From positions 32,001 through 96,000 of the forward strand of contig CAVSGI010000012.1 in the NCBI GenBank assembly GCA_963727445.1: DNA of 64,000 nt, given 5' to 3'. This DNA is from an uncultured delta proteobacterium (GTDB lineage: Bacteria; Myxococcota_A; Polyangia; Polyangiales; B10-G4). Below the pieces are notes generated by a model. The model worked only from the letters and a program-made list of their open reading frames with translations. It was not told the DNA's origin and ran no database searches. A program made the position numbers and the translations under genes. Positions within the stretch are counted from its first letter, which is position 1, and every line of letters starts with the position of its first letter. Below, piece after piece: positions 1 through 64,000 of this stretch.

Positions 1-171
1 GTCGCGCCGAGACCGCTCGGCGCGCGCACGACGCATCGAACACTTCCTGCGCGCCGAGGCCCAAGACCCCAACGCCGCGAGAATCCCTTTGCCCTACAGG
101 ACTCAGACGGGCACCCATCCGTGGCCTTAGGCGATCACGAATGTAGGTATGATCTGTCGACTCGCGCTTCC

Positions 172-202
172 GGCGGGAGTGGCGGGAGGCCGTTTGTGAT
201 GG
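172..202 (-). repeat. Right half of the target repeat (module A) interrupted by the IS
   Basis: Minus strand CCATCACAAACGGCCTCCCGCCACTCCCGCC resembles 22700-22730 and 15517-15543. Confidence 0.75.
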
Positions 203-229
203 CTTCTGTGAAGCGGCCACCCCGGTCAA

Positions 230-491
230 CAGGTTTGTCTGATTTTCGTTCTACGTCGTTGCACGTCTCCTTCGCCTCGGCTCGGGTTCGTCGTTTCGCT
301 CATACGTGACGGGTTGTTCAGCCTTCTGTTCGCGCTCGACTGGGGCGGCATCGAGGCCGCGGCGCAGGGTGGGATTCGGTGGTGGTCGGCGCCATCTATC
401 CATCGGCGTTCGACAGCAGCCAGCCAGCACATCGCGCTCGACCACCATAATCGGTTCCCTTCACGAAGAGCGGGTCATCGTCGGTTGCGGG
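230..491 (-). ncRNA. Putative bridge/seek RNA of the IS1111-type element
   Basis: Non-coding 3' end with segments matching the right target (422-430, 8/9), left target plus core (396-402, 7/7), IS left end (~368-375) and IS right end plus core (323-329, 7/7). RNA boundaries are approximate. Confidence 0.7.
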
Positions 492-1523
492 TCAGGCTGC
501 AGCAGCCTCCTCACGGCTCGCTGTCGCCTCGAAGCGCGTCCCGTCTCGCCACATCGCGTACAAGATCCCCGCGAGCTTGCGCGCCAGCGCCACCGCCGCG
601 ATCCGCTTGCCGCGGCGTGCGGCGATGCGCTCCGTCCAGTCGCGTAGCGCCTTCGTCTCCGGTCGTTTGTGACGCAAGATCCCCCAGGCCGCTTCGACGA
701 GCAGCGACCTGAGACGGCGATTGCCGGTCTTCGTGATGTGGCCCCGCATCCGTTTTTCGCCAGAGCTCAGCTCGCGGGGCACCAGGCCGAGGTAGGCGCG
801 CACTTGTGAGGCGTTGTGGAAGCGACCGATCTGGTCGACCACGGCGACGAAGGTCACCGCCGTCACCGGCCCGATGCTCGGCACGGTGCACAGGCGTTCG
901 ACGGTCTCGTCGCCCTTGGCGAGCTCGGCGAGGCGCTTGTCGGCGTCGCGGATCTGCATGGTGAGCTGCTCGAGCATCGTGAGCAGCGGCGCGACCTCGA
1001 GCGCCAGGTGGGCGGGCAGTGACAGCTCCTCGATGCGCGCCGCGAAGGTCGCCGCTCCGCCGCTTCGTGGCGACAAGCCCTCGCGCCGCACAAGCGCTCG
1101 GGTGAGCGAGATGTACTTCGTTCGCGTGCGCACCAGCGCATCACGCACCGCGACCTGCGCTCGCCGATGACGGGCCGCGTCCGAGGCGCGGTGCGCTGGG
1201 CGGTACGCGCCGAGCCGGCAGGCGTCGCAGAGCGCCCGCGCATCGCGCCGGTCCGTCTTCACCTTGCGGCTTCGCGTGGCATACATCGGCGCGAAGTTCG
1301 GGTCCGCCACGATCACCTCATGGCCCAGCTCCTCGAGCCACCGCGCCACCCACTCGCTGTCCGTCGACGCCTCCATCAGGATCTTCGCCCGGGCGCGGTC
1401 CGCGAACACCTTCGCCAGCGCATCGCGCGTCGTCGCCACGCGCCGCTCCCGCAGCTCTCCCTCGCTCGTCTGGATGCAGACCTGACTTGTCTTCTTGTGA
1501 ACATCGATGCCAATGTGTTCCAC
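492..1523 (-). CDS. IS110-family DEDD recombinase/transposase
   Basis: N-terminal IGIDVHK, MEAS and KTDRRDA (DEDD RuvC-like) motifs; C-terminal TVPSIGPVTA, YLGLVPRELSSGEK (catalytic Ser) and GNRRLRSLL motifs; GGAGG RBS before the GTG. Confidence 0.95.
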   Translation of the reverse strand: MEHIGIDVHKKTSQVCIQTSEGELRERRVATTRDALAKVFADRARAKILMEASTDSEWVARWLEELGHEVIVADPNFAPMYATRSRKVKTDRRDARALCDACRLGAYRPAHRASDAARHRRAQVAVRDALVRTRTKYISLTRALVRREGLSPRSGGAATFAARIEELSLPAHLALEVAPLLTMLEQLTMQIRDADKRLAELAKGDETVERLCTVPSIGPVTAVTFVAVVDQIGRFHNASQVRAYLGLVPRELSSGEKRMRGHITKTGNRRLRSLLVEAAWGILRHKRPETKALRDWTERIAARRGKRIAAVALARKLAGILYAMWRDGTRFEATASREEAAAA

Positions 1524-1644
1524 GGCTGGCCTCCACTCTGCGGCTCTTGACCGCGTTTACGGTTGTGGGGCTACGGCTACCACGTCAGTGGCGGCCAGCC
1601 GCTTACATCCCATCTATCCACCCTTTGGGATGTACGATGAGCTC

Positions 1645-3618
1645 ATGGGGGTTCGAAGCTCTGCCACTTGGGCAGCGATGATCGTGTTCTGCTGCCACGC
1701 GTGCGGCAGCGATACACCTCGGCCCGTCGACAGCTCCGCCCCACGTCCGGACACCAGCCCTGTGGATTCTGGTTCCATCGCATCGCCGTGTCAGGGGACG
1801 GTGGCTCCCTGCACGGGCTCTACCGTCGCGGAGTGTGAAGCGACCCTCGGTTGTCACTTCGGCTACTGTGAGGATCCAGATGGCCTCCGGCGATGCTCGC
1901 TTCGCGACTTGCTGGAGTGCAACATCCTCGGCTGCTACGTCGAAGGCGCAGTGTGCACCGGGTCCGCGGCGTCCTGCGACACCTTCGAGTCCCCGGACGA
2001 ATGCAGCGCGCAGGACTGCAGCTGGCGAACAGCCAGCGCGACAGGGACAGAGGAAATGTGTCTGGGAAGCGCCACTCCCTGCGCCGACCTCGACGCAGCC
2101 CGCTGCATGTCGCAGCCAGGGTGCGTTCCAACCGGTGATGCCGGTGCAGACGCCGCGATGGACGCGGGACCGGACTACACGATCATCGGCTTCGTCACGC
2201 CTGGCCTGGGTGCCTACGTAGAAGGCGTCGTGCGGGTGGAGCTCGCGGTGCGTGGGCCGGCCCCCGACCGCATTCAGCTCTTCATCGACCGAATCGCGGG
2301 CGCTATCGCCTCGCTGACCGAACCGTACACCTACGATCTGGACACCAGTCGTGACCCGGAAGGGCCCCTGGTGCTGTTGGCCCAAGCGATTCGTGCCGGC
2401 GAAGTCGTGGCCGAGGCCCGCCGAACGCTCACCGTCGACCGAACGTCCCCCACGGTCGTGACGTGGCCGAGTGAAGGCAACGTCTTCGACGGCATGAGGG
2501 TCGTGTTCTCCGAGGCGATGGCGAGCTCGACCCTGAATGCGTCGACGGTGGAGCTTCTCGTGGACGGCTCACCACATCCGATTGACGTCTCGCCCTCGGA
2601 CACCTTCGTCGACCTCCTGCCCACGGCCGACATCGAGGTCCTACCCACGACAGCGACGATCCAGCTCTCGGACGCGGTCACGGATCTCGCCGGTCATTCG
2701 CTGGGACTTCAGTCATCGGACATCGACTTCCCTCGGTGGGTCTCCATCTCCGATCTCACCTTCGCGGCCGGGGGTACAATCCTCGACATCGTAGAGGGCA
2801 GCGGCGGTCGCCTCCTCGTTCTCTATGAAGTTTCGGACGCGACCTACGTGGCGAGATGGTCCGGACGGACCTGGGCCGCCCGGGTCGCCGGGCCCATCGG
2901 TTACACCGCCGGCACCATCCAAGGTCGCGTTCGGGAGCTCCCGAGCGGGGAGTTCGTGGTCGCGCTGCGAGACTCGTCCAACGTGGACGTCTATCGCATC
3001 TTGGGGTTCCCCGCTTCTCGCATGGGGAGCTTCACCAGCTACGGCTCCATCGACTTGGAGGTCGATGGAACCGACGTCTATCTGGCTCGGAACACGGGCG
3101 TGGCCGTTTTCGTCGACCGGTACCGGGGCGGGACGTTCGGCATGGTGGACACCATCCGTCCCGCCGGCTCAGTCAGCTCCTTCGACTTGGTTGCGTCGTC
3201 GGGCCGGGCCTTCGTTCTCTACCGCGACAGTGACGGCGTCTGTGGTCAGGCGCGGGTGGACTTCACGCCGACCCTCGGACCACCCCTCGCAACCGGTTGC
3301 ACGCTCCTCGCCGCCACGGTGGGAGGCGACGCAAACATCTACGCCGCAACCACCATCGGGTCCACGTCCACGATCCACCGGATCGCCGGCGGGGACTTCC
3401 TCGAGGCGGCCACGGATTCTTTCGACCCGCCCATCGCGGTTCTGAGACCAGCAACGACTGGCTGGATAGCGAAGTCAGGCGGCACGCTTCCCGGCGTCTA
3501 TCGGGGCGATTCGACGCTTCTCTACGAAGGTCCGAGCATGAGTGGAAGGTTCCTCACACCAGGTGACACGCCACATCTGCTCAGTGGCGACGTGCTCTAC
3601 CGAATCAACGCGCTGTAA
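1645..3618 (+). CDS. Surface lipoprotein with Cys-rich region, bacterial Ig-like domains and a beta-rich C-terminus
   Basis: Lipobox-like HACG; Cys-rich repeats; Ig-like motifs (PYTYDLDTS..EGP..L.AQA; TVDRTSPTV..VFSEAM...TL..STVEL; VTDLAG). Start uncertain. Confidence 0.7.
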   Translation: MGVRSSATWAAMIVFCCHACGSDTPRPVDSSAPRPDTSPVDSGSIASPCQGTVAPCTGSTVAECEATLGCHFGYCEDPDGLRRCSLRDLLECNILGCYVEGAVCTGSAASCDTFESPDECSAQDCSWRTASATGTEEMCLGSATPCADLDAARCMSQPGCVPTGDAGADAAMDAGPDYTIIGFVTPGLGAYVEGVVRVELAVRGPAPDRIQLFIDRIAGAIASLTEPYTYDLDTSRDPEGPLVLLAQAIRAGEVVAEARRTLTVDRTSPTVVTWPSEGNVFDGMRVVFSEAMASSTLNASTVELLVDGSPHPIDVSPSDTFVDLLPTADIEVLPTTATIQLSDAVTDLAGHSLGLQSSDIDFPRWVSISDLTFAAGGTILDIVEGSGGRLLVLYEVSDATYVARWSGRTWAARVAGPIGYTAGTIQGRVRELPSGEFVVALRDSSNVDVYRILGFPASRMGSFTSYGSIDLEVDGTDVYLARNTGVAVFVDRYRGGTFGMVDTIRPAGSVSSFDLVASSGRAFVLYRDSDGVCGQARVDFTPTLGPPLATGCTLLAATVGGDANIYAATTIGSTSTIHRIAGGDFLEAATDSFDPPIAVLRPATTGWIAKSGGTLPGVYRGDSTLLYEGPSMSGRFLTPGDTPHLLSGDVLYRINAL

Positions 3619-3732
3619 CGCCGCCTAAACCCTTCTGGCACTCCTTCTTCGCGCTCGCTGCCCTGGCGGTGGGGACTACGCGACGTCCTCTGAGTAGAGG
3701 GCGTCTTGAACGAGGCGCTGAGCCATCCGCGG

Positions 3733-4131
3733 TCAATCGATCGAGAGGAGCACGCCGTGCTCCCAGTGCTCGCGGCGGGCGTGTCCATGGGTACGGCGGG
3801 TGTCGTCGTAGACGTGCAGCGTGTGGAGGGCGTGCTTCTTGCCGTCTCGGTAGGGGCCGCGGTCGGTGATGCGACCATCTGGGGAGGCTTGTTGGAGCTC
3901 GATGGCGCCCACCACATACCAGAGGAAGAGCTCGAGGTGGCAACCGCACGTCTTGCACCGATAGAGGAGGAGGACGCCTTCGTGCACCACGTAGTTCCGG
4001 ACGACCGCGTCGCGGAGGCCTTCCGCTTGCCCGAGCGGCTCCAGGGCGCCGTGCCGCTTCACGAAGTCGCCGACGGGATAGTCGTTGGAAGGGTAGTGAT
4101 CGTGTGCCCACTGGCCGACGTCTTCGAACAT
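3733..4131 (-). CDS. Hypothetical protein (CxxC, MORN/YwqK-like tail), possibly frameshifted at the 5' end
   Basis: Coding-like frame MFEDVGQW...YRCKTCG...GPYRDGKKH...EHWEHGVL; a likely N-terminus (VSEPLQSLLPEPCAACR) lies in another frame. Confidence 0.45.
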   Translation of the reverse strand: MFEDVGQWAHDHYPSNDYPVGDFVKRHGALEPLGQAEGLRDAVVRNYVVHEGVLLLYRCKTCGCHLELFLWYVVGAIELQQASPDGRITDRGPYRDGKKHALHTLHVYDDTRRTHGHARREHWEHGVLLSID

Positions 4132-4239
4132 CCGTCCGACAGGCGGCGCAGGGCTCGGGAAGGAGCGATTGGAGCGGCTCCGACACGAAGAGAGGGTGAC
4201 GCGAGTGCGCACGGAGGTCGAGGGTGTAGGCGGGAGCCC

Positions 4240-4297
4240 CGGTTTCCAGCCTCCGCGGAAGCCAACCGCCTCCCCGCATGCCCGAGTTTCCGAGAAG
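4240..4297 (-). repeat. Dispersed repeat module B (copy 1)
   Basis: Minus strand CTTCTCGGAAACTCGG...GGTTGGCTTCCGCGGAGGCTGGAAACC matches 15576-15626 and 22759-22817. Confidence 0.8.
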
Positions 4298-4345
4298 GCA
4301 CTCGAACCGCGAAGGTAGACTTCGCCCATCCGCTCTCCTCACCGA

Positions 4346-4759
4346 GTGGTCCTCACCGCTCTCGCCCTGCTCGTCCTGATCGCTTGCGGAGACGACGACG
4401 ACGCGCCGCCCTCCAGTCCCACGCCACCGTCCGCCGCGCAGGAGCCGACCTCCGCGGCGGCCGATCCCGGCCAGGCCGCGCCGCTCCCGGTCGTGGAGCT
4501 CCTGCACGCGGTCCCTTCCGCGGTCTCGGTTTCGTCGGCGTACCACGACGACGTCGCGCAAGCCCGGAAGCTCGTCGACGGCGACATGTCGACGGCGTGG
4601 AACTCGCGTACCGGAGACCTCGTTGGCGCATACATCGACGTACGGATACCGGAGAGTGCGACGGTCTCGTCGTTCGAGATCACCGCAGGCTTCACCCGAG
4701 AGGGAGGCGCCACCGATCTCTTCACCGGCAATCACCGCGTGAAGATGCAGCCGGCGTAG
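4346..4759 (+). CDS. Lipoprotein with discoidin/NADase-type glycan-binding-like domain, probably C-terminally truncated
   Basis: LIACG lipobox; VSSAY...KLVDGDMSTAWNS motif; ends abruptly after NHRVK. Confidence 0.55.
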   Translation: MVLTALALLVLIACGDDDDAPPSSPTPPSAAQEPTSAAADPGQAAPLPVVELLHAVPSAVSVSSAYHDDVAQARKLVDGDMSTAWNSRTGDLVGAYIDVRIPESATVSSFEITAGFTREGGATDLFTGNHRVKMQPA

Positions 4760-4778
4760 TCGAGCTCTGCGGCACAGG

Positions 4779-5633
4779 TCACGGCACCCCATCCGTGTCC
4801 GCCGTCGGCGCAGGCGGGCGCTGCTCGACGATGAACGTATCGCCCCAGAACGCGAGCGGAAGGCCGACGGCGAGGGACAACACGTGTAGGGCGATCCCGA
4901 CGCCGATGACGGACTGCCAGACGGTGTCATCCGTGTCGATGAGCTCAGCGGCTCCGACTGGAACGAGAGCGGCGCCCCCGATCCCTCCGATGAGCGAGAC
5001 GAGGGCACCTACCCATCGGGTCGTCGAGCGGTCGGTCCATCGAACCATGACGTCGGTCTGCCCGCTCACGTGGAGCGACGCCTGCTCGGGTTGCCAGATG
5101 TTGCCGCCCGTCGAAACCCCCAGCTCATAGCTCCCGGCCTGCATGGGCACGTTGCAAGGCACTGTGCACAGGCGGTCGTAGATCGGGATGTGCTCTTCCC
5201 AGACCTCGGCATGCCCACCCGACGCACGAACGTTGAGAAGGCGTCCTGTCGCCACGACGTGATGGATGTCGAGCCCATCGCGCTCGCTTTCGAAGTGGAC
5301 AGGATGGGATGGAGCAGTGGCAGGAACGGGTGGTGACACCGCTACCGGCCCCGGTGGGGCAGATGGTTCAGACGCTGCCGTCGGCGACCTGCTCGGCGCG
5401 CTTTCGGCGGGTCCGGCATAGGCGACATCCGCGGCATCGACCCGTCGCTCCTCGCCCGACGGCAACACGATGAGCACGTGACTCTCAGGAACGTACTCGG
5501 AGATCGTGCCGCGCAGCATGCCGCCGTTCGTCAGCTGCACGATGTCTGGTGGCCCCTGGGCATGCGCCGAGGCGCTCATCGCGAAGAACGCGCTTGCGAG
5601 AATCAGGGGGCTCGCAAAGGACGTCGACGTCAC
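4779..5633 (-). CDS. Exported hypothetical protein with two C-terminal TM helices
   Basis: Signal peptide ending AHA-Q; DIVQLTNGGMLRGTISE N-terminal domain; LCTVPC motif; C-terminal hydrophobic helices. Confidence 0.7.
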   Translation of the reverse strand: MTSTSFASPLILASAFFAMSASAHAQGPPDIVQLTNGGMLRGTISEYVPESHVLIVLPSGEERRVDAADVAYAGPAESAPSRSPTAASEPSAPPGPVAVSPPVPATAPSHPVHFESERDGLDIHHVVATGRLLNVRASGGHAEVWEEHIPIYDRLCTVPCNVPMQAGSYELGVSTGGNIWQPEQASLHVSGQTDVMVRWTDRSTTRWVGALVSLIGGIGGAALVPVGAAELIDTDDTVWQSVIGVGIALHVLSLAVGLPLAFWGDTFIVEQRPPAPTADTDGVP

Positions 5634-5854
5634 GCCTCATTCCTCATCCGCCATCCACCACCTGCTGAGAGACTATAACCGCGCATCCCCCTCCCTTGGC
5701 CTGCCGACCGCGACGCCCCGAAGATTGAGCCAGGCGGCCCAATCTCGCGTACACGCGGAGAATTATCTTGACGCTGCGAAGACTCGGCCCCGTGCCAGTG
5801 AGGAACTGAACCGCCCCACTCGCACGAATCAGCCCTACGTTGAAGGCAACCGTG

Positions 5855-6160
5855 GATACGCGCGTCACTTTTCGGCGACTCCTGCCCTTCCGCCGCCTCA
5901 GCCTGCATACCTCCCTCACTCCGAGGAAGGTTCGGGAAGTGCTGGCGGACTCCACCGGATGGGGGGATCCGTTCGACGGTGGGGCGGCCCGGCGTGGAAA
6001 GGAGACGTTGAGGACGAGGGCTTCGTGCTGCAGCGCCGCTTCGGCCAGGGAGTCGTCCTGCGGGGAGCGATTCGAGGCGCGCGCGGCAGCTCCGCCGTGG
6101 ATGTCCTGTTCAGGCCACAACTCTTCGAGCTCTTGTTCATGACGCGCGGTTGCTCGGTGC
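5855..6160 (+). pseudogene. Fragmented hypothetical gene
   Basis: LPFRRLSLHTSLTPRKVREVL in one frame continues as WKGDVEDEGFVLQRR...LRGAIRG..GSSAVDVLFRP in another; no intact end. Confidence 0.4.
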
Positions 6161-6430
6161 TTCCATCGGGCGTGATTCGTTCGCGCCGAACGGGCGAAAG
6201 CTCCTCGAACTGGGCGCGGCCACGTACCCGCAGAACCGTAACCGTTCAGGCCCCCTGTTGAGCGCGCGGCCTTCGCGTGCGACTCGTCGCGCATGACGAC
6301 GACACACGACGAACTGGGCAACTGTGGGAGAGTAGAGGGCTCGCGTCCCTCGTGTCACCTCCACGCGCGTGGACAGGCCGGGCCCACCCGGGGTTGAGCG
6401 GCGACTCGGGCCGGCGTACGTTCGATCACG

Positions 6431-7003
6431 ATGCTCTGTAAGCGTCTTTCCCTCGCCCTTGTCCTCTCGTGCGCGGCGTCCTGCTCACGCTTGGATCTGC
6501 CGAATCCGTCGGTGGTGCGGGACAGCACGGGAGTGGAGTTCGGCTGGAGCTGCGAAGACAGCACGCTCTGCGACATCACCTCCGGGCCTGCTGCGGACGA
6601 CGCTACGACGTGCAGCACCGGAGCTTTCTGGGGGCGGTTTTGGGGAAGGTTCTACTCCGTTTGCGCGGCCTGCCCGACGGGCGTCGGCTCGAGCTGGGGG
6701 GCGGGGGCCGGCGCCTGCCGGCCGCTCGCCTGCGCGGCCGATGCGGACTGTCCCGAGATCATCAGTGACGAGGCCACGAACATCTACGAGTGTTTCGAAG
6801 GTCTCTGTCAGAACGAGGACATCGAACGATTCCCTCGTGACGCGCTGACACGGTCCGACGCCGAGCTGCTGTGTTTTGCGGACGTGCCTCGAAGCGAGAC
6901 GACCTCCATCAGCTCGCCTGCTGTCCGAACGCGCGAAGACGCGCTCGCCAGCCAGTGCCCCGACATCGACGCGAGCTGCGACCTTCCGCCCGAGTGCATG
7001 TGA
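6431..7003 (+). CDS. Cys-rich putative lipoprotein
   Basis: Signal peptide with AASC; many cysteines; GC3-biased frame. Confidence 0.7.
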   Translation: MLCKRLSLALVLSCAASCSRLDLPNPSVVRDSTGVEFGWSCEDSTLCDITSGPAADDATTCSTGAFWGRFWGRFYSVCAACPTGVGSSWGAGAGACRPLACAADADCPEIISDEATNIYECFEGLCQNEDIERFPRDALTRSDAELLCFADVPRSETTSISSPAVRTREDALASQCPDIDASCDLPPECM

Positions 7004-7023
7004 CGAGAGAACAGGCAGTCCGC

Positions 7024-7464
7024 GTGCCGATTTCACACTCGATATCTTCACTCTCGGCTGCGCTGACGATGGTGGGGCTGCTGTCCGCGTGTGGTCAGAC
7101 GAACGAAGCCGAACCGCCGAGCGAGCCGCCGGCGGCGGTGGTCGCGCCCATCCCTCCGCCTACCACGGAAGCCGCGCCGGAGGCGCCCGAGCCACCCGAG
7201 CCCGAGCTTTCCGAGCCAGCGCTCCCCGAGCCCGAGCCCGAGCCCGAGCCGGAGCCCGAGCCCGAGCCACCACCCGCGGCCGAAAACGACGGCACCATGG
7301 CCACCTCAGCCGCCATGCGACCTCGCCGGCGCCGCGCGATCATGGCTGCGGCCCAGCCAGCGCCAGAGCACGCGCACGAGTACGATCCCTGGACCGATCC
7401 CGATTATTGCGGAACGCCAGGGTGTACGCCGCCTGGCCACGGTGAGCAGAGCATCGACCCGTGA
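7024..7464 (+). CDS. Pro/Glu-rich lipoprotein
   Basis: LLSACG lipobox; (EP)n low-complexity tract at 7225-7270. Start uncertain. Confidence 0.55.
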   Translation: MPISHSISSLSAALTMVGLLSACGQTNEAEPPSEPPAAVVAPIPPPTTEAAPEAPEPPEPELSEPALPEPEPEPEPEPEPEPPPAAENDGTMATSAAMRPRRRRAIMAAAQPAPEHAHEYDPWTDPDYCGTPGCTPPGHGEQSIDP

Positions 7465-7491
7465 GCCTCTACTTCGGGCGTATCCCCAACC

Positions 7492-7899
7492 TCATTCGGG
7501 CGCCCCGCACACGAGCCACGACAGCAGCGCGGCGCGCTCGTCGCTCGCGAGCGGCGCCGCTTCGGCGGGCGGCATGCGGCAGGAGTAGACCTGGGTCAGC
7601 ATCGAGCCACGCTGCGCGTAGACGCTGTCGTAGGTGCTGAAGTCGTGGCGCGCCTGTTCGGCGCCGCCCGGCCCGTGACACTCCCAGCACCGCGCCTCGA
7701 TGATCGCGGCGACGTCGTCCGTGTACGTCGGTGCCGGCGAGGGGCAGTCGGCGGGCAGATCGTTGGGGCACGCGCCCCCATCCACCATGCCGTCGTCATC
7801 TCCGCAGCCGAGGGCGAACGCGAGGACGACGGCGCTCAGGGCACGTCGACGAAGAACGCGGCGTGCCCGTGGGGGGAGTCTTCGGGGATGTCGGAGCAT
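7492..7899 (-). CDS. Monoheme c-type cytochrome lipoprotein
   Basis: ALGCG lipobox; PTY..DVAAIIEARCWECH; MPP...L..ER..L..W...GAP. The true start is probably near 7850. Confidence 0.75.
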   Translation of the reverse strand: MLRHPRRLPPRARRVLRRRALSAVVLAFALGCGDDDGMVDGGACPNDLPADCPSPAPTYTDDVAAIIEARCWECHGPGGAEQARHDFSTYDSVYAQRGSMLTQVYSCRMPPAEAAPLASDERAALLSWLVCGAPE

Positions 7900-8462
7900 T
7901 CGTCGTTGAAGTGGAAGCGTACCGTCCAGCGCCCCGACGCGTCGAACTGAACGGGCCCGACCGTATAGCTCCCAGGCGAGGTCTCCGTCGCCACCACGTC
8001 GGTGTTCGGTGCCGGATGCGTCTCGTCGAGGAAGATCTCGAGCTCGGGATGGGAGTTCATGAGCGGACCGCCGCCGTCCTTGTGGGTCGCGGTCACCATG
8101 AAGGTGACGTCGGTACCCTGGCAGATCGGGGATGACGACCAGCTGACGTGGTACTTGCAGTCGTCGTCATCGCCTTCGGTGCCGTACATGGTCGGCCCGT
8201 ATTCGTCCTCTTCGGCGCCCGCATCCCCGGCGCCCGCATCACCCGCGTCCGCGCCCGCATCGGCGCTGGCGTCGGGCGGGGTGTAGTCGCAGGACATGGC
8301 GCTTGTCGGCTGCACCATGCTTCCGCAGTGCATGTCGGCTGCGCCCATCACCGGCCCCCCGGCGACCTCGCACATCATCGAGCCGCCGTCGTCGCCGCAG
8401 GCGCTCGCGAAGGGCAACAATGTGGCAACGAAGGCGAGTGAGCAAAGCGAGGAGGCGTTCAT
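7836..8462 (-). CDS. YtkA/FixH-like lipoprotein
   Basis: ASACG lipobox; ETSPGSYTVGPVQFDASGRWTVRFHF YtkA-like fold; C-terminal PHGHAAF. Confidence 0.65.
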   Translation of the reverse strand: MNASSLCSLAFVATLLPFASACGDDGGSMMCEVAGGPVMGAADMHCGSMVQPTSAMSCDYTPPDASADAGADAGDAGAGDAGAEEDEYGPTMYGTEGDDDDCKYHVSWSSSPICQGTDVTFMVTATHKDGGGPLMNSHPELEIFLDETHPAPNTDVVATETSPGSYTVGPVQFDASGRWTVRFHFNDECSDIPEDSPHGHAAFFVDVP

Positions 8463-8585
8463 GATGGGCAGAACGTACCACCCAGCCCGCCTCGAATCGA
8501 TGCGGCGAATCGTCGCAGCAGGCATGCGAATTTCCGCAGCTGCGTTACACTCATCGTCGTGGTGCATCATCTTGACTTTCGGGGC

Positions 8586-9050
8586 GTGGCAATCGTCGCG
8601 TCGCTTCTGACCCTCGCCACCGCGTGTGGGAGCGACGACACCGCTCCACCAGTCATGAACGACGCGGCGATGGAGTGCACGGGGGATCCGCGCGCTGACA
8701 TGTACGCGGCCAACATGGAAAAGGTCGGCGAATCCGGCCTGTTCACGTTTCGGCTCGTCTCGAGCGACCCCGCCCCTCCAGTCAAGGGGACCAATGGTTG
8801 GACGCTCGAGATCCTCGACGACGGCGGCATGCCCGTCGACGGAATGACGATCGACGTCACGCCCTACATGCCCGATCACGGCCACGGCACCTCGATCGTT
8901 CCGCAGATCACCGACATGGGAGATGGCGAATACTCGGTGACGCCTCTCTACCTCTTCATGGGCGGGATCTGGGAGGTCACGATCGACGCCACGAGTAGCG
9001 ACGGCGCATCGACCGATTCTGCAGTCTTCACGTTCTGTATTCGTTCATGA
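8586..9050 (+). CDS. YtkA/FixH family lipoprotein
   Basis: ATACG lipobox; PAPPVKGTNGWTL; TPYMPDHGHG; GEYSV.PLYLFMGGIWEV. Confidence 0.85.
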   Translation: MAIVASLLTLATACGSDDTAPPVMNDAAMECTGDPRADMYAANMEKVGESGLFTFRLVSSDPAPPVKGTNGWTLEILDDGGMPVDGMTIDVTPYMPDHGHGTSIVPQITDMGDGEYSVTPLYLFMGGIWEVTIDATSSDGASTDSAVFTFCIRS

Positions 9051-9075
9051 CGCGCACGGCGCTGCCGGCCTGCTC

Positions 9076-9504
9076 ATGTCCCGTGGACTGATGATGGTGG
9101 TGCTCCTGGCTGCGCTCGGCGCGACCCCTGGCTGCGGCCCCGACGGCGAATGCCTCCCCGAGCTACCGCGCGACTGCAGCCCGCTCTACGATCCGACCTA
9201 CGACGAGCTCTTCAGCCGGCGGCTGGTGATGACCTGCGGTGCGTCGAGCACGGGGCGGAGCTGTCATGCGAGCACCGGCGCCCAGGCAGGCCTGGTCTTC
9301 GAGGATCCCGACGTCAGCTACGACCTGCTTCTCGGCACGGGAGGCGGCCGCGCGCGTGTGATGGCCGGAAATCCGGAGTGCAGCCTCCTGATGCAGCGCC
9401 TCGAGTCCACCGACCCGGCCTATGGGATGCCTCCGGGGAGTCGACTGAGCGACGCCGAGCTGTGTAGCTTCACCTTGTGGATTGCGAACGGAGCCGAGCG
9501 ATGA
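9076..9504 (+). CDS. Cytochrome c-like lipoprotein with extended CX8CH motif
   Basis: PTYDELF...TCGASSTGRSCH; GNPECSLLMQRL; MPPG.RLS..E.....WIANGA, typical of planctomycete-type cytochrome c domains. Confidence 0.7.
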   Translation: MSRGLMMVVLLAALGATPGCGPDGECLPELPRDCSPLYDPTYDELFSRRLVMTCGASSTGRSCHASTGAQAGLVFEDPDVSYDLLLGTGGGRARVMAGNPECSLLMQRLESTDPAYGMPPGSRLSDAELCSFTLWIANGAER

Positions 9505-10907
9505 GATTCGAATCGTGGTTTGCCGCGGCGGGGCTGCTCATCCTCGCGACCAGCTGCGGCGGCGACGAAAAGCCGAGCCTCACCCGAGATCAGCTCCTCG
9601 ATCCCGAGACCTGCATGGACTGTCACCCGAACCACTACCGCGAGTGGCAGAGCAGCATGCACGCGTACGCCAGTGAGGATCCGGTCTTCATCGCGATGAA
9701 CGCGCGCGGGCAACGCGAAACCGGTGGTGATCTCGGTGACTTCTGCGTGAAGTGTCACGCGCCCATGGCGGTCCGCGAAGGGTTCACCACCGATGGCCTC
9801 AATCTCGCCGACGCGCCGGCGCCGCTCCGCGGCGTCACCTGCTTCTTCTGCCACAGCGTCGAGTCGGTGGAGGGCACGCACGACAACCCCCTCACCCTCG
9901 CGACGGACAACGTCTTGCGCGGTGGGATCGAAAATCCCGTGGACAACGGAGGCCACCTCGCGGCGTACTCCGCGCTCCACGACGGCGACACGCTCGAGTC
10001 GGCATCGCTCTGCGGCAGCTGCCACGACATCGTCAACTCAGCGGGCGTCCATCTCGAGCGCACCTACGCCGAGTGGCAGGAGAGCCTCTTCGCCACCGAC
10101 GACCCGGTCCGGCGGCAGACGTGCAACCAGTGCCACATGCACGGCCGCGACGCGCCGGCCGCCGACGATCCCGACGCCCGGGTTCCGGTTCGGCGCGTGC
10201 ACGAGCACCTCATGCCGGGCATCGACGTCGCGACCACCCCGCACCCGAATGTCGAGGCGCAGTCGCTCGCCATCCAGTGCGAGCTGCAGCCGACCATCCT
10301 CGCGACTCTCTGCGTGACGCCCCGCTACGAGTTCGAGCTCACCCTCGAGACGATCAACGTCGGCCATTCCTGGCCCAGCGGCGCCGCGCAGGACCGCCGC
10401 GCATGGGTCGAGTTCGTCGCCTACGAGGGGGAGACGGTGCTGTGGACCAGCGGACAGGTCGCCGACGACGAGGCGGTCGCCGAGAGCACCGACGTCAATC
10501 TCTGGCTCTTCCGCGACACCCTCTTGAACGGCGCCGGGGACGAGGTGCACATGTTCTGGGAAGCCGAGGACGTGGAGAGCAATCTGCTCCCCGTCGCTTC
10601 CTCTCCGACCTCTGCCCACACGGTGAACCGCACCTACTCCTTCGGCGGAGGCATTCCGGACCGCGCGACCGTGCAGGTGCATATCCGGCCCCTGGGCCGC
10701 GAGGTTCTCGATTCGCTCGTCGACAGCGGTGACCTCGACCCCGCGATCCGCGATGCGATGCCGACCTTCACGCTGGAGGGCGCCTCCCTCGAATGGACGA
10801 CGGACGACGGCTTCGATTGCGTCACGCGATCGACGGGCGAATTCCTCACCTGCCCCCGCGACTATCAGTGCTCGCTCGATCCGAGCGGCCCGGACTGCGG
10901 CGGCTGA
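9501..10907 (+). CDS. Multiheme (5 x CXXCH) c-type cytochrome lipoprotein, c554/c552-like
   Basis: CMDCH, CVKCH, CFFCH, CGSCH and CNQCH motifs; HY.EWQSSMHAYA; NVGHSWPSG; ATGA overlap with the upstream gene. Confidence 0.9.
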   Translation: MRFESWFAAAGLLILATSCGGDEKPSLTRDQLLDPETCMDCHPNHYREWQSSMHAYASEDPVFIAMNARGQRETGGDLGDFCVKCHAPMAVREGFTTDGLNLADAPAPLRGVTCFFCHSVESVEGTHDNPLTLATDNVLRGGIENPVDNGGHLAAYSALHDGDTLESASLCGSCHDIVNSAGVHLERTYAEWQESLFATDDPVRRQTCNQCHMHGRDAPAADDPDARVPVRRVHEHLMPGIDVATTPHPNVEAQSLAIQCELQPTILATLCVTPRYEFELTLETINVGHSWPSGAAQDRRAWVEFVAYEGETVLWTSGQVADDEAVAESTDVNLWLFRDTLLNGAGDEVHMFWEAEDVESNLLPVASSPTSAHTVNRTYSFGGGIPDRATVQVHIRPLGREVLDSLVDSGDLDPAIRDAMPTFTLEGASLEWTTDDGFDCVTRSTGEFLTCPRDYQCSLDPSGPDCGG

Positions 10908-11131
10908 CAGAGTGCTGCCGACCTCGCGCGCCGCGAGCGGCTGGGGCTCGGGCGCGCGAGTCCCAGAGTCATCGCCGCGTTGGCGTAGTTCTCGTGGCGC
11001 TGCTCGTCGGATGCAGCAGCTCCCACGGCCGCGGTGGCGGCAGCGGCGATGCCGACGCGGATAGCGTGAGCAAACGACTCGAGGCCGTGGGCGCGACTTC
11101 CCGAGGCCCGAAACCGGACATCTCTACTTGT

Positions 11132-11950
11132 TCAATCCCCAGCAGGCGCGAGGAAACGCGCCAGAATCGTTCGCTTTCCGTCCTCGAACTCCACGGTGAG
11201 CTTGGCGGTGTCGCCCGACCCCTCACGCGCCACCACGACACCCACCCCGAACTTCGCATGCCGGACGCGGAGCGGCGCGTCGGGATCGAGGCGTCCCTCG
11301 AGCGGGGCGGTCATGGCGGGAGTCTCGTCCTCCCAGCAGAGCGTGAAAGGCGGTCGGTCGGCGGGGCCCAGGAGCTCGACCTCGTCCGGTCGATCCCCCT
11401 CGAGCATCGTGTGGATCTGGGTCTGCAAGAATTCGGAGACGTCCGCGCGAACCACGCGGCGCGCCGGGTCCTTCGCCGTCTGCAAGTAGGTGATCAAATC
11501 GGCGCCTTCGCTCTTCGGGTCGAACCCGTAGACGAAGCTGGACATGTCGCCCCTCCGATACTCCTCGCCGCGGTCCGTGTACACGTTGGAACCTGGAAAG
11601 AGCGTCGACGCCCCGGCAAAGAAGATCACGTCGGCGGGAGCGCCGCCAGCGTGGGCGGCGGCATCGACCCCGCATATGTATTCGCCCAAGGCCGCGGCTT
11701 CCATGTTGGACAACAACCCGATATGGACCCGGCAGGCCCAGAGCCCCGCCACCCAATCGGGGATCGGCTGACCGAGCCGCTCGCTCGCCGAGGCAAACTG
11801 ACGGCGCGGAACAGGACGCGGCGGCACGGGAACCGCCACGATCTTGCGGGTGCTGCCCTTCGCGTACGCCGTCCGGGAGAATGGAAAGAGCCAGTAGAGC
11901 TTCTCCAACGTCGCGGCGGCTTCGGCGGGCAGTGTCAGTGAGTCGGCCAC
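11132..11950 (-). CDS. Hypothetical: SUKH/SMI1-like domain plus PcrA/UvrD C-terminal Tudor-like domain
   Basis: C-terminal VRHAKFGVGVVVAREGSGDTAKLTVEF..GKRTILARF is typical of the PcrA/UvrD CTD; PVPRRQFASASERLGQPIPDW...ADVSEFL resembles SUKH. Confidence 0.6.
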   Translation of the reverse strand: MADSLTLPAEAAATLEKLYWLFPFSRTAYAKGSTRKIVAVPVPPRPVPRRQFASASERLGQPIPDWVAGLWACRVHIGLLSNMEAAALGEYICGVDAAAHAGGAPADVIFFAGASTLFPGSNVYTDRGEEYRRGDMSSFVYGFDPKSEGADLITYLQTAKDPARRVVRADVSEFLQTQIHTMLEGDRPDEVELLGPADRPPFTLCWEDETPAMTAPLEGRLDPDAPLRVRHAKFGVGVVVAREGSGDTAKLTVEFEDGKRTILARFLAPAGD

Positions 11951-12262
11951 GGCAGCTCTCCTACGCCCGGCGCCGCGCAAGCCTTCCTGGCGCGTTTGGA
12001 ATCGAGTGAGCTTCATACCAGCACGCAACCGGCTCCGAGACCTTCGAGGACGCGACCAAGACGCCGAGCGCCTTCGTCCTCGGCATCACCGTGGGCCTGG
12101 CGATCGCGAGCCTCGTGATCCTGGCGGCGGTGCTCGTCTGGTGGATCTCGGGCTGAGCGGATCGGCGTGGCGTCCGCGCCGGCGGGAAAAAGAAGGGTCC
12201 GATGTCACACCTTCGCCCGAGCGAGCGTGACCCGGGTGAGCCCCACGACACAGGAGCCCACC

Positions 12263-12421
12263 ATGTCTCTACCGCCGAGCCTCACCACCCTCATGGAACG
12301 AATCGCCCGCTGGCACACGCTCCGCCGCCGAATGCTGCGCCGCCTTCGGGCGATCCCGCCCCGGGCGGTTGACAGCCGCGAGATCGGACTGACTGTGCCG
12401 GCCATCGGCTTCGAGAGATGA
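12263..12421 (+). CDS. Small basic 52-aa protein coupled to the downstream gene
   Basis: AGGAG RBS at 12252; stop overlaps the next start (ATGA). Confidence 0.45.
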   Translation: MSLPPSLTTLMERIARWHTLRRRMLRRLRAIPPRAVDSREIGLTVPAIGFER

Positions 12422-12951
12422 GCTCGAGACTGTCCAACTTCGCGATCGTCGGCGCGATCGCTGCGTCGGCGTTGGTCGGAGCGGCGCCGGCGAGCGCCGA
12501 CGTGACGCACGGCGACCTGCTCGTTGCCGCGGCCGAGCGCGCGCGGAAGAGCGCAGGCCACGAATGCATGGGGGACGAGGCCGATGCGATCTCCGAGCTC
12601 GCCGTGCGCTGGCTCTCCTCGCGCGACGACGAGCGCATCTGGGATCGCCCGGCGCACGCCGGCACCGTCAGCAGGGCCTTGCGGAACGAGCGCCGCACCT
12701 CGTATCGGCGTGAGCAGCGTCAGATTCGCAACCGCGACGCCCTCCCCTTCCCGACGGTGGCGGAGCCTGCACAAGACGCGCGCGTCGCGCTAGGCGACAT
12801 CGCCGAGCGCTCGAGCCACGCCGATGCCGAGCTCCTCGCCCGCGCGGCGAAGGGCGAAACCGCGACCGAGCTCGCCGACCGCATGGGCTCGTCCCCGGTC
12901 GCGATTCGCCAGCGCCTCTCACGCCTGAGGAGGTCGCTCCGCGAAGGCTAG
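12418..12951 (+). CDS. Divergent ECF sigma-70-like protein with signal-peptide-like N-terminus
   Basis: Sigma2-like DEADAISELAVRW...ALRNERRTSYRR; sigma4-like GETATELADRMGSSPVAIRQRLSRLRRSL. Confidence 0.65.
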   Translation: MSSRLSNFAIVGAIAASALVGAAPASADVTHGDLLVAAAERARKSAGHECMGDEADAISELAVRWLSSRDDERIWDRPAHAGTVSRALRNERRTSYRREQRQIRNRDALPFPTVAEPAQDARVALGDIAERSSHADAELLARAAKGETATELADRMGSSPVAIRQRLSRLRRSLREG

Positions 12952-13019
12952 TGGCAGAGGGCCGGTTCTCGCTCTGTCGACCGTGAGGGTTTGATATCGT
13001 TGGGACACGGGGAGGGACG

Positions 13020-13703
13020 ATGGAACGCAATTTGGTGACGATACTCGGCACTGGGCTCGTGTGGGCTGCTCTTTCCAATGTCGGCCATGCACAGTCATGC
13101 CCGGCGGGGACCGTGTGGGATCCGCAGTACCACTCCTGTACGCAGACCACCCAACAGCAACCGGTGCAGCAGCAACCGGCACAACCGCAGCCATACCAGC
13201 AACAGCAACCGGCGCAGCAGCAGCCATACCAGCAACAGCAGGCGGTGCAGCCGCAGCCTTATCAGCAGCAGCAGCCGTACCAGCAGCAGGGTGTCATGCC
13301 CGTCGGATCACAGCAGACGAGAACACGACGCAGGATCGGTCTTCTGATCGGCGGTGTCATCATGTTCGCCGTGTTCTACGGCCTGACGGTCAGCCTCGAG
13401 GCGGCCCTCGACTCCGACAACAACGACACCTATCTCTACATCCCGCTCGTCGGCCCGTGGGTCGAGCTCGGCGCCGGCGGGGACGCGGGAGACTGGCTGC
13501 CGCTGATCATCCCGAGCGGCGTGATCCAGCTCGCCGGAGTGGTGTTGATGATCCTGGGCATCACGCTGAAGAAACAAGTCATCGTGTACGGCAACAACGG
13601 GCCCGCCGGCGTCCGCCTCGCCGATGGCTGGACGCTTTCCCCCACCGTCGCCCCCTCTCAGAACGGCGGCGTCATCGGCGCGCTGCTCAGCTCGGAGTTC
13701 TGA
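13020..13703 (+). CDS. Exported Gln-rich membrane protein
   Basis: GGAGG RBS; signal peptide ending GHA-Q; QQP/QPY repeats; LYIPLVGPW-containing TM region. Confidence 0.8.
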   Translation: MERNLVTILGTGLVWAALSNVGHAQSCPAGTVWDPQYHSCTQTTQQQPVQQQPAQPQPYQQQQPAQQQPYQQQQAVQPQPYQQQQPYQQQGVMPVGSQQTRTRRRIGLLIGGVIMFAVFYGLTVSLEAALDSDNNDTYLYIPLVGPWVELGAGGDAGDWLPLIIPSGVIQLAGVVLMILGITLKKQVIVYGNNGPAGVRLADGWTLSPTVAPSQNGGVIGALLSSEF

Positions 13704-14040
13704 GACCTTCCGATCTCCGCCTCCGGCGAATCGCGATGAGCACCAGGAGCGCCGGGAGGAGTTTGCCACCGGTCCCCCTCCGGGCCACCTCACACTCGCA
13801 GCCGCCGCCACCCCTGAAGCTGGTCGTGGGGCTGCCGCCACCACCGGCGCTACCGTCGTCGCCCCAGTCTGAGCAAGTTCGGCAAGTTCGGTCCGTCACC
13901 TCAGCGGCCGAGCGGACGGAGCGCCTCGAGGAGGCGCTCGCCAGTCTGCGTTCGGCCTGATTCCGGGCCGATGCGCGCTGCGGATCTCGAGGAGCACGGT
14001 GCCCTGGTCGCGGATCGCGTTGGATGTTATGGCCGGCTCC

Positions 14041-14538
14041 ATGAATACGACGAAGTACGTGCTGTCCACGCTCTCCTTTGCCGCCATGCTCGGCGCATGC
14101 AGCGATGACGGGGGCTCCGATGATGGAGGCGGATCCGATGCGGTCGCGGATGCCACCGGGTGCTCCTCGTGCATCAGTGGCGGCTGTGATTGTTCGGCAG
14201 CGGGCCGCTGCTGTCGCCAATGCTCGGACATCGGCTGCGTGATGCGGTGTACCGAAGCCGCCGAATGCGAATACCTCTGCGAAGCCGCGGGGTGCGCCAT
14301 CTTCTGCTCCAGCTCGGAACGATGTGTCGTCGATGTTCAGGACGGCAGCTCGGTCGCCTGTGATGGCCCTGGCGGCTGCGACGTGACCTGCCACGGCAAC
14401 TGCGCCGTACGCTGCATCGACGACGTTCCATGCATCATCCGATGCGATCCCGCAGCAACGACGTGTGACGTGGATCCCTGCGCTGCTCCCTCGACCTGCG
14501 CCGATGGAACGCGCGTCTGCAACACGTCGTGCCCGTGA
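14041..14538 (+). CDS. Cys-rich lipoprotein
   Basis: LGACS lipobox; repeated C-x3-C units. Confidence 0.75.
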   Translation: MNTTKYVLSTLSFAAMLGACSDDGGSDDGGGSDAVADATGCSSCISGGCDCSAAGRCCRQCSDIGCVMRCTEAAECEYLCEAAGCAIFCSSSERCVVDVQDGSSVACDGPGGCDVTCHGNCAVRCIDDVPCIIRCDPAATTCDVDPCAAPSTCADGTRVCNTSCP

Positions 14539-14704
14539 CGCGTCACCCATAGCTGACGGCCGATCGACCGCTGATTCGGTCCCGAGCGAGCGGGACCTTC
14601 GGGGAGGCTCGCGAGCACGGACCAGCAGATCGTCGAAACGAACCACGCGTTCGAGGTCGTTCCGATCGACCCCGCGTCGGCGTCTTGCGCCGCGCGGAAC
14701 TGAG

Positions 14705-15037
14705 TCATCGATCCAGTTCGCCAGCCGTGGCCGGAAGGGGCGCTTCGAGCCACGTGCCGATGGCGGCCGCGCACTCCTGGCGGATCGTCGCCACGTCGAC
14801 GCTCCACGAGCGCGAGCAGCGAAAGCCTGACGGGCCGCTCCGCGTCGACGCCCTCGGACGCCTCGAGGTCCAACTGCCGGTGGTCTTTCGCCCACTCGTG
14901 CTCCCTCGTGACGAGCCCGTCGGTGAAGAGCGCGAACGCGTCCTCGAGCGTGCGCCCCTCGACGGCACCGCGCGCCCCTCGACGGCACCGCGCGCCGCTC
15001 GGACCTCCTCGGCAAGCTCGTCCGCAATCTCGACCAC
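14705..15037 (-). pseudogene. Degenerate hypothetical gene with an internal 20-bp tandem duplication
   Basis: Coding-like pieces in different frames; GCGCCCCTCGACGGCACCGC occurs twice at 14952-14991. Confidence 0.35.
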
Positions 15038-15454
15038 GTGGACCTCCGCACTCGGTGGTCAGAAGGCTCACAGGGGGGCACATGACGCACGAACGGCGCT
15101 CGGAAGCTCCCTTTGAGCTCGCGACCGGCTGGTACCGGAGGCCCGGCCGGGCTCCCGATTCCCCATCGCTCGAACTATTGCGGAGCGCGACGCGCGTGAT
15201 GGGCGTGAACGAGGCGGCGGTGAGCGGACTGGAGGAGTCGGAGCTGGTGTGCCAGGCGAGCTATCCAGATTGTGGCTGCCCGGTGGGGCCCAGCGTCGCT
15301 GATGACGGCACCTCCAGCGACGCAGGCACCCCCGCCTCGGTGAGCTGCTCTGGCGGTGTCTGCACGACGACTTTCGCAACGGAATGAAGCCGATCGAGCG
15401 CGGAACGTGTACCCGATCTCTGCGTACAGAACGGCGTCACCTCCGGCACGGGGA

Positions 15455-15505
15455 GTGGATAGATGGGATGTAAGCGGCTGGCCGCCACTGACGTGGTAGC
15501 CGTAG
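15455..15505 (+). mobile_element. Truncated left end of the IS110/IS1111 element (opposite orientation to 203-1615)
   Basis: GTGGATAG plus ATGGGATGTAAGCGGCTGGCCGCCACTGACGTGGTAGCCGTAG is identical to the reverse complement of 1571-1621. Confidence 0.9.
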
Positions 15506-15630
15506 TTGATAGATGGCGTGAACGGCCTTCCGCCATCCTCCCGCGAGCCAGGGGCTACATCATCGCTCCTACCGCGAAACTCGGACGTCCGGTGAAGGGG
15601 GTTGGCTTCCGTGGAGGCTGGAAACCTGAG
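15506..15630 (+). repeat. Dispersed repeat modules A+B (copy 2)
   Basis: TTGATAG..TGAACGGCCTTCCGCCA...CTCCTAC..GAAACTCGGACGTCCGGTGAAGGGGGTTGGCTTCCGTGGAGGCTGGAAACC; colinear with 22693-22817. Confidence 0.8.
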
Positions 15631-15657
15631 CCTCCGGTGCGCGTCCGTCAGCTGGGC

Positions 15658-16686
15658 CTACTCTTCCGCCACGGGCAGGCGAAGCTCGGAGACCTCGCCA
15701 GCGTCGTGGTCCTCGCAGATGACCACGACGCCTTCGGACCAGGCGCACGTCGTCCCGTTGTTGAGGTCCACGGCGATGCCCCTGGCGGGGGCCAGAGCGG
15801 AGATCTCGCGTAGCTCCAGCGACTCGTCGAGGCACCGAACTCCTCCCGCCTCTTCCAGTCCACAGGCACGAACCTCACCTCCCACGAAGACACTCCCCTC
15901 GCCGAAACCATCAACGACACGTGGCTCGATTGGGTCGTACGCGATGTCCCCCTGCCAACAAACGAGCTCGCTACCCGCACGAGTCACGCAGCCGAAGCTC
16001 AGCCCGAGCGCCACGAGATCGACTACATCCGTGAAGTAGCGCGTGACGGCCGAATCTTCTCGACCGTCCCAGATCCCACCGCAATGAACTTCCAGGTCGC
16101 GGGTGTGCGCGCAGTAAGTCTCCTCACTCACGAAATGCGACCTGGTGCCGGTGAGCCTGACGTCGATGACGTCGAGGTCGCGAAAAGCCTCCGGCTGTTC
16201 CGGCGTGGTGACCTCGAGAGTGTCCCAGCAGCGCAGCGTGCCATCGCGTTGCCACGCGCAGATCCCGGCTCCTACCGCCCTCATTCCCACCACGTCTCCA
16301 AGACCTGGAATCGGTTCTGGGGAGAAGACCGTTCGCCCCAGGCTCCCGAGATTGCCCAGACACTGCACCTCACCGTGCGCGTCCAACGCGCACGTGCGGG
16401 TCCCGGTTGCGACCATTTCCACCACACCTTCGAGCCCGGACACCGGCACGGGCTCGGGCCTACGGGTCAGTGTCCCGTCTCCGAGCTGCCCGCTCGTGTT
16501 GTCGCCCCAGCAGTACGCACGGCCATCTTCGGTCCACGCGCAGCGGTGCCGCGGCCCGATCGTCACTCCGGCGATTTGGGTCGACTCGGAGGACGCGTCG
16601 GACCTCGGATGACTCTCGCTGCACGCGCACGAGAACGCGAGTGCGAAGATGACGACGACTCGGCCCGAAGCAACCACGAAAACCAT
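15658..16686 (-). CDS. RCC1-repeat lipoprotein
   Basis: CACS lipobox; HRCAWTEDGRAYCWGDNTSGQLGDGT..RPEPVPVSGL RCC1 repeats. Confidence 0.8.
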   Translation of the reverse strand: MVFVVASGRVVVIFALAFSCACSESHPRSDASSESTQIAGVTIGPRHRCAWTEDGRAYCWGDNTSGQLGDGTLTRRPEPVPVSGLEGVVEMVATGTRTCALDAHGEVQCLGNLGSLGRTVFSPEPIPGLGDVVGMRAVGAGICAWQRDGTLRCWDTLEVTTPEQPEAFRDLDVIDVRLTGTRSHFVSEETYCAHTRDLEVHCGGIWDGREDSAVTRYFTDVVDLVALGLSFGCVTRAGSELVCWQGDIAYDPIEPRVVDGFGEGSVFVGGEVRACGLEEAGGVRCLDESLELREISALAPARGIAVDLNNGTTCAWSEGVVVICEDHDAGEVSELRLPVAEE

Positions 16687-16704
16687 GCTACCACTGGCGA
16701 AACC

Positions 16705-18393
16705 ATGCGCTCGTTCACCTCTCTCCTCTGCCTGTTGCTCATCGCTGCCTGTGGAGATGACAGCTCGCCAGCGGATACGTCCGCCGATGACGGCGGCGTC
16801 GATGCACCTGACGACGGCGCCGCGGACGGCAGCCCCGACGCCTACGTCGGCTGCGCTCCGGACGCCGCAGCGGATGCAGGGCCGCCGCCCGAGATCGAGG
16901 TGACCTACGCGGACGGCACGATCGTCGGTCGGACAATCGAGCGGCGGGTGCACACCTTCCTCGGGCTCCCCTACGCCGCCCCGCCGGTCGGCGACCTGCG
17001 GTGGCAGTCGCCGCAGCCCGTGACGCCGTGGACGAGCCCGCGGGACGCGAGCGAGCTGAGCGCCGAGTGCTCGCAGTCCAACCCGCTCACGGGCTCCGTC
17101 CTGGAAGGAGAGGAGGACTGCCTCTACCTGAACGTCTTCACGCCGGACGTCGCGCCGGCTGAACCCATGCCGGTGATGGTCTGGTTCCACGGCGGCGCGT
17201 TCATCTTCGGCCAGGGTGGGAAGCGCGCGGGTAGGCTCGCCGCCGTGGCCGACCTCGTCGTGGTCAGCGTCAACTACCGCCTCAACAACCTCGGGTTCCT
17301 GGCACATCCGGCGCTGACCGCGGAAGGCGGCGGAACGAGCGGCAACTACGGCCTCCTCGACCAGCGCGCGGCACTCGAGTGGGTGCGCGACAACATCGAC
17401 GCTTTCGGTTGCGATCCGGAGAGCGTGACCATCGAGGGCGAGAGCGCGGGCGCCGTCTCCATCACGTTCCACGCCGTCTCGCCGGGGAGCGCGGGGCTCT
17501 TCCAGCGGGCGATCGTCGAGAGCGGCCCGCCGGAGGTGTTCTCCTTCCCGACGCTCGCCGAGGCCGAGGCGAAGGGGGACGCCGTCGCCACGCGCCTCGG
17601 CTGCACCGACGACTCCACGGTCCTCGCGTGCATGCGCGCCGCCAGCATCGAGGATCTCGTCGCTCCGGCAGACATCTTCAGTGACCCTGGGGGGCTCTTC
17701 TACCAAACGGAGCTGGGCTTCCCCGTACCCAATATCGATGGGGTCGTGTTGCCCGACGACCCGATGAGCCTCTATCGAGCAGGTTCCTTCGAGGCGGTCC
17801 CGTTCCTCGTCGGGAGCAACGGCGACGAGGGGACACTCTTCCACACGGACCTCTTGTCGACGCCCGTCGCGGACGAAGCCGAGTATCGAGCGGCGTTGGG
17901 CCGCTACTGGCCGGACGCCGTCGACGCTATCGTCGCAGAGTACCCCGTCGCCTCGTTCGCGAACGCGAACGCGGCCCTCACGGCCGTCACCGGCGCCCTC
18001 TTCAACTGCGCGACCCGTCGCTTCGCGCGTGCCGTCAGCGACGCGGGCGCGCCGACCTGGCTCTACGCCTTCGAGGCGGTGCCCGAAGGCGGCGTCGTCG
18101 GCATCTACGACCTCGGCGCCTTCCACTCGGCAGAGCTCCCCTACGTCTTCGACTACGACGGACGCACTCTGGGAAAGCCGTCCTGCGACCAGCGCGACCT
18201 CGTCGAAGCGATGCAGGGCTACTGGTCGAGCTTCATCTCGCGCGGCGATCCGAATGGCGGCGCGCTCCCCACCTGGCCGGCCTATGATACGGCGGGCGAC
18301 CAGCACATGCTCCTCGCGTCGCCGCCGATGGCGGGTAGCGGCTATCTCGAGGCCGAGTGCGACTTCTGGGACACGGTGCTCGACGGCGCCTGA
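16705..18393 (+). CDS. Type-B carboxylesterase/lipase lipoprotein
   Basis: FLGLPYAAPPVGDLRW; EDCLYLNVFTP; WFHGGAF; GNYGLLDQ; GESAG nucleophile; AFHSAEL. Confidence 0.95.
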   Translation: MRSFTSLLCLLLIAACGDDSSPADTSADDGGVDAPDDGAADGSPDAYVGCAPDAAADAGPPPEIEVTYADGTIVGRTIERRVHTFLGLPYAAPPVGDLRWQSPQPVTPWTSPRDASELSAECSQSNPLTGSVLEGEEDCLYLNVFTPDVAPAEPMPVMVWFHGGAFIFGQGGKRAGRLAAVADLVVVSVNYRLNNLGFLAHPALTAEGGGTSGNYGLLDQRAALEWVRDNIDAFGCDPESVTIEGESAGAVSITFHAVSPGSAGLFQRAIVESGPPEVFSFPTLAEAEAKGDAVATRLGCTDDSTVLACMRAASIEDLVAPADIFSDPGGLFYQTELGFPVPNIDGVVLPDDPMSLYRAGSFEAVPFLVGSNGDEGTLFHTDLLSTPVADEAEYRAALGRYWPDAVDAIVAEYPVASFANANAALTAVTGALFNCATRRFARAVSDAGAPTWLYAFEAVPEGGVVGIYDLGAFHSAELPYVFDYDGRTLGKPSCDQRDLVEAMQGYWSSFISRGDPNGGALPTWPAYDTAGDQHMLLASPPMAGSGYLEAECDFWDTVLDGA

Positions 18394-18405
18394 TGCGCGC
18401 TGCGT

Positions 18406-18602
18406 TCAGACGCAACTACCGACCATGGTCGAGCTGGCGCCGACGCAGGTCTGCCCACTGCGGCAGTCGGCGGTGGTGAGACAGCCGGGGAAACACACCC
18501 TCGTGCCGCTGGTGTCGATACCGGCCGTGCTTGGATCCCAACAGCCGTCGCCCGACCGGCACTGGCTCGCATCGGTGGAGGTCTTGACGCAGAAGGTGGT
18601 GT
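18406..18602 (-). pseudogene. Orphan C-terminal tail of a Cys-rich protein
   Basis: DTTFCVKT...CFPGCLTTADCRSGQTC...GSCV* with no start; cut off at the repeat beginning 18603. Confidence 0.6.
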
Positions 18603-18760
18603 CAGCCCGATGTACCCGAAAATCCGCCCAGGGAGAACAGCCCGACGTACCCGAAAATCCGCCCAGCCGGCGCGCCCAGCCCAGGGAGAACAGCCCGACG
18701 TACCCGAAAATCCGCCCAGCCGGCGCGCTCGGCGGCCGCCGCTGTCGCGCCTCTGAAAGC
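18603..18760 (+). repeat. Three copies of a 29-bp core; duplicate of the RAYT upstream end
   Basis: CAGCCCGA(C/T)GTACCCGAAAATCCGCCCAG at 18603, 18638 and 18691, followed by GGCGGCCGCCGCTGTCGCG..CTGAAAGC as at 19700-19797. Confidence 0.9.
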
Positions 18761-19500
18761 CGTCATTTCACGATCGACCGCGGCATCACGTCCGGCGTGT
18801 ACTGGCGCGTCAGAGAGGAGACGCCGGGGGCTGGGGACGGTCACGTCCACTGGCATGCACTGGTCGTCATGCCGTACGTCCATCATGCGATCCTGAGAAT
18901 GCTATGGGCCCGAGCGCTGCCGGCCGAGTATCAGAGTCGCCTGCCGAGGCGTCGCGTCGTGCGTACCGATGGCTACAACGGCGAGGTACGCGCGATCGAG
19001 CGGCTCAGCCACGAGCCCAGCGAGTTCGGCGACCACGAGGATGAGCCAATCGCACTGTATCGCGAGGACATCGAGTCGCCGGTCGTGCGTGAGCATCTAC
19101 ACCGTGCTCTGCGCACGCGCCGGGGTCCGCACGGCCGGCCGCTGACCGACGTGCCCTGGCCCGTCGTCGACATCCGCGGCGCCGCCGACCACCACGGCGG
19201 ACGGCGATCGCGGAGCGACGAGCAGGCGGCCCGAGCTAGGACTGGTGGATCCAGATCTCGCAGCGCGACTTTACGAGGCTGTCGACGGTCAGCGACGCAC
19301 CGCGTGTAGCGCAACGCGACGCGACCACCACCGCATCGTACGCGCCGGATGGTGGGTGGTAGAGCACCTGCGACCCTACGTCCGCGAGTGCCCGGACTGC
19401 GGTCATCGTGGTCCACTGGACGTCGAGATCGAGCGGGCCGAGGTTGCGACGGAGCGTGGGGCCCGAGCGTCGCCGACCATCGGCCACGCCTCCGACGCGT
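18761..19500 (+). pseudogene. Degenerate rolling-circle replication initiator (HUH Rep) fragment
   Basis: YWRVREETPG...GHVHWHALVVMPY..H..LR.LW (HUH motif II), PVVDIR, then in another frame LYEAVDGQRR..CS and CPDCG. N-terminus and catalytic YxxK motif are missing. Confidence 0.6.
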
Positions 19501-19506
19501 ATGGTG

Positions 19507-19691
19507 TCACCGGCCGCCGCATGCCGGCTCACACCTCCGAGGGCCGTCCGGGGTGTCGCTGACGCACAGGTATCCGCCCGGACAGACGAGGGTGCGAGTG
19601 CACTGGCAAGGGGGTGGAGGAGCACCGCCGGACCCAGGGTCCGGACAGTAATCGCCCATGTCACAGGCGGCATTGACGCCGCCATGGTCGA
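19507..19691 (-). pseudogene. Orphan C-terminal tail of a Cys-rich protein
   Basis: ACDMGDYCPDP...CQCTRTLVCPGGYLCV...RCEPAC; truncated at the repeat starting 19692. Confidence 0.55.
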
Positions 19692-19797
19692 AGGGAGAAC
19701 AGCCCGACGTACCCGAAAATCCGCCCAGCCGGCGCGCTCGGCGGGTGGCGGCCGGCGGCGGTTCGCCGGCGGCCGCCGCTGTCGCGGCGCTGAAAGC
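19692..19797 (+). repeat. Upstream end repeat of the RAYT-like transposase
   Basis: AGGGAGAACAGCCCGACGTACCCGAAAATCCGCCCAGCCGGCGCGCTCGGCGG plus a GC-rich hairpin (GCGGCCG-GCGG...CCGGCGGCCGC). Confidence 0.85.
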
Positions 19798-19819
19798 GCC
19801 CTGATCCCGGACGCGACTC

Positions 19820-21136
19820 GTGGGCACGAAAGCTGCCTCGGCCACGGCCGTGACCGACCCTCGCATCGTGGTCGCGGGCGCGACGACCGCGCTCGTGCGC
19901 CGGACGACGCTGCGCAAGGCGTTCCTCGCGCCCTGGGACCCGATGGTCGAACAGATCTGGCTCTACGCGCTCGCCGACGCGCAGCGCGAGACCGATGTCG
20001 ACGTCCACTTCTCGGGCCTGTTCGTCACACACCACCACACGGACGTGACGCCCACCACGAACAATCTGCCCGAGTTCACGCGGCGTTTTCACCGCGACCT
20101 GAGCTGCGGTCTTCACACGCTCCTCTGCGAGCACAAGTATGACGCGCCCCACGAGCTGCTCGACGACCGGTCGACCCATTGGACCCGCCTCGTCGACGCG
20201 CCCGCCCAGGCGAGCCGCCTGGTGTACGACGCGGTCAATGCCGTCGCTGCGGGCCTCGTCGCGCGCCCCGAGGACATGCCCCTGCGCTTCCTCGACTTCG
20301 GGCTTTGGAAGGGCGGATACATCGAGGTCGAGCGGCCACCACTGTACTTCGCCAAGAGCCGCCCGAGATCCCTGAGGCTCCGCCTGACGCCGACGCCGCT
20401 CCTTTACCGAGCCTTCGGCGGCGACGTCGACGCGCTCATCTTCCACATGCGGCGGCTCACCCGCGACGCCGTCAAGGCCCTCCGCGCCGCCCGCGCCGGG
20501 CCCGTGCTCGGCGCCAAAGGCGTGCGGCGCCTTCACCCCTGGGATGAGCCGCGCACCCTGCGCGAGTCGGGACCGACCCCGCACCGCACGTTCCGCATCG
20601 GCGCCAGCGACATCCTCGGCCGACGGCGCCGCATCGCCGCCGCCGTCGAGGTGCGTGACTTTCGACGCGGTCACCACGCCACCCGCGTCGCCCGCCGCGA
20701 TGGAGACCTCGAGGCGCGTTATCCCTTCGGCACCTACGCCGCACACGTCCACCGCGGCGAGCCTGTCGACGACGTCGACGAGGCCGCCCTCATCGCCGCC
20801 CCCGGCCCGCTCCTGAGCGACGTCGAGGCCGAGCTCGCCGACGCGCGTGTTTCGGCGGACAACGTGCGCGATGAGACGCGCCACCTCGCTCGCGCTGTCC
20901 GTGAGACCTTCGAGGACGAGGCTGGCGCCATCGCCGAAGACGCGCACCTCGACCTCGCCACCACCGTCCGCGTCCCCTTGGACCGGGCGGTGGGCGACGA
21001 CGTGACCGACCCGCGCGCGCCGGCCGTCGTCCGACGCCGCTTCGACAAGAAGCACCGCGAGGCGGCACGCCGGATCATCACCCTGCGCGACCGACGTCGT
21101 GGCAGGCCGCGGGGCTCCGACCCACCTGGCGACTGA
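19820..21136 (+). CDS. REP-associated tyrosine transposase (RAYT)/Y1 HUH transposase-like protein
   Basis: PRIVVAGAT..LVRRT..RKAFL.P; HUH THHHTDV; catalytic YDAVNAVAAGLVARPED; C-terminal ARYPFGTY; flanked by REP-like repeats. Confidence 0.8.
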   Translation: MGTKAASATAVTDPRIVVAGATTALVRRTTLRKAFLAPWDPMVEQIWLYALADAQRETDVDVHFSGLFVTHHHTDVTPTTNNLPEFTRRFHRDLSCGLHTLLCEHKYDAPHELLDDRSTHWTRLVDAPAQASRLVYDAVNAVAAGLVARPEDMPLRFLDFGLWKGGYIEVERPPLYFAKSRPRSLRLRLTPTPLLYRAFGGDVDALIFHMRRLTRDAVKALRAARAGPVLGAKGVRRLHPWDEPRTLRESGPTPHRTFRIGASDILGRRRRIAAAVEVRDFRRGHHATRVARRDGDLEARYPFGTYAAHVHRGEPVDDVDEAALIAAPGPLLSDVEAELADARVSADNVRDETRHLARAVRETFEDEAGAIAEDAHLDLATTVRVPLDRAVGDDVTDPRAPAVVRRRFDKKHREAARRIITLRDRRRGRPRGSDPPGD

Positions 21137-21316
21137 CAGCGCGCCGCGCGAGGGCGCTCGTCGTTCGGAAGTCACGCCGGGCGGCGCACGCGTGCGTTCC
21201 GGGGGCGCTGCTTGCGCGAAATTCGGGCGACCAGGCCTGAACGGCGCCGCGTTCGCGGTGTCAACCGATGACGCAAACGCGTGGCGCGCCAGATGGGAGG
21301 TTTAGACTCGGGACGT

Positions 21317-21393
21317 CACGAGGGTCGTCGGGCGCGTACGTCGGGCCGTTCCACGGCACGAGGGTCGTCGGGCGCGTACGTCGGGCCGTTCCA
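21317..21393 (+). repeat. 37-bp direct repeat x2 (40-bp period)
   Basis: CACGAGGGTCGTCGGGCGCGTACGTCGGGCCGTTCCA at 21317 and 21357. Confidence 0.9.
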
Positions 21394-21438
21394 GCTAGGC
21401 TTCGAACCTCATGCGCTGGAGATGCGCTGATAGTCGCC

Positions 21439-21987
21439 GGGGACGGTCCGAACTTCCGTGGGGGGGAACGGGGACGGTCCGAACTTCCGTAACGCGCGCG
21501 TCGGGCGGGGACGGGGGAACGGGGACGGTCCGAACTTCCGTAACGCGCGCGTCGGGCGGGCGCGTTTGACTCCATTCCACAGATTCACGAATCCCGAATG
21601 CCGGTTCGGATCAGCCGCAACCGATGCGCTGCCGGCTCGACGAGGGGCTGTGCTAGGGACGGGGGAACGGGGACGGTCCGAACTTCCGTAACGCGCGCGT
21701 CGGGCGGGCGCGTTTGACTCCATTCCACAGATTCACGAATCCCGAATGCCGGTTCGGATCAGCCGCAACCGATGCGCTGCCGGCTCGACGAGGGGCTGTG
21801 CTATGCGCGCCCGCATCTCGGCGGATCGGTGACGTGGATGGCGTGCGAAGGAGAGCTCCACACGAGGACTCGGTCGTGGCGGGGCCACTCTCAGAGGATC
21901 TGGCTCGGAGCGCCGCGTGACGGAAGTTCGAACCGTCCCCGATCGCCTGGCTCGGGGCGCCGCGTGACGGAAGTTCGGACCGTCCCC
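21439..21987. repeat. REP/REPIN-like cluster downstream of RAYT
   Basis: GGGGACGGTCCGAACTTCCGT direct at 21439, 21470, 21521 and 21669; inverted at 21920-21940 and 21967-21987; 148-bp tandem duplication 21508-21655 / 21656-21803. Confidence 0.9.
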
Positions 21988-22003
21988 GATCGCCCGATCC
22001 TCG

Positions 22004-22091
22004 CGGATCTCCTCACTCACGGCCGTGCTCCCACAGTCAACCTGGTTCGGATCTCCTCACGGATCTCCTCACGGATCTCCTGATCTCCTCA
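22004..22091 (+). repeat. Short repeat CGGATCTCCTCA
   Basis: One copy at 22004 and three to four tandem or partial copies at 22048-22091. Confidence 0.7.
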
Positions 22092-22126
22092 TTCAACCTG
22101 GAGCCGTGAGGCCGGTTGGTCGTGCC

Positions 22127-22441
22127 TCATCTCGTTTCGTCGCGTCCGCCAGAAGACACGAGAGTCCAGCTCCGATCCGAGTATCGGTAAACGCCTTGCC
22201 ACTCGCACCCAGAAACACCGACGACGACGGGCTGCCTTCGATGAACTTGCAGAAGCGTGTACTCCAAGACGTAAAAGTTGCACTCGCTTTCATACGCCGC
22301 TTGCCTGCCGACATCTTCGCGCGCGTGGTTCCATCCTCGCGCGCTGACCGACAGGCCGTTCACCCGCACCGTGCGGTCGGTACCCCCGCATCCGATCACA
22401 CCGATTCCCATCGTGAGTACGAGGACCAGCGCCAATCGCAT
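22127..22441 (-). CDS. Small lipoprotein in a lower-GC segment
   Basis: MRLALVLVLTMGIGVIGC lipobox; 104 aa. Confidence 0.65.
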   Translation of the reverse strand: MRLALVLVLTMGIGVIGCGGTDRTVRVNGLSVSARGWNHAREDVGRQAAYESECNFYVLEYTLLQVHRRQPVVVGVSGCEWQGVYRYSDRSWTLVSSGGRDETR

Positions 22442-22652
22442 GGGAGATGCCCCGCACTCTTCATACCCCAGGTTGTAATTAGGGACCGGCATCTCGGATC
22501 GACGACTGAAACTCAACGTACTCGCAAAGCGTGGAAGAAGTCGACTTGCGGTTGAAAGTCCGAGGAGATCGTGACCGGGTCGGCGCGGAGCGACTGCCTC
22601 CAAGGCCAGCACGGGTAAGAAACCGCGACAAAACCGCAGGTGGCGGACCGCC

Positions 22653-22820
22653 GGCGGGTGGCGGACGGTTCGCCGTCTTTTCGGCGCAAGTGTTGATAGC
22701 CGCCATGAACGGCCTTCCGCCACTCCCGCCATCGGGCGCGCGCGACAAAACACTCCTACTTCTCGGAAACTCGGACGTCCGGTGAAGGGGTTGGCTTTCG
22801 TGGAGCCTGGAAACCGGAGT
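22653..22820 (+). repeat. Uninterrupted dispersed repeat A+B (empty IS target)
   Basis: TTGATAG-CCGCCATGAACGGCCTTCCGCCACTCCCGCC...CTCCTACTTCTCGGAAACTCGGACGTCCGGTGAAGGGGTTGGCTTTCGTGGAGCCTGGAAACC; an imperfect IR (22653-22671 vs 22707-22730) flanks the AG core. Confidence 0.8.
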
Positions 22821-23132
22821 TTCAGGAACTGACGGTTCCTGCGCCCTTTCGCGCCCGGCGCCTACCCGGCGACGGACAGGACGCGTAGGGTGGAGGGTGA
22901 CCTCGGAGGTTCTGTCCGCCATTCGGACACAACCCGAGCGCGAGTGGCGAACGCCAGGAGTTCTGTCCGTCTTGGGGACAGGACTCGTGACGTCGAGGTC
23001 GACGTCGGCACTTCCGTTCGTCGACTCAGGTCACGTCGACGAATGCGTCTGCGCGGCCGGGAGATCGAATCGTCGCCCCGAGTGGTCAGTCGAGTGGACC
23101 CGCGCGCGTCCACGAAACAACGGAGGCATTTC

Positions 23133-23549
23133 ATGCAGACGATCGAAGAGCACGATTGCGAAGAAGAGAAGCTGAGGCGGAACGTGAACGGAGCAGTCAA
23201 CCGGCTGATCCTCGAGACCGTTCAGCTGGAGGACGATGTGCGGCGCGCGGTGCGGGAGACGCTCGAACGCTCCCTGGCCGTGGGCTGGCTCGACCACCAT
23301 TCCGCGGCGGAGGTGGAGCGTACCTATGCGATCCGCGTGTCCGAGAAGGGTGCAGAGGGGTTGTCGGAGGTCGAAGGGAGGCGCATCGCCGCGGTTCGCG
23401 TTTCGGAGCTCTTGATGGACTCGCTGCGGGAGGCGGCAGGTGCGCTCGCTCACGTCGACGGCTACGAGCTCCCGGACTCGCTGGTCCTGACCCTTCTCGT
23501 CCGACACCTTCTGGCCGTTCGGCGGTTGGAAGTCGAGCTCGAACGCTGA
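23133..23549 (+). CDS. Hypothetical helical protein
   Basis: GGAGG RBS at 23122; 138-aa ORF. Confidence 0.6.
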   Translation: MQTIEEHDCEEEKLRRNVNGAVNRLILETVQLEDDVRRAVRETLERSLAVGWLDHHSAAEVERTYAIRVSEKGAEGLSEVEGRRIAAVRVSELLMDSLREAAGALAHVDGYELPDSLVLTLLVRHLLAVRRLEVELER

Positions 23550-23550
23550 G

Positions 23551-24069
23551 TCACTCCGCGCGCAGCATCGCGACCATGTCCGTGACGCCCGGATCGCAGC
23601 CCGCTTGGCTGAGGAGCGTCGTGATCTGGCCGCGATGGTGCGTCTGGTGGTTGAAGACGTGGGCGACGGACCACCAGAGGGGTGACTCCTGTTTCTGGCC
23701 GCGGCGCACGAAGACGAGGGGGCCGGCGAGGCGCTCTGCCGTGAGCTCGGACACCCACGCGGAGAGTGCGTCGTCGGTGCGCGCTCTCTCCTGGCGGAGC
23801 TCTTCGAAATCCGCGTAGAGCTCCTGATCGAGGGAGCGGATGCCGTCGGGGCCCATGTCACCCTCGGGGATCGTCACCCCGGTGAATCGCGCGAGCCAGA
23901 TCCGGTCGGCGAGGAGGATGTGGTTGAAGGTGGCGTGAATCGACCCGAAGAACGCGCCGGCGTCGCGCTTGCGCGCTTCGTCGCTCAGCGTCGCCGCCAC
24001 CCCGTAGAGCTTGTCGTTCATCCAGCGGTTGTAGCGAGCGAGGGCGCTCACCCATTCGGGACTCGTCAT
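23551..24069 (-). CDS. DinB/YfiT family protein
   Basis: LARYNRWMN; GAFFGSIHATFNHILLADRIWL.RF; HVFNHQTHHRGQITTLL. Confidence 0.9.
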   Translation of the reverse strand: MTSPEWVSALARYNRWMNDKLYGVAATLSDEARKRDAGAFFGSIHATFNHILLADRIWLARFTGVTIPEGDMGPDGIRSLDQELYADFEELRQERARTDDALSAWVSELTAERLAGPLVFVRRGQKQESPLWWSVAHVFNHQTHHRGQITTLLSQAGCDPGVTDMVAMLRAE

Positions 24070-24265
24070 GGGAGCGACGATAGCCCGATCAGCCGATGGC
24101 GAGGAAGTGATGGTGGACCGCGCAGCTGACGACCCGACCATGGGCCGGCGTGTTTTGGAAGAATCCGGGTCGACTGGCGGCATCGGAAACCAGCGTGAGG
24201 CGGCTCGAGTCCGCGCTTTCCCCGGGGAAAGTGATCGCGGGAAGACTCAGCGCTCGTTCGCCCGC

Positions 24266-24603
24266 TCAATACCCGGCGAGCCGATACAGCCGCGCGCAGA
24301 TCGAATCGAGTCGTGGATTGAATCGGGTGACGATCTCGTCGGGGATGTACCCGAGGGCCGCCGCCGTCTCGAGGGCGACCCTCACTTCCTGGGTCGAGCC
24401 CAGCGCGATGTCGAAGTGCTTGCGGCGATTGCCGCCCCGCATCGCATTCCCTTCGCCCTGATTCAACGCGCTGCTCGTCGCGGCCCGCTCCAGCTGGTCC
24501 GCCAGCTTCGCGTTCCGCTTCTTCAGCCGCGCAATGACCGGCCGAAGCTCACGAATGATTTGGATCGTATCCCGAAGGACCTGAGGTGCGTGGTGTTGCT
24601 CAT
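24266..24603 (-). CDS. Four-helix-bundle (23S rRNA IVP/bAvd-like) protein; 1-nt frameshift after codon 8
   Basis: LADQLERAATSSALNQGEG...RRKHFDIALGSTQEV..LETA.ALGY. The ATG at 24603 is in frame only if one G is added near 24580. Confidence 0.8.
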
Positions 24604-24634
24604 ACCCCCCATGAGCAACACCACGCACCTCAGG
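24580..24634. repeat. 24-bp perfect inverted repeat covering the start of the four-helix-bundle gene
   Basis: CCTGAGGTGCGTGGTGTTGCTCAT - ACCCCCC - ATGAGCAACACCACGCACCTCAGG. Confidence 0.95.
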
Positions 24635-24643
24635 GTCCGATCA

Positions 24644-24731
24644 CGAATCCGAACTCCGACACCGAATCCGAACTCCGACACCGAATCCGACACCGAATCC
24701 GAATCCGAACTCCGAATCCGAACTCCGAATC
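24644..24731 (+). repeat. Mixed 6-7 bp tandem repeat (CGAATC/CGAACTC/CGACAC)n
   Basis: About 14 units directly adjacent to the hairpin. Confidence 0.9.
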
Positions 24732-24999
24732 AGTGCGTCTCCCCCAAGGACGTTGGAAGGGGACGCAGTGCACTCTTGACCAGCGCGGGTCGCGCGATCT
24801 GGCGACGTCCTGCGTTCGATCGCGCTCGCTGGGTTGCGTCAAAAGTGAACGACGTCCCCGCCGGGTCGGAGAGGGGCGCGTCAGCTCCGCGTCACAGGAG
24901 ATCGTGATACATCCAAAGAAACGGCCGCCTCGGCAAGATGCCTCGGCGGCCACGGATCAGATGTGCCCTCGCGGGCGTCGAGCTCTCGCTAGTGAGCGT

Positions 25000-26295
25000 T
25001 CACTCCTCTTCAGTCGCGACTTCGGTGAAGTCGGGGAGCGACTTCGTACCGAAGCTGGCCGCGAGCCCGCCGAGCATCCCGGGGATGTCCACCCCGAGAC
25101 CCTTCTCGAGCTCCTTGGAGGTGACAGCCGCGCGCGCAGCGAGGCTGCCTTTTTCTCCCGCCGAGAGGCTGCCGTCGATGACGGTCACCTCGTCGATGGG
25201 CGCGTTCGCCGCAGTGTCGAGCATCTGCCCGATGAGAGTGCCGAGCTTCTGGCTCACGAAGATGCGACGCGCATCCTCACCGGCCATCTGCCAGCTGTTG
25301 TTGACCATCCGGAGCGAGCGCGCGGTGGCGCGACCGTCCTCGACGATCTTGGACGCCTCGCCGCGCGCCTCCGCGACCATCCTGTCGCGGACCGCCTCGG
25401 CGCCGCGGATCCGGTCGGCCTCGAGCTGAAGCCGGACCTGCTCCATGCGCGCCTTCTGCACTTCGAGCTCGGCCTCTGCCCTGGCGACGAGCGCCGTGAC
25501 GTCGGCCTTCTGCTCCGCGACGAGCGCGGACTTCTTGGTGCGTGCGTCGAGGACGCGCCTCTGAGCGTCGGCGTGGGCGACGGCCATCTCCGCATCGATG
25601 CGAGCGATGGTGCGGGTCTCGTAGTTCTCCGCATCACGCTCCGCCGAAAGCGCCTGGTTCTCCGCCTCGGCGATGCGCGAGCGCATCTGGAGGTCGGCGG
25701 TCTGCTTGCGGCCGATGCTGTCGAGGTAGCCCTTGTCGTCGGAGACGTGCTGAATCTTCAGCGTGTCGAGGACGAGGCCGAGCTTCTTGAGGTCCGTGTC
25801 CGCCTCGTGGAGGAGGGACTGCGCGAACTTCACGCGGTCCTGGTTGACCTCCTCCGGCGTGAGCGTCGCGAGGACGCCGCGGAGATTGCCCTCGAGGGTC
25901 TCCTTGGCGACGCGCTCCACCTCGTGGCGGGGCTTGCCGAGGAAACGCTCGATGGCGTTGGCGATGGTGGGCTCGGTCGACGCGATCTTGACGTTGGCGA
26001 CGGCGTTCACGTTGAGCGGGATGCCGCCCTTCGAGTACGCGCCGGTGACGCGGACGTCGATGATCATGTTGGTGAGGTCGAGGCGGTCGACACTCTCGAA
26101 GAGAGGGATCTGAACGCCGCGTCCGCCCTGCACCAGCCGATAGCCGACCGTCTTGTTGTTGGCCTTGCGGGTGCTACCCGAGAAGACCAGTACCTCGTTG
26201 GGCTGACAGATGTGGATCAGCTTCTGGATGATCACCACGCCGACCACAGCCGCGAGGCCGAGGACAGCCAGGCTGAGAATGACGGTGAAGAACAT
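25000..26295 (-). CDS. Flotillin (SPFH domain) protein
   Basis: N-terminal TM; ICQPNEVLVFSG; AIERFLGK; ETLEGNLRGVLATLTPEEVNQDR.KFA; Ala/Glu-rich coiled coil. Confidence 0.92.
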   Translation of the reverse strand: MFFTVILSLAVLGLAAVVGVVIIQKLIHICQPNEVLVFSGSTRKANNKTVGYRLVQGGRGVQIPLFESVDRLDLTNMIIDVRVTGAYSKGGIPLNVNAVANVKIASTEPTIANAIERFLGKPRHEVERVAKETLEGNLRGVLATLTPEEVNQDRVKFAQSLLHEADTDLKKLGLVLDTLKIQHVSDDKGYLDSIGRKQTADLQMRSRIAEAENQALSAERDAENYETRTIARIDAEMAVAHADAQRRVLDARTKKSALVAEQKADVTALVARAEAELEVQKARMEQVRLQLEADRIRGAEAVRDRMVAEARGEASKIVEDGRATARSLRMVNNSWQMAGEDARRIFVSQKLGTLIGQMLDTAANAPIDEVTVIDGSLSAGEKGSLAARAAVTSKELEKGLGVDIPGMLGGLAASFGTKSLPDFTEVATEEE

Positions 26296-26350
26296 GGTCG
26301 TTACTTTCTTTCGCTAGTTGTTGTCGTGATGGGTTCGGTGGTGTGCGCGC

Positions 26351-27691
26351 TCACGCGGCTTCGACTTCGTCCTCACCCGAGGGCGCCGGGGGGAGGGTGT
26401 CCCGCTCGGTCTTCCGCATCGGCCTGACGGGCGCGTCACCCTTGAGGACGCCGCGCACGTCGACCCCGAAGGTGTCGTTGATGCGGTCGAGGAGCGCAGA
26501 GACGGTGGCCGGGTAGGCGTCGACATATCCGCTGATGGTGGAGCCGTCACCGGAGTCGAGGAGCGCGACCTTCCGGGCGTGCACCGCCGACGCGGCCTCG
26601 GTCACCCGCGTGAAGATGTCGTCGATCTGCTGTACGAGGACCATCTCCATCGCTTCGTCACCACACTCGCGCCACGCCTTCTGAACGTGGCTGAGGGCGG
26701 CGGCGACGGCCTCACCCTTGGCCGCGATGGTGGCGGACTCGCCTTCGGCGACGAGCTCGGCCACGCGGCGCTCGATGTCGGCAGGGATGGTGACGTCAGC
26801 GGCGAGACGAAGCTGCTCGAGCTCGGCGCGGATGGTCTGCAGCTGCTTCTCCGCTTCGGCGCGGGCGGCGTAGGCAGCCTGCTCGGCACGCTCCTCTTCG
26901 CTCCTCGCCTTGGCGTCGAGCTCGGCCTTCATCTGGCGGAGCTCGTTCTGCTTCTGCTGAACGTTTGCGTGAGCGCGGGTCTTGGCGACCTCGCCGCGGG
27001 CGGTGGCCTCGGCCTCCGACTCCTCGGCGGTACGAATCGCGTCGGACTCCGCGACCTCGGCGGTACGAATGATCTCGGCGATCCGCGTACGGCCGATGCT
27101 CTCGAGGTAGTTGCGGTCGTCGGCGACCTGCTGAATCTTCAGCGTGTCCAGCTGCAGGCCCAGCTTGGCGAGGTCGGGCCCCGCTTCGGTGGTGAGCTGG
27201 TCGGCGAACTTCAGCCGGTCCTCGTTGACCTCTTCCGGGGTCATGGTGGCGAGGACGCCGCGCAGGTGACCCTCGAGGGTCTCCTTGGCGACGCGAGCGA
27301 TCTCGTCCCGGCTCTTGCCGAGAAAGCGCTCGATGGCGTTGTTCATCACGATGGGGTTGCTCGAGACCTTCACGTTCGCGATCGCGCTCATGGCGAGCGG
27401 GATGCCGCCCTCCGAGTAGGCGCCGCTGATGGTCATGGGGACGCTGATGAGCGTCATGTCCATGCTGTCCACCTTCTCGACGATGGGCCAACGAAAGGCC
27501 CGACCGGCGGTGACGACCCGAAAGCCGATGTCCTTGCCCCCCGGGCTCTTGTTGGCGCGACCCGAGAAGATCAGGACCTCGTTCGGCTCGCAGATGTGCA
27601 GCAGCTGCCTGACGACGGCGATGACGCCGAATACGAGCGCCAGGACGCCGCCCGCAACCGCGAGCACTACGATCCAATCGATGCCGTTCAT
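26351..27691 (-). CDS. Flotillin (SPFH domain) protein
   Basis: Paralog of 25000-26295: ICEPNEVLIFSG; ETLEGHLRGVLATMTPEEVNEDRLKFA. Confidence 0.92.
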   Translation of the reverse strand: MNGIDWIVVLAVAGGVLALVFGVIAVVRQLLHICEPNEVLIFSGRANKSPGGKDIGFRVVTAGRAFRWPIVEKVDSMDMTLISVPMTISGAYSEGGIPLAMSAIANVKVSSNPIVMNNAIERFLGKSRDEIARVAKETLEGHLRGVLATMTPEEVNEDRLKFADQLTTEAGPDLAKLGLQLDTLKIQQVADDRNYLESIGRTRIAEIIRTAEVAESDAIRTAEESEAEATARGEVAKTRAHANVQQKQNELRQMKAELDAKARSEEERAEQAAYAARAEAEKQLQTIRAELEQLRLAADVTIPADIERRVAELVAEGESATIAAKGEAVAAALSHVQKAWRECGDEAMEMVLVQQIDDIFTRVTEAASAVHARKVALLDSGDGSTISGYVDAYPATVSALLDRINDTFGVDVRGVLKGDAPVRPMRKTERDTLPPAPSGEDEVEAA

Positions 27692-27737
27692 GTTCTTCTT
27701 CCTCTCTTTCTTTCTCTAATTCAGGAGTCTGTTGCGC

Positions 27738-28394
27738 TCAGAGATCGGTGGAGCGCGACACCAGCGCGACGCCGTCGTCGCGCACGTCGTAGACGAGGAC
27801 CTCGTCGTCGATGGAGAGCTCGCCCTCGTCCTCCGTCACCGCGACGAAGTCGACGATGCGACCCTTGAGCTCGACGCGGACCTGCCCCGCGCCCTGGCCC
27901 GAGATGGGAAGTAGGACACGTCCTGAGCTGCCGATGCAGTCGGTGCTCTCGACGGTGCTCGAGACCTTCTCCTTCTTGAGCCGCCGAACGACGGCGGTGA
28001 TGCCGAAGCCCGCGAGGTAGCCCACGAGGGCGGAGGCGATGGCGACTGGGATGGGTCCGATGTGCCCGATCAGCGTCAAGAGCGTTCCGAGCAGCCCGCC
28101 GAAGGCGAGGGAGAACGTCCAGAAGCGGAGCGAGGCGATGGGGAGCAGCTCGGCGATGCCGAAGCCGCCAAAGCCGGTGTCGTGATCGCCGTCGGCGTCA
28201 CCGTCCGCGTCTGCGTCCGCATCCGCGTCGGCATCGACATCCGCGTCGACGTCCGCGTCGACGTCGATGTCCGCGTCAGCCTCGAAATCGAAGTCGGCGT
28301 CGTGGTCGTGGTCGCCTCCCGAGAAGGCCGACAGGCCCACCAGGACACCACCGATCAGGAGACAGATGAGGTAGAGGGCCAGCATGGTGAGCAT
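27738..28394 (-). CDS. NfeD-like (YqiJ/YuaF-type) membrane protein with Asp-rich linker
   Basis: TM helices, (DA)n tract, SLRFWTF, C-terminal OB-fold IG..GRVLLPI..GAGQVRV; directly upstream of the flotillins. Confidence 0.85.
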
Positions 28395-28400
28395 TCCTCA

Positions 28401-28418
28401 TTGCGAGCCCCATGCCGG
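28401..28418 (-). promoter_or_regulatory. Sigma54 -24/-12 promoter for the nfeD-flotillin operon
   Basis: Minus strand CCGGCATG-GGGC-TCGCAA has GG-N10-GC spacing and lies opposite a GAFTGA activator. Confidence 0.6.
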
Positions 28419-28529
28419 TGGTCGAGACGCCAAAATGTATGGAATTGTCAGTGCTTTGAAGGAGGCCGGCGGCCTGGGTGGAGAATGGTGCCCGGGCACG
28501 ACGCACGGCTCGTGTATTGTTCTCGGGCC

Positions 28530-29833
<1,304 letters not shown>

Positions 29834-29837
<4 letters not shown>

Positions 29838-29894
29838 CACTACTTGGTTGGGGTCCGTGCGGGGGTCGGGCGGACCCCAACCAAGTAGTGCTAG
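29834..29894. repeat. 24-bp perfect inverted repeat (MITE/REP-like), CTAG at both ends
   Basis: CTAGCACTACTTGGTTGGGGTCCG - 13 nt - CGGACCCCAACCAAGTAGTGCTAG. Confidence 0.9.
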
Positions 29895-29903
29895 ATTCCC
29901 GCC

Positions 29904-30872
29904 ATGCCGGGGCTCGTCTCAGGGGATCACGATCAGCGCGGCTTTCGGCGCATCGTCCTCAGCTTGATCTGGCTGGTGGTCGTCCCCACCGGGGTGCTGC
30001 TGACGCTCGCGATTCTGATGCTCGTCTTCTACGAGGCGAATCTGAATCTGCTCTTCGGCATCCTCATGGTCACCCTGGGCGGTTGCCTGGTCACGGGGAC
30101 GGTGCTGACGCTGGTCTTCCTCCGCAAGGAGGCCAACCTCTCCCGCCTTCAGACCGACTTCGTCTCCAAGGTGAGCCACGAGCTCCGCACGCCGCTCACC
30201 TCGATCCGCATGTTCGCCGAGATGCTCGAGAAGGAGGAGGACCCCGAGCGCATCTCGGTGTGCCTCGACGTGCTGCAGCGCGAGACGGTGCGGCTCTCGG
30301 ATCGCATCGAACGGCTGCTCGACTGGGGCCGGATGGAGTCCGGTCGGCGCGTCTACGAGCACAAGCCGGATACGATTCGCGGCATCGTGGAGGAGGCGGT
30401 TCAGGCGCACGTGACGGCGACGCTCGGTCGCGGCGCCGAGGTGGAGGTGGACGTGCCGGAGGGGCTGCCCCAGGTGATGGCGGACCGAGGCGCCATGGTC
30501 GACGCGATCAGCAATCTGCTCAGCAACGCCTGGAAATACACCGGCGAAGACAAGCGGATTCGTGTCAGCGCACGCGAGGATGGCAAGTGGGTGCGCATCG
30601 CGGTGAAGGACAACGGTCACGGCATCCCCAAGCACGAGCAGCGCCAGGTCTTCGACAAGTTCTACCGCTCGGACGACCGGCTGGCGCGCGCGGTGGAGGG
30701 CTCGGGGCTGGGGCTGGCCATCGTGCGGCACGTGGTCCGTGGGCACGGCGGAAAGATCGAGGTGGAGAGCGAAGTGGGTGTGGGCAGCACCTTCACCATC
30801 CTGTTGCCGAAGGCGCGTCCTGCCGACCTCGCCGCCTTCAGCGAGACGGCCGAGCCGGCGGTGGCCCAGTGA
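29904..30872 (+). CDS. Sensor histidine kinase with two closely spaced TM helices
   Basis: VSHELRTPLTSI H-box; NLLSNAWKY; VKDNGHGI; FDKFYR; GSGLGLAI. Confidence 0.95.
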   Translation: MPGLVSGDHDQRGFRRIVLSLIWLVVVPTGVLLTLAILMLVFYEANLNLLFGILMVTLGGCLVTGTVLTLVFLRKEANLSRLQTDFVSKVSHELRTPLTSIRMFAEMLEKEEDPERISVCLDVLQRETVRLSDRIERLLDWGRMESGRRVYEHKPDTIRGIVEEAVQAHVTATLGRGAEVEVDVPEGLPQVMADRGAMVDAISNLLSNAWKYTGEDKRIRVSAREDGKWVRIAVKDNGHGIPKHEQRQVFDKFYRSDDRLARAVEGSGLGLAIVRHVVRGHGGKIEVESEVGVGSTFTILLPKARPADLAAFSETAEPAVAQ

Positions 30873-31558
30873 GAACCAGCGGGAAGATCCTGATCGTCGA
30901 GGACGACGCCTCCATCCTCTTGGGGCTGCGGATGAACCTCGAGGGCGCGGGTTACGAGGTGGCGACGGCGGAGGACGGTCAGGCGGGGCTCGAGCTGGCG
31001 CGGACCCACAACTTCGACCTGGTGCTTCTGGACGTGATGCTGCCGAAGATGAACGGCTACGAGCTGGTGTCGGCGCTCCGCGGGGAAGGCGACGAGACGC
31101 CGGTGGTGCTGCTCACGGCGAAGAACACCGAGGTCGACAAGATCATGGGGCTCGACCTGGGCGCCGACGACTACGTGACGAAGCCGTTCTCCCTCGGGGA
31201 GCTGCTAGCGCGCGTGCGCGCGAATATCCGCCGCGGTGGCGGTGTGCCAGCGGAGCGCACGGCGTTCAACTTCGGCGACGTCGCGGTGGACGAGGGCACG
31301 CGCGAGGTGCGCAAGGCCGGCGCCTTGGTGGAGCTCACGGCTACGGAGTTCGACGTCCTCGCGACGCTCAAGCGCGCCAAGGGCCGCATCCTCAGCCGCC
31401 GTCAGATCCTCGATGCGGTCTGGGGTGAGAACCACCACGGCACCGAGCGCACCGTCGACAACTTCGTGGCGCAGCTCCGCGCGAAGCTGGAGGACGACCC
31501 GTCCGACCCGAAGCACCTGTTGACCGTGCGCGGAGTGGGGTATCGCCTGGTGGAGTGA
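30869..31558 (+). CDS. OmpR/PhoB-family response regulator
   Basis: ILIVEDD; LLDVMLP; GADDYVTKPF; winged helix ending LLTVRGVGYRL; GTGA overlap with the kinase. Confidence 0.95.
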   Translation: MRTSGKILIVEDDASILLGLRMNLEGAGYEVATAEDGQAGLELARTHNFDLVLLDVMLPKMNGYELVSALRGEGDETPVVLLTAKNTEVDKIMGLDLGADDYVTKPFSLGELLARVRANIRRGGGVPAERTAFNFGDVAVDEGTREVRKAGALVELTATEFDVLATLKRAKGRILSRRQILDAVWGENHHGTERTVDNFVAQLRAKLEDDPSDPKHLLTVRGVGYRLVE

Positions 31559-31642
31559 AGCGGCTCGGGGGCGTGGAGCCGGCGTGCAGACCACCCTCAG
31601 AAAGGCCCTTGGCCCGGTCCGCTGCCTGGTATCCTCCGCCTC

Positions 31643-32347
31643 ATGAGTCGAGAGGCCCCCCTCACCGCAGCGACACGGTATCTGGCGCGTCATCCTGGCG
31701 AGGTTGCGCGCGTGCTTCGCAGCCTGATCGGTTTGCGACTCGGCGTCCCCCTGGATGCCTTTCGATGGATGGCCGAGCAGGCCGAGGCGTCGGGCAAAGC
31801 TCAGGACGTCACCATCGACGCGGTGCCTCCTGGTGTTCGCGTCGGCGCCACCGTCGATCTGATGGGGACGATCGTTCGTGCGTCGGCCATCGTGTTCGTC
31901 GATCGGATGGTGCTCAACGGCGAGCGCCTTCAGATCGACGTCCGCCTCGAAGGTGTGAACCTCTCGTTGGTCGAGGATTCGGATTCGCCGGTCGCGATGC
32001 TCATCAAGAGCGGCGCGCTCGACCTCTCGAAGCCGGGCAACCTGGTCAAGCACGTTCCCAATCTCCCGCCCGTGGTCACCTCCGCCGTCGACGATCGGAT
32101 CGTCCTCGACCTCATGAAGCATCCGAAGATCGGCGGCGAGGAGCGCGCGCGAAACCTCGTCTCCCTCGTTACCTCGGTCCTCACGATCCATGGCATCGAG
32201 ACCGACGAGCGCCACTTCGACGTTTCCCTTCGCGCGTTTCAGGGCGGCGTCCTGTCGGCGGCGCGGCAGGTTCGCCGGCACGTGGTGCTGCCGTCGATTC
32301 GCAGAGCGCGGCTCTTTCTCCCGCGCGTAGCGGGCGGACGGCGCTGA
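31643..32347 (+). CDS. Hypothetical protein
   Basis: 234-aa GC3-biased ORF. Confidence 0.7.
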   Translation: MSREAPLTAATRYLARHPGEVARVLRSLIGLRLGVPLDAFRWMAEQAEASGKAQDVTIDAVPPGVRVGATVDLMGTIVRASAIVFVDRMVLNGERLQIDVRLEGVNLSLVEDSDSPVAMLIKSGALDLSKPGNLVKHVPNLPPVVTSAVDDRIVLDLMKHPKIGGEERARNLVSLVTSVLTIHGIETDERHFDVSLRAFQGGVLSAARQVRRHVVLPSIRRARLFLPRVAGGRR

Positions 32348-32390
32348 TCCCGTGTGGGAGTGAGCGGCCGCCTCATGTACCCTCGTGGGC

Positions 32391-32774
32391 ATGAGCGATT
32401 CGCGCATACGTGTGTTGATCGTCGATGACGACCCGGCCAGTGCCGAGCTCTCTCAGCGGAGGCTGAAGTCCGCGGCCGATGTGGACTTCAACAACGGCCC
32501 GGAAGGCGCCCTCGCCCGCATCGAGAGCGGTGAGTACGACGTGATCCTGCTGGACCTGAACATGCCGGGCACCAGCGGCCTGCACATCCTCGACGTGCTC
32601 AAGAAACTCGGCGATTCGTCCAAGGTCGTTCTCTACAGCTCGATGGATGAGAGCGCGCTGGCGGAGATCGCTCGGACCGCGGGTGTCGACTACCTCACCA
32701 AGTCGGCGACCAAGGACGAGATGATCGCGAAGATCACCGAGGTACGGGACTCGCGGGTCCCCCCCGAGCCCTGA
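32391..32774 (+). CDS. Single-domain response regulator
   Basis: VLIVDDD; ILLDLNMPG; VLYSS; YLTK. Confidence 0.9.
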   Translation: MSDSRIRVLIVDDDPASAELSQRRLKSAADVDFNNGPEGALARIESGEYDVILLDLNMPGTSGLHILDVLKKLGDSSKVVLYSSMDESALAEIARTAGVDYLTKSATKDEMIAKITEVRDSRVPPEP

Positions 32775-32938
32775 TCGATGCAGGGACGCGTCCTCGCCGA
32801 CGGCTTCGTTCTCGGAGAGCCGATCGGTCGGGGGGCGCGGCGACGCCCCTGCCACTCGTCGACGCGCTCACGATGGCCGAGAAGCTCGCACGCGCGCTGG
32901 GTGTTCTGCACCGAACGGGCGCGGTCCATCGGTGGCAA

Positions 32939-33086
32939 ACCGAAGTCCGACCCATCGCGCGATGACTTCGAGAGCGGTTCGCCGCCGGGGACCGAAGTCC
33001 GACCCATCGCGCGATGACCTCGAGAGCGGTTCGCCTCCGGGGACCGAAGTCCGACCCATCGCGCGATGACTTCGAGAGCGGTTCGC
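32939..33086 (+). repeat. 52-bp tandem repeat x3 with internal palindrome
   Basis: ACCGAAGTCCGACCCATCGCGCGATGAC(T/C)TCGAGAGCGGTTCGC at 32939, 32991 and 33043. Confidence 0.9.
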
Positions 33087-33343
33087 ACACGCATTGGCGC
33101 GAGCCGGCCGCCGCTACCGCTCTGCGAACGCGTGACCGACGCGCTGCCGGAGACCGTGGTCGTGAGCGTGCAGGCGCGTCTCGAGGGCCTGCCGCTGGAA
33201 GCGCGCCGGTTCGCGGGCGCGATTGGAAACGCTGGCCCGAAAACGCTCGCGGCGCGCAGGCGTCATTGGGGGCGAGGGCGCGAGCCCCGAGCCGACGGTT
33301 CGAGCAGCGCAGCCGCTTGAGGTATCCTCTTGGTGGTGCTGCC

Positions 33344-33904
33344 TTGACCTCGCCTGGAGAGCGTCCCTCTGGGAGCCCCCGCCCAGCGCGGGTCCTCCTC
33401 GTCCTGCTGCTCCTCTCCGGCTGCTCTGTCGACACCAGAGCGCTCGCGCCCGCCAGCGCAAGCCGTCCAGACGCCGCTGGGGATTCGGGTCGGCCCGACA
33501 GCATCGCGTCGATGGACTCCTCCCCCCCGATGGACGCCCCGGCCGACACCAGCACGCCTCGCGACACCAGCGTCCTCGACGCCGCGGATAGCGCTCCCGC
33601 TGACACCAGCGTCCCCGACGCCGACGCCACCATCGACACCAGCATGCCACCGACCTGCGCCGACCGCTTCTCGAGCTCGAGCGGTTTCACGTCGGTCTGC
33701 TCGGATTCCGCCACGCGCTGCGTCCTCGAGATCGACGTCGACCCCGATCGCCGAACCTGCACCGACGTGTGCGCCGACATCGGCTGGAGCTGCGAGGGCG
33801 CTGCCGGCGCGGCGAGCACGGTCCCACGATGTGATGAGGCCCCCATCGCCGGCGACTGCGACACGAACCTGCGAATTCAGGTCTGCGCGTGCGTGCCGCC
33901 GTGA
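33344..33904 (+). CDS. Lipoprotein with low-complexity linker and Cys-rich C-terminal domain
   Basis: LLLLSGC lipobox; D-T-S-rich linker; multiple Cys. Start uncertain. Confidence 0.6.
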   Translation: MTSPGERPSGSPRPARVLLVLLLLSGCSVDTRALAPASASRPDAAGDSGRPDSIASMDSSPPMDAPADTSTPRDTSVLDAADSAPADTSVPDADATIDTSMPPTCADRFSSSSGFTSVCSDSATRCVLEIDVDPDRRTCTDVCADIGWSCEGAAGAASTVPRCDEAPIAGDCDTNLRIQVCACVPP

Positions 33905-33945
33905 GCTCGCGCGAGCCCGACGCGTCCCACGACGCTGCGTGAAGT

Positions 33946-36222
33946 TCACTCCTCCGCCGGGCGCTCTTCGTCGTTCAGCGTCGCTGGTCCGGCGGGAAGC
34001 GGAAGGCTCGTCGCGTCGAGGTTGCTGCCATTGTCGACGTATTGGACGTCGTGGTTCAGTCGGCTCAGGTCGTAGCCGTCCACCTGGACGCACGCGCCGA
34101 TCGCCGCGTCGCGCACGATCCCTTCGGAGGCGTCCACCGACGTGCCCGCGGTTTCGGAGGCCGCGACCATGAGACCACACCCGGAGGCGCCGGCGATCTC
34201 GAATCGACTCATCTCCAACCCGCCGCCTTCCACGACCAACCCATGGCCCCACTCGGCACTTCCACCACCGACGCGCTCGATGCGAAGGTCCGTGGCGTCC
34301 GCGGTCGCTTCTGCGATCTGCATCCCGAAAGCACGTGCGTCGAAAAGCTCGACGCGTTCGGCGACCAGGTGCGCTCCAGCGAGAATGGAAATCGAGGGAT
34401 CCGCTCCCCCGTCGGGTGCCGCCTGGACGACGCAATCGGTCAGCTGCAGCTCGGTCCCGGCATGGTTCAAGCTGATCGACGCGTCGTCGTGATGCGTGAC
34501 GACGACGCGCTCGAGCAACGCACGAGACCCGCGGACGAGCTCGACACCACGCTCGAGTGATGCCGCGGCGTCGGGGCGCCTCCCGTCGATGATCGCATCC
34601 GTGAGGGTCACCATGCTGCTCTCCCCGTACGCCCAGACCCCCAGCGTCTGGTTGCCCGAGATTCGCGCGCGCGTCGCATCGAGCCGAGCGCCGTTCTGTA
34701 CCCCCAACCCGGTGGGGATGTTGACGGAGTCCCCGTCGTCGTAGGTGTTCGCGATGACGAGGTCAGTCACTTCGGCGCTCGCCCCGTCGGAGAGCGTGAG
34801 GCCCGATTGCTGGTTGTCGAAGATCGAAACGCGGGAGCCACGGAGCTCGGCGCCGTTGAGCGCCTGTATGCCGGAGGACACATAGCCTCGCGGGTCCTCG
34901 GACGCGCGTGTCTGATACACGACGACGTCTTCGAGCGTGGTCGTCACCCCGGCGCCCAGGGCCAGCCCAGCTTCCGCGTTGTCCAACACGACGAGGCGGA
35001 TCGCCTCGAGTCGGGCCTCGTTGCGGATGTTGAGGCCGCGCCCTCGCGCGGAGTCGCGCAGCTGCGGCCGCGTGCCACGGATGACCGCGTCGGTGAGGGT
35101 CGCGACCGAGCTCGTGTCGACCACGTAGATCCCCGACTCGAGGTTGTCCGCGACCAGCAGGCGCGTTGCGGAGACCACGGAACCCAGACCGATGGCGATG
35201 CCCGTGCCGTTGCGGCGGTCGGACGCTTGCGGCAGGGTATCGACCACCACGACGTCCTCGAGGTTGGCCTGACCCATCGGTCCTCCGACGAAAATCCCGG
35301 TGTCGTGATTCGCTTCGACGAGCACTCGCTGAGCTTCGAGTGTCGACGCGTCCTGGGTGTTGATGCCACGTCCGTAGAGTCCCGCGCTGTCGGGCACCGT
35401 GCCCCGAACGACCACATCGCGCAGCTCGAGTCGGCTGTCGTCGTCGGCGAGCTGAAGGCCCGCCTCCTGCATTCCCTCCACCAGCACGCCTTCGAGCACC
35501 AGCGCCCGCCCGGAGATGACGGTAGCGCCGTTTTGCGGGGCATCGAGGATGTGCACGTTCTTCACGAACGCCGGCTCGCCCGCGTTGGTCACGTTGATCA
35601 CGGCCGCGACGGGCGCGTCCACCCCGGTCAGCAGGGTCTCTGCCACGCACGCGCCGACCACCCGGATCGTCGCCTTGAGTGGCAGCGTACCCTCGAAGCT
35701 ACCCTTCGACAGCGCCACTGTGGCGCCGGACGACAGGGAGCTCCATCGGACTTCGGAGAGCGCGGCGTAGGGCGCCGCGAGGCTTCCGTCTCCGCCGGGC
35801 GCCGCGGACGGGTTGACGTAGATGACCGTGCCGTCGGTGGGAAGTCCCTCCGCGTAGTCTCCCGCCGGGCAGGGATCCCCAATCGGGCGACAGCCTTCTT
35901 CACCGGGGAAGTGTGCCTCGCCTGCATCGCAGCGCTCATCACGACCGGCCGACGCATAGGGCTCGCAGTAGCCGACCTCGCCAGCGGTGGCTTCATGCCA
36001 CCCGTCGGGACACGGGGTGAAGCCCGGGAGCTCGATGGGCGGCGCGCCGTCCGCGAGCCAGTCGATGGCCGGTGGGGTCACCACCGACGCGCCGCCATCG
36101 CTCGCGTCGACACCTCCAGCATCCGACGCAGGTGCGTCGTCCCCGCACCCCGCGAGCGCGCAGACAGCCACGACCATCAACGGCGCCTTTCTCACAGGGC
36201 CACTACCCAGGCCGAGCGACAA
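33946..36222 (-). CDS. Parallel beta-helix repeat lipoprotein
   Basis: LAGCG lipobox; IYVNPSAAPGGDGSLAAPY; repeated L.D.VV..T.P....GRG units; paralog of 56924-58807. Confidence 0.8.
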   Translation of the reverse strand: MSLGLGSGPVRKAPLMVVAVCALAGCGDDAPASDAGGVDASDGGASVVTPPAIDWLADGAPPIELPGFTPCPDGWHEATAGEVGYCEPYASAGRDERCDAGEAHFPGEEGCRPIGDPCPAGDYAEGLPTDGTVIYVNPSAAPGGDGSLAAPYAALSEVRWSSLSSGATVALSKGSFEGTLPLKATIRVVGACVAETLLTGVDAPVAAVINVTNAGEPAFVKNVHILDAPQNGATVISGRALVLEGVLVEGMQEAGLQLADDDSRLELRDVVVRGTVPDSAGLYGRGINTQDASTLEAQRVLVEANHDTGIFVGGPMGQANLEDVVVVDTLPQASDRRNGTGIAIGLGSVVSATRLLVADNLESGIYVVDTSSVATLTDAVIRGTRPQLRDSARGRGLNIRNEARLEAIRLVVLDNAEAGLALGAGVTTTLEDVVVYQTRASEDPRGYVSSGIQALNGAELRGSRVSIFDNQQSGLTLSDGASAEVTDLVIANTYDDGDSVNIPTGLGVQNGARLDATRARISGNQTLGVWAYGESSMVTLTDAIIDGRRPDAAASLERGVELVRGSRALLERVVVTHHDDASISLNHAGTELQLTDCVVQAAPDGGADPSISILAGAHLVAERVELFDARAFGMQIAEATADATDLRIERVGGGSAEWGHGLVVEGGGLEMSRFEIAGASGCGLMVAASETAGTSVDASEGIVRDAAIGACVQVDGYDLSRLNHDVQYVDNGSNLDATSLPLPAGPATLNDEERPAEE

Positions 36223-36403
36223 GTTGGCATCCGACGAATATATCTCGCCCGGGCGAAGAGGAGGCGAATAGTGTCCAGATGCCGCGTCGGTGGCTGAGGA
36301 GAGGCCAGCCGCGATCAGGACGTGAGCGCGAGCGTGCTACCCTGAAAGAACAGCGCGATCTTCCGCATCGCGCTGATTGACTTGGCAGACTCGGGGGGGA
36401 GCG

Positions 36404-38005
36404 ATGCCGCGTGGACGGCGGTGCAGGGCGGGTAGTGGTGGCTTTGGCGAGTATTCCCTTTGGGCGCTCGTTCCGCTGATCCTCTGCCTGCTCGTCGCGT
36501 GCGCCCACCGCGAGTGGCAGACGCGAGAGATCGGGCCGCATACGGCGCGCCGTGCGCATCCGAGCGAGTTCCTCAAGGCCCATCTTCACGACGGACAACT
36601 CTTCGTCTTCGATTCGTGGTGGATCGACGAGGACGCGAGCCAGGTCGGTGGGCGAGGCCTTCACTACGATTCGGAGCGTCAGCTCACGGACCGAGGCACC
36701 TTCACCGTCCCGCTCGGGGACGTCGCGCTCCTCGAAACCACCGAGCCGCACCGGATCAGTCACGCGGGGCCGATCGTGCTCGGTATCGTGACGGGCGCAT
36801 CGCTGGTCGTGACTGCGGTATGCGTCGCTTCGCCCAAGACCTGCTTCGGTTCGTGTCCTACGTTCTACGTGCGCGGCGCGGACGGGATGGTGCTGGACGC
36901 GGAGGGCTTTTCAGAGAGCGTCGCCGAGATCTACGAGGCGCGTGACGTCGACGCGCTCCCTTCCGCCGCTCCGGACGGGGGACAGCTCACCCTGGTGATG
37001 CGCAACGAAGCCCTCGAGTCTCACTACGTGCGCTCGCTGTCTCTTCTCGCGGTTCCGCGCGGAGACGGGGAGCGCGTTCTTCGGTCCGGGGACAGTTTCT
37101 TTCGCACTCTCACTCGAGAGGCGCCGTCGCGCTGCGCCTCCGGCGGCGAGCTCTGCACCGAGGCCGTCGCCGCGCGGGACGGTGACGAGTATTCGCCGGC
37201 TCCCGACCCCGAGGACCTGGGCGCCACGCAGACTATCGAGCTGGAGTTCGAGCCGGAGCGAGTCTTCGACCAGCCCGGTCTGGTGATCTCGGCGCGCAAC
37301 TCCCTCGTGGGCACTTTCCTCTTCTATCAACTGCTCGCATGGCTCGGCACCTCGGCCGGCGAGATGATGCGCCGCGTGGAAGCGGGCGACCCACTCGCCG
37401 ACCGCGCGTTTCGCGCGGGCCGGGTGCTCGGCCGAATCGACGTGGAGGTGAAGCAACCCGACGGGAGCTGGGAGCCAGCGGGCTCGTACGACGAGGTCGG
37501 GCCCATCGCCGCCGACCGCCAGGTCATCCCCTTGCCCCATCCGGTACGGCCGGGGCCAGTCATCGTTCGACTCCGTGCCACGCGCGGATACTGGCGCTTC
37601 GACGAGGTGGCCCTCGCCGCACTCGGAGCGGCGGCGGAGCCCATTCGCGTCTCCCCCTCGCGGGCTTCGCGCCTGATCGACGGCGAGTGGCAGGACGCGA
37701 GCGACGCCCTGGTCACTGTCCTCGACGAAGATGCCCGTCTCGAGACCTTTCCGGGTGACAGCTACCGCTTTTCATTCGAGGGAATCGACGGCGATCCCGC
37801 GCTCTTTCTGGAGTCTCGGGGCTACTACTACGAATGGATTCGTGAGCAGTGGCTCGCCGAAGAAGATCCGACGGCGGCAGCACGCTTCATGCTCGATTTT
37901 CGAGGGACCCTCCGCCGCCTCGCCCCCGCCTACGAACGGATACGACCCGCGATGGACGAGCTCTTCTTCGAGTCGCGGATCGGGGAGCCCATCGATGCGC
38001 GCTGA
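36404..38005 (+). CDS. Hypothetical lipoprotein (CFGSCPTFY motif)
   Basis: LVAC lipobox; TM followed by CFGSCPTFY; long GC3-biased ORF. Confidence 0.75.
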   Translation: MPRGRRCRAGSGGFGEYSLWALVPLILCLLVACAHREWQTREIGPHTARRAHPSEFLKAHLHDGQLFVFDSWWIDEDASQVGGRGLHYDSERQLTDRGTFTVPLGDVALLETTEPHRISHAGPIVLGIVTGASLVVTAVCVASPKTCFGSCPTFYVRGADGMVLDAEGFSESVAEIYEARDVDALPSAAPDGGQLTLVMRNEALESHYVRSLSLLAVPRGDGERVLRSGDSFFRTLTREAPSRCASGGELCTEAVAARDGDEYSPAPDPEDLGATQTIELEFEPERVFDQPGLVISARNSLVGTFLFYQLLAWLGTSAGEMMRRVEAGDPLADRAFRAGRVLGRIDVEVKQPDGSWEPAGSYDEVGPIAADRQVIPLPHPVRPGPVIVRLRATRGYWRFDEVALAALGAAAEPIRVSPSRASRLIDGEWQDASDALVTVLDEDARLETFPGDSYRFSFEGIDGDPALFLESRGYYYEWIREQWLAEEDPTAAARFMLDFRGTLRRLAPAYERIRPAMDELFFESRIGEPIDAR

Positions 38006-38591
38006 GCTGGTCGCTTTCTGCGTCGCGTTCGCCTGCGTCGGGTGCGCACACACACTCGACCGGACCAACGTGGGCGGCACGGTGGAGACGAACGTGCCCG
38101 TCGAGGACGTCCCCGTGCACGGTGCAACAGTCGTCGTGGACCTCCCCGACGCTCCCTCCATCGAAGGCGAGCTCCTGGCGGTGGAGGACATCTATGTCCA
38201 CGTCCTCGACGAAGAAGGCCAGCGCGTGAGCATCCGGCGCACCGGCATCGACAAGGTCAGCGTCGACGTCCGCAAGGGCTCGGCGGGGTGGTACGCGCTG
38301 TGGGCGGGCATCGGCACGATCAGCACCCTGAGCCACGGCTTTCTGCTCATCGGCTCCGCGCCGATCTGGCTCGTGGTCGGCACCGCGACCACCACGGGCG
38401 AGGGCGTCGCGTCGGCTGACGTGGCGGTGAGGGAAGCCGAGGACTACGCGCTGCTGCGCCACTTCGCTCGCTACCCCCAGGGCATGCCGAGGATGCGCGC
38501 CGAGCCCGCGGGCGAGCTCTCGGTGCCAGAGCCGTATCGGTGGTCCGAGACGGACACGGACACGGACACGGACGCGGCGACGCCTCCTTAG
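37995..38591 (+). CDS. Hypothetical lipoprotein/membrane protein
   Basis: CVGC lipobox; GELLAV; TLSHGF...APIW; FARYPQG. Confidence 0.7.
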   Translation: MRAELVAFCVAFACVGCAHTLDRTNVGGTVETNVPVEDVPVHGATVVVDLPDAPSIEGELLAVEDIYVHVLDEEGQRVSIRRTGIDKVSVDVRKGSAGWYALWAGIGTISTLSHGFLLIGSAPIWLVVGTATTTGEGVASADVAVREAEDYALLRHFARYPQGMPRMRAEPAGELSVPEPYRWSETDTDTDTDAATPP

Positions 38592-38606
38592 CACGCTCCT
38601 GTCGGG

Positions 38607-39419
38607 TCACGCCCCGCGCCAGTGCTCGCGGAGCCAGGCGTTGGTCTGCTCGGCCTGCATGAGCGGCAGGCCGTGGGCCGCGTCCGCTGCCTCGATGTAG
38701 CGCGCGCCCCCGATCGCGTTCGCCAAGGCGCGTCCCTGCGACGGCGGGGCGATGACGTCGTGCGCCGCGCTGATCACCAGCGTGGGGATGCCCGAGAGCT
38801 CGCCGAGCCGCGCGGAGACGTCGTGGGCGCCGAGGGCCCGCACCTGCTTCATGACGATGGGGGGTGTCGTCGCGAGGTCGCGTCCGAAAAGCGGAGAGAG
38901 CTCTGCATGGAGCTCGTCGATGTCGCGGCTACGCAGGGCTTCCTTTGGAAGTACGTTGGAGAGAAACGCCGCCCGGCGCATACGCCTCGTGCCCAGCATC
39001 ATGCGCAGGCCGGTCGAGAGCACGCGTGGAGTGAGCCTTGCGCCGTCTTTCGCGCGAAAGAGCGTGCACAGAAGGGAAAGGCTCCGAACGCGCGAGGGTG
39101 CGTCGAGCGCCAACTGCTGCGCGACGACGCCCCCGAGCGAGTGGCCCATGATGTGCGCCCGTTCGATTCCGAGGGCGTCGAGAAGGGCGACGGCGTCTTC
39201 GGCGTACTGCTCGATGCTGACGGGGCCCTCCGCCGGAGTGCTTTCGCCGATGCCTCGATTGTCGTAGGCGATGAGACGAAACTCGTCCCGGAGGCCGTCG
39301 AGCTGGGGGCGCCATCCGTTGCCCACGACCCCCACGCCTTGGATGCAGAGCACGGGATCACCCGTGCCCGTGGACTCGTAGTGAAGGGTCGCTCCGCTCG
39401 TCAGCTCGATGGAAGGCAT
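38607..39419 (-). CDS. Alpha/beta hydrolase
   Basis: YDNRGIGES; GHSLGG; PTLVI..HD; AHG. Confidence 0.92.
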   Translation of the reverse strand: MPSIELTSGATLHYESTGTGDPVLCIQGVGVVGNGWRPQLDGLRDEFRLIAYDNRGIGESTPAEGPVSIEQYAEDAVALLDALGIERAHIMGHSLGGVVAQQLALDAPSRVRSLSLLCTLFRAKDGARLTPRVLSTGLRMMLGTRRMRRAAFLSNVLPKEALRSRDIDELHAELSPLFGRDLATTPPIVMKQVRALGAHDVSARLGELSGIPTLVISAAHDVIAPPSQGRALANAIGGARYIEAADAAHGLPLMQAEQTNAWLREHWRGA

Positions 39420-39520
39420 AGTCTCGTGAGCCGTCGCCCACCATGGGCGACCGCGGCGCAAGGGAGCTTTCGAACGGACGTTACCAGATCGAGGGGGTTG
39501 CGGCCGTGGCGCCGGTGACC

Positions 39521-40297
39521 ATGAGCCTGGCGTTGGCGGTGAAGCGGACGCTGAAGAAGGTGGCGAAGTGGCTCGGGGCCTTTGCGGCCGTGCTCATCCT
39601 CGCCGCGATCGTGGTGGGGTGGGTGATGTCCGAGCCGAGGCCCCGGGGTACGGAAGGGCCCGAGGCGGAGGCGCTCGCGCACGCGATGCAGCGCGCGGTG
39701 AACCAAGACGCGTGGGAGGCGACGGGGGCCGTGAAGTGGCGCTTCGCGGGAGGGCACGAGCACCTGTGGGACAGGGAGCGCGGGCTGTCGCGCGTCGCAT
39801 GGAAGGACTACGTCGTCCTGCAGCGCCTCGATCGCCGCGAGGGGGTGGCGTTCGAGCGTGGTGAGCGCGTTTCGGTCAGCCGCACGAAGGAGCTCGTCGA
39901 GGACGCGTGGGGGATGTGGTGCAACGACTCGTTCTGGCTCAATCCGGTCGCGAAGCTCTACGACGACGGTGTGACCCGGTCGATCGTGCGCCAGCACGAC
40001 GGGAGCAGCGCGCTCCTGGTCTCTTACTCGAAGGGCGGAGTCACGCCGGGCGATGCGTACCTGTGGATCCTGGGCCCGCACGACTTGCCGACCGCCTGGA
40101 AGATGTGGGTGCACATCATTCCGATAGGTGGCGTGCGGGCGAGCTGGGAAGGGTGGATCTCGCTCGCCACGGGCGCGAAGATCGCCACGCGGCACCGGAT
40201 CGGCCCCATGACGCTCGAGATCACCGAGGTGGAGGGCGCGGCGACACTCGCGGAGCTCGAGCCGGGTCCGGACCCGTTCGCGTCATTGCACCCGTGA
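39521..40297 (+). CDS. Hypothetical membrane-anchored protein
   Basis: N-terminal TM; WCNDSFWL; GGVTPGDAYLW. Confidence 0.75.
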   Translation: MSLALAVKRTLKKVAKWLGAFAAVLILAAIVVGWVMSEPRPRGTEGPEAEALAHAMQRAVNQDAWEATGAVKWRFAGGHEHLWDRERGLSRVAWKDYVVLQRLDRREGVAFERGERVSVSRTKELVEDAWGMWCNDSFWLNPVAKLYDDGVTRSIVRQHDGSSALLVSYSKGGVTPGDAYLWILGPHDLPTAWKMWVHIIPIGGVRASWEGWISLATGAKIATRHRIGPMTLEITEVEGAATLAELEPGPDPFASLHP

Positions 40298-40327
40298 CAT
40301 TCGTTTGGGCGGCGCTAGGTCTGCGAG

Positions 40328-41194
40328 ATGCGGCGCAAGGCGAAGGTCGCGCTCATCGGAGCGCTCGTCCTGTTGGGTGTGGGGACGTCGGGCGCCGCCG
40401 GGCTCTGGTGGTGGCTGCGGGTCGATGCTCTCGACTACGACACCGACGAGGCGGTCGCGCTCTTCACGCGCGTGCTTCACGGTGAGCACGACCTTCGGGA
40501 CCGCGCCATCTCCGCACTGGCCGGGGCCATCGACCACGATCCCGATGACGCGCGCGCGCAGCTGTGGTTCGGACTCGCCAACCTGGAAGCCTATCTCGCC
40601 CGGCGCGAGCTGCCCTACGCCATTCGGGCCTCTCGCGCTTTCGACCACGCCGTCGCGCTCGACCCGTCCGACACGAGCGCCGCGGGCTGGCGCGCCTTCT
40701 TCGCCTATCAAGCGGCGAAATCACGGGACGAGGATCTCGACGGCCCGCGCAGGGCGCTCTTCGCGGCCGCCGATGCCGACCCACGCTTCACGCCGTTTCT
40801 CGTCGCGGTGAGCGTTGCGGAGCTCCCGCTCGACACCGGCTACCCACGACGCGCGCTCGCCCGCCTCGAAGGGATCGAGGACTGCGGGGACGGGACCTCG
40901 TGGAGCTGCCGGCGCGGTCCACTCTTTCCCTTCGGGGCCGAGGGCTTCCACGCCACGCTCGGTGACCTTCGCGTGCGCGTCGGCGACCTCGAAGGCGGGC
41001 AGGCTGAATATGCGGAGGCGCTTTCGCAGTCCAACGCAGCGGACTGGCCATACCGCGATGCCTTCGCGCGTTGGGCCGAGGCCGCGCCCGAGCGCGCGCG
41101 CCTCCTCACCAATGACGACCTGAGCGACGATCCCGAGGTCTTCTTTGCCAGCGGCGAGCGAGCTTGTGCCGCGTGCCACCAGAGTGGGCACTGA
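40328..41194 (+). CDS. TPR-like membrane-anchored protein with C-terminal CXXCH
   Basis: N-terminal TM; TPR-like helices; terminal CAACHQ. Confidence 0.7.
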   Translation: MRRKAKVALIGALVLLGVGTSGAAGLWWWLRVDALDYDTDEAVALFTRVLHGEHDLRDRAISALAGAIDHDPDDARAQLWFGLANLEAYLARRELPYAIRASRAFDHAVALDPSDTSAAGWRAFFAYQAAKSRDEDLDGPRRALFAAADADPRFTPFLVAVSVAELPLDTGYPRRALARLEGIEDCGDGTSWSCRRGPLFPFGAEGFHATLGDLRVRVGDLEGGQAEYAEALSQSNAADWPYRDAFARWAEAAPERARLLTNDDLSDDPEVFFASGERACAACHQSGH

Positions 41195-41233
41195 CCGCAC
41201 CCGAGCACCACCACCACCGGCAGTGAAGCCTCC

Positions 41234-42283
41234 TCACTCGTTGACGACGTGCACGGTGCGTGTCGGGAACGCGAACGGTATGCCTTCTTCCTCGAAGCGG
41301 CGGTAGACCGCGAGGTTCAAGTGGTGCTGCCGCTCCATGAACTCGGTGTAGTCCGACGACTGGACGTAGTGGACGACCTCGTACTGCAGCGACGAGTCTC
41401 CGTACTCGGCGAAATGTGCGCGATCGAGACGGATGCCTTCGGCCTCGTCGACGCACTCGCGGAGGATCTCCGCTACACGTTCGACCTTGGCGTAGGGCAG
41501 GTTGTACTCGATGCCGATACGGAAGAGGACGCGGCGCTCGCTCATGCGCCGATAGTTGCGGATCCGTGACTTGGCCAGGTCACCGTTCGCAAAGACGAGC
41601 TGTTCGCCGCCCAGGCCGAGGAGCCGCGTGGACCGCAGGCCGATCGCATCGACGTTCCCCATGAAGTCGTCGATGACGATGAAGTCGCCGATGTCGAAAG
41701 GACGGTCGAAATAGATCGACAGCGACGCGAAGAGATCACCGAGGACGTTCTGCATCGCAAAGGCCGCCGCGACGCCCCCGATTCCCAGCCCCGCGACCAG
41801 TGCGCTGACTTCGATTCCCAGGTTCGAGAGGATCAACAAGAGGACGATCGCCCAGACGACCAGGCGCGTGATGAAGCCGATCGCGGCGACCATGGTTCGC
41901 CCACCTTCGGACTCGCGCGGCTCCGACTGGTAGCCGTCGACCGCGCGTTGGACCGCTCCATGGATCCAGGCGCCCACCTGCACGAAGAACGCGACGCTCG
42001 TGAAGACCACGATTCCATGATCGAGCTTCGGCGAGAGGTCGAGCAGTCGACTGCCCGCACACACCCCGAGCACCAGGTAGAAGATGCCCTTCGTCCCCTG
42101 CAGCGTCTCCACGACCAGGTCGTCGAGGTGCGTTTTCGTTTTCTCGGTGATGGAGCGGAGGCGCCGGAGAACGACGCCCTTGAAGATGCGGAGCGCCAGG
42201 ATCACTGCCACCGTCACGCCCAGCGCGATCAGCCACTTCTGAATCGAATTGCCCCAGAGCTCGAATTCCAACCAGTCACTCAT
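41234..42283 (-). CDS. mscS: Small-conductance mechanosensitive channel family protein
   Basis: LVAGLGIGGVAAAFAMQNVLGD; DRPFDIGDFI; IGLRSTR; GIPFAFPT. Confidence 0.92.
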   Translation of the reverse strand: MSDWLEFELWGNSIQKWLIALGVTVAVILALRIFKGVVLRRLRSITEKTKTHLDDLVVETLQGTKGIFYLVLGVCAGSRLLDLSPKLDHGIVVFTSVAFFVQVGAWIHGAVQRAVDGYQSEPRESEGGRTMVAAIGFITRLVVWAIVLLLILSNLGIEVSALVAGLGIGGVAAAFAMQNVLGDLFASLSIYFDRPFDIGDFIVIDDFMGNVDAIGLRSTRLLGLGGEQLVFANGDLAKSRIRNYRRMSERRVLFRIGIEYNLPYAKVERVAEILRECVDEAEGIRLDRAHFAEYGDSSLQYEVVHYVQSSDYTEFMERQHHLNLAVYRRFEEEGIPFAFPTRTVHVVNE

Positions 42284-42328
42284 TGTGAGGGGCCGATAGA
42301 GCCGAGCACATGCCCGCGCAACCCACCA

Positions 42329-43000
42329 TCATGAGGTTCCACGACGCCTCCACGCGATGAGCCCCACGAGGAACATCGCGAAGCTCGCGGGCGGGATACC
42401 CCGCTTCGGCCTGGAGATCGTGCACCCCGAGTCGTGCGAATCGGGCGGCGGCTGTGCCGGTGGCTGTGGCGTCTCGCGATCGCTTGGTGTGGGGTCGCCA
42501 CGGGCTTCGTCGGGATGCGCCGGAGCGGGTGTGGGCACGTCGTCGCCTTCGCCGGACGTCGTGGGCCCCGGGGGTGTCGTGTCGTCTCGGGCGCCCCGGC
42601 GCACGCGCCGAAGCTCCGTCTGGACGGTCATCGACTCCAACGCCCAGTGCCACTCCATGCTGTCGCCGTCGCAGTGAAACGTCACTCGCCCGGGAGGCGT
42701 GCAGCCCACGTTGTGGGTGTAGCTCTCGCCTGCCTCGCCGCCGGCATTCGTGAGCTCGCAAGCGCGAAAAGGACCGCCGCAGTCGAGCGACGCGCCGTCG
42801 TACTCGATCCCGCCGCAGCGCGCGCCGGTGTTCGAGAGCGTCATCTCGATCGTCCAGGGCGGGCCGCCACCGTTGTGGCCGACGCCGCGCCAGACGCCGA
42901 GGCATGGGTGGTCCTCGGTGGTGTTGTCGGCGCGCGCGCGGCTCGCGCTGAAGAGAGCGAGCAGGAGGGCGGCGCCGGGCGCGAGCAATGGCCGCGCCAC
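42329..43000 (-). CDS. Exported protein with MYXO-CTERM-like sorting tail
   Basis: Signal peptide ending ARA-D; C-terminal SGC..S...hydrophobic..WRRR. Confidence 0.65.
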   Translation of the reverse strand: MARPLLAPGAALLLALFSASRARADNTTEDHPCLGVWRGVGHNGGGPPWTIEMTLSNTGARCGGIEYDGASLDCGGPFRACELTNAGGEAGESYTHNVGCTPPGRVTFHCDGDSMEWHWALESMTVQTELRRVRRGARDDTTPPGPTTSGEGDDVPTPAPAHPDEARGDPTPSDRETPQPPAQPPPDSHDSGCTISRPKRGIPPASFAMFLVGLIAWRRRGTS

Positions 43001-43010
43001 AGCCTGCTGC

Positions 43011-43883
43011 TCAGCCCTTGAGGGCTTCGGCGCCGCCGATGATCTCCATCAGCTCCTTCGTGATCGCGGCCTGACGGGCGCGATTGAACTGGAGCGTCAG
43101 CTTGCCGATCATGTCCTTGGCGTTGTTGGTCGCCGCGTCCATCGCGGTCATCCGAGCGCCGTGCTCGGAGGCGACGGACTCGAGGAGCGCCCGGTAGATC
43201 TCGATCTCCACGTACATCGGGAGGAGCACGTCGAGCAGCGCCTGCTTGTCGGGCTCGTAGATGTAGTCGACGGCGGTTTCGTCCTCGTCCACGTGCATCG
43301 GCGTGATCGGGAGCAGCGGCTCCACGACCACGTCCTGGGAGATCGCGCTCTTGAATTCGTTGTAGATGACGTAGACCGCATCGAGGTCGTGGCGGCCATA
43401 GTTGTCGACGATGTAGCGGCCGATCTCGCCCGCGCGGTCCATCGACAGGTCCGAGAACACGCCGGTGAAGTCCTTCTGGATGTCCGCGGAGCGGCGGCGG
43501 AGGTAGTCGCGGCCCTTGCGGCCGATGACCGCGAAGGTGACCGTCTTGCCCTCGGCCTCGAGCTCCTTCCAGAACTTGTAGGCCGCCTTGTTGATCGAGG
43601 CGTTGAAGGCGCCCGCCAGGCCGCGGTCGCTGGTCAGGACCACGAGCATGACGTTCTTTTGCTCGCGCCGCGCCAGCAGCGGATGAACATCCTCGTCCTC
43701 GCCCGCGCGAGCAGCGACGCCGCTCAGCACGTCCATCGTCTTGATGGCGTAGGGTCGGAGGTCGAGGATGTTCTGCTGAGCGCGACGCAGCTTCGCCGCC
43801 GCGACCATCTTCATGGCGCGGGTGATCTTCTGCGTGTTCTTGACGCTTCCGATCCGCTTGCGAATGTCTTTGAGGTTGGCCAT
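43011..43883 (-). CDS. atpG: ATP synthase F1 gamma subunit
   Basis: MANLKDIRKRIGSVKNTQKITRAMKMVAAAK; SEHGARMTAM; NRARQAAITKELMEIIGGAEAL. Confidence 0.98.
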   Translation of the reverse strand: MANLKDIRKRIGSVKNTQKITRAMKMVAAAKLRRAQQNILDLRPYAIKTMDVLSGVAARAGEDEDVHPLLARREQKNVMLVVLTSDRGLAGAFNASINKAAYKFWKELEAEGKTVTFAVIGRKGRDYLRRRSADIQKDFTGVFSDLSMDRAGEIGRYIVDNYGRHDLDAVYVIYNEFKSAISQDVVVEPLLPITPMHVDEDETAVDYIYEPDKQALLDVLLPMYVEIEIYRALLESVASEHGARMTAMDAATNNAKDMIGKLTLQFNRARQAAITKELMEIIGGAEALKG

Positions 43884-43890
43884 TCGGGCC

Positions 43891-45530
<1,640 letters not shown>

Positions 45531-45604
45531 TGTCGGGGCTTTCTGTGTCGGTGGTGTTTTCGACCGGGAGGATTGAGGGGCGAACGGTGGCTCACCCCGA
45601 AGTT

Positions 45605-46144
45605 TCAGCGCTCGAGGAGCGTGTCCTGCAGCTCTGCGAGCCGAGTGCGAAGGCTTCCGTCGAGGACGCGATCACCCATGCGGGTGATGACGCCGCCGAT
45701 GATCGCCGGATCCTGCTTGCGGGTGAGGAGCACCTTCTTGCCAGTGCCACGCTCGAGCTCCTGCTGGATCTGCGTGAAGAAGCTCTCGGGCATCGCTGTC
45801 GCGGTCGTGACCTCGGCGCGCACCTGCTTCTCGATGTCCTCGGAGAGGTTGCGGAAAGCCTCCACCACGTCCGGCAAGAAGCGCATGCGCCGCCGATCGC
45901 TCAAGAGAAAGAGCGTGGTCTTCACGGTCGGGGCCAGGCCCATGCGGCTCGCGAGGTCGTCGAGGATCTTGCGGCGCACGTCGCCCGCGATCGCCGGGTT
46001 CTCGAAGGTGCTGCGCAGCTCGGCGCTGTCGTTCCACGCCTTCTCCAGATCGGCGAGGTCGTTTCCGACCTTGCTGACCTGCGACTGCTCTTGCGCCAGC
46101 TCGAGCAGGGCGCGGGCGTAGCGCTTTCCGATCGGTGCGGCCAT
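45605..46144 (-). CDS. atpH: ATP synthase delta subunit
   Basis: KRYARAL; DPAIIGGV..R.GDRVLDGSLR. Confidence 0.95.
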   Translation of the reverse strand: MAAPIGKRYARALLELAQEQSQVSKVGNDLADLEKAWNDSAELRSTFENPAIAGDVRRKILDDLASRMGLAPTVKTTLFLLSDRRRMRFLPDVVEAFRNLSEDIEKQVRAEVTTATAMPESFFTQIQQELERGTGKKVLLTRKQDPAIIGGVITRMGDRVLDGSLRTRLAELQDTLLER

Positions 46145-46794
46145 CAGGCCCCTCCCTGGACGTCGATGTCGGCGCCGAGTCGGTCGTGGAGGCGCTTGAC
46201 GTACTCCTCGGCCAGGCGCTGCTGGTCATTGGCGCTCGTCTCCTCGACGAGGACTTCCTGCGCGGCGGCGACGGCGGCGGAGACCGCTGCCTCGGTGAGC
46301 TCCTCGCGGAGCTGCTTCATCTGCTGTTCGATCACGAACTCGGCGTCCTTCCGCAGGCGCGCTGCCTTGGCCTCGGCCTCGGCGACGATCCGGTCGCGCT
46401 CCTTTTCGCCCGCCTCCGCCATCTCTTCGCGGATCTGCGCCAGCTCCTCGTCGAGCTTCTCGAGGCGCTCCGAGTACTCGGCGAACTTCTCCTCGGCCTC
46501 TTCCTTGAGCCGCGCCGCTTCCTTCAGCTCGTTCTCGATCATGCTGCGCCGTTCGGTGAAGAACTTCGTGACGGGTTTGCGCCCCATCCAGATGAAGAGC
46601 GCGAGGAGCAGGCAGAAGTTGACGAGCGCACCCTTGAAGCCGGTGGTGCCCACGGCGTCGGTGATGGACAGACCGTGCTCTTCGCCGTGCTCGGCGGTCT
46701 GACCGTGCTCGCCGTGCTCCTGAGCGAGAGCATTGGTCGCCGGAGCGACGAGGAGGGCGCCAGCGAAGAGCGCCGCGAAGACGGAACGCTTCAT
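46144..46794 (-). CDS. atpF: ATP synthase F0 b subunit (signal-like, His-rich N-terminus)
   Basis: LVNF.LL..LF...KPV..FF.ERR..I; coiled coil; operon position. Confidence 0.9.
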   Translation of the reverse strand: MKRSVFAALFAGALLVAPATNALAQEHGEHGQTAEHGEEHGLSITDAVGTTGFKGALVNFCLLLALFIWMGRKPVTKFFTERRSMIENELKEAARLKEEAEEKFAEYSERLEKLDEELAQIREEMAEAGEKERDRIVAEAEAKAARLRKDAEFVIEQQMKQLREELTEAAVSAAVAAAQEVLVEETSANDQQRLAEEYVKRLHDRLGADIDVQGGA

Positions 46795-47261
46795 CAGGAC
46801 ACCTCCCTGCCGAGGAGCTGAGTGGCGATCTGCCGCGCGAGCGCAGGCACCTGCGTCTTCATCTCGGTGCGGACCTTGTCCGCCTCCTGCTGCATCTTCT
46901 TCTCGGCGGCGGCGAGGGTCCCGGCCGTCTCGCCGCGGACCTTCTCGAGCAGCTCGCGCTCCATACGCAGGCCTTCGGCGCGGAGCTTGTCGCGCTCGTC
47001 GCCGGCCTCGCGGCGGACGCTGCGCATCTCGTCGTCGAAGCTCGCGCCCTTTTCCTTGGCCTCGCGGGTCAGCTCCCGGGCTTCGCGACGAGCGCCGTCG
47101 ATGGCCTCTTCGCGCGCGTCGAAGAGCTTCATCATCGGCTGAAACACCAGGGAGCGCAGGATGAAGAACGCGGCGAAGAAGATGACGAGCTGAATGAAGA
47201 TCGTCCCGTCGAGGTCGATGATGGAGCCGCCGGAAAGCAGCGCCGCAGAGAGGAACGTCAT
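46794..47261 (-). CDS. atpF: ATP synthase F0 b' subunit
   Basis: IDLDGTIFIQLVIFF...L.F.P....DARE; ends LLGREV. Confidence 0.9.
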   Translation of the reverse strand: MTFLSAALLSGGSIIDLDGTIFIQLVIFFAAFFILRSLVFQPMMKLFDAREEAIDGARREARELTREAKEKGASFDDEMRSVRREAGDERDKLRAEGLRMERELLEKVRGETAGTLAAAEKKMQQEADKVRTEMKTQVPALARQIATQLLGREVS

Positions 47262-47375
47262 GAAGGGGCCTACTCGCGTTTTTTGCGGCCCCCACTTTTG
47301 GAAGCCGCTTTGGGAGCTAGGGCCCTTTCCGCGGCCTTTTAACCCGCGAAAACCACCCGTCGCTCGACGCGCGCG

Positions 47376-47404
47376 TACTTAGCAGTGGCCACCGGCCCCG
47401 TCAA
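47376..47404 (-). promoter_or_regulatory. Sigma70-type promoter of the atp operon
   Basis: Minus strand TTGACG - 17 nt - TAAGTA with TG extended -10. Confidence 0.55.
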
Positions 47405-47445
47405 GGGAGGGAGAGGGGCCGATTTCGCGAACGAAATCGCGCGTT

Positions 47446-48045
47446 TCAGCTGCGCGTAACGCGCTCGCGGAACGCGGTCAGCACCCGGCGGGCGTTGCGC
47501 ACGTTCTCATCGGTGATCACGCCCGAGGGAAAGGGCATGTCGGGGTCGATCAGGAGCCGGAAACGGACCAGGGTTCGCCCCTCGTCGATGGGGGTGACTT
47601 CCCATGTGGCCGTGAAGGTGTCGATGTTGCCCGAGGTCATCGTTCCCTCGACGACCTGGGTGTCCCCGCGGTTGGGGCGCTTTCGGAGCCGCATGTTGGC
47701 CCACAGCGTGATCGTGTCGTGGAAGGCGCTGGCCTGCATGTAGACCATGGCGCTCGCGCCCCGGGCGGAGAGGATCCGCGATTGGGTGAAGTGGGGCATG
47801 AACTCGGCGTAGTTGGCGTAGTCGAGGACCACTTCCATCACATCGTCGATGGGGGCCTCGACGACGGCGATCGATTCGCCGTAGCCGACACTTCCTTCGG
47901 AATCGACCGCGCGGACGGAGACGCGGTTGCCGATGCGCGAGGCGATGGTGGCCGCGTTGTCCTGGGCTCCGGCGCTGCCCGCACCGAGTGCCGTGACAAA
48001 GATGGCCAGGACGAGGGGGCCTCCAAAGTTCGCCAGATATCGCAT
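47446..48045 (-). CDS. SRPBCC/START (cyclase/dehydrase) family protein
   Basis: VEAPIDDVMEVVLDYANYAEFMPH; WEVTP....TLV; C-terminal helix. Confidence 0.85.
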   Translation of the reverse strand: MRYLANFGGPLVLAIFVTALGAGSAGAQDNAATIASRIGNRVSVRAVDSEGSVGYGESIAVVEAPIDDVMEVVLDYANYAEFMPHFTQSRILSARGASAMVYMQASAFHDTITLWANMRLRKRPNRGDTQVVEGTMTSGNIDTFTATWEVTPIDEGRTLVRFRLLIDPDMPFPSGVITDENVRNARRVLTAFRERVTRS

Positions 48046-48272
48046 CGATTCAACTTCCTCCGCGCTGGATCAAAGATGATCCTGGGCCGCCACTTATTCA
48101 AACGGCGGGCCACCAAAAGCCTTCACGAAATCACGAGGCTTTTTGGGTTGTGTGGTCACTTTCGTTTCCACCATCCTGTGACCCTCCTGCCACACGGCGG
48201 ATATGGGTGTCACGAAAGTGAGCACCGAAGAGGCCCTGGGCAAGGGCTCGGATCTTCGGGCAAGCGCTCCAC

Positions 48273-49547
48273 ATGAGTACTCTTCGGCCGATGGGACGCT
48301 GGTTCTTCGGGGTGGGGCTGGTGTCGGTGCTCGTCGGGATCCTTCCCGCCGGCGCCGAGGCACAGTGGTCATCGGTGATCGTGGACTTCGAGGGCCGGGG
48401 ACATCGGCCGGCGCAGAACGCGGTCGCGCGCGCGGTCGGGGATCGGGTGACCCTCGAGGACGGCGCGGCCTTTGCCTCGGCCGCCCGAGCGTCGGGCGCC
48501 GACCTCACGACCGCCGAAGGGATCGCGGCCGCGGCGCAGGCGCAGCGAGTGAGCCTGGTGATCACCGGGCAGATGAGGGGACGGAGGCGGGTCGCGGTGC
48601 GCTTCTTGGACGACGAGGGGCAGGAGCTCGATTCGACAGAGGTGCCGATGCCACGAAACCAGAGCAGCCGGCAGCGCTTCAATCGCGAGGTGATGGCCGC
48701 GCTCGATCGCGTCATCGGGATCCTCGACGAGCGCGCCGCCTCCGCGCGCCAACAGGAGCTCGCCGCGGACACGAGCGAGGTGGCGCACCTCGACGAGGAG
48801 CGGCCGGAAGACGAGGACGAGGCGTCGGGGCCGGCGCGTGAGCATCCCATGATCGTCGGGCTGATCGGTCTCGACGGGCGAAGCCGCAACGCGTCGATCA
48901 ATTTGCGAAACGGGCTCCGGCGAACGTACTCGGCGTTCTTTCCTCAGCTCACCTTCGCGATTCTGGCGCGGCCCTTCGACGCGGAGAGCGGGGTGCTCTC
49001 GGGGCTCTTCGCCTCCTTCGACTTCGCCATCGCGCTCGGTCTCGGATCGAACGAAGAGCTATCGAGCGGCATGGTCGTGCCCATCGACACGACCGCGTAT
49101 CGCCTGGGTGTTCACGTGGGCTACCTCTTCGATCTCGACACCCTCGAGCTGGGCGCGAGCCTCGGCTTCGTCTACGACGCCTTCGAGCTAGGACCGAACA
49201 ACACCATGCCTACGGCGGCCTATCCCTCGCTCCGCATCGGCGGCGTGGGACGGATCCCGATCCTCGACGACGGGCTCCTCGGCGCCTTCGCCGAGGCGGG
49301 CCTCCGCATCGTCATGGGCGACGGAGAGCTCACCCCCGCCTTCGGCGCCGGCAGCGCCACCCTCGGCTTCGACGTCACCGGCGGTCTCATGGGCGCCCTC
49401 GACATCGGCCTCACCTACGCCGCCCGCATCGGCTACGTCGGCTACGCCATCGGCTTCAGCGGCGACGCCGTTGCCACCGCCGACACGGCCGCCAACGGCT
49501 TCGACGGCGGCGTGTATTTCGGCCTGCAAGCGGGCTGGCAGCTGTAG
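48273..49547 (+). CDS. Exported protein, probable C-terminal outer-membrane beta-barrel
   Basis: Signal peptide ending AEA-Q; alternating beta-strands; ends GLQAGWQL. Confidence 0.7.
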   Translation: MSTLRPMGRWFFGVGLVSVLVGILPAGAEAQWSSVIVDFEGRGHRPAQNAVARAVGDRVTLEDGAAFASAARASGADLTTAEGIAAAAQAQRVSLVITGQMRGRRRVAVRFLDDEGQELDSTEVPMPRNQSSRQRFNREVMAALDRVIGILDERAASARQQELAADTSEVAHLDEERPEDEDEASGPAREHPMIVGLIGLDGRSRNASINLRNGLRRTYSAFFPQLTFAILARPFDAESGVLSGLFASFDFAIALGLGSNEELSSGMVVPIDTTAYRLGVHVGYLFDLDTLELGASLGFVYDAFELGPNNTMPTAAYPSLRIGGVGRIPILDDGLLGAFAEAGLRIVMGDGELTPAFGAGSATLGFDVTGGLMGALDIGLTYAARIGYVGYAIGFSGDAVATADTAANGFDGGVYFGLQAGWQL

Positions 49548-49576
49548 AGGCGCCGCGCGGCTGGTGTCGCGCTGGC

Positions 49577-49911
49577 CAACGGGGACGGTCTACACTTTTC
49601 AACTTTCGCCACGCCCACCCGGGTTCGATCCGCCTGCGCGCGGACCAACGGGGACCGCCGGCCAACGGGGACGGTCTACACTTTTCAACTTTCGCCACGC
49701 CCACCCGGGTTCGATCCGCCTGCGCGCGGACTAACGGGGACGGTCTACACTTTTCAACTTTCGCCAGCCCACCCGGGTTCGATCCGCCTGCGCGCGGCCC
49801 AGCCGAAAGTTGAAAAGTGTAGACCGTCCCCATCAAGTTTCCGATGGACGAGGGGGTTCGATCCGCCTGCGCGGGGCCCAGCCGAAAGTTGAAAAGTGTA
49901 GACCGTCCCCG
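49577..49911. repeat. REP/REPIN-like cluster between convergent genes
   Basis: GGGGACGGTCTACACTTTTCAACTTTCG direct at 49581, 49667 and 49736, inverted at 49804-49831 and 49883-49910; linker GGGTTCGATCCGCCTGCGCG repeated. Confidence 0.9.
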
Positions 49912-49966
49912 TCAAGCTTCGGCCCACATCGCGCCAAATCGCCTGAGTGAGCGAAGCGAAACGAGC

Positions 49967-50509
49967 CTACCGCGCGTCCGGCTCCGCGTTTGGCTCCGCG
50001 TCCGCCTCGGGCTCGGCCTCGGCCTCCACGTCCGCCTCGGCGTCCGCGTCCGCCTCGGGCTCGGCCTCGGCCTCGGCCTCCACGTCCGCCTCGGCCTCCG
50101 GCTCCGGCTCCGGCTCCGCCTCCATCACCTCTTCCGGCGCCTCGTCGATCTCGTGGACCTCGGCTTCGGGCATGGTGCAGCGGCCCTCGAAGTGGACGCC
50201 TTTGTCGATGAAGAGCTGGGGGGCGTGGATGTCGCAAAGGACGCGGGCGGGGGCGTGGAGCTCGACCAGGTCGGTGGCCTTGACCTCCCCCCGGAGCTCG
50301 CCGCCCCGGACAATCAGCGTCCCGACCTCAATCTTCGCGTCGATGTCGGCGCCGTCGCCGAAGACGAGCATGCCTTCGCTCCATATCTCACCGCGAAATC
50401 TGCCGTCGATGCGGACCCGTCCGTCGAAGGTGAGCTTGCCTTCGAACTCGGTCCCGCGTCCGAGCAGGGCGTGGATCTCGCCGAAGCCAGTGAGGTCCTT
50501 CGGTTGCAT
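49967..50509 (-). CDS. Bactofilin (polymer-forming cytoskeletal protein) with acidic tail
   Basis: LLGRGTEFEGKLTFDGRVRIDGRFRGEI; GVHFEGRC.M; (EA)n tail. Confidence 0.9.
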   Translation of the reverse strand: MQPKDLTGFGEIHALLGRGTEFEGKLTFDGRVRIDGRFRGEIWSEGMLVFGDGADIDAKIEVGTLIVRGGELRGEVKATDLVELHAPARVLCDIHAPQLFIDKGVHFEGRCTMPEAEVHEIDEAPEEVMEAEPEPEPEAEADVEAEAEAEPEADADAEADVEAEAEPEADAEPNAEPDAR

Positions 50510-50537
50510 CGTTCCGTGGGGGATAGAGAATGCGGGC

Positions 50538-51359
50538 GTGCGGGACAAGCAGAAAGCTTCCGAGCCGCCCAGGGCCGACACCGTCGAGCGCTGGGCCTGG
50601 GATTACGTGCAGGCACGGGATCTCGGCCACAAGCTCGCGCCCCCGCCGCCGCCTCGGAGGTGGGAAGAGGGCCCGCGGGCTCGCCGCATCAGGGCCCCTG
50701 GCAGGCCAGCCGAGCTGACGGTCGTGAGCTCGGGGGTGCGCGCCCGCCGCGGCGGCCTCAGGGGGACGAAGGCGCGCGCGCGTCTGGTCCACGCGTTCAT
50801 GCACCACGAGCTCCAGGCGGCGGAGCTCATGTGCTGGGCGCTCCTCGCCTTCCCGGACGCCCCGGCACCGTTTCGTGAAGGCCTGTTGCGCATCGCCCTC
50901 GACGAGGTCCGGCACATGGGGCTCTACGCCGAGCACCTCGAGGCGCTCGGTCATGGCTTCGGCGACTTCGAGGTGCGGGACTGGTTCTGGGAGCGGGTGC
51001 CGCGTGTCTCGACCCCGGCCGCCTTCGTCGCCGTCCTCGGCATGGGCTTCGAGGGCGGCAACCTCGACCATGCGTCGCGCTTCGCTCAGCGTTTCCGCGA
51101 CGTCGGCGATGAGCTCGGGGCGCGGGTGCAGGACACCGTGGGCCGCGAGGAGATCGGACACGTCCGCTTCGCGATGCACTGGTTCGAGCTCTTCACCGGC
51201 GCGACCGACTTCGCGACCTGGGCGTCGCACCTGCCGGCGCCGCTCTCGCCGATGGTGATGCGCGGTGAGCCGGTGCGCGCCGATCTGCGCGAGAAGGCGG
51301 GGATGAGCCCCGAGTTCGTACGGGAGATGATCGCGTGGCAGCCCGTGCGTGGGTCCTGA
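50538..51359 (+). CDS. DUF455 ferritin-like di-iron protein
   Basis: LVHAFMHHELQAAELM; DEVRH; FEGGNLD; EEIGHV. Confidence 0.85.
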   Translation: MRDKQKASEPPRADTVERWAWDYVQARDLGHKLAPPPPPRRWEEGPRARRIRAPGRPAELTVVSSGVRARRGGLRGTKARARLVHAFMHHELQAAELMCWALLAFPDAPAPFREGLLRIALDEVRHMGLYAEHLEALGHGFGDFEVRDWFWERVPRVSTPAAFVAVLGMGFEGGNLDHASRFAQRFRDVGDELGARVQDTVGREEIGHVRFAMHWFELFTGATDFATWASHLPAPLSPMVMRGEPVRADLREKAGMSPEFVREMIAWQPVRGS

Positions 51360-52186
51360 ACCTCGACGCCGATCTCGAGCTCGAAAAGGGTGCGGGCTAC
51401 GCGCGCGCTCGGGCGATCGACCGGCGGATGCAGTCGCTCGTTCCGCGTGTCCGTCCGCGGCTCTTGAACGATGACGACTTTCTGGTGGCGGAGGGCGACG
51501 CCACGGGGCTCGAAGGCCATGCGTTCTGCATGACGCCTTCCGCGCGGCGCGCGCTCGAGGAGGCGGGCGCCGTCCCGACGCCTGCGCCACCCGTCGAGGT
51601 GATCCGCCACGTCAACCATCGGCGCTTCTGTGCCGAGCTCGGTCAGACCCTCGACGGCGCGATCTTCGCGACCCACGAGGACGAGGTCGAGGACGCCCTC
51701 GCGCGCATGGACTCGCCCCTCGGCGTCCTCCTCAAGCGCCCCTTCGGCTTCGCCGGGCGCGGCCAGCGCCGCGTCGGCCAGGTGCTGACCGACGAGGACC
51801 GCGCCTGGCTCGCCGCTACGCCGATGCACGAAGGCGTGCAGGTCGAGCCGCGCGTCGAGCTGCTCGTCGAGACCTCCGTGCACGCCTGGCTCCAACCAGA
51901 CGGAGCGATCCGCCACGGCGACCTCGTGATCCAGAGCTGCGAGGCTGGCGCTTGGCAGAGCTCCCGCGCCCCGCACCCCGGCGAGCTCACGGGCCCCTAC
52001 AGAGACGAAGCCCTTGCCGAGCTGCATCGCGTCGGCCGAGCGCTCGCCGCCGCCGGCTACTTCGGTCCTTTCGGGGTCGATGGCTTCGTGTACAGGGACG
52101 AACGCGGAGAGACGCGTCATCAGCTACGCAGCGAGATCAACGCCCGGCATACGATGGGCTGGAGTCTCGACGTGGGGTCGGGCTGA
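51335..52186 (+). CDS. Hypothetical ATP-grasp-like protein
   Basis: LLKRPFGFAGRG; VQVEP; GYFGPFGVDGF; EINAR.TMG; overlaps the DUF455 gene. Confidence 0.65.
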   Translation: MAARAWVLNLDADLELEKGAGYARARAIDRRMQSLVPRVRPRLLNDDDFLVAEGDATGLEGHAFCMTPSARRALEEAGAVPTPAPPVEVIRHVNHRRFCAELGQTLDGAIFATHEDEVEDALARMDSPLGVLLKRPFGFAGRGQRRVGQVLTDEDRAWLAATPMHEGVQVEPRVELLVETSVHAWLQPDGAIRHGDLVIQSCEAGAWQSSRAPHPGELTGPYRDEALAELHRVGRALAAAGYFGPFGVDGFVYRDERGETRHQLRSEINARHTMGWSLDVGSG

Positions 52187-52242
52187 CGATCCCCGCCCGA
52201 TTCGACGTCGCCGAAGTCAGCCCGGACGGCTACGATCGACGG

Positions 52243-52923
52243 ATGCGTCGATCTCGATGCAGAAGATGGCTCGTGATCGCGGCGTGCGCGCTCGTCGTCA
52301 CGAGCGCCTGCAGCGACGAAGCGCCCGCGAAGGACGCCGAGGTCAGCGACGCTGGTGACAGCGGCCGTGGGGACGCGGACGCGCGTGTGGCGGATGCGAG
52401 CGCACGAGACGGGAGCACGCCACCGATGGACGCACGGGTGGACGGCTCCGATGCAGCTCCCGACGCGCGGACCGACGCCTCTGTCGACGCCTGGATGGAC
52501 GCTGAGTTCGATGCGCCGGCCGATGCGCCGGCCGACGCGCCGGCCGACGCGCCGGCCGACGCGCTCGGCGCGGACGGCGCCACGGCGGACGCGGCCATCG
52601 ACGCCGCCCTGCCGTGCCCGACCCTCGATGCACTCACGGCCATGCCTGGCGACGACATCGGGGGAGACACGTGGACGACCTATGCGCGCGGGTTCTTCGC
52701 CACCTACTGCACGCGTTGTCACTCCTCGACGCGGATCACCGACGCGGATCGCATGGGCGCTCCCGCGGGCCTCGACTGGGACGTCGAATCCGCCGTGCGG
52801 GCCGAGCTCGTCCGCATTCGCTGGGACGTGGGTGTCGGCGAGCGGATGCCGCCGGACGCCCCGCTGCCCACCTGTGAGGAGCGCCTGCGCATCGTGCGTT
52901 GGATCGACGCGGGCGCGCCCTGA
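52243..52923 (+). CDS. Monoheme cytochrome c lipoprotein
   Basis: TSACS lipobox; (DAPA)n linker; FFATYCTRCHS; MPP...ER..I.RWIDAGAP. Confidence 0.8.
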   Translation: MRRSRCRRWLVIAACALVVTSACSDEAPAKDAEVSDAGDSGRGDADARVADASARDGSTPPMDARVDGSDAAPDARTDASVDAWMDAEFDAPADAPADAPADAPADALGADGATADAAIDAALPCPTLDALTAMPGDDIGGDTWTTYARGFFATYCTRCHSSTRITDADRMGAPAGLDWDVESAVRAELVRIRWDVGVGERMPPDAPLPTCEERLRIVRWIDAGAP

Positions 52924-53030
52924 GCCCGCGGACCCGCGAAAGAGATGCGTCTCCGGGTGGCTGCGCGCGCCATGGCGCGGAATTGCGTCGCCTGGTGGCC
53001 GAATGCGGATTCGGCCCTACATCACGCCAC

Positions 53031-53624
53031 GTGAGCGAGAGTAAGAACTTCGGGACGGCGATGATCCACCTCTACCGAGGTGAGCTCGGGCGCCTCACGA
53101 TCTACCGCGTACGACTCGACAAGACGACGAACTGGGCGCTCGGCGCGAGCCTCGCGCTCGTCTCCTACGTCTTCGGCGAGGCGCGGGCGCCGCACTACAT
53201 CCTCTTCCTCGGACTCTTCCTGACTCTGATCTTCGCGTGGCTCGAAGCCCGCCGATTCCAGGACCTGGTGATGGTTCGAAAGCGCGTCCGGGCACTCGAG
53301 GCCGGGTTCTTCTCGAAGATGCTCGAGGAGGAGGCCAACCCCACCTGGAAGGCCGAGCTCCGGCGAAGCCTGTCCGCCCCCACCCCTCCGATCACGCTGC
53401 TGCAGGCGCTCTCGGTCCGCATTCGGCGGAACTACCTCTGGCTCATCGCCGCGCTCTGGCTCGCGTGGTTCGCCAAGGTCGGCTTTTCCTCCGCGCCGTT
53501 CATGGAAGCCGCCCGCATCGGCCCGGTCTCCGGCGTGGTGGTCGTGATCGTCTCCGTCGTTCTCTTCGCCCCCTGGTTCGTCGTGGCGACGCTCTACCAC
53601 GAGCACGAGCACGACCGCGGCTGA
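53031..53624 (+). CDS. DUF2270 integral membrane protein
   Basis: AMIHLYRGEL.R...YR.RLDKTTNWA; EARRF; RIRRNY.W. Confidence 0.85.
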   Translation: MSESKNFGTAMIHLYRGELGRLTIYRVRLDKTTNWALGASLALVSYVFGEARAPHYILFLGLFLTLIFAWLEARRFQDLVMVRKRVRALEAGFFSKMLEEEANPTWKAELRRSLSAPTPPITLLQALSVRIRRNYLWLIAALWLAWFAKVGFSSAPFMEAARIGPVSGVVVVIVSVVLFAPWFVVATLYHEHEHDRG

Positions 53625-53759
53625 GCGCCGGTTGCGTCGCCCGCCATGGCGCCAAGCGCGCCCCCGCGCGCCCATCTCGCATTCCAGGGGCAGCCGACCT
53701 ACCATGCCGGCGCGCGCGCCCGAGGTTGGGGGAGCAGCGGTGACCGACAAGATCGATCC

Positions 53760-55496
53760 ATGCCCGAAACCTGGACCTCGCGCTGGCTGACGGACGCGGC
53801 CGACCCCTTCCTGGTGCTGGCGACGGTGCTGCTGGTCGGTGTCACCTTCGGCGCAATCGCCAAGCGCGTGCGCCTGCCGGCCGTCACCGGTCAGATCGTG
53901 GCCGGGATCGCCATCGGTCGCATGGGGATCCAGCTGTTCCCGGCCGAGGCGGTCTCTGCGATGTACCCGATGACCCAGTTCGCGCTCGGGCTGATGGCGG
54001 TCACCGTGGGTGCGCACCTCAACGTGCGGCGCCTCCGCCACGCTGGCCGGCGGCTCGCCCTCCTCCTCGCGCTCGAGGTGCTGCTGGTCCCGGCCTTCGT
54101 CTTCGCATCCGTCATCTTCTTCCCCGACTTCGACTGGAGCTTCGCGCTCCTCTTGGGGATGCTCGCCATCTCCACCGCGCCGGCGACCATCGTCGCCCTG
54201 GTCAAAGAGACGCGCGCCAAGGGAGTCCTGGTCAAGACGCTCATCGCCGGCGTGGCCCTCGACAACATCGCATGCATCTTTCTCTTCGAGGTCGCGCGCG
54301 CGATCCTCCACACCCACCTCGAGCCCAACGGCGCCGTCGACGCCGCGGGCATCGCCCTGGCCTTCCTGCAGCTCGGGGAGGCGGCGTTCACCGGCGCGGT
54401 GGCGGCCTTCGTCATGGTGATCGTGGGCCGCCTCGTGCAGCGCCACGAGCTGCTCTCGACAGCGGGCCTGCTCGCGATCCTCCTCTGCGTCGGGCTCTCC
54501 AACCACTTGGGCTACTCGGCGATGCTCTCGTGCCTCTTTCTCGGCCTCACGCAGGCGAACGTCACGCGGAGTCGTGACCAGGTCGTCGATGCGCTCTTCA
54601 CGAGCTTCGAGCCGGCCATCCTCGCGGTCTTCTTCACCCTCGCCGGCATGGAGCTCTCGCTCGATCACGCGGCGAGGGCGGGGTTGATGGCCGTGGCGTT
54701 CTTCGGTGCGCGCATGTCCGCCAAGGTCCTCGCCGGCCGCCTCTCCATGCGGCTCGGCGGTGCGCCGGACCGGGTGCGCCAGAACCTCGGCTTGGCGATG
54801 GTGCCGCAGGCGGGGATCGCCGTCGGCCTGGTGCTGGTGCTCGGCGAGGATCGCCGGATCACCGAGTTGGCCGGAGATACGGTGGAGCTCTTCGTGGCCG
54901 CGGTGCTGACGGGGGTGGTCCTCAACGAGCTCTTCGGTCCCCTGCTCACGCGCCTCGCCCTCGGGCGCTCCGGAGAGACGGGTCACGACCGGCTCCGGTT
55001 GATGGACTTCATTCACGAAGAGAACATCATCACCGACTTCCGTCCCTCCTCGCCGCGCGAGGCGATCGAGCAGCTCACCGACTTGATGATCAGCTCTCAC
55101 CACTTGCCGTCCGAGTCTCGCGACGCCCTGTTGACGGCGTTCCTCGAGCGCGAAGAGTCCGAGTCGACGGCGCTCGGCGGCGGAATCGCCGTCCCGCACG
55201 GCGAGCTGCCCGACGCCACCACGACGGTGGGCGTGATGGGCATCAGCGAGGAAGGGCTGCCCTTCGAGTCTCCCGACGGGCGCCCGGTCCATTGCGTCCT
55301 GTTGCTCGCGTTCCCGCCGACCGAGCGCACGCGACACCTGCAGATCCTCGCCATGCTCGCACGTACGATCGGCAGCGACCCGATCATCCAGGCGCAGCTC
55401 TTTCATGCCCGCAGCCCGGCGCACGCCTACGAGGTGCTGCATCACGAGCACGCCGAGGATTTCAACTACTTCATCGACGAGGACGAAGAGAGCTGA
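53760..55496 (+). CDS. Cation:proton antiporter fused to PTS IIA-like domain
   Basis: About 12 TM helices; STAPAT; ALDNI; PQAGIAVGL; C-terminal ERE..STALGGGIAVPHG. Confidence 0.9.
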   Translation: MPETWTSRWLTDAADPFLVLATVLLVGVTFGAIAKRVRLPAVTGQIVAGIAIGRMGIQLFPAEAVSAMYPMTQFALGLMAVTVGAHLNVRRLRHAGRRLALLLALEVLLVPAFVFASVIFFPDFDWSFALLLGMLAISTAPATIVALVKETRAKGVLVKTLIAGVALDNIACIFLFEVARAILHTHLEPNGAVDAAGIALAFLQLGEAAFTGAVAAFVMVIVGRLVQRHELLSTAGLLAILLCVGLSNHLGYSAMLSCLFLGLTQANVTRSRDQVVDALFTSFEPAILAVFFTLAGMELSLDHAARAGLMAVAFFGARMSAKVLAGRLSMRLGGAPDRVRQNLGLAMVPQAGIAVGLVLVLGEDRRITELAGDTVELFVAAVLTGVVLNELFGPLLTRLALGRSGETGHDRLRLMDFIHEENIITDFRPSSPREAIEQLTDLMISSHHLPSESRDALLTAFLEREESESTALGGGIAVPHGELPDATTTVGVMGISEEGLPFESPDGRPVHCVLLLAFPPTERTRHLQILAMLARTIGSDPIIQAQLFHARSPAHAYEVLHHEHAEDFNYFIDEDEES

Positions 55497-56823
55497 CCCG
55501 GCCGACGAAGAGGATCGCCCCGCTCGTCGTGTCGCGGATGAAGAAGAGGAAGGGGTGGTCCGCGCGAAAGACGGCGGGCTCGGAAGGACGCGCACCACGG
55601 GTGGCCATGACCACGGCGGTCGCGGCCGCGGCCTCGGTGCCCTCTTCGTCGACCTTCACGAAGGCTTCGTGGAAACAGTCGCTGATGTAGAGCTCATCGG
55701 CGGCGTCGGGCGGAGCGGCCATGCCCGTGAAGTCGGCGCGGTCCCGGTCGAAGGGCAGCTCCATGCCCATGGCGATCAGCGCGTCCTTCAGCGGGATGCG
55801 CGCGTTCGAGAGCTCGAAGCGCGGAAGGAAGACCTGCGTGCGCTGGACCGAAGTGGCCGCGAGCCACCCGTCGAGACGCTCCTGGCTCAGCGCGCTCTCG
55901 ATGGCTGTGAGGCCGTTCCGCTCGCGCGGCAGCACCACGGTCATCGCCAGCTCGTCGCCCACGTAGGGCATCTGCAGGACCTGCACCCCGTCGGCCTCGC
56001 CATAGGCGAAGGACTCCGTCTGCTGCATGGTCGCGACCTCGGTCGTGGCGCCGTCGCTCGCGTAGAAAGGCTGCTGCGAGGTCGCGGCCGCGTCGAAGGC
56101 GTGATCCCATTTGCCGAGGAAATACACCGCGTTGACCAGGACCAGGCGTGTGAGGTCGTCGATCGACCCGGTTGGGAGAAGGTCCTCGATGCGGTCGTTG
56201 GTCTGCTCCATGACCCAGCCGTTGATGTGCTCGCGCTGCGCCTCCGGGTCGCTCACGAAGCTCACGCCCTGTAAGGGTGCCCGGTAGCGGTCGCGGGTGA
56301 GGGCGACGAACTCGGGGACGAAGGTGTAGCTCTCCTCGCCGAAGAGGCGATTGACCACGCGGAGCTCGTAGGTCTCGCGCTCCGGATCGTTCCAGCTGGC
56401 CAGGATTCGGCTCGCCGACTCGTGGACCGCGTTGGCGTCGTCCGGCAGGCGCAGGACGTCCTTCATCTGCGTCGCGGTCTCCCCGCGCGCGCCCGCATAG
56501 GTCATCGCGAAGGCGAGTGAGATGCTCGCCGGCGAATAGGCGAGGTTGCCTTCTTCACCCCGAACCTTCTGATAGAGGTCGAAGGCGAACGCGTTGCTCG
56601 AGGCCGCGAAGCCCTGGAGCTGCTCCGCGGAGGGCGCGGCGATGGCCGTCGCAGGCCCTTCTTCGGCGGGGCCGGGCTCGGCCTCGGCGGGCTCCGCCTC
56701 GGTCTCGGCGGAGATCGTCTCGGGCGGCGGCGTTTCGCTGGCCGCACTGCCGCAGCTCGAGCACCCGACCGAGAGGAGGAGGGCGGGGAGGGCGAGGTGA
56801 ATCAGGCGCACGAGTTTCTCCAT
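55471..56823 (-). CDS. Serpin (lipoprotein)
   Basis: SPASISLA; LVLVNAVYFLGKW; VDEEGTEAAAATAV hinge; FRADHPFLFFIRD..SGAILFVGRV. Confidence 0.95.
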   Translation of the reverse strand: MEKLVRLIHLALPALLLSVGCSSCGSAASETPPPETISAETEAEPAEAEPGPAEEGPATAIAAPSAEQLQGFAASSNAFAFDLYQKVRGEEGNLAYSPASISLAFAMTYAGARGETATQMKDVLRLPDDANAVHESASRILASWNDPERETYELRVVNRLFGEESYTFVPEFVALTRDRYRAPLQGVSFVSDPEAQREHINGWVMEQTNDRIEDLLPTGSIDDLTRLVLVNAVYFLGKWDHAFDAAATSQQPFYASDGATTEVATMQQTESFAYGEADGVQVLQMPYVGDELAMTVVLPRERNGLTAIESALSQERLDGWLAATSVQRTQVFLPRFELSNARIPLKDALIAMGMELPFDRDRADFTGMAAPPDAADELYISDCFHEAFVKVDEEGTEAAAATAVVMATRGARPSEPAVFRADHPFLFFIRDTTSGAILFVGRVSSLRPRR

Positions 56824-56923
56824 TGTCTCATGAGACGGACGAGCTGCGAATACGACCTATCGCAATCCCGCGGCTTTGGGTACTCGGCGGCCCGCGGTGC
56901 CGGATCGCCGCGCGCATCGCACG

Positions 56924-58807
56924 TCACAATCCGAGACCGGCCGCTGGCTCCGGAACCGGGAGGCTCGTCGAGTCGAGGTTGCTGCCGTTGTCACGGTACA
57001 GGACGCCGTCGGTCAGTCGGGTGAGGTCGTAGTCTGCGACCTGAACGCACGCGCCGAGGTCGTTGTCGGTGATCTCGCCGGCTTCGAGGTCGAGGTCGGA
57101 TGCCTCGGCCACGTGCACGCCGCAGACCGGCGACCCACGGACGACGAAGCTGCGTACGACGACGGCGCTCGACTCGTACGCACCGATCCCAGCGGCGACG
57201 GAAACGGTGCAGTCGGTCCCAGCACACGAAGGCTCGAGGTCGCTCACCTCGACCTCGGACACCGTGACGCGCGTTCCCGAGCCGAAGCCGGCGATACCGA
57301 GCTCGCCCACGTGGGTGACCCGGACGCGCGTGAGCTCCACGATGCTGTTCGACTCGGCCCCGATCCCGCGAGCGATGTCGCCTCTGAGGTCGTCCCCCCG
57401 GGTGTCCTGCACGACCACGTCTTCACCGCTGACCATCGACCCGAGCGCCTGAAGGCCGACCTCGCGGTTGTGTTCGGAGAGCACGCGCGTCAACGTGAGC
57501 GTCGCACCCCCCTGCGCCTGGATGCCTCGTCCGTTGCTCCCGTTTGGGCGCCCGCTCGCGTCGCGCGCGACGACGTCCTCGAGTGAGAGTGTCGCCGCTT
57601 CGACCAGTACGTTCGCCTCGGCGTTCTCCGTGAGGAGGACCCGTCGCGCTTCGCAGGTCGCCCCTTCTTCGAGGCCCAGCCCGAATCCGGTGGTTTCGTC
57701 GTCCTCGTAGACCTGCGTTCCCTGGATGACCGAATCTTCGACGACGATCCGTGACCCCTCGTCGAAGGCGCCGAGCCCGGCGCCGCGGTTGTTCGACACG
57801 ACCGAGCGGCGCACCTCCGCCGTTCCAGCGGACTGCACCAGGATGCCCTCCCCGAAGGACCCATCGGCCATCTGGGGCAACGTGCCCTCGAGCAACGAGT
57901 CCTCGAGCGTCAGAGCGCTGTCCTCGCCGACGAAGATGGCCTCCGAGCGCGCACCCTCGAAGACAGCGCGCACGATGTTCGCCGTGCCGCCGTACTCGAG
58001 GTCGACGCCCCGCCCGAAGCGCCCGTCCGTGCGCGAGCGCATCCCTCGAACGATGAGGTCCTGGGCTTCGAGGTGCGCCCCTTCGATCACGCCGATCCCC
58101 GTGAACCGAACGCTCTCGATGAGCACCGAGTCGACGTGGAGCGTCGTCGCAGCCTGCTGGCCCAGGATCGCGCTTCCTTCGGCGTCACGAATCGAGAGGT
58201 TCGCGACCGTCACCTCAGCGCCGTCGACGCTCAGGACCGGAACGTCGTTGGCGGTGTTGGTGAGCACCGTCCGCTCCGGACAGACGCCCCGCAAGGTGAG
58301 CTGTCGCAGCGGCGCGACGGCCTCGTCGTAGGTGCCCGGCCCGACGAGGATGGTGGCGTCGAAGGCCGCCGCTCGGACGGCCTCGCGGATCGAGCCGTAG
58401 GGAGCGGCACGGCTTCCGTCGCCCCCGGTGGCGCCAGCGAGAACGAAGATCGCGTCGGCGGGTGCGTCGTCCGGGAAGTCGCCGGTGGGGCAGGGCGTCC
58501 CGATCGCCCGACAACCCGGCTCACCCGGGAAGTGCGCCTCCACCCCCGTGCATTCCGCCCGTCCGGTCTCCGGCCACGGCGAGCAGGTGGTCGCCGACTC
58601 GCTGGTCTCCTCGCGCCAGCCCGGCTGACACGGGGTGAGCACCGGCGGCGCCGGTGACTCGGGAACGACTTCGCTCGTCGCGTCCGGCGGCCCTGCATCC
58701 GGCATCGCACCGTCGGTTTCGATCGCGTCGTCCCCACACCCTGCCCACACGAGGACGAGCGTCAGGATCGACGCATTCGACCATCGAAGACGCTGGCAGC
58801 ACCCCAC
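56924..58807 (-). CDS. Parallel beta-helix repeat lipoprotein (paralog of 33946-36222)
   Basis: WAGCG lipobox; EAHFPGEPGCR.IG.PCP.GD; GGDGSRAAPY; C-terminal GACVQV..YDL.RL...V.Y.DNGSNLD.TSLP. Start approximate. Confidence 0.8.
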   Translation of the reverse strand: MGCCQRLRWSNASILTLVLVWAGCGDDAIETDGAMPDAGPPDATSEVVPESPAPPVLTPCQPGWREETSESATTCSPWPETGRAECTGVEAHFPGEPGCRAIGTPCPTGDFPDDAPADAIFVLAGATGGDGSRAAPYGSIREAVRAAAFDATILVGPGTYDEAVAPLRQLTLRGVCPERTVLTNTANDVPVLSVDGAEVTVANLSIRDAEGSAILGQQAATTLHVDSVLIESVRFTGIGVIEGAHLEAQDLIVRGMRSRTDGRFGRGVDLEYGGTANIVRAVFEGARSEAIFVGEDSALTLEDSLLEGTLPQMADGSFGEGILVQSAGTAEVRRSVVSNNRGAGLGAFDEGSRIVVEDSVIQGTQVYEDDETTGFGLGLEEGATCEARRVLLTENAEANVLVEAATLSLEDVVARDASGRPNGSNGRGIQAQGGATLTLTRVLSEHNREVGLQALGSMVSGEDVVVQDTRGDDLRGDIARGIGAESNSIVELTRVRVTHVGELGIAGFGSGTRVTVSEVEVSDLEPSCAGTDCTVSVAAGIGAYESSAVVVRSFVVRGSPVCGVHVAEASDLDLEAGEITDNDLGACVQVADYDLTRLTDGVLYRDNGSNLDSTSLPVPEPAAGLGL

Positions 58808-58862
58808 GTGGCGCGATCCTAACACCGCGGCGCCCCGATCTGTTCTAAGCTCGCGCCCGACG

Positions 58863-60023
58863 ATGTCGGCCATTCGCGTCTGCACGGCCACGCTGATGGT
58901 GGCGCTCTTCGCTGTGACCGGTTGCTTCACGAGCCACGACGGCGACGCGCTTCCCTACCTGCCGCCGACCGGTCCATGCGATCCCGAGGCGCCGGCCTAC
59001 GCGCCTCCGCGCTGCACCGGCCCCGGGCGATGCGTCGACATCCTCTTCGTCGTCGACAACCGCGAGTCGATGCTCGAAGAGCAGGTCTCCCTCTTCGACA
59101 CCGTGCCGACGCTGGTCACCGCGCTCTTGAGCGGCGACGTCGATGGCGACGGCACGTTCGACATCACGCCGGTTCACGATCTGCATTTCGCGGCCATCAC
59201 CGCCGACCTCGGCAGCGGCGGGACCTTCGTCGACGGATGCCTCAGCCCCGACTTCGGGGATGACGCAATCCTCGGCCGTGGTCGCACGGGTCGCCTCAGC
59301 GACGTCTGCGGGCTCGACATTCCGCCCTTCCTCGTCTGGACGCCGGGGGACGACCTCGACAGCTATCGCGTCGACGCGGCTTGCTCGGTCACGATGGGCA
59401 TTTTCGGTTGTCCCTACGCCCAACCCCTCGACGCTGCGCTCAAGGCGCTCTCGGAGAGCCGCGCTCCCCCGCGCTTCTATCGAGACTCCTGCGGTCACGC
59501 GGACGGCGCCAACGCCGGCTTCCTCCGCCGAGATTCGGTCCTGGTGGTCTTCCTGGTCAGCGATCACGACGACTGCTCGGTCCAGGACCCCACCTTCTTC
59601 GCGGACGCCTCCGGCCGCATGGAGGACCCGGGCTTGGTCTGTGACGACATGAGCGACCGACTGCACGATCCGCGGCGTTACGTCGACGGGCTCTCCGCGC
59701 TCAGGAGCGACCCCCTCGACCTGATCGTCGTGCCCATCGTGGGCCTGCCGCTCGCGCTCGCGCCACGACCCGGCCAGCCGCCGCACTACGACGAGATCCT
59801 CGCTGACGACGCGATGCAGGTACGTCCCGACCCCCGGGATCCCACGCGCCTCGCCCCCTCCTGCACGGTCGCCGGCCGCGGCCCGTCCTTTCCGCCGCGC
59901 CGGTACCTGCAGATGGCCCAGGCCCTCGACTCACAGGGTGCGGTCGTCCTGCCTCAATCCGTCTGCGCGGACGGGACCGCCGCGGTGGCCAGCACCATCG
60001 AGGCCGTCGCCGACCGGCTCTGA
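58863..60023 (+). CDS. vWA-like lipoprotein
   Basis: VTGC lipobox; VDILFVVDNRESMLEEQ; NAGFLRRDSVL.V.LVSD.DDCS. Confidence 0.8.
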   Translation: MSAIRVCTATLMVALFAVTGCFTSHDGDALPYLPPTGPCDPEAPAYAPPRCTGPGRCVDILFVVDNRESMLEEQVSLFDTVPTLVTALLSGDVDGDGTFDITPVHDLHFAAITADLGSGGTFVDGCLSPDFGDDAILGRGRTGRLSDVCGLDIPPFLVWTPGDDLDSYRVDAACSVTMGIFGCPYAQPLDAALKALSESRAPPRFYRDSCGHADGANAGFLRRDSVLVVFLVSDHDDCSVQDPTFFADASGRMEDPGLVCDDMSDRLHDPRRYVDGLSALRSDPLDLIVVPIVGLPLALAPRPGQPPHYDEILADDAMQVRPDPRDPTRLAPSCTVAGRGPSFPPRRYLQMAQALDSQGAVVLPQSVCADGTAAVASTIEAVADRL

Positions 60024-60066
60024 GATGTTGCGCTCGCCACCTGGCGCGCGCATAACGGGCTCCCCG

Positions 60067-61257
60067 ATGGCTGACGAAGATCGCGACGAGAGCCCCGAGA
60101 GGTTCTCCGACAACGTCGTTCACCTTCGTCACGAAGGCCGTGACATCTACATCGTCGGCACCGCGCACATCTCGAAGAAGAGCGTGGACGAGGTGCGGGA
60201 GGTGATCCGCGCCCTCGAGCCCGACACCGTCTGCGTCGAGCTCGACGAGATGCGCTTGAGCTCTCTCACCGACGCTACCCGCTGGCAGAAGCTCGACATC
60301 TTCCAGGTCATCAAGGAGAAGAAGGTCCTCTTCTTGATGACGAGCCTCGTGCTCTCCGCCTATCAGCGGCGCCTGGGTGATGCGCTGGGCGTCAAACCCG
60401 GTGCAGAGATGCTGGCTGCGGTGGAGGAGGCGGAGAAGATCGACGCCGAGCTCGTGCTCGCCGACCGCGACATCCAGGCGACCCTCAAGCGCACCTGGCG
60501 GAGCCTCTCCTTCTGGAACAAGTCGAAGGTGATCGGCAGCCTGGTCGGAAGCTTCTTCGCCGCCGGCGAGATCTCCGAGGAGCAGATCGAGGAGCTCAAG
60601 GATCGCGACGCCATCTCGGACATGATGAAGGAGTTCGCCAAGCAGCTTCCTCAGGTGCAGCGGCCCCTGATCGACGAGCGCGACAAATACCTCATCGCCT
60701 CCATCCGCGAGGCCCCGGGAAAGACCATCGTCGCCGTGGTGGGCGCGGGTCACGTCGATGGCATGGTGGGTTACATCGACGCCGAGGTCGATCGCGAGGA
60801 GCTGAGCAAGATCCCGCCGCCCTCGAAGATCGCGGACGTGCTCAAGTGGGTCATCCCGCTGATCGTTCTCGCCGCCTTCTACAAGGGCTATCACGATCAT
60901 CAGGAGCAGGGCCTGCGCGAGATGATCTACGCGTGGATCCTCCCCAACTCGGTCGCTGCGGGCGTGCTCGCGGTGGTGGCGTTGGCCAAACCGCTCACCG
61001 TGCTCACCAGCATGATCGCGTCGCCGATCACCTCGCTCAATCCAACCATCCCCGTGGGTGTGGTCACTGGCCTGGTCGAGGCGCATCTGCGCAAGCCGAC
61101 GGTGGCGGACTGCGAGAAGATCCCCGAGGACACCAAGACCTGGCGCGGGATCTACAGAAACCAGTTCACGCGGGTGCTCCTGGTCGCGACGCTGACCACC
61201 ATCGGGTCGGCGGCCGGCGCCTGGATCGGCGCGTACTGGGTGGTTTCGCTCTTGTAG
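60067..61257 (+). CDS. TraB/GumN (pheromone shutdown TraB-like) family protein
   Basis: IVGTAHIS..SV.EV; PDTVCVELD; PGAEM; LIDERD; AVVGAGH; SPITSLNP. Confidence 0.9.
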   Translation: MADEDRDESPERFSDNVVHLRHEGRDIYIVGTAHISKKSVDEVREVIRALEPDTVCVELDEMRLSSLTDATRWQKLDIFQVIKEKKVLFLMTSLVLSAYQRRLGDALGVKPGAEMLAAVEEAEKIDAELVLADRDIQATLKRTWRSLSFWNKSKVIGSLVGSFFAAGEISEEQIEELKDRDAISDMMKEFAKQLPQVQRPLIDERDKYLIASIREAPGKTIVAVVGAGHVDGMVGYIDAEVDREELSKIPPPSKIADVLKWVIPLIVLAAFYKGYHDHQEQGLREMIYAWILPNSVAAGVLAVVALAKPLTVLTSMIASPITSLNPTIPVGVVTGLVEAHLRKPTVADCEKIPEDTKTWRGIYRNQFTRVLLVATLTTIGSAAGAWIGAYWVVSLL

Positions 61258-61269
61258 CCGCGCGGCCGG

Positions 61270-61522
61270 TCAGCCGTCGGCCGCGATCAGCTTCTCGACG
61301 AGCGCCACGTACGCCTGCTTGGCGTCGTCCTGGCTCATCCCCTTGCGCCCGGCCCAGGCGTCGTACTTCGCGCGCCCCTTCACGTCGAGCATGCCTGGAC
61401 GCTTGCCGCTGACGTCCCCTTCGGTGCCCTGCTTGAAGAGTGCGTAGAGCTCGAGCAGCTTGTCGTTGCCCGGGCTCTTGCTCGAGATCCTTCACCTTGA
61501 CCTGCGCTTCGTCGAAATCCAT
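61270..61522 (-). CDS. Acyl-CoA-binding protein (frameshift near 61485, likely error)
   Basis: LLELYALFKQGTEGD...RPGMLDVKGRAKYDAW..KGMS.DDAKQAYV. Confidence 0.88.
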
Positions 61523-61545
61523 CGCTCTCCCCTCGCTCTGGCTTC

Positions 61546-62859
61546 TCAGTCTTCCTCGATGCGGAGCGCCCGCGGCGGCTCCACGACGTCGTGGAGCGAT
61601 TCTATCTCGCCCAGCGCCCGCATCACGTCCCGCTGTCGCGAGACGTGGGTCAGCATCACCACCGAGACCGGCGTGTCACCAGCGCCGATCCCCTCCTGGA
61701 CCATCTGCTCGATGGACACCTCGAAGGCCCCGAGAACACCGGCGATTCGCGCGAGGATCCCGGGCCGATCCCGAACGGAGAAACGCAAATACCAGCGGCA
61801 GCGGAGGTCGCCGGGATCCATGCGTTTCTTCTCGCTGAGGTGCTCCCCCAGAAAGGCGCGCGAAGGCACGCGGCCGTGCGCTCCGACGAGGAGGTTCCGG
61901 CCCACGTCGACGATGTCGCTCACGACGCTCATCGCGGTCGGGAGCGCCCCCGCGCCGAGGCCCGAGGTGAGGCACGGCCCCAGCATCTCGCCCTCGACGT
62001 AGACCGCGTTGAGCGCCCCCGAGATGCTCGCCAGCACGCTGCCGCGCGGAACGAGCGCGGGGTGAACGCGGAGGTCGAGCTCGCCGTTCTCGGTGCTGCG
62101 GGCCACGGCCAGCGGCTTGATCACGTAGCCGAAGCGATTGGCGAACAGGATGTCGACCGCGTTCACCTCGTCGATGCCGCTCTTCGGAATGTCCTCGGGG
62201 TCGACGCGCGCGCCCCAGGCGAGGGTCGCGAGGATGGTCAGCTTGTGCGCCGCGTCTCCGCCGTTCACGTCCAACGTGGGATCGGACTCGGCGTAGCCCT
62301 TCTCCTGCGCTTCGCGCAGCGCGTCGTCGAATTCGAGCCCAGCGACGGTCATCCGCGTGAGGATGTAGTTGCTGGTGCCGTTGACGATGCCGCGCAGCGC
62401 GACGATGCGGTCGGAGGTGAAGGCCTCGCGCAAGAGCCGGATGATCGGGATGCCGCCGCCGACCGCCGCCTCGAAGTAGAGGTCGACGCCCTTCTGCTCG
62501 GCGAGCTCGATCAGCTCGGAGTGCTCGGCGAGCAGCGCTTTGTTCGCGGTGACCACGTGCTTGCCGCGCTCGATGGCGGTGCGGACGTAGGAGCCGGCCG
62601 ACTGGGTGCCGCCCATCACCTCCACCACGATGTCGATCTCCGGGTCGGCGAGCACCTCCTCGGGATCGAAGCAGAGGGTGCCTTCGGGCGCCTCGATCTC
62701 GCGCGCCTTGGCCGGATCACGGGCGACGATCTTGCGTACCTCGATGGGGGCGCCCAGGCGCTCCTCGATGGTCGCGGCGTTGCCCCGCAGCAGACGGACG
62801 ATCCCCTGCCCAACGACGCCGTACCCGATGAGGCCGACGCGGATCGTTCGCGATGCCAT
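61546..62859 (-). CDS. hom: Homoserine dehydrogenase with ACT domain
   Basis: GLIGYGVVG; HVVTANKA; FEAAVGGGIP; NGTSNYIL; GYAE.DPT.DV.G.DAAHK; DRPGILA ACT domain. Confidence 0.96.
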   Translation of the reverse strand: MASRTIRVGLIGYGVVGQGIVRLLRGNAATIEERLGAPIEVRKIVARDPAKAREIEAPEGTLCFDPEEVLADPEIDIVVEVMGGTQSAGSYVRTAIERGKHVVTANKALLAEHSELIELAEQKGVDLYFEAAVGGGIPIIRLLREAFTSDRIVALRGIVNGTSNYILTRMTVAGLEFDDALREAQEKGYAESDPTLDVNGGDAAHKLTILATLAWGARVDPEDIPKSGIDEVNAVDILFANRFGYVIKPLAVARSTENGELDLRVHPALVPRGSVLASISGALNAVYVEGEMLGPCLTSGLGAGALPTAMSVVSDIVDVGRNLLVGAHGRVPSRAFLGEHLSEKKRMDPGDLRCRWYLRFSVRDRPGILARIAGVLGAFEVSIEQMVQEGIGAGDTPVSVVMLTHVSRQRDVMRALGEIESLHDVVEPPRALRIEED

Positions 62860-62904
62860 CCGGCCGAGCCTTTAACACATCGCAAACGTGGTAGGAAGGT
62901 CGGC

Positions 62905-63153
62905 GTGACCGCCGCCTTTTGGCTCCTCGTCAGCTGGATTCTGGTGGGCGCCGCCCTCCTGGTGGTCCACTTCGTGCTCCTCTGGCTGTGCTTGCGCGCG
63001 TCGAACCTGTCGCTTGTGATGAAGGCCGTGTCCCTGTTGCCGCCGGCCACCCCCATCGTCGGCTGGGTCAGCGGCCTCCGCGTTCAGCCCATTCTCTGGG
63101 TCGTTTTGCTGGGGGTGTACGTCGCGCTCCGACTCTCCTTCACCCCTTCGTGA
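62905..63153 (+). CDS. Small membrane protein
   Basis: 82-aa hydrophobic ORF. Confidence 0.6.
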   Translation: MTAAFWLLVSWILVGAALLVVHFVLLWLCLRASNLSLVMKAVSLLPPATPIVGWVSGLRVQPILWVVLLGVYVALRLSFTPS

Positions 63154-63197
63154 TCACGAGATGTACTCCGAGGGCTGCTCTGTCGTATCGTGCGTGC

Positions 63198-64000
63198 ATG
63201 CGTGCGGGTCTCCTGATCGTCTCGCTTGTCGCCTCGTCCCTGGCGCTCTCCTCCGTCGCCAGCGCGCAGAACGGTAACAACCCGCTCATCCAACAGGGCC
63301 AGGAGCTCTACGACGAGCTTCGCTACGAGGAGGCGCTTCAGACGCTCTCGGCGGCGTTGGTGCGTGCGGGGAACACCGACCAGGACAAGGCCGTCATCTA
63401 CGAGCTGCTCTCGCTCACATACCTCGCCCTCGGTCGTGAGGAGGAGGCGGCGGGCGCTTATCGAAGCCTGTTGGCCCTCGACCCGGAGCACCAGCCCGGC
63501 GCGGACGTCTCTCCGCGCTTCCGCACCTTCTTCGCCACCGTGTACGAACAGTGGGTCGCGGACGGGCGCCCGGGCGGCCAACCGCCGGCGCCGGTCACCA
63601 TCCGCCATCGTTCGCCGCCGGAGTCGGAACGCGAGACCGAGATCCCGCTGACCGCCGAGGTCGACGATCCGAGCGGGCGCGTCGCGCGCCTGGTGCTCGC
63701 ATATCGCCAGGGCACCGACGACGTCTTCCGGCGCGTGGACACCGAGCGTCGCGAGGGCGTCTACCACGCCACCATTCCGGCCGAAGCCGTCGCGCCCCCG
63801 CTCGTCGAGTACTACTTCGAGGGGCTGGACGACACTGGCCTGCCCGTGGCTTCGCGCGGTGACGTGGCTGCGCCGCTCCGCGTCGCGGTGCCCGAGCCGG
63901 GCGGCAGCGTCTTCACCAAGTGGTGGTTCTGGGTCGCAGCCGTCGCCATCGTCGGAGCTGCCGTCTTGATTCCGTCGATCTACATCGCCAATCAATCAGG
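63198..64000 (+). CDS. Exported TPR protein (runs off the window)
   Basis: Signal peptide ending ASA-Q; YEEALQTL...YLALGREEEA..AYR.LLALDP; VEYY.E; KWWFW TM. Confidence 0.8.
   Translation, partial: MRAGLLIVSLVASSLALSSVASAQNGNNPLIQQGQELYDELRYEEALQTLSAALVRAGNTDQDKAVIYELLSLTYLALGREEEAAGAYRSLLALDPEHQPGADVSPRFRTFFATVYEQWVADGRPGGQPPAPVTIRHRSPPESERETEIPLTAEVDDPSGRVARLVLAYRQGTDDVFRRVDTERREGVYHATIPAEAVAPPLVEYYFEGLDDTGLPVASRGDVAAPLRVAVPEPGGSVFTKWWFWVAAVAIVGAAVLIPSIYIANQS

Follow-up and report, generated by a model that had tools for sequence, protein, structure and literature searches.

The window analysed here, a stretch of 64,000 nucleotides, carries near its start an IS1111-family element of 1409 bp, whose body occupies positions 205-1613 on the minus strand (ends common to eight genomic copies and three uninterrupted targets) and which is flanked at either end by the dinucleotide AG. 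Read on the minus strand, the left junction runs GGTGGAT (1622-1616), AG (1615-1614) and ATGGGATG (1613-1606), and the right junction CACAGA (210-205), AG (204-203) and CCATCAC (202-196); a coordinate check recovered every string of an earlier note on this DNA at the minus-strand position given there. GGTGGAT (1616-1622) forms the left half of the target and the outermost bases of the repeat that the element has entered, as seen from the other copies and the repeat family. The core AG (1614-1615 on the left, 203-204 on the right) stands on either side of all copies and occurs once in an empty site; of the AG pair that flanks the element, one is also part of it, the 1409-bp body being counted without AG. 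Subterminal inverted repeats lie just inside the ends, GTAAGCGGC at 1598-1606 and GCCGCTTCAC at 208-217, the former matching the reverse complement of the latter over 9-10 bp save for a one-base indel. They are bordered by terminal extensions of 7 bp on the left (ATGGGAT, 1607-1613, kept in relatives, which would be the right half of the donor site in a circle junction) and 3 bp on the right (AGA, 207-205), duplicated AG excluded. IS1111 elements are described as having subterminal repeats of usually 11-13 bp with extensions of 7 bp on the left and 3 bp on the right (Siddiquee et al. 2024, PMC11187229), and the repeats here are shorter and less perfect than that. In the 41 relatives with assigned ends the subterminal repeats match at 9-12 of 12 positions, under a selection rule that demanded at least 9.

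Between these ends, positions 492-1523 of the minus strand encode a transposase or bridge recombinase of 343 aa, with a GTG start and GGAGG 7 nt upstream. The assignment to IS1111 made in the earlier note is borne out by two Pfam domains (DEDD_Tnp_IS110, PF01548, E 1.2e-17; Transposase_20, PF02371, E 1.2e-24) and by full-length alignment with the solved bridge recombinases ISCro4 (9t56) and IS621 (8wt6, E 3.3e-16), in which the GIDV, MEA, KTDxxDA and SG motifs are aligned. Published IS1111 transposases are described as 330-350 aa long with a GL-P----S(T)G motif (Siddiquee et al. 2024, PMC11187229); the protein falls within this range and carries the motif as GLVPRELSSG, its SG aligning with that of ISCro4. 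The subterminal repeats point the same way, as does the non-coding DNA, of which 287 nt lie downstream of the gene (491-205) against 90 nt upstream (1613-1524). A search for relatives of the transposase found no close named one; those found share 55-68% protein identity and come from records of several phyla, titled Sandaracinaceae, Polyangiales, Archangium, Pyxidicoccus, Acidobacteriota, Gemmatimonadota, Rokubacteria and others, so that the label 'myxobacterial' used in the earlier note is plausible.

The same genome holds five near-identical copies, which we call subfamily A, and three of a 90%-identical subfamily B. The eight full or near-full copies end at exactly the same bases, so the differing ends that would have spoken against the boundaries proposed earlier are not seen. 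Three copies are 99.8-100% identical and sit at different sites, with further copies at 98% and 90%, which speaks for recent activity. All eight lie within G(T/C)GGAT-AG-(CCATCAC/TAACCA) and in one orientation relative to the repeat, which is the pattern of a site-specific element. The empty target had been deduced from the junctions as TGGAT-AG-CCATCAC, and three uninterrupted sites in the genome (C9, C20 and C21) read exactly so, as TGGATAGCCATCAC. Site occupancy follows guide match: exact A targets are occupied five times and empty three times, exact B targets are occupied three times and never empty, and none of the 10 repeat tips with 1-2 base differences in the left half is occupied. One A copy, in C11, lies at a site that has only GTGGAT-AG-CCATCACA in common with the repeat, and target recognition is therefore short-range. 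Fragments of the element are also present, at window positions 15455-15505 and at C11:34731-35243, and the protein match of one A copy covers residues 1-283 only. Such remains are what one would expect if the present copy were itself an immobile relic that had inherited its RNA region and guide matches from an active ancestor; its open reading frame is intact, however, with the catalytic motifs aligned, the 99.8-100% identical copies stand at different sites, and all four guides described below still fit the present junctions, and we regard a relic as very improbable.

Each of 18 sequencing runs, all in contig form, contained at most 14% of the sampled words. The metagenome sets examined, X1-X3 and X12, contain no joint of either the circle-junction or the empty-site form; the DNA contigs represent a ~92%-identical relative with a different right flank, whose listed non-coding differences include guide positions 402, 424, 427, 430 and 431.

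The downstream non-coding region contains a candidate bridge RNA or seekRNA gene at 312-453 on the minus strand (conserved core ~316-446), which scores 156 bits with covariance model R1. The same model detects a homologue of this RNA at 70 of 79 related loci, always just downstream of the gene. In the RNAalifold consensus a target-binding stem-loop (381-446) is built from an outer helix (446-439 and 437-434 with 392-381; compensatory changes in 9 of 12 pairs, 97% of cells paired), an inner helix (422-419 with 407-404) and an apical loop (418-408), and a second conserved unit at 331-366, between the candidate donor guides, combines the helix UGCGC/GCGCG (366-362 with 335-331; 99% of cells paired, almost invariant) with a variable hairpin. 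Over the whole consensus 94.0% of cells are paired, compared with 83.8% in shuffles and 32-45% in slid controls, and in 16 of the 25 pairs both partners vary, in an alignment that was fitted to the model's structure. Single-sequence folding shows no gain in stability over shuffles (z = +0.35 for the 287 nt at 205-491, -1.03 for the 142 nt at 312-453), and the minimum-energy fold weakly pairs parts of the two target guides with each other; comparative structure was used in place of such folds. Rfam 15, which may lack an IS1111 bridge RNA model, returned for window positions 1-2500 at E <=10 a chance-level match only (hya, 18 bits, E 6.4), inside the transposase gene.

Two putative target guides occupy the internal loop between the two helices of this stem-loop, which are supported by compensation, and do not lie in stems, the placement that the earlier note had proposed to check by folding. 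The right target guide, GUGCUGGCU (422-430), appears in the DNA as GTGCTGGCT, read 430-422 on the minus strand, and complements AGCCATCAC, that is, top-strand AG+CCAnCAC, at 8 of 9 positions. The left target guide, UGGAUAG (396-402; TGGATAG read 402-396 on the minus strand), is identical to top-strand TGGAT+AG and would pair with the bottom strand. There is thus one guide per strand, overlapping at the core, with the top-strand-complementary guide 5' of the bottom-strand-complementary one, and both vary with the target. Subfamily B has a target that reads GCGGAT on the left and AG+TAACCA on the right; there the left guide has U replaced by C and the right guide becomes AUGCUUACU / AUGUUUACU, a natural retargeting that separates A from B precisely in the guide bases.

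The anticipated covariation of guides with flanks in homologs is also seen beyond this switch, in a permutation test in which targets were reassigned 20,000 times among 37 related elements with distinct targets. The right target guide matches its own target at 7.24 of 9 positions on average and those of others at 4.70, and the left at 6.24 of 7 against 4.45, a fit reached in 0/20,000 permutations for either guide; the related elements are kin, and these counts therefore overstate independence. Ends were assigned by a rule that combined inverted repeats with GAAGCG.../...CGCTTC motifs and yielded both ends in 41 of 76 rows; it replaced a search by best inverted-repeat pair alone, which mis-assigned many ends. 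L095 and L103, whose left ends were visibly mis-picked, and L076, whose RNA match is truncated, were left out of the test, and the left end of the window element, where the rule chose a spurious site, was fixed by hand. For L054 an internal duplication served as the right flank, which depresses the element's own score and makes the test conservative in that case. Matches of 7-9 nt do arise by chance in GC-rich DNA, and the folding energy is unremarkable, as would be expected if the segments were coincidental or were features of the DNA, for instance traces left by earlier insertions, guide-like in appearance and devoid of any RNA role; we find this hardly credible for segments that hold fixed positions in a structure kept in 70/79 related loci and that vary along with the target in each subfamily examined.

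Donor guides are proposed on either side of the second helix. The left one, ACAGAAG (323-329), reproduces the IS right end ACAGA and the core AG at 7/7 positions, tracks the right-end variants ACAGA, ATAGA, AGAGA, ATACA and ATAAA across relatives, and in the 37 elements matches its own junction at 6.59/7 against 5.54 (0/20,000 permutations); because it repeats the IS end in the same sense, homogenisation at the DNA level could mimic this covariation. The right one, AUCCCACCC (367-375, with ATCCCACC at 375-368 on the minus strand), is complementary to AG+ATGGGAT at 7 of 9 positions, six of them contiguous. It mismatches two of the three positions that adjoin the helix and covaries weakly (6.03/9 for the own junction against 5.70, a match reached by 12/20,000 permutations). 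The consensus structure and the 142-nt folding contain no helix that would close a donor loop in this element. The earlier note held that all four guides were identifiable and suggested that they should fall in two internal loops; the target pair, in its internal loop, and the left donor guide hold up, with strong covariation, the right donor guide does so weakly, and the second loop was not found in closed form. The donor side of the bridge reading is accordingly less secure, on sequence grounds, than the target side.

These same features would be accommodated if the RNA picked only the target and the protein recognised the IS ends through the subterminal repeats, the donor segments then being no RNA guides at all. 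Long subterminal repeats do adjoin the donor bases, and short seekRNAs of 82-96 nt, described by their target matches, are reported to suffice for ISEc11 movement (Siddiquee et al. 2024, PMC11187229). We nevertheless consider this arrangement unlikely. The left donor guide follows five right-end variants to an extent that no permutation equalled, both donor segments border a nearly invariant helix just as the target guides border theirs, and donor-complementary loops are reported in IS1111 elements inspected by Durrant et al. 2024 (PMC11208160), who also predict bridge RNAs in 93.0% of ISfinder IS1111 elements.

We are confident that the locus is best explained as an intact, recently active IS1111-family element whose recombinase is guided by a ~130-nt RNA from the 3' non-coding region; that it is intact and programmable we infer from its sequence and its family. 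Under this bridge RNA reading, the first stem-loop of the RNA would present two target guides to a DEDD/serine recombinase in its internal loop, GUGCUGGCU pairing with the top strand of AG-CCAnCAC and UGGAUAG with the bottom strand of TGGAT-AG, so that the two would jointly read the 14-bp site TGGAT-AG-CCATCAC. AUCCCA(CCC) and ACAGAAG, which flank the second conserved helix, would read the abutted ends ACAGA-AG-ATGGGAT in an excised circle whose junction would run ...CTTCACAGA-AG-ATGGGATG. Recombination at the common AG core would leave AG on either side of the inserted element. Production of the RNA, its binding by the protein, formation of the circle and firing of a junction promoter would be expected from the published biochemistry of the family.

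For that promoter the right end supplies a presumed outward-facing -35 element, TTGACC (224-229, minus strand). Read from 229 to 224 it is followed by a 17-nt spacer (223-207) and by GA + AG, which AT from the left end would complete to GAAGAT, precisely the arrangement upon circularisation that the earlier note described. Circularisation would thus set the -35 at 17 nt from a hexamer built across the junction, and the promoter would transcribe the recombinase gene and then the RNA behind it; for IS1111 a circle-junction promoter has been described whose transcript would include the non-coding region as well (Siddiquee et al. 2024, PMC11187229). Among the 41 relatives, 32 keep TTGAC at the same spacing from the right end and 5 have it displaced by one base. 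No circle junction was found anywhere in the assembly. A sigma-70 consensus scan of positions 150-1700 gave no sigma-70-like promoter within the linear element and, within the gene, a single plus-strand site that resembles a terminator at chance level. A single 157-nt contig, drawn from an RNA library, spans 1475-1617 and differs in its left flank; since RNA libraries may contain DNA, this contig is not taken as evidence of transcription.

Nothing here is new in kind, IS110/IS1111 bridge RNAs or seekRNAs being known since 2024. As described by Siddiquee et al. 2024 (PMC11187229), the seekRNA-bearing IS1111 elements ISEc11, ISPa11 and ISKpn4/ISPst6 share with the present one the transposase size of 330-350 aa and the GL-P----S(T)G motif, a long downstream non-coding region, subterminal inverted repeats and a circle-junction promoter, presumed here from sequence. 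The published IS1111 seekRNAs likewise have the same guide order, with the top-strand guide 5' and overlap at the insertion point, and natural retargeting between relatives, as between A and B here, is described for ISEc11 and ISXne4 (PMC11187229). The present element differs from ISEc11, ISPa11 and ISKpn4/ISPst6 in lineage and target, in a comparison by description with an element known from its sequence alone. IS621 of the IS110 group (Durrant et al. 2024, PMC11208160; Hiraizumi et al. 2024, PMC11208158) is described as having the same DEDD plus serine recombinase and a bispecific RNA whose target and donor guides surround a core of 2 nt, as predicted here; in IS621, however, the RNA lies 5' of the gene rather than 3' and the guide order is reversed, whereas the present element has long subterminal repeats and an AG core (CT on the other strand). 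The value of the locus is that of a well-documented natural case, with the element, its empty targets, empty near-miss targets and a guide-rewritten sister subfamily in one genome, and with ~70 relatives that form a ready covariation set for the IS1111-type RNA, far less studied than that of IS621.

A further likeness to IS621 concerns the dinucleotide AU at 394-395 (minus strand), directly after the left target guide, a dinucleotide with which the IS left end also begins. Across the 37 elements this dinucleotide equals left-end positions 1 and 2 in 34/37 and 31/37 cases, compared with only 3/37 and 4/37 for the cognate right target, and where it is TT the left end is TT as well (5/5 elements). 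It appears handshake-like in that, as with the handshake guide described for IS621 (PMC11208160, PMC11208158), it adjoins a guide and matches the non-cognate partner; the IS621 handshake guides extend the right guides that bind the top strand, whereas the dinucleotide here adjoins the bottom-strand guide. On the donor side, the bases after ACAGAAG were compared by eye with the right target in the five nearest relatives and gave no consistent match. That the conserved handshake-like dinucleotide adjoins the other guide than in IS621 may matter for the sequence in which strands are exchanged and for designing editors based on IS1111.

Finally, the repeat that serves as target, 120 nt long, is present in ~35 genomic copies, and its right half at this locus (CCATCAC, 202-196) continues into the rest of the repeat at 143-202. 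Full copies lie directly downstream of an IS91-family transposase gene, and by this context the element targets the tip of an IS91-type transposon end. A known IS1111-type element has the same habit of using another transposon's terminal sequence as its specific target; there it is a Tn3-family inverted repeat, here an IS91-type (HUH, rolling-circle) end with many solo copies. It is conceivable, and we offer it tentatively as a minority view, that the relatives form a cross-phylum clade of IS1111-type bridge recombinases parasitic on IS91-family rolling-circle transposons, in which the conserved core and left target (..AT-AG) would correspond to the tip of an oriIS-type end, the RNA guides would drift after end variants, and the position of the handshake dinucleotide would reflect strand exchange in an order or geometry opposite to that of IS621. 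Were these elements such parasites, insertion 8 bp from the tip would sever it from the palindromes and probably disable the IS91-type end, and the clade's preference for such ends would be a case of one mobile element policing or exploiting another. Two guide versions coexist within this one genome.

By all the defining features visible in its sequence, the insertion sequence at window 205-1613 (minus strand) is an IS1111-family element. Its single long ORF between the junctions (492-1523, minus strand; 343 aa, GTG start with GGAGG 7 nt upstream) carries two IS110-family transposase domains, DEDD_Tnp_IS110 (E 1.2e-17) and Transposase_20 (E 1.2e-24), and can be aligned end to end with two bridge recombinases of known structure, ISCro4 (9t56, E 5.2e-17), where the motifs GIDV, MEA, KTDxxDA and SG line up, and IS621 (8wt6, E 3.3e-16). 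Non-coding DNA amounts to 287 nt downstream of the gene versus 90 nt upstream. On the minus strand, the left junction reads GGTGGAT-AG-ATGGGATG (1622-1606) and the right junction CACAGA-AG-CCATCAC (210-196), with subterminal inverted repeats GTAAGCGGC (1606-1598) and GCCGCTTCAC (217-208); the terminal extensions, ATGGGAT and AGA, give the 7/3 pattern of the IS1111 family if the duplicated AG is excluded (Siddiquee et al., 2024, PMC11187229). The RNA of this element appears to be of the kind that Siddiquee et al. (2024) call seekRNA and Durrant et al. (2024) call bridge RNA; the latter predicted such an RNA at the right end for 93.0% of ISfinder IS1111 elements (PMC11208160). The earlier note's observation of an IS1111-type element with a guide RNA at its 3' end is confirmed, and its interpretation is supported. 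IS1111 elements with such an RNA and natural retargeting between relatives, as in ISEc11 versus ISXne4 (Siddiquee et al., 2024, PMC11187229), are both already published, and the window element adds a new example.

The genome of the window (9.47 Mb, 27 contigs) holds further copies in two subfamilies, as well as element fragments. Subfamily A has five copies: the window's, three at 99.8-100% identity (two on contig C9, a third on C11) and a 98% copy where C24 begins; subfamily B has three, with 90% identity to the window's (one on C11, two on C21). All copies start AG-ATGGGATGTAAGCGG and finish CTTCACAGA-AG, except that on C24, which has lost its left end where the contig starts and is one T short at its right end. 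Uninterrupted TGGAT-AG-CCATCAC, the empty target deduced in the earlier note, is found three times, on C9, C20 and C21. Shared ends and uninterrupted sites thus bear out both that deduction and the proposed junctions, and define the element as 1409 bp together with one copy of the flanking AG.

The sharpest test of the guides is the comparison of A and B within this genome. All four proposed guide segments are present on the minus strand, at 430-422 (right target), 402-396 (left target), 375-368 (right donor) and 329-323 (left donor). The subfamily B target is GCGGAT-AG-TAACCA(C/T) as against the usual GTGGAT-AG-CCATCAC; in the B guides, CGGAUAG replaces UGGAUAG on the left and AUGCUUACU or AUGUUUACU replaces GUGCUGGCU on the right, while donor segments and IS ends are the same in both subfamilies. 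More distant relatives were sought in 201 genomes of the same order, 18 of which had a match. Among the five compared (57-67% protein identity), flanks are quite different and the guide segments of each fit its own flanks, for example UUGUUUUUACU with AG-CAAAAACAA, CAUGUCUGCU with AG-CCGACATG, AGCGUAG with AGCGT-AG, and AGAGAAG with the IS end AGAGA-AG. The expectation that guides covary with flanks in homologs therefore holds for subfamily B and for these five relatives.

An RNAalifold consensus of eight sequences places both target guides in an internal loop between an outer helix of 12 bp (window 446-434 paired with 392-381) and an inner helix of 4 bp (422-419 paired with 407-404) that is capped by an apical loop of 11 nt. 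A near-invariant helix, UGCGC/GCGCG (366-362 with 335-331), follows further 3', flanked by AUCCCACCC on its 5' side and A-ACAGAAG on its 3' side. The covariance model derived from these sequences was run on 79 transposase-fetched loci and five further loci, and returned 76 matches, with hits at 70 of the 79 loci, all on the gene's strand and just downstream of the gene; the window has one match only. Nine loci lacked a match, five of which end within ~110 nt of the protein match. In the alignment of these matches, which was fitted to the model and so favours the structure, 94.0% of cells form standard pairs, versus 83.8% in shuffles and 32-45% with partners slid, and changes on both sides occur in 16 of 25 pairs (9 of 12 in the outer helix). 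Single-sequence folding energies are unremarkable. One locus, L091, holds two identical RNA copies (2285-2429 and 3052-3196) ~770 nt apart, with no full transposase gene before the second, possibly a stand-alone RNA module or the result of partial duplication; extra small-RNA copies have been described in the host of ISPpu9 (PMC12288879).

To compare guides with junctions across relatives, ends were assigned blind to the guides as the best inverted-repeat pair bearing the family's GAAGCG/CGCTTC motifs. This succeeded in 41 of 76 rows and, after drops and one hand correction, gave 38 elements, 37 with distinct targets. Each loop side was scored against each junction by its best ungapped match, with targets permuted 20,000 times. 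The right target guide matched its own junction at 7.24 of 9 positions (4.70 for others' junctions), the left target guide at 6.24 of 7 (4.45) and the left donor guide at 6.59 of 7 (5.54), values reached in 0 of 20,000 permutations each, and the right donor guide at 6.03 of 9 (5.70), reached in 12 of 20,000; these counts overstate independence because the elements share ancestry. Target guides differ even among close relatives. On the permutation results, the donor side appears well supported for the left donor guide and weakly for the right. In a relative with 67% protein identity (loci L023, L041 and L054), a right-end segment is tandemly duplicated 3' of the RNA (...CTTCACAGAAG|AAGGATGAC...CTTCACAGAAG|TCGGTTC); the second unit begins within DNA coding for the left donor guide, as though this part of the element itself had served as a pseudo-site.

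The left target guide is followed by AU (395-394); these two positions match bases 1 and 2 of the IS left end in 34/37 and 31/37 elements, and the cognate right target in just 3/37 and 4/37. Where left ends start TT, these positions are UU in 5/5, and the observed match was reached in 0 of 20,000 permutations. Since the AU matches the IS left end, the left target guide spells the left junction of the product, not the empty site. This two-base extension recalls the handshake guides of IS621, which pair with non-cognate DNA after strand exchange, pairing with cognate DNA blocking the reaction (PMC11208158). However, IS621 handshake guides extend the top-strand-binding guides, whereas the extension here is on the bottom-strand guide. 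Within the handshake literature, PMC13626964 names IS1111 in its reference list.

The right flank of the element is part of a ~120-nt repeat with ~35 genome copies, many of them clustered on the window's contig. Copies occur in both orientations and lie in the window at 143-204, 4239-4298, 15521-15629 and 22691-22818, on C12 upstream of the window, and on C9, C11, C20, C21 and C24. Most are solo; a few have directly upstream an IS91-family transposase gene (domains Zn_Tnp_IS91 and Y2_Tnp), which in longer conserved units ends ~200 nt from the repeat tip and points to it. In the IS91 gene orientation, the tip (..GGCTATCCAC) may resemble the CCTATCC-type terminus that is conserved at oriIS ends of IS91 and ISCR elements. 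The oriIS of IS91 is the end that lies downstream of tnpA, and it has two subterminal palindromes (PMC13181058). Given its place downstream of an IS91-family gene and two palindromes judged by eye, the repeat is therefore an oriIS-type end, with the element inserted 8 bp inside. An IS91-like gene faces the IS right end at four relatives' loci (L060, L081, L108 and L072), and the pattern nnnACAT(G/A)AAC is common to the right flanks of many relatives; from these, a preference for IS91-type ends seems to be a property of the clade. A literature search on IS1111 with IS91 and oriIS found no related report. Beside the empty target on C9, the IS91-family gene (G000:C9:924837-926298; L052 2338-3802) is broken up into overlapping ORFs (212 and 296 aa), suggesting a frameshift, and an ORF with a 23S_rRNA_IVP domain lies just upstream.

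Occupancy of these sites goes with guide match. Exact A targets are occupied in five cases and empty in three, and exact B targets in three and none, respectively; ten repeat tips that are 1-2 bases off the guide-matched site in its left half (GGGTAG(T/C)AACCA, n=5; CTGATAGCCATCAC, n=5) are all empty. The site of the A copy on C11 has only GTGGAT-AG-CCATCACA in common with the usual repeat, which fits recognition spanning ~15 bp rather than the whole repeat. Partial forms were also observed. A 49-nt left-end remnant at window 15455-15505 (plus strand), GTGGAT-AG-ATGGGATG...GCCGTAG, is 100% identical to the full copy, lacks the remaining IS and adjoins the tip of another repeat copy, GTTGATAGATGGCGTGAACGGCC; a C11 fragment (G000:C11:34731-35243, 94% identity) spans only the first ~420 nt of the element, and the C11 A copy (G000:C11:5160-6585), whose site is without the rest of the repeat, has a transposase match limited to residues 1-283.

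The proposed junction promoter has the sequence described, with TTGACC at 229-224 followed after 17 nt by GA-AG; in a circle, the left end would contribute AT to make GAAGAT (3/6 positions match TATAAT, A2 and T6 included). Among 41 relatives, 32 have TTGAC equally far from the right end and 5 have it displaced by one base, and a sigma-70 consensus scan of the linear element found no promoter-like site. According to Siddiquee et al. (2024, PMC11187229), circle formation in both families creates a promoter, which presumably drives the transposase gene and would transcribe the non-coding region too; the predicted circle-junction promoter would likewise be the likely source of the RNA in the window element. 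At the left end, a 703-aa ORF (window 1507-3618, plus strand) begins within the IS and extends into the left flank; as IS sequence would supply its N-terminus, a neighbouring gene may have gained a changed or an entirely new start through the insertion.
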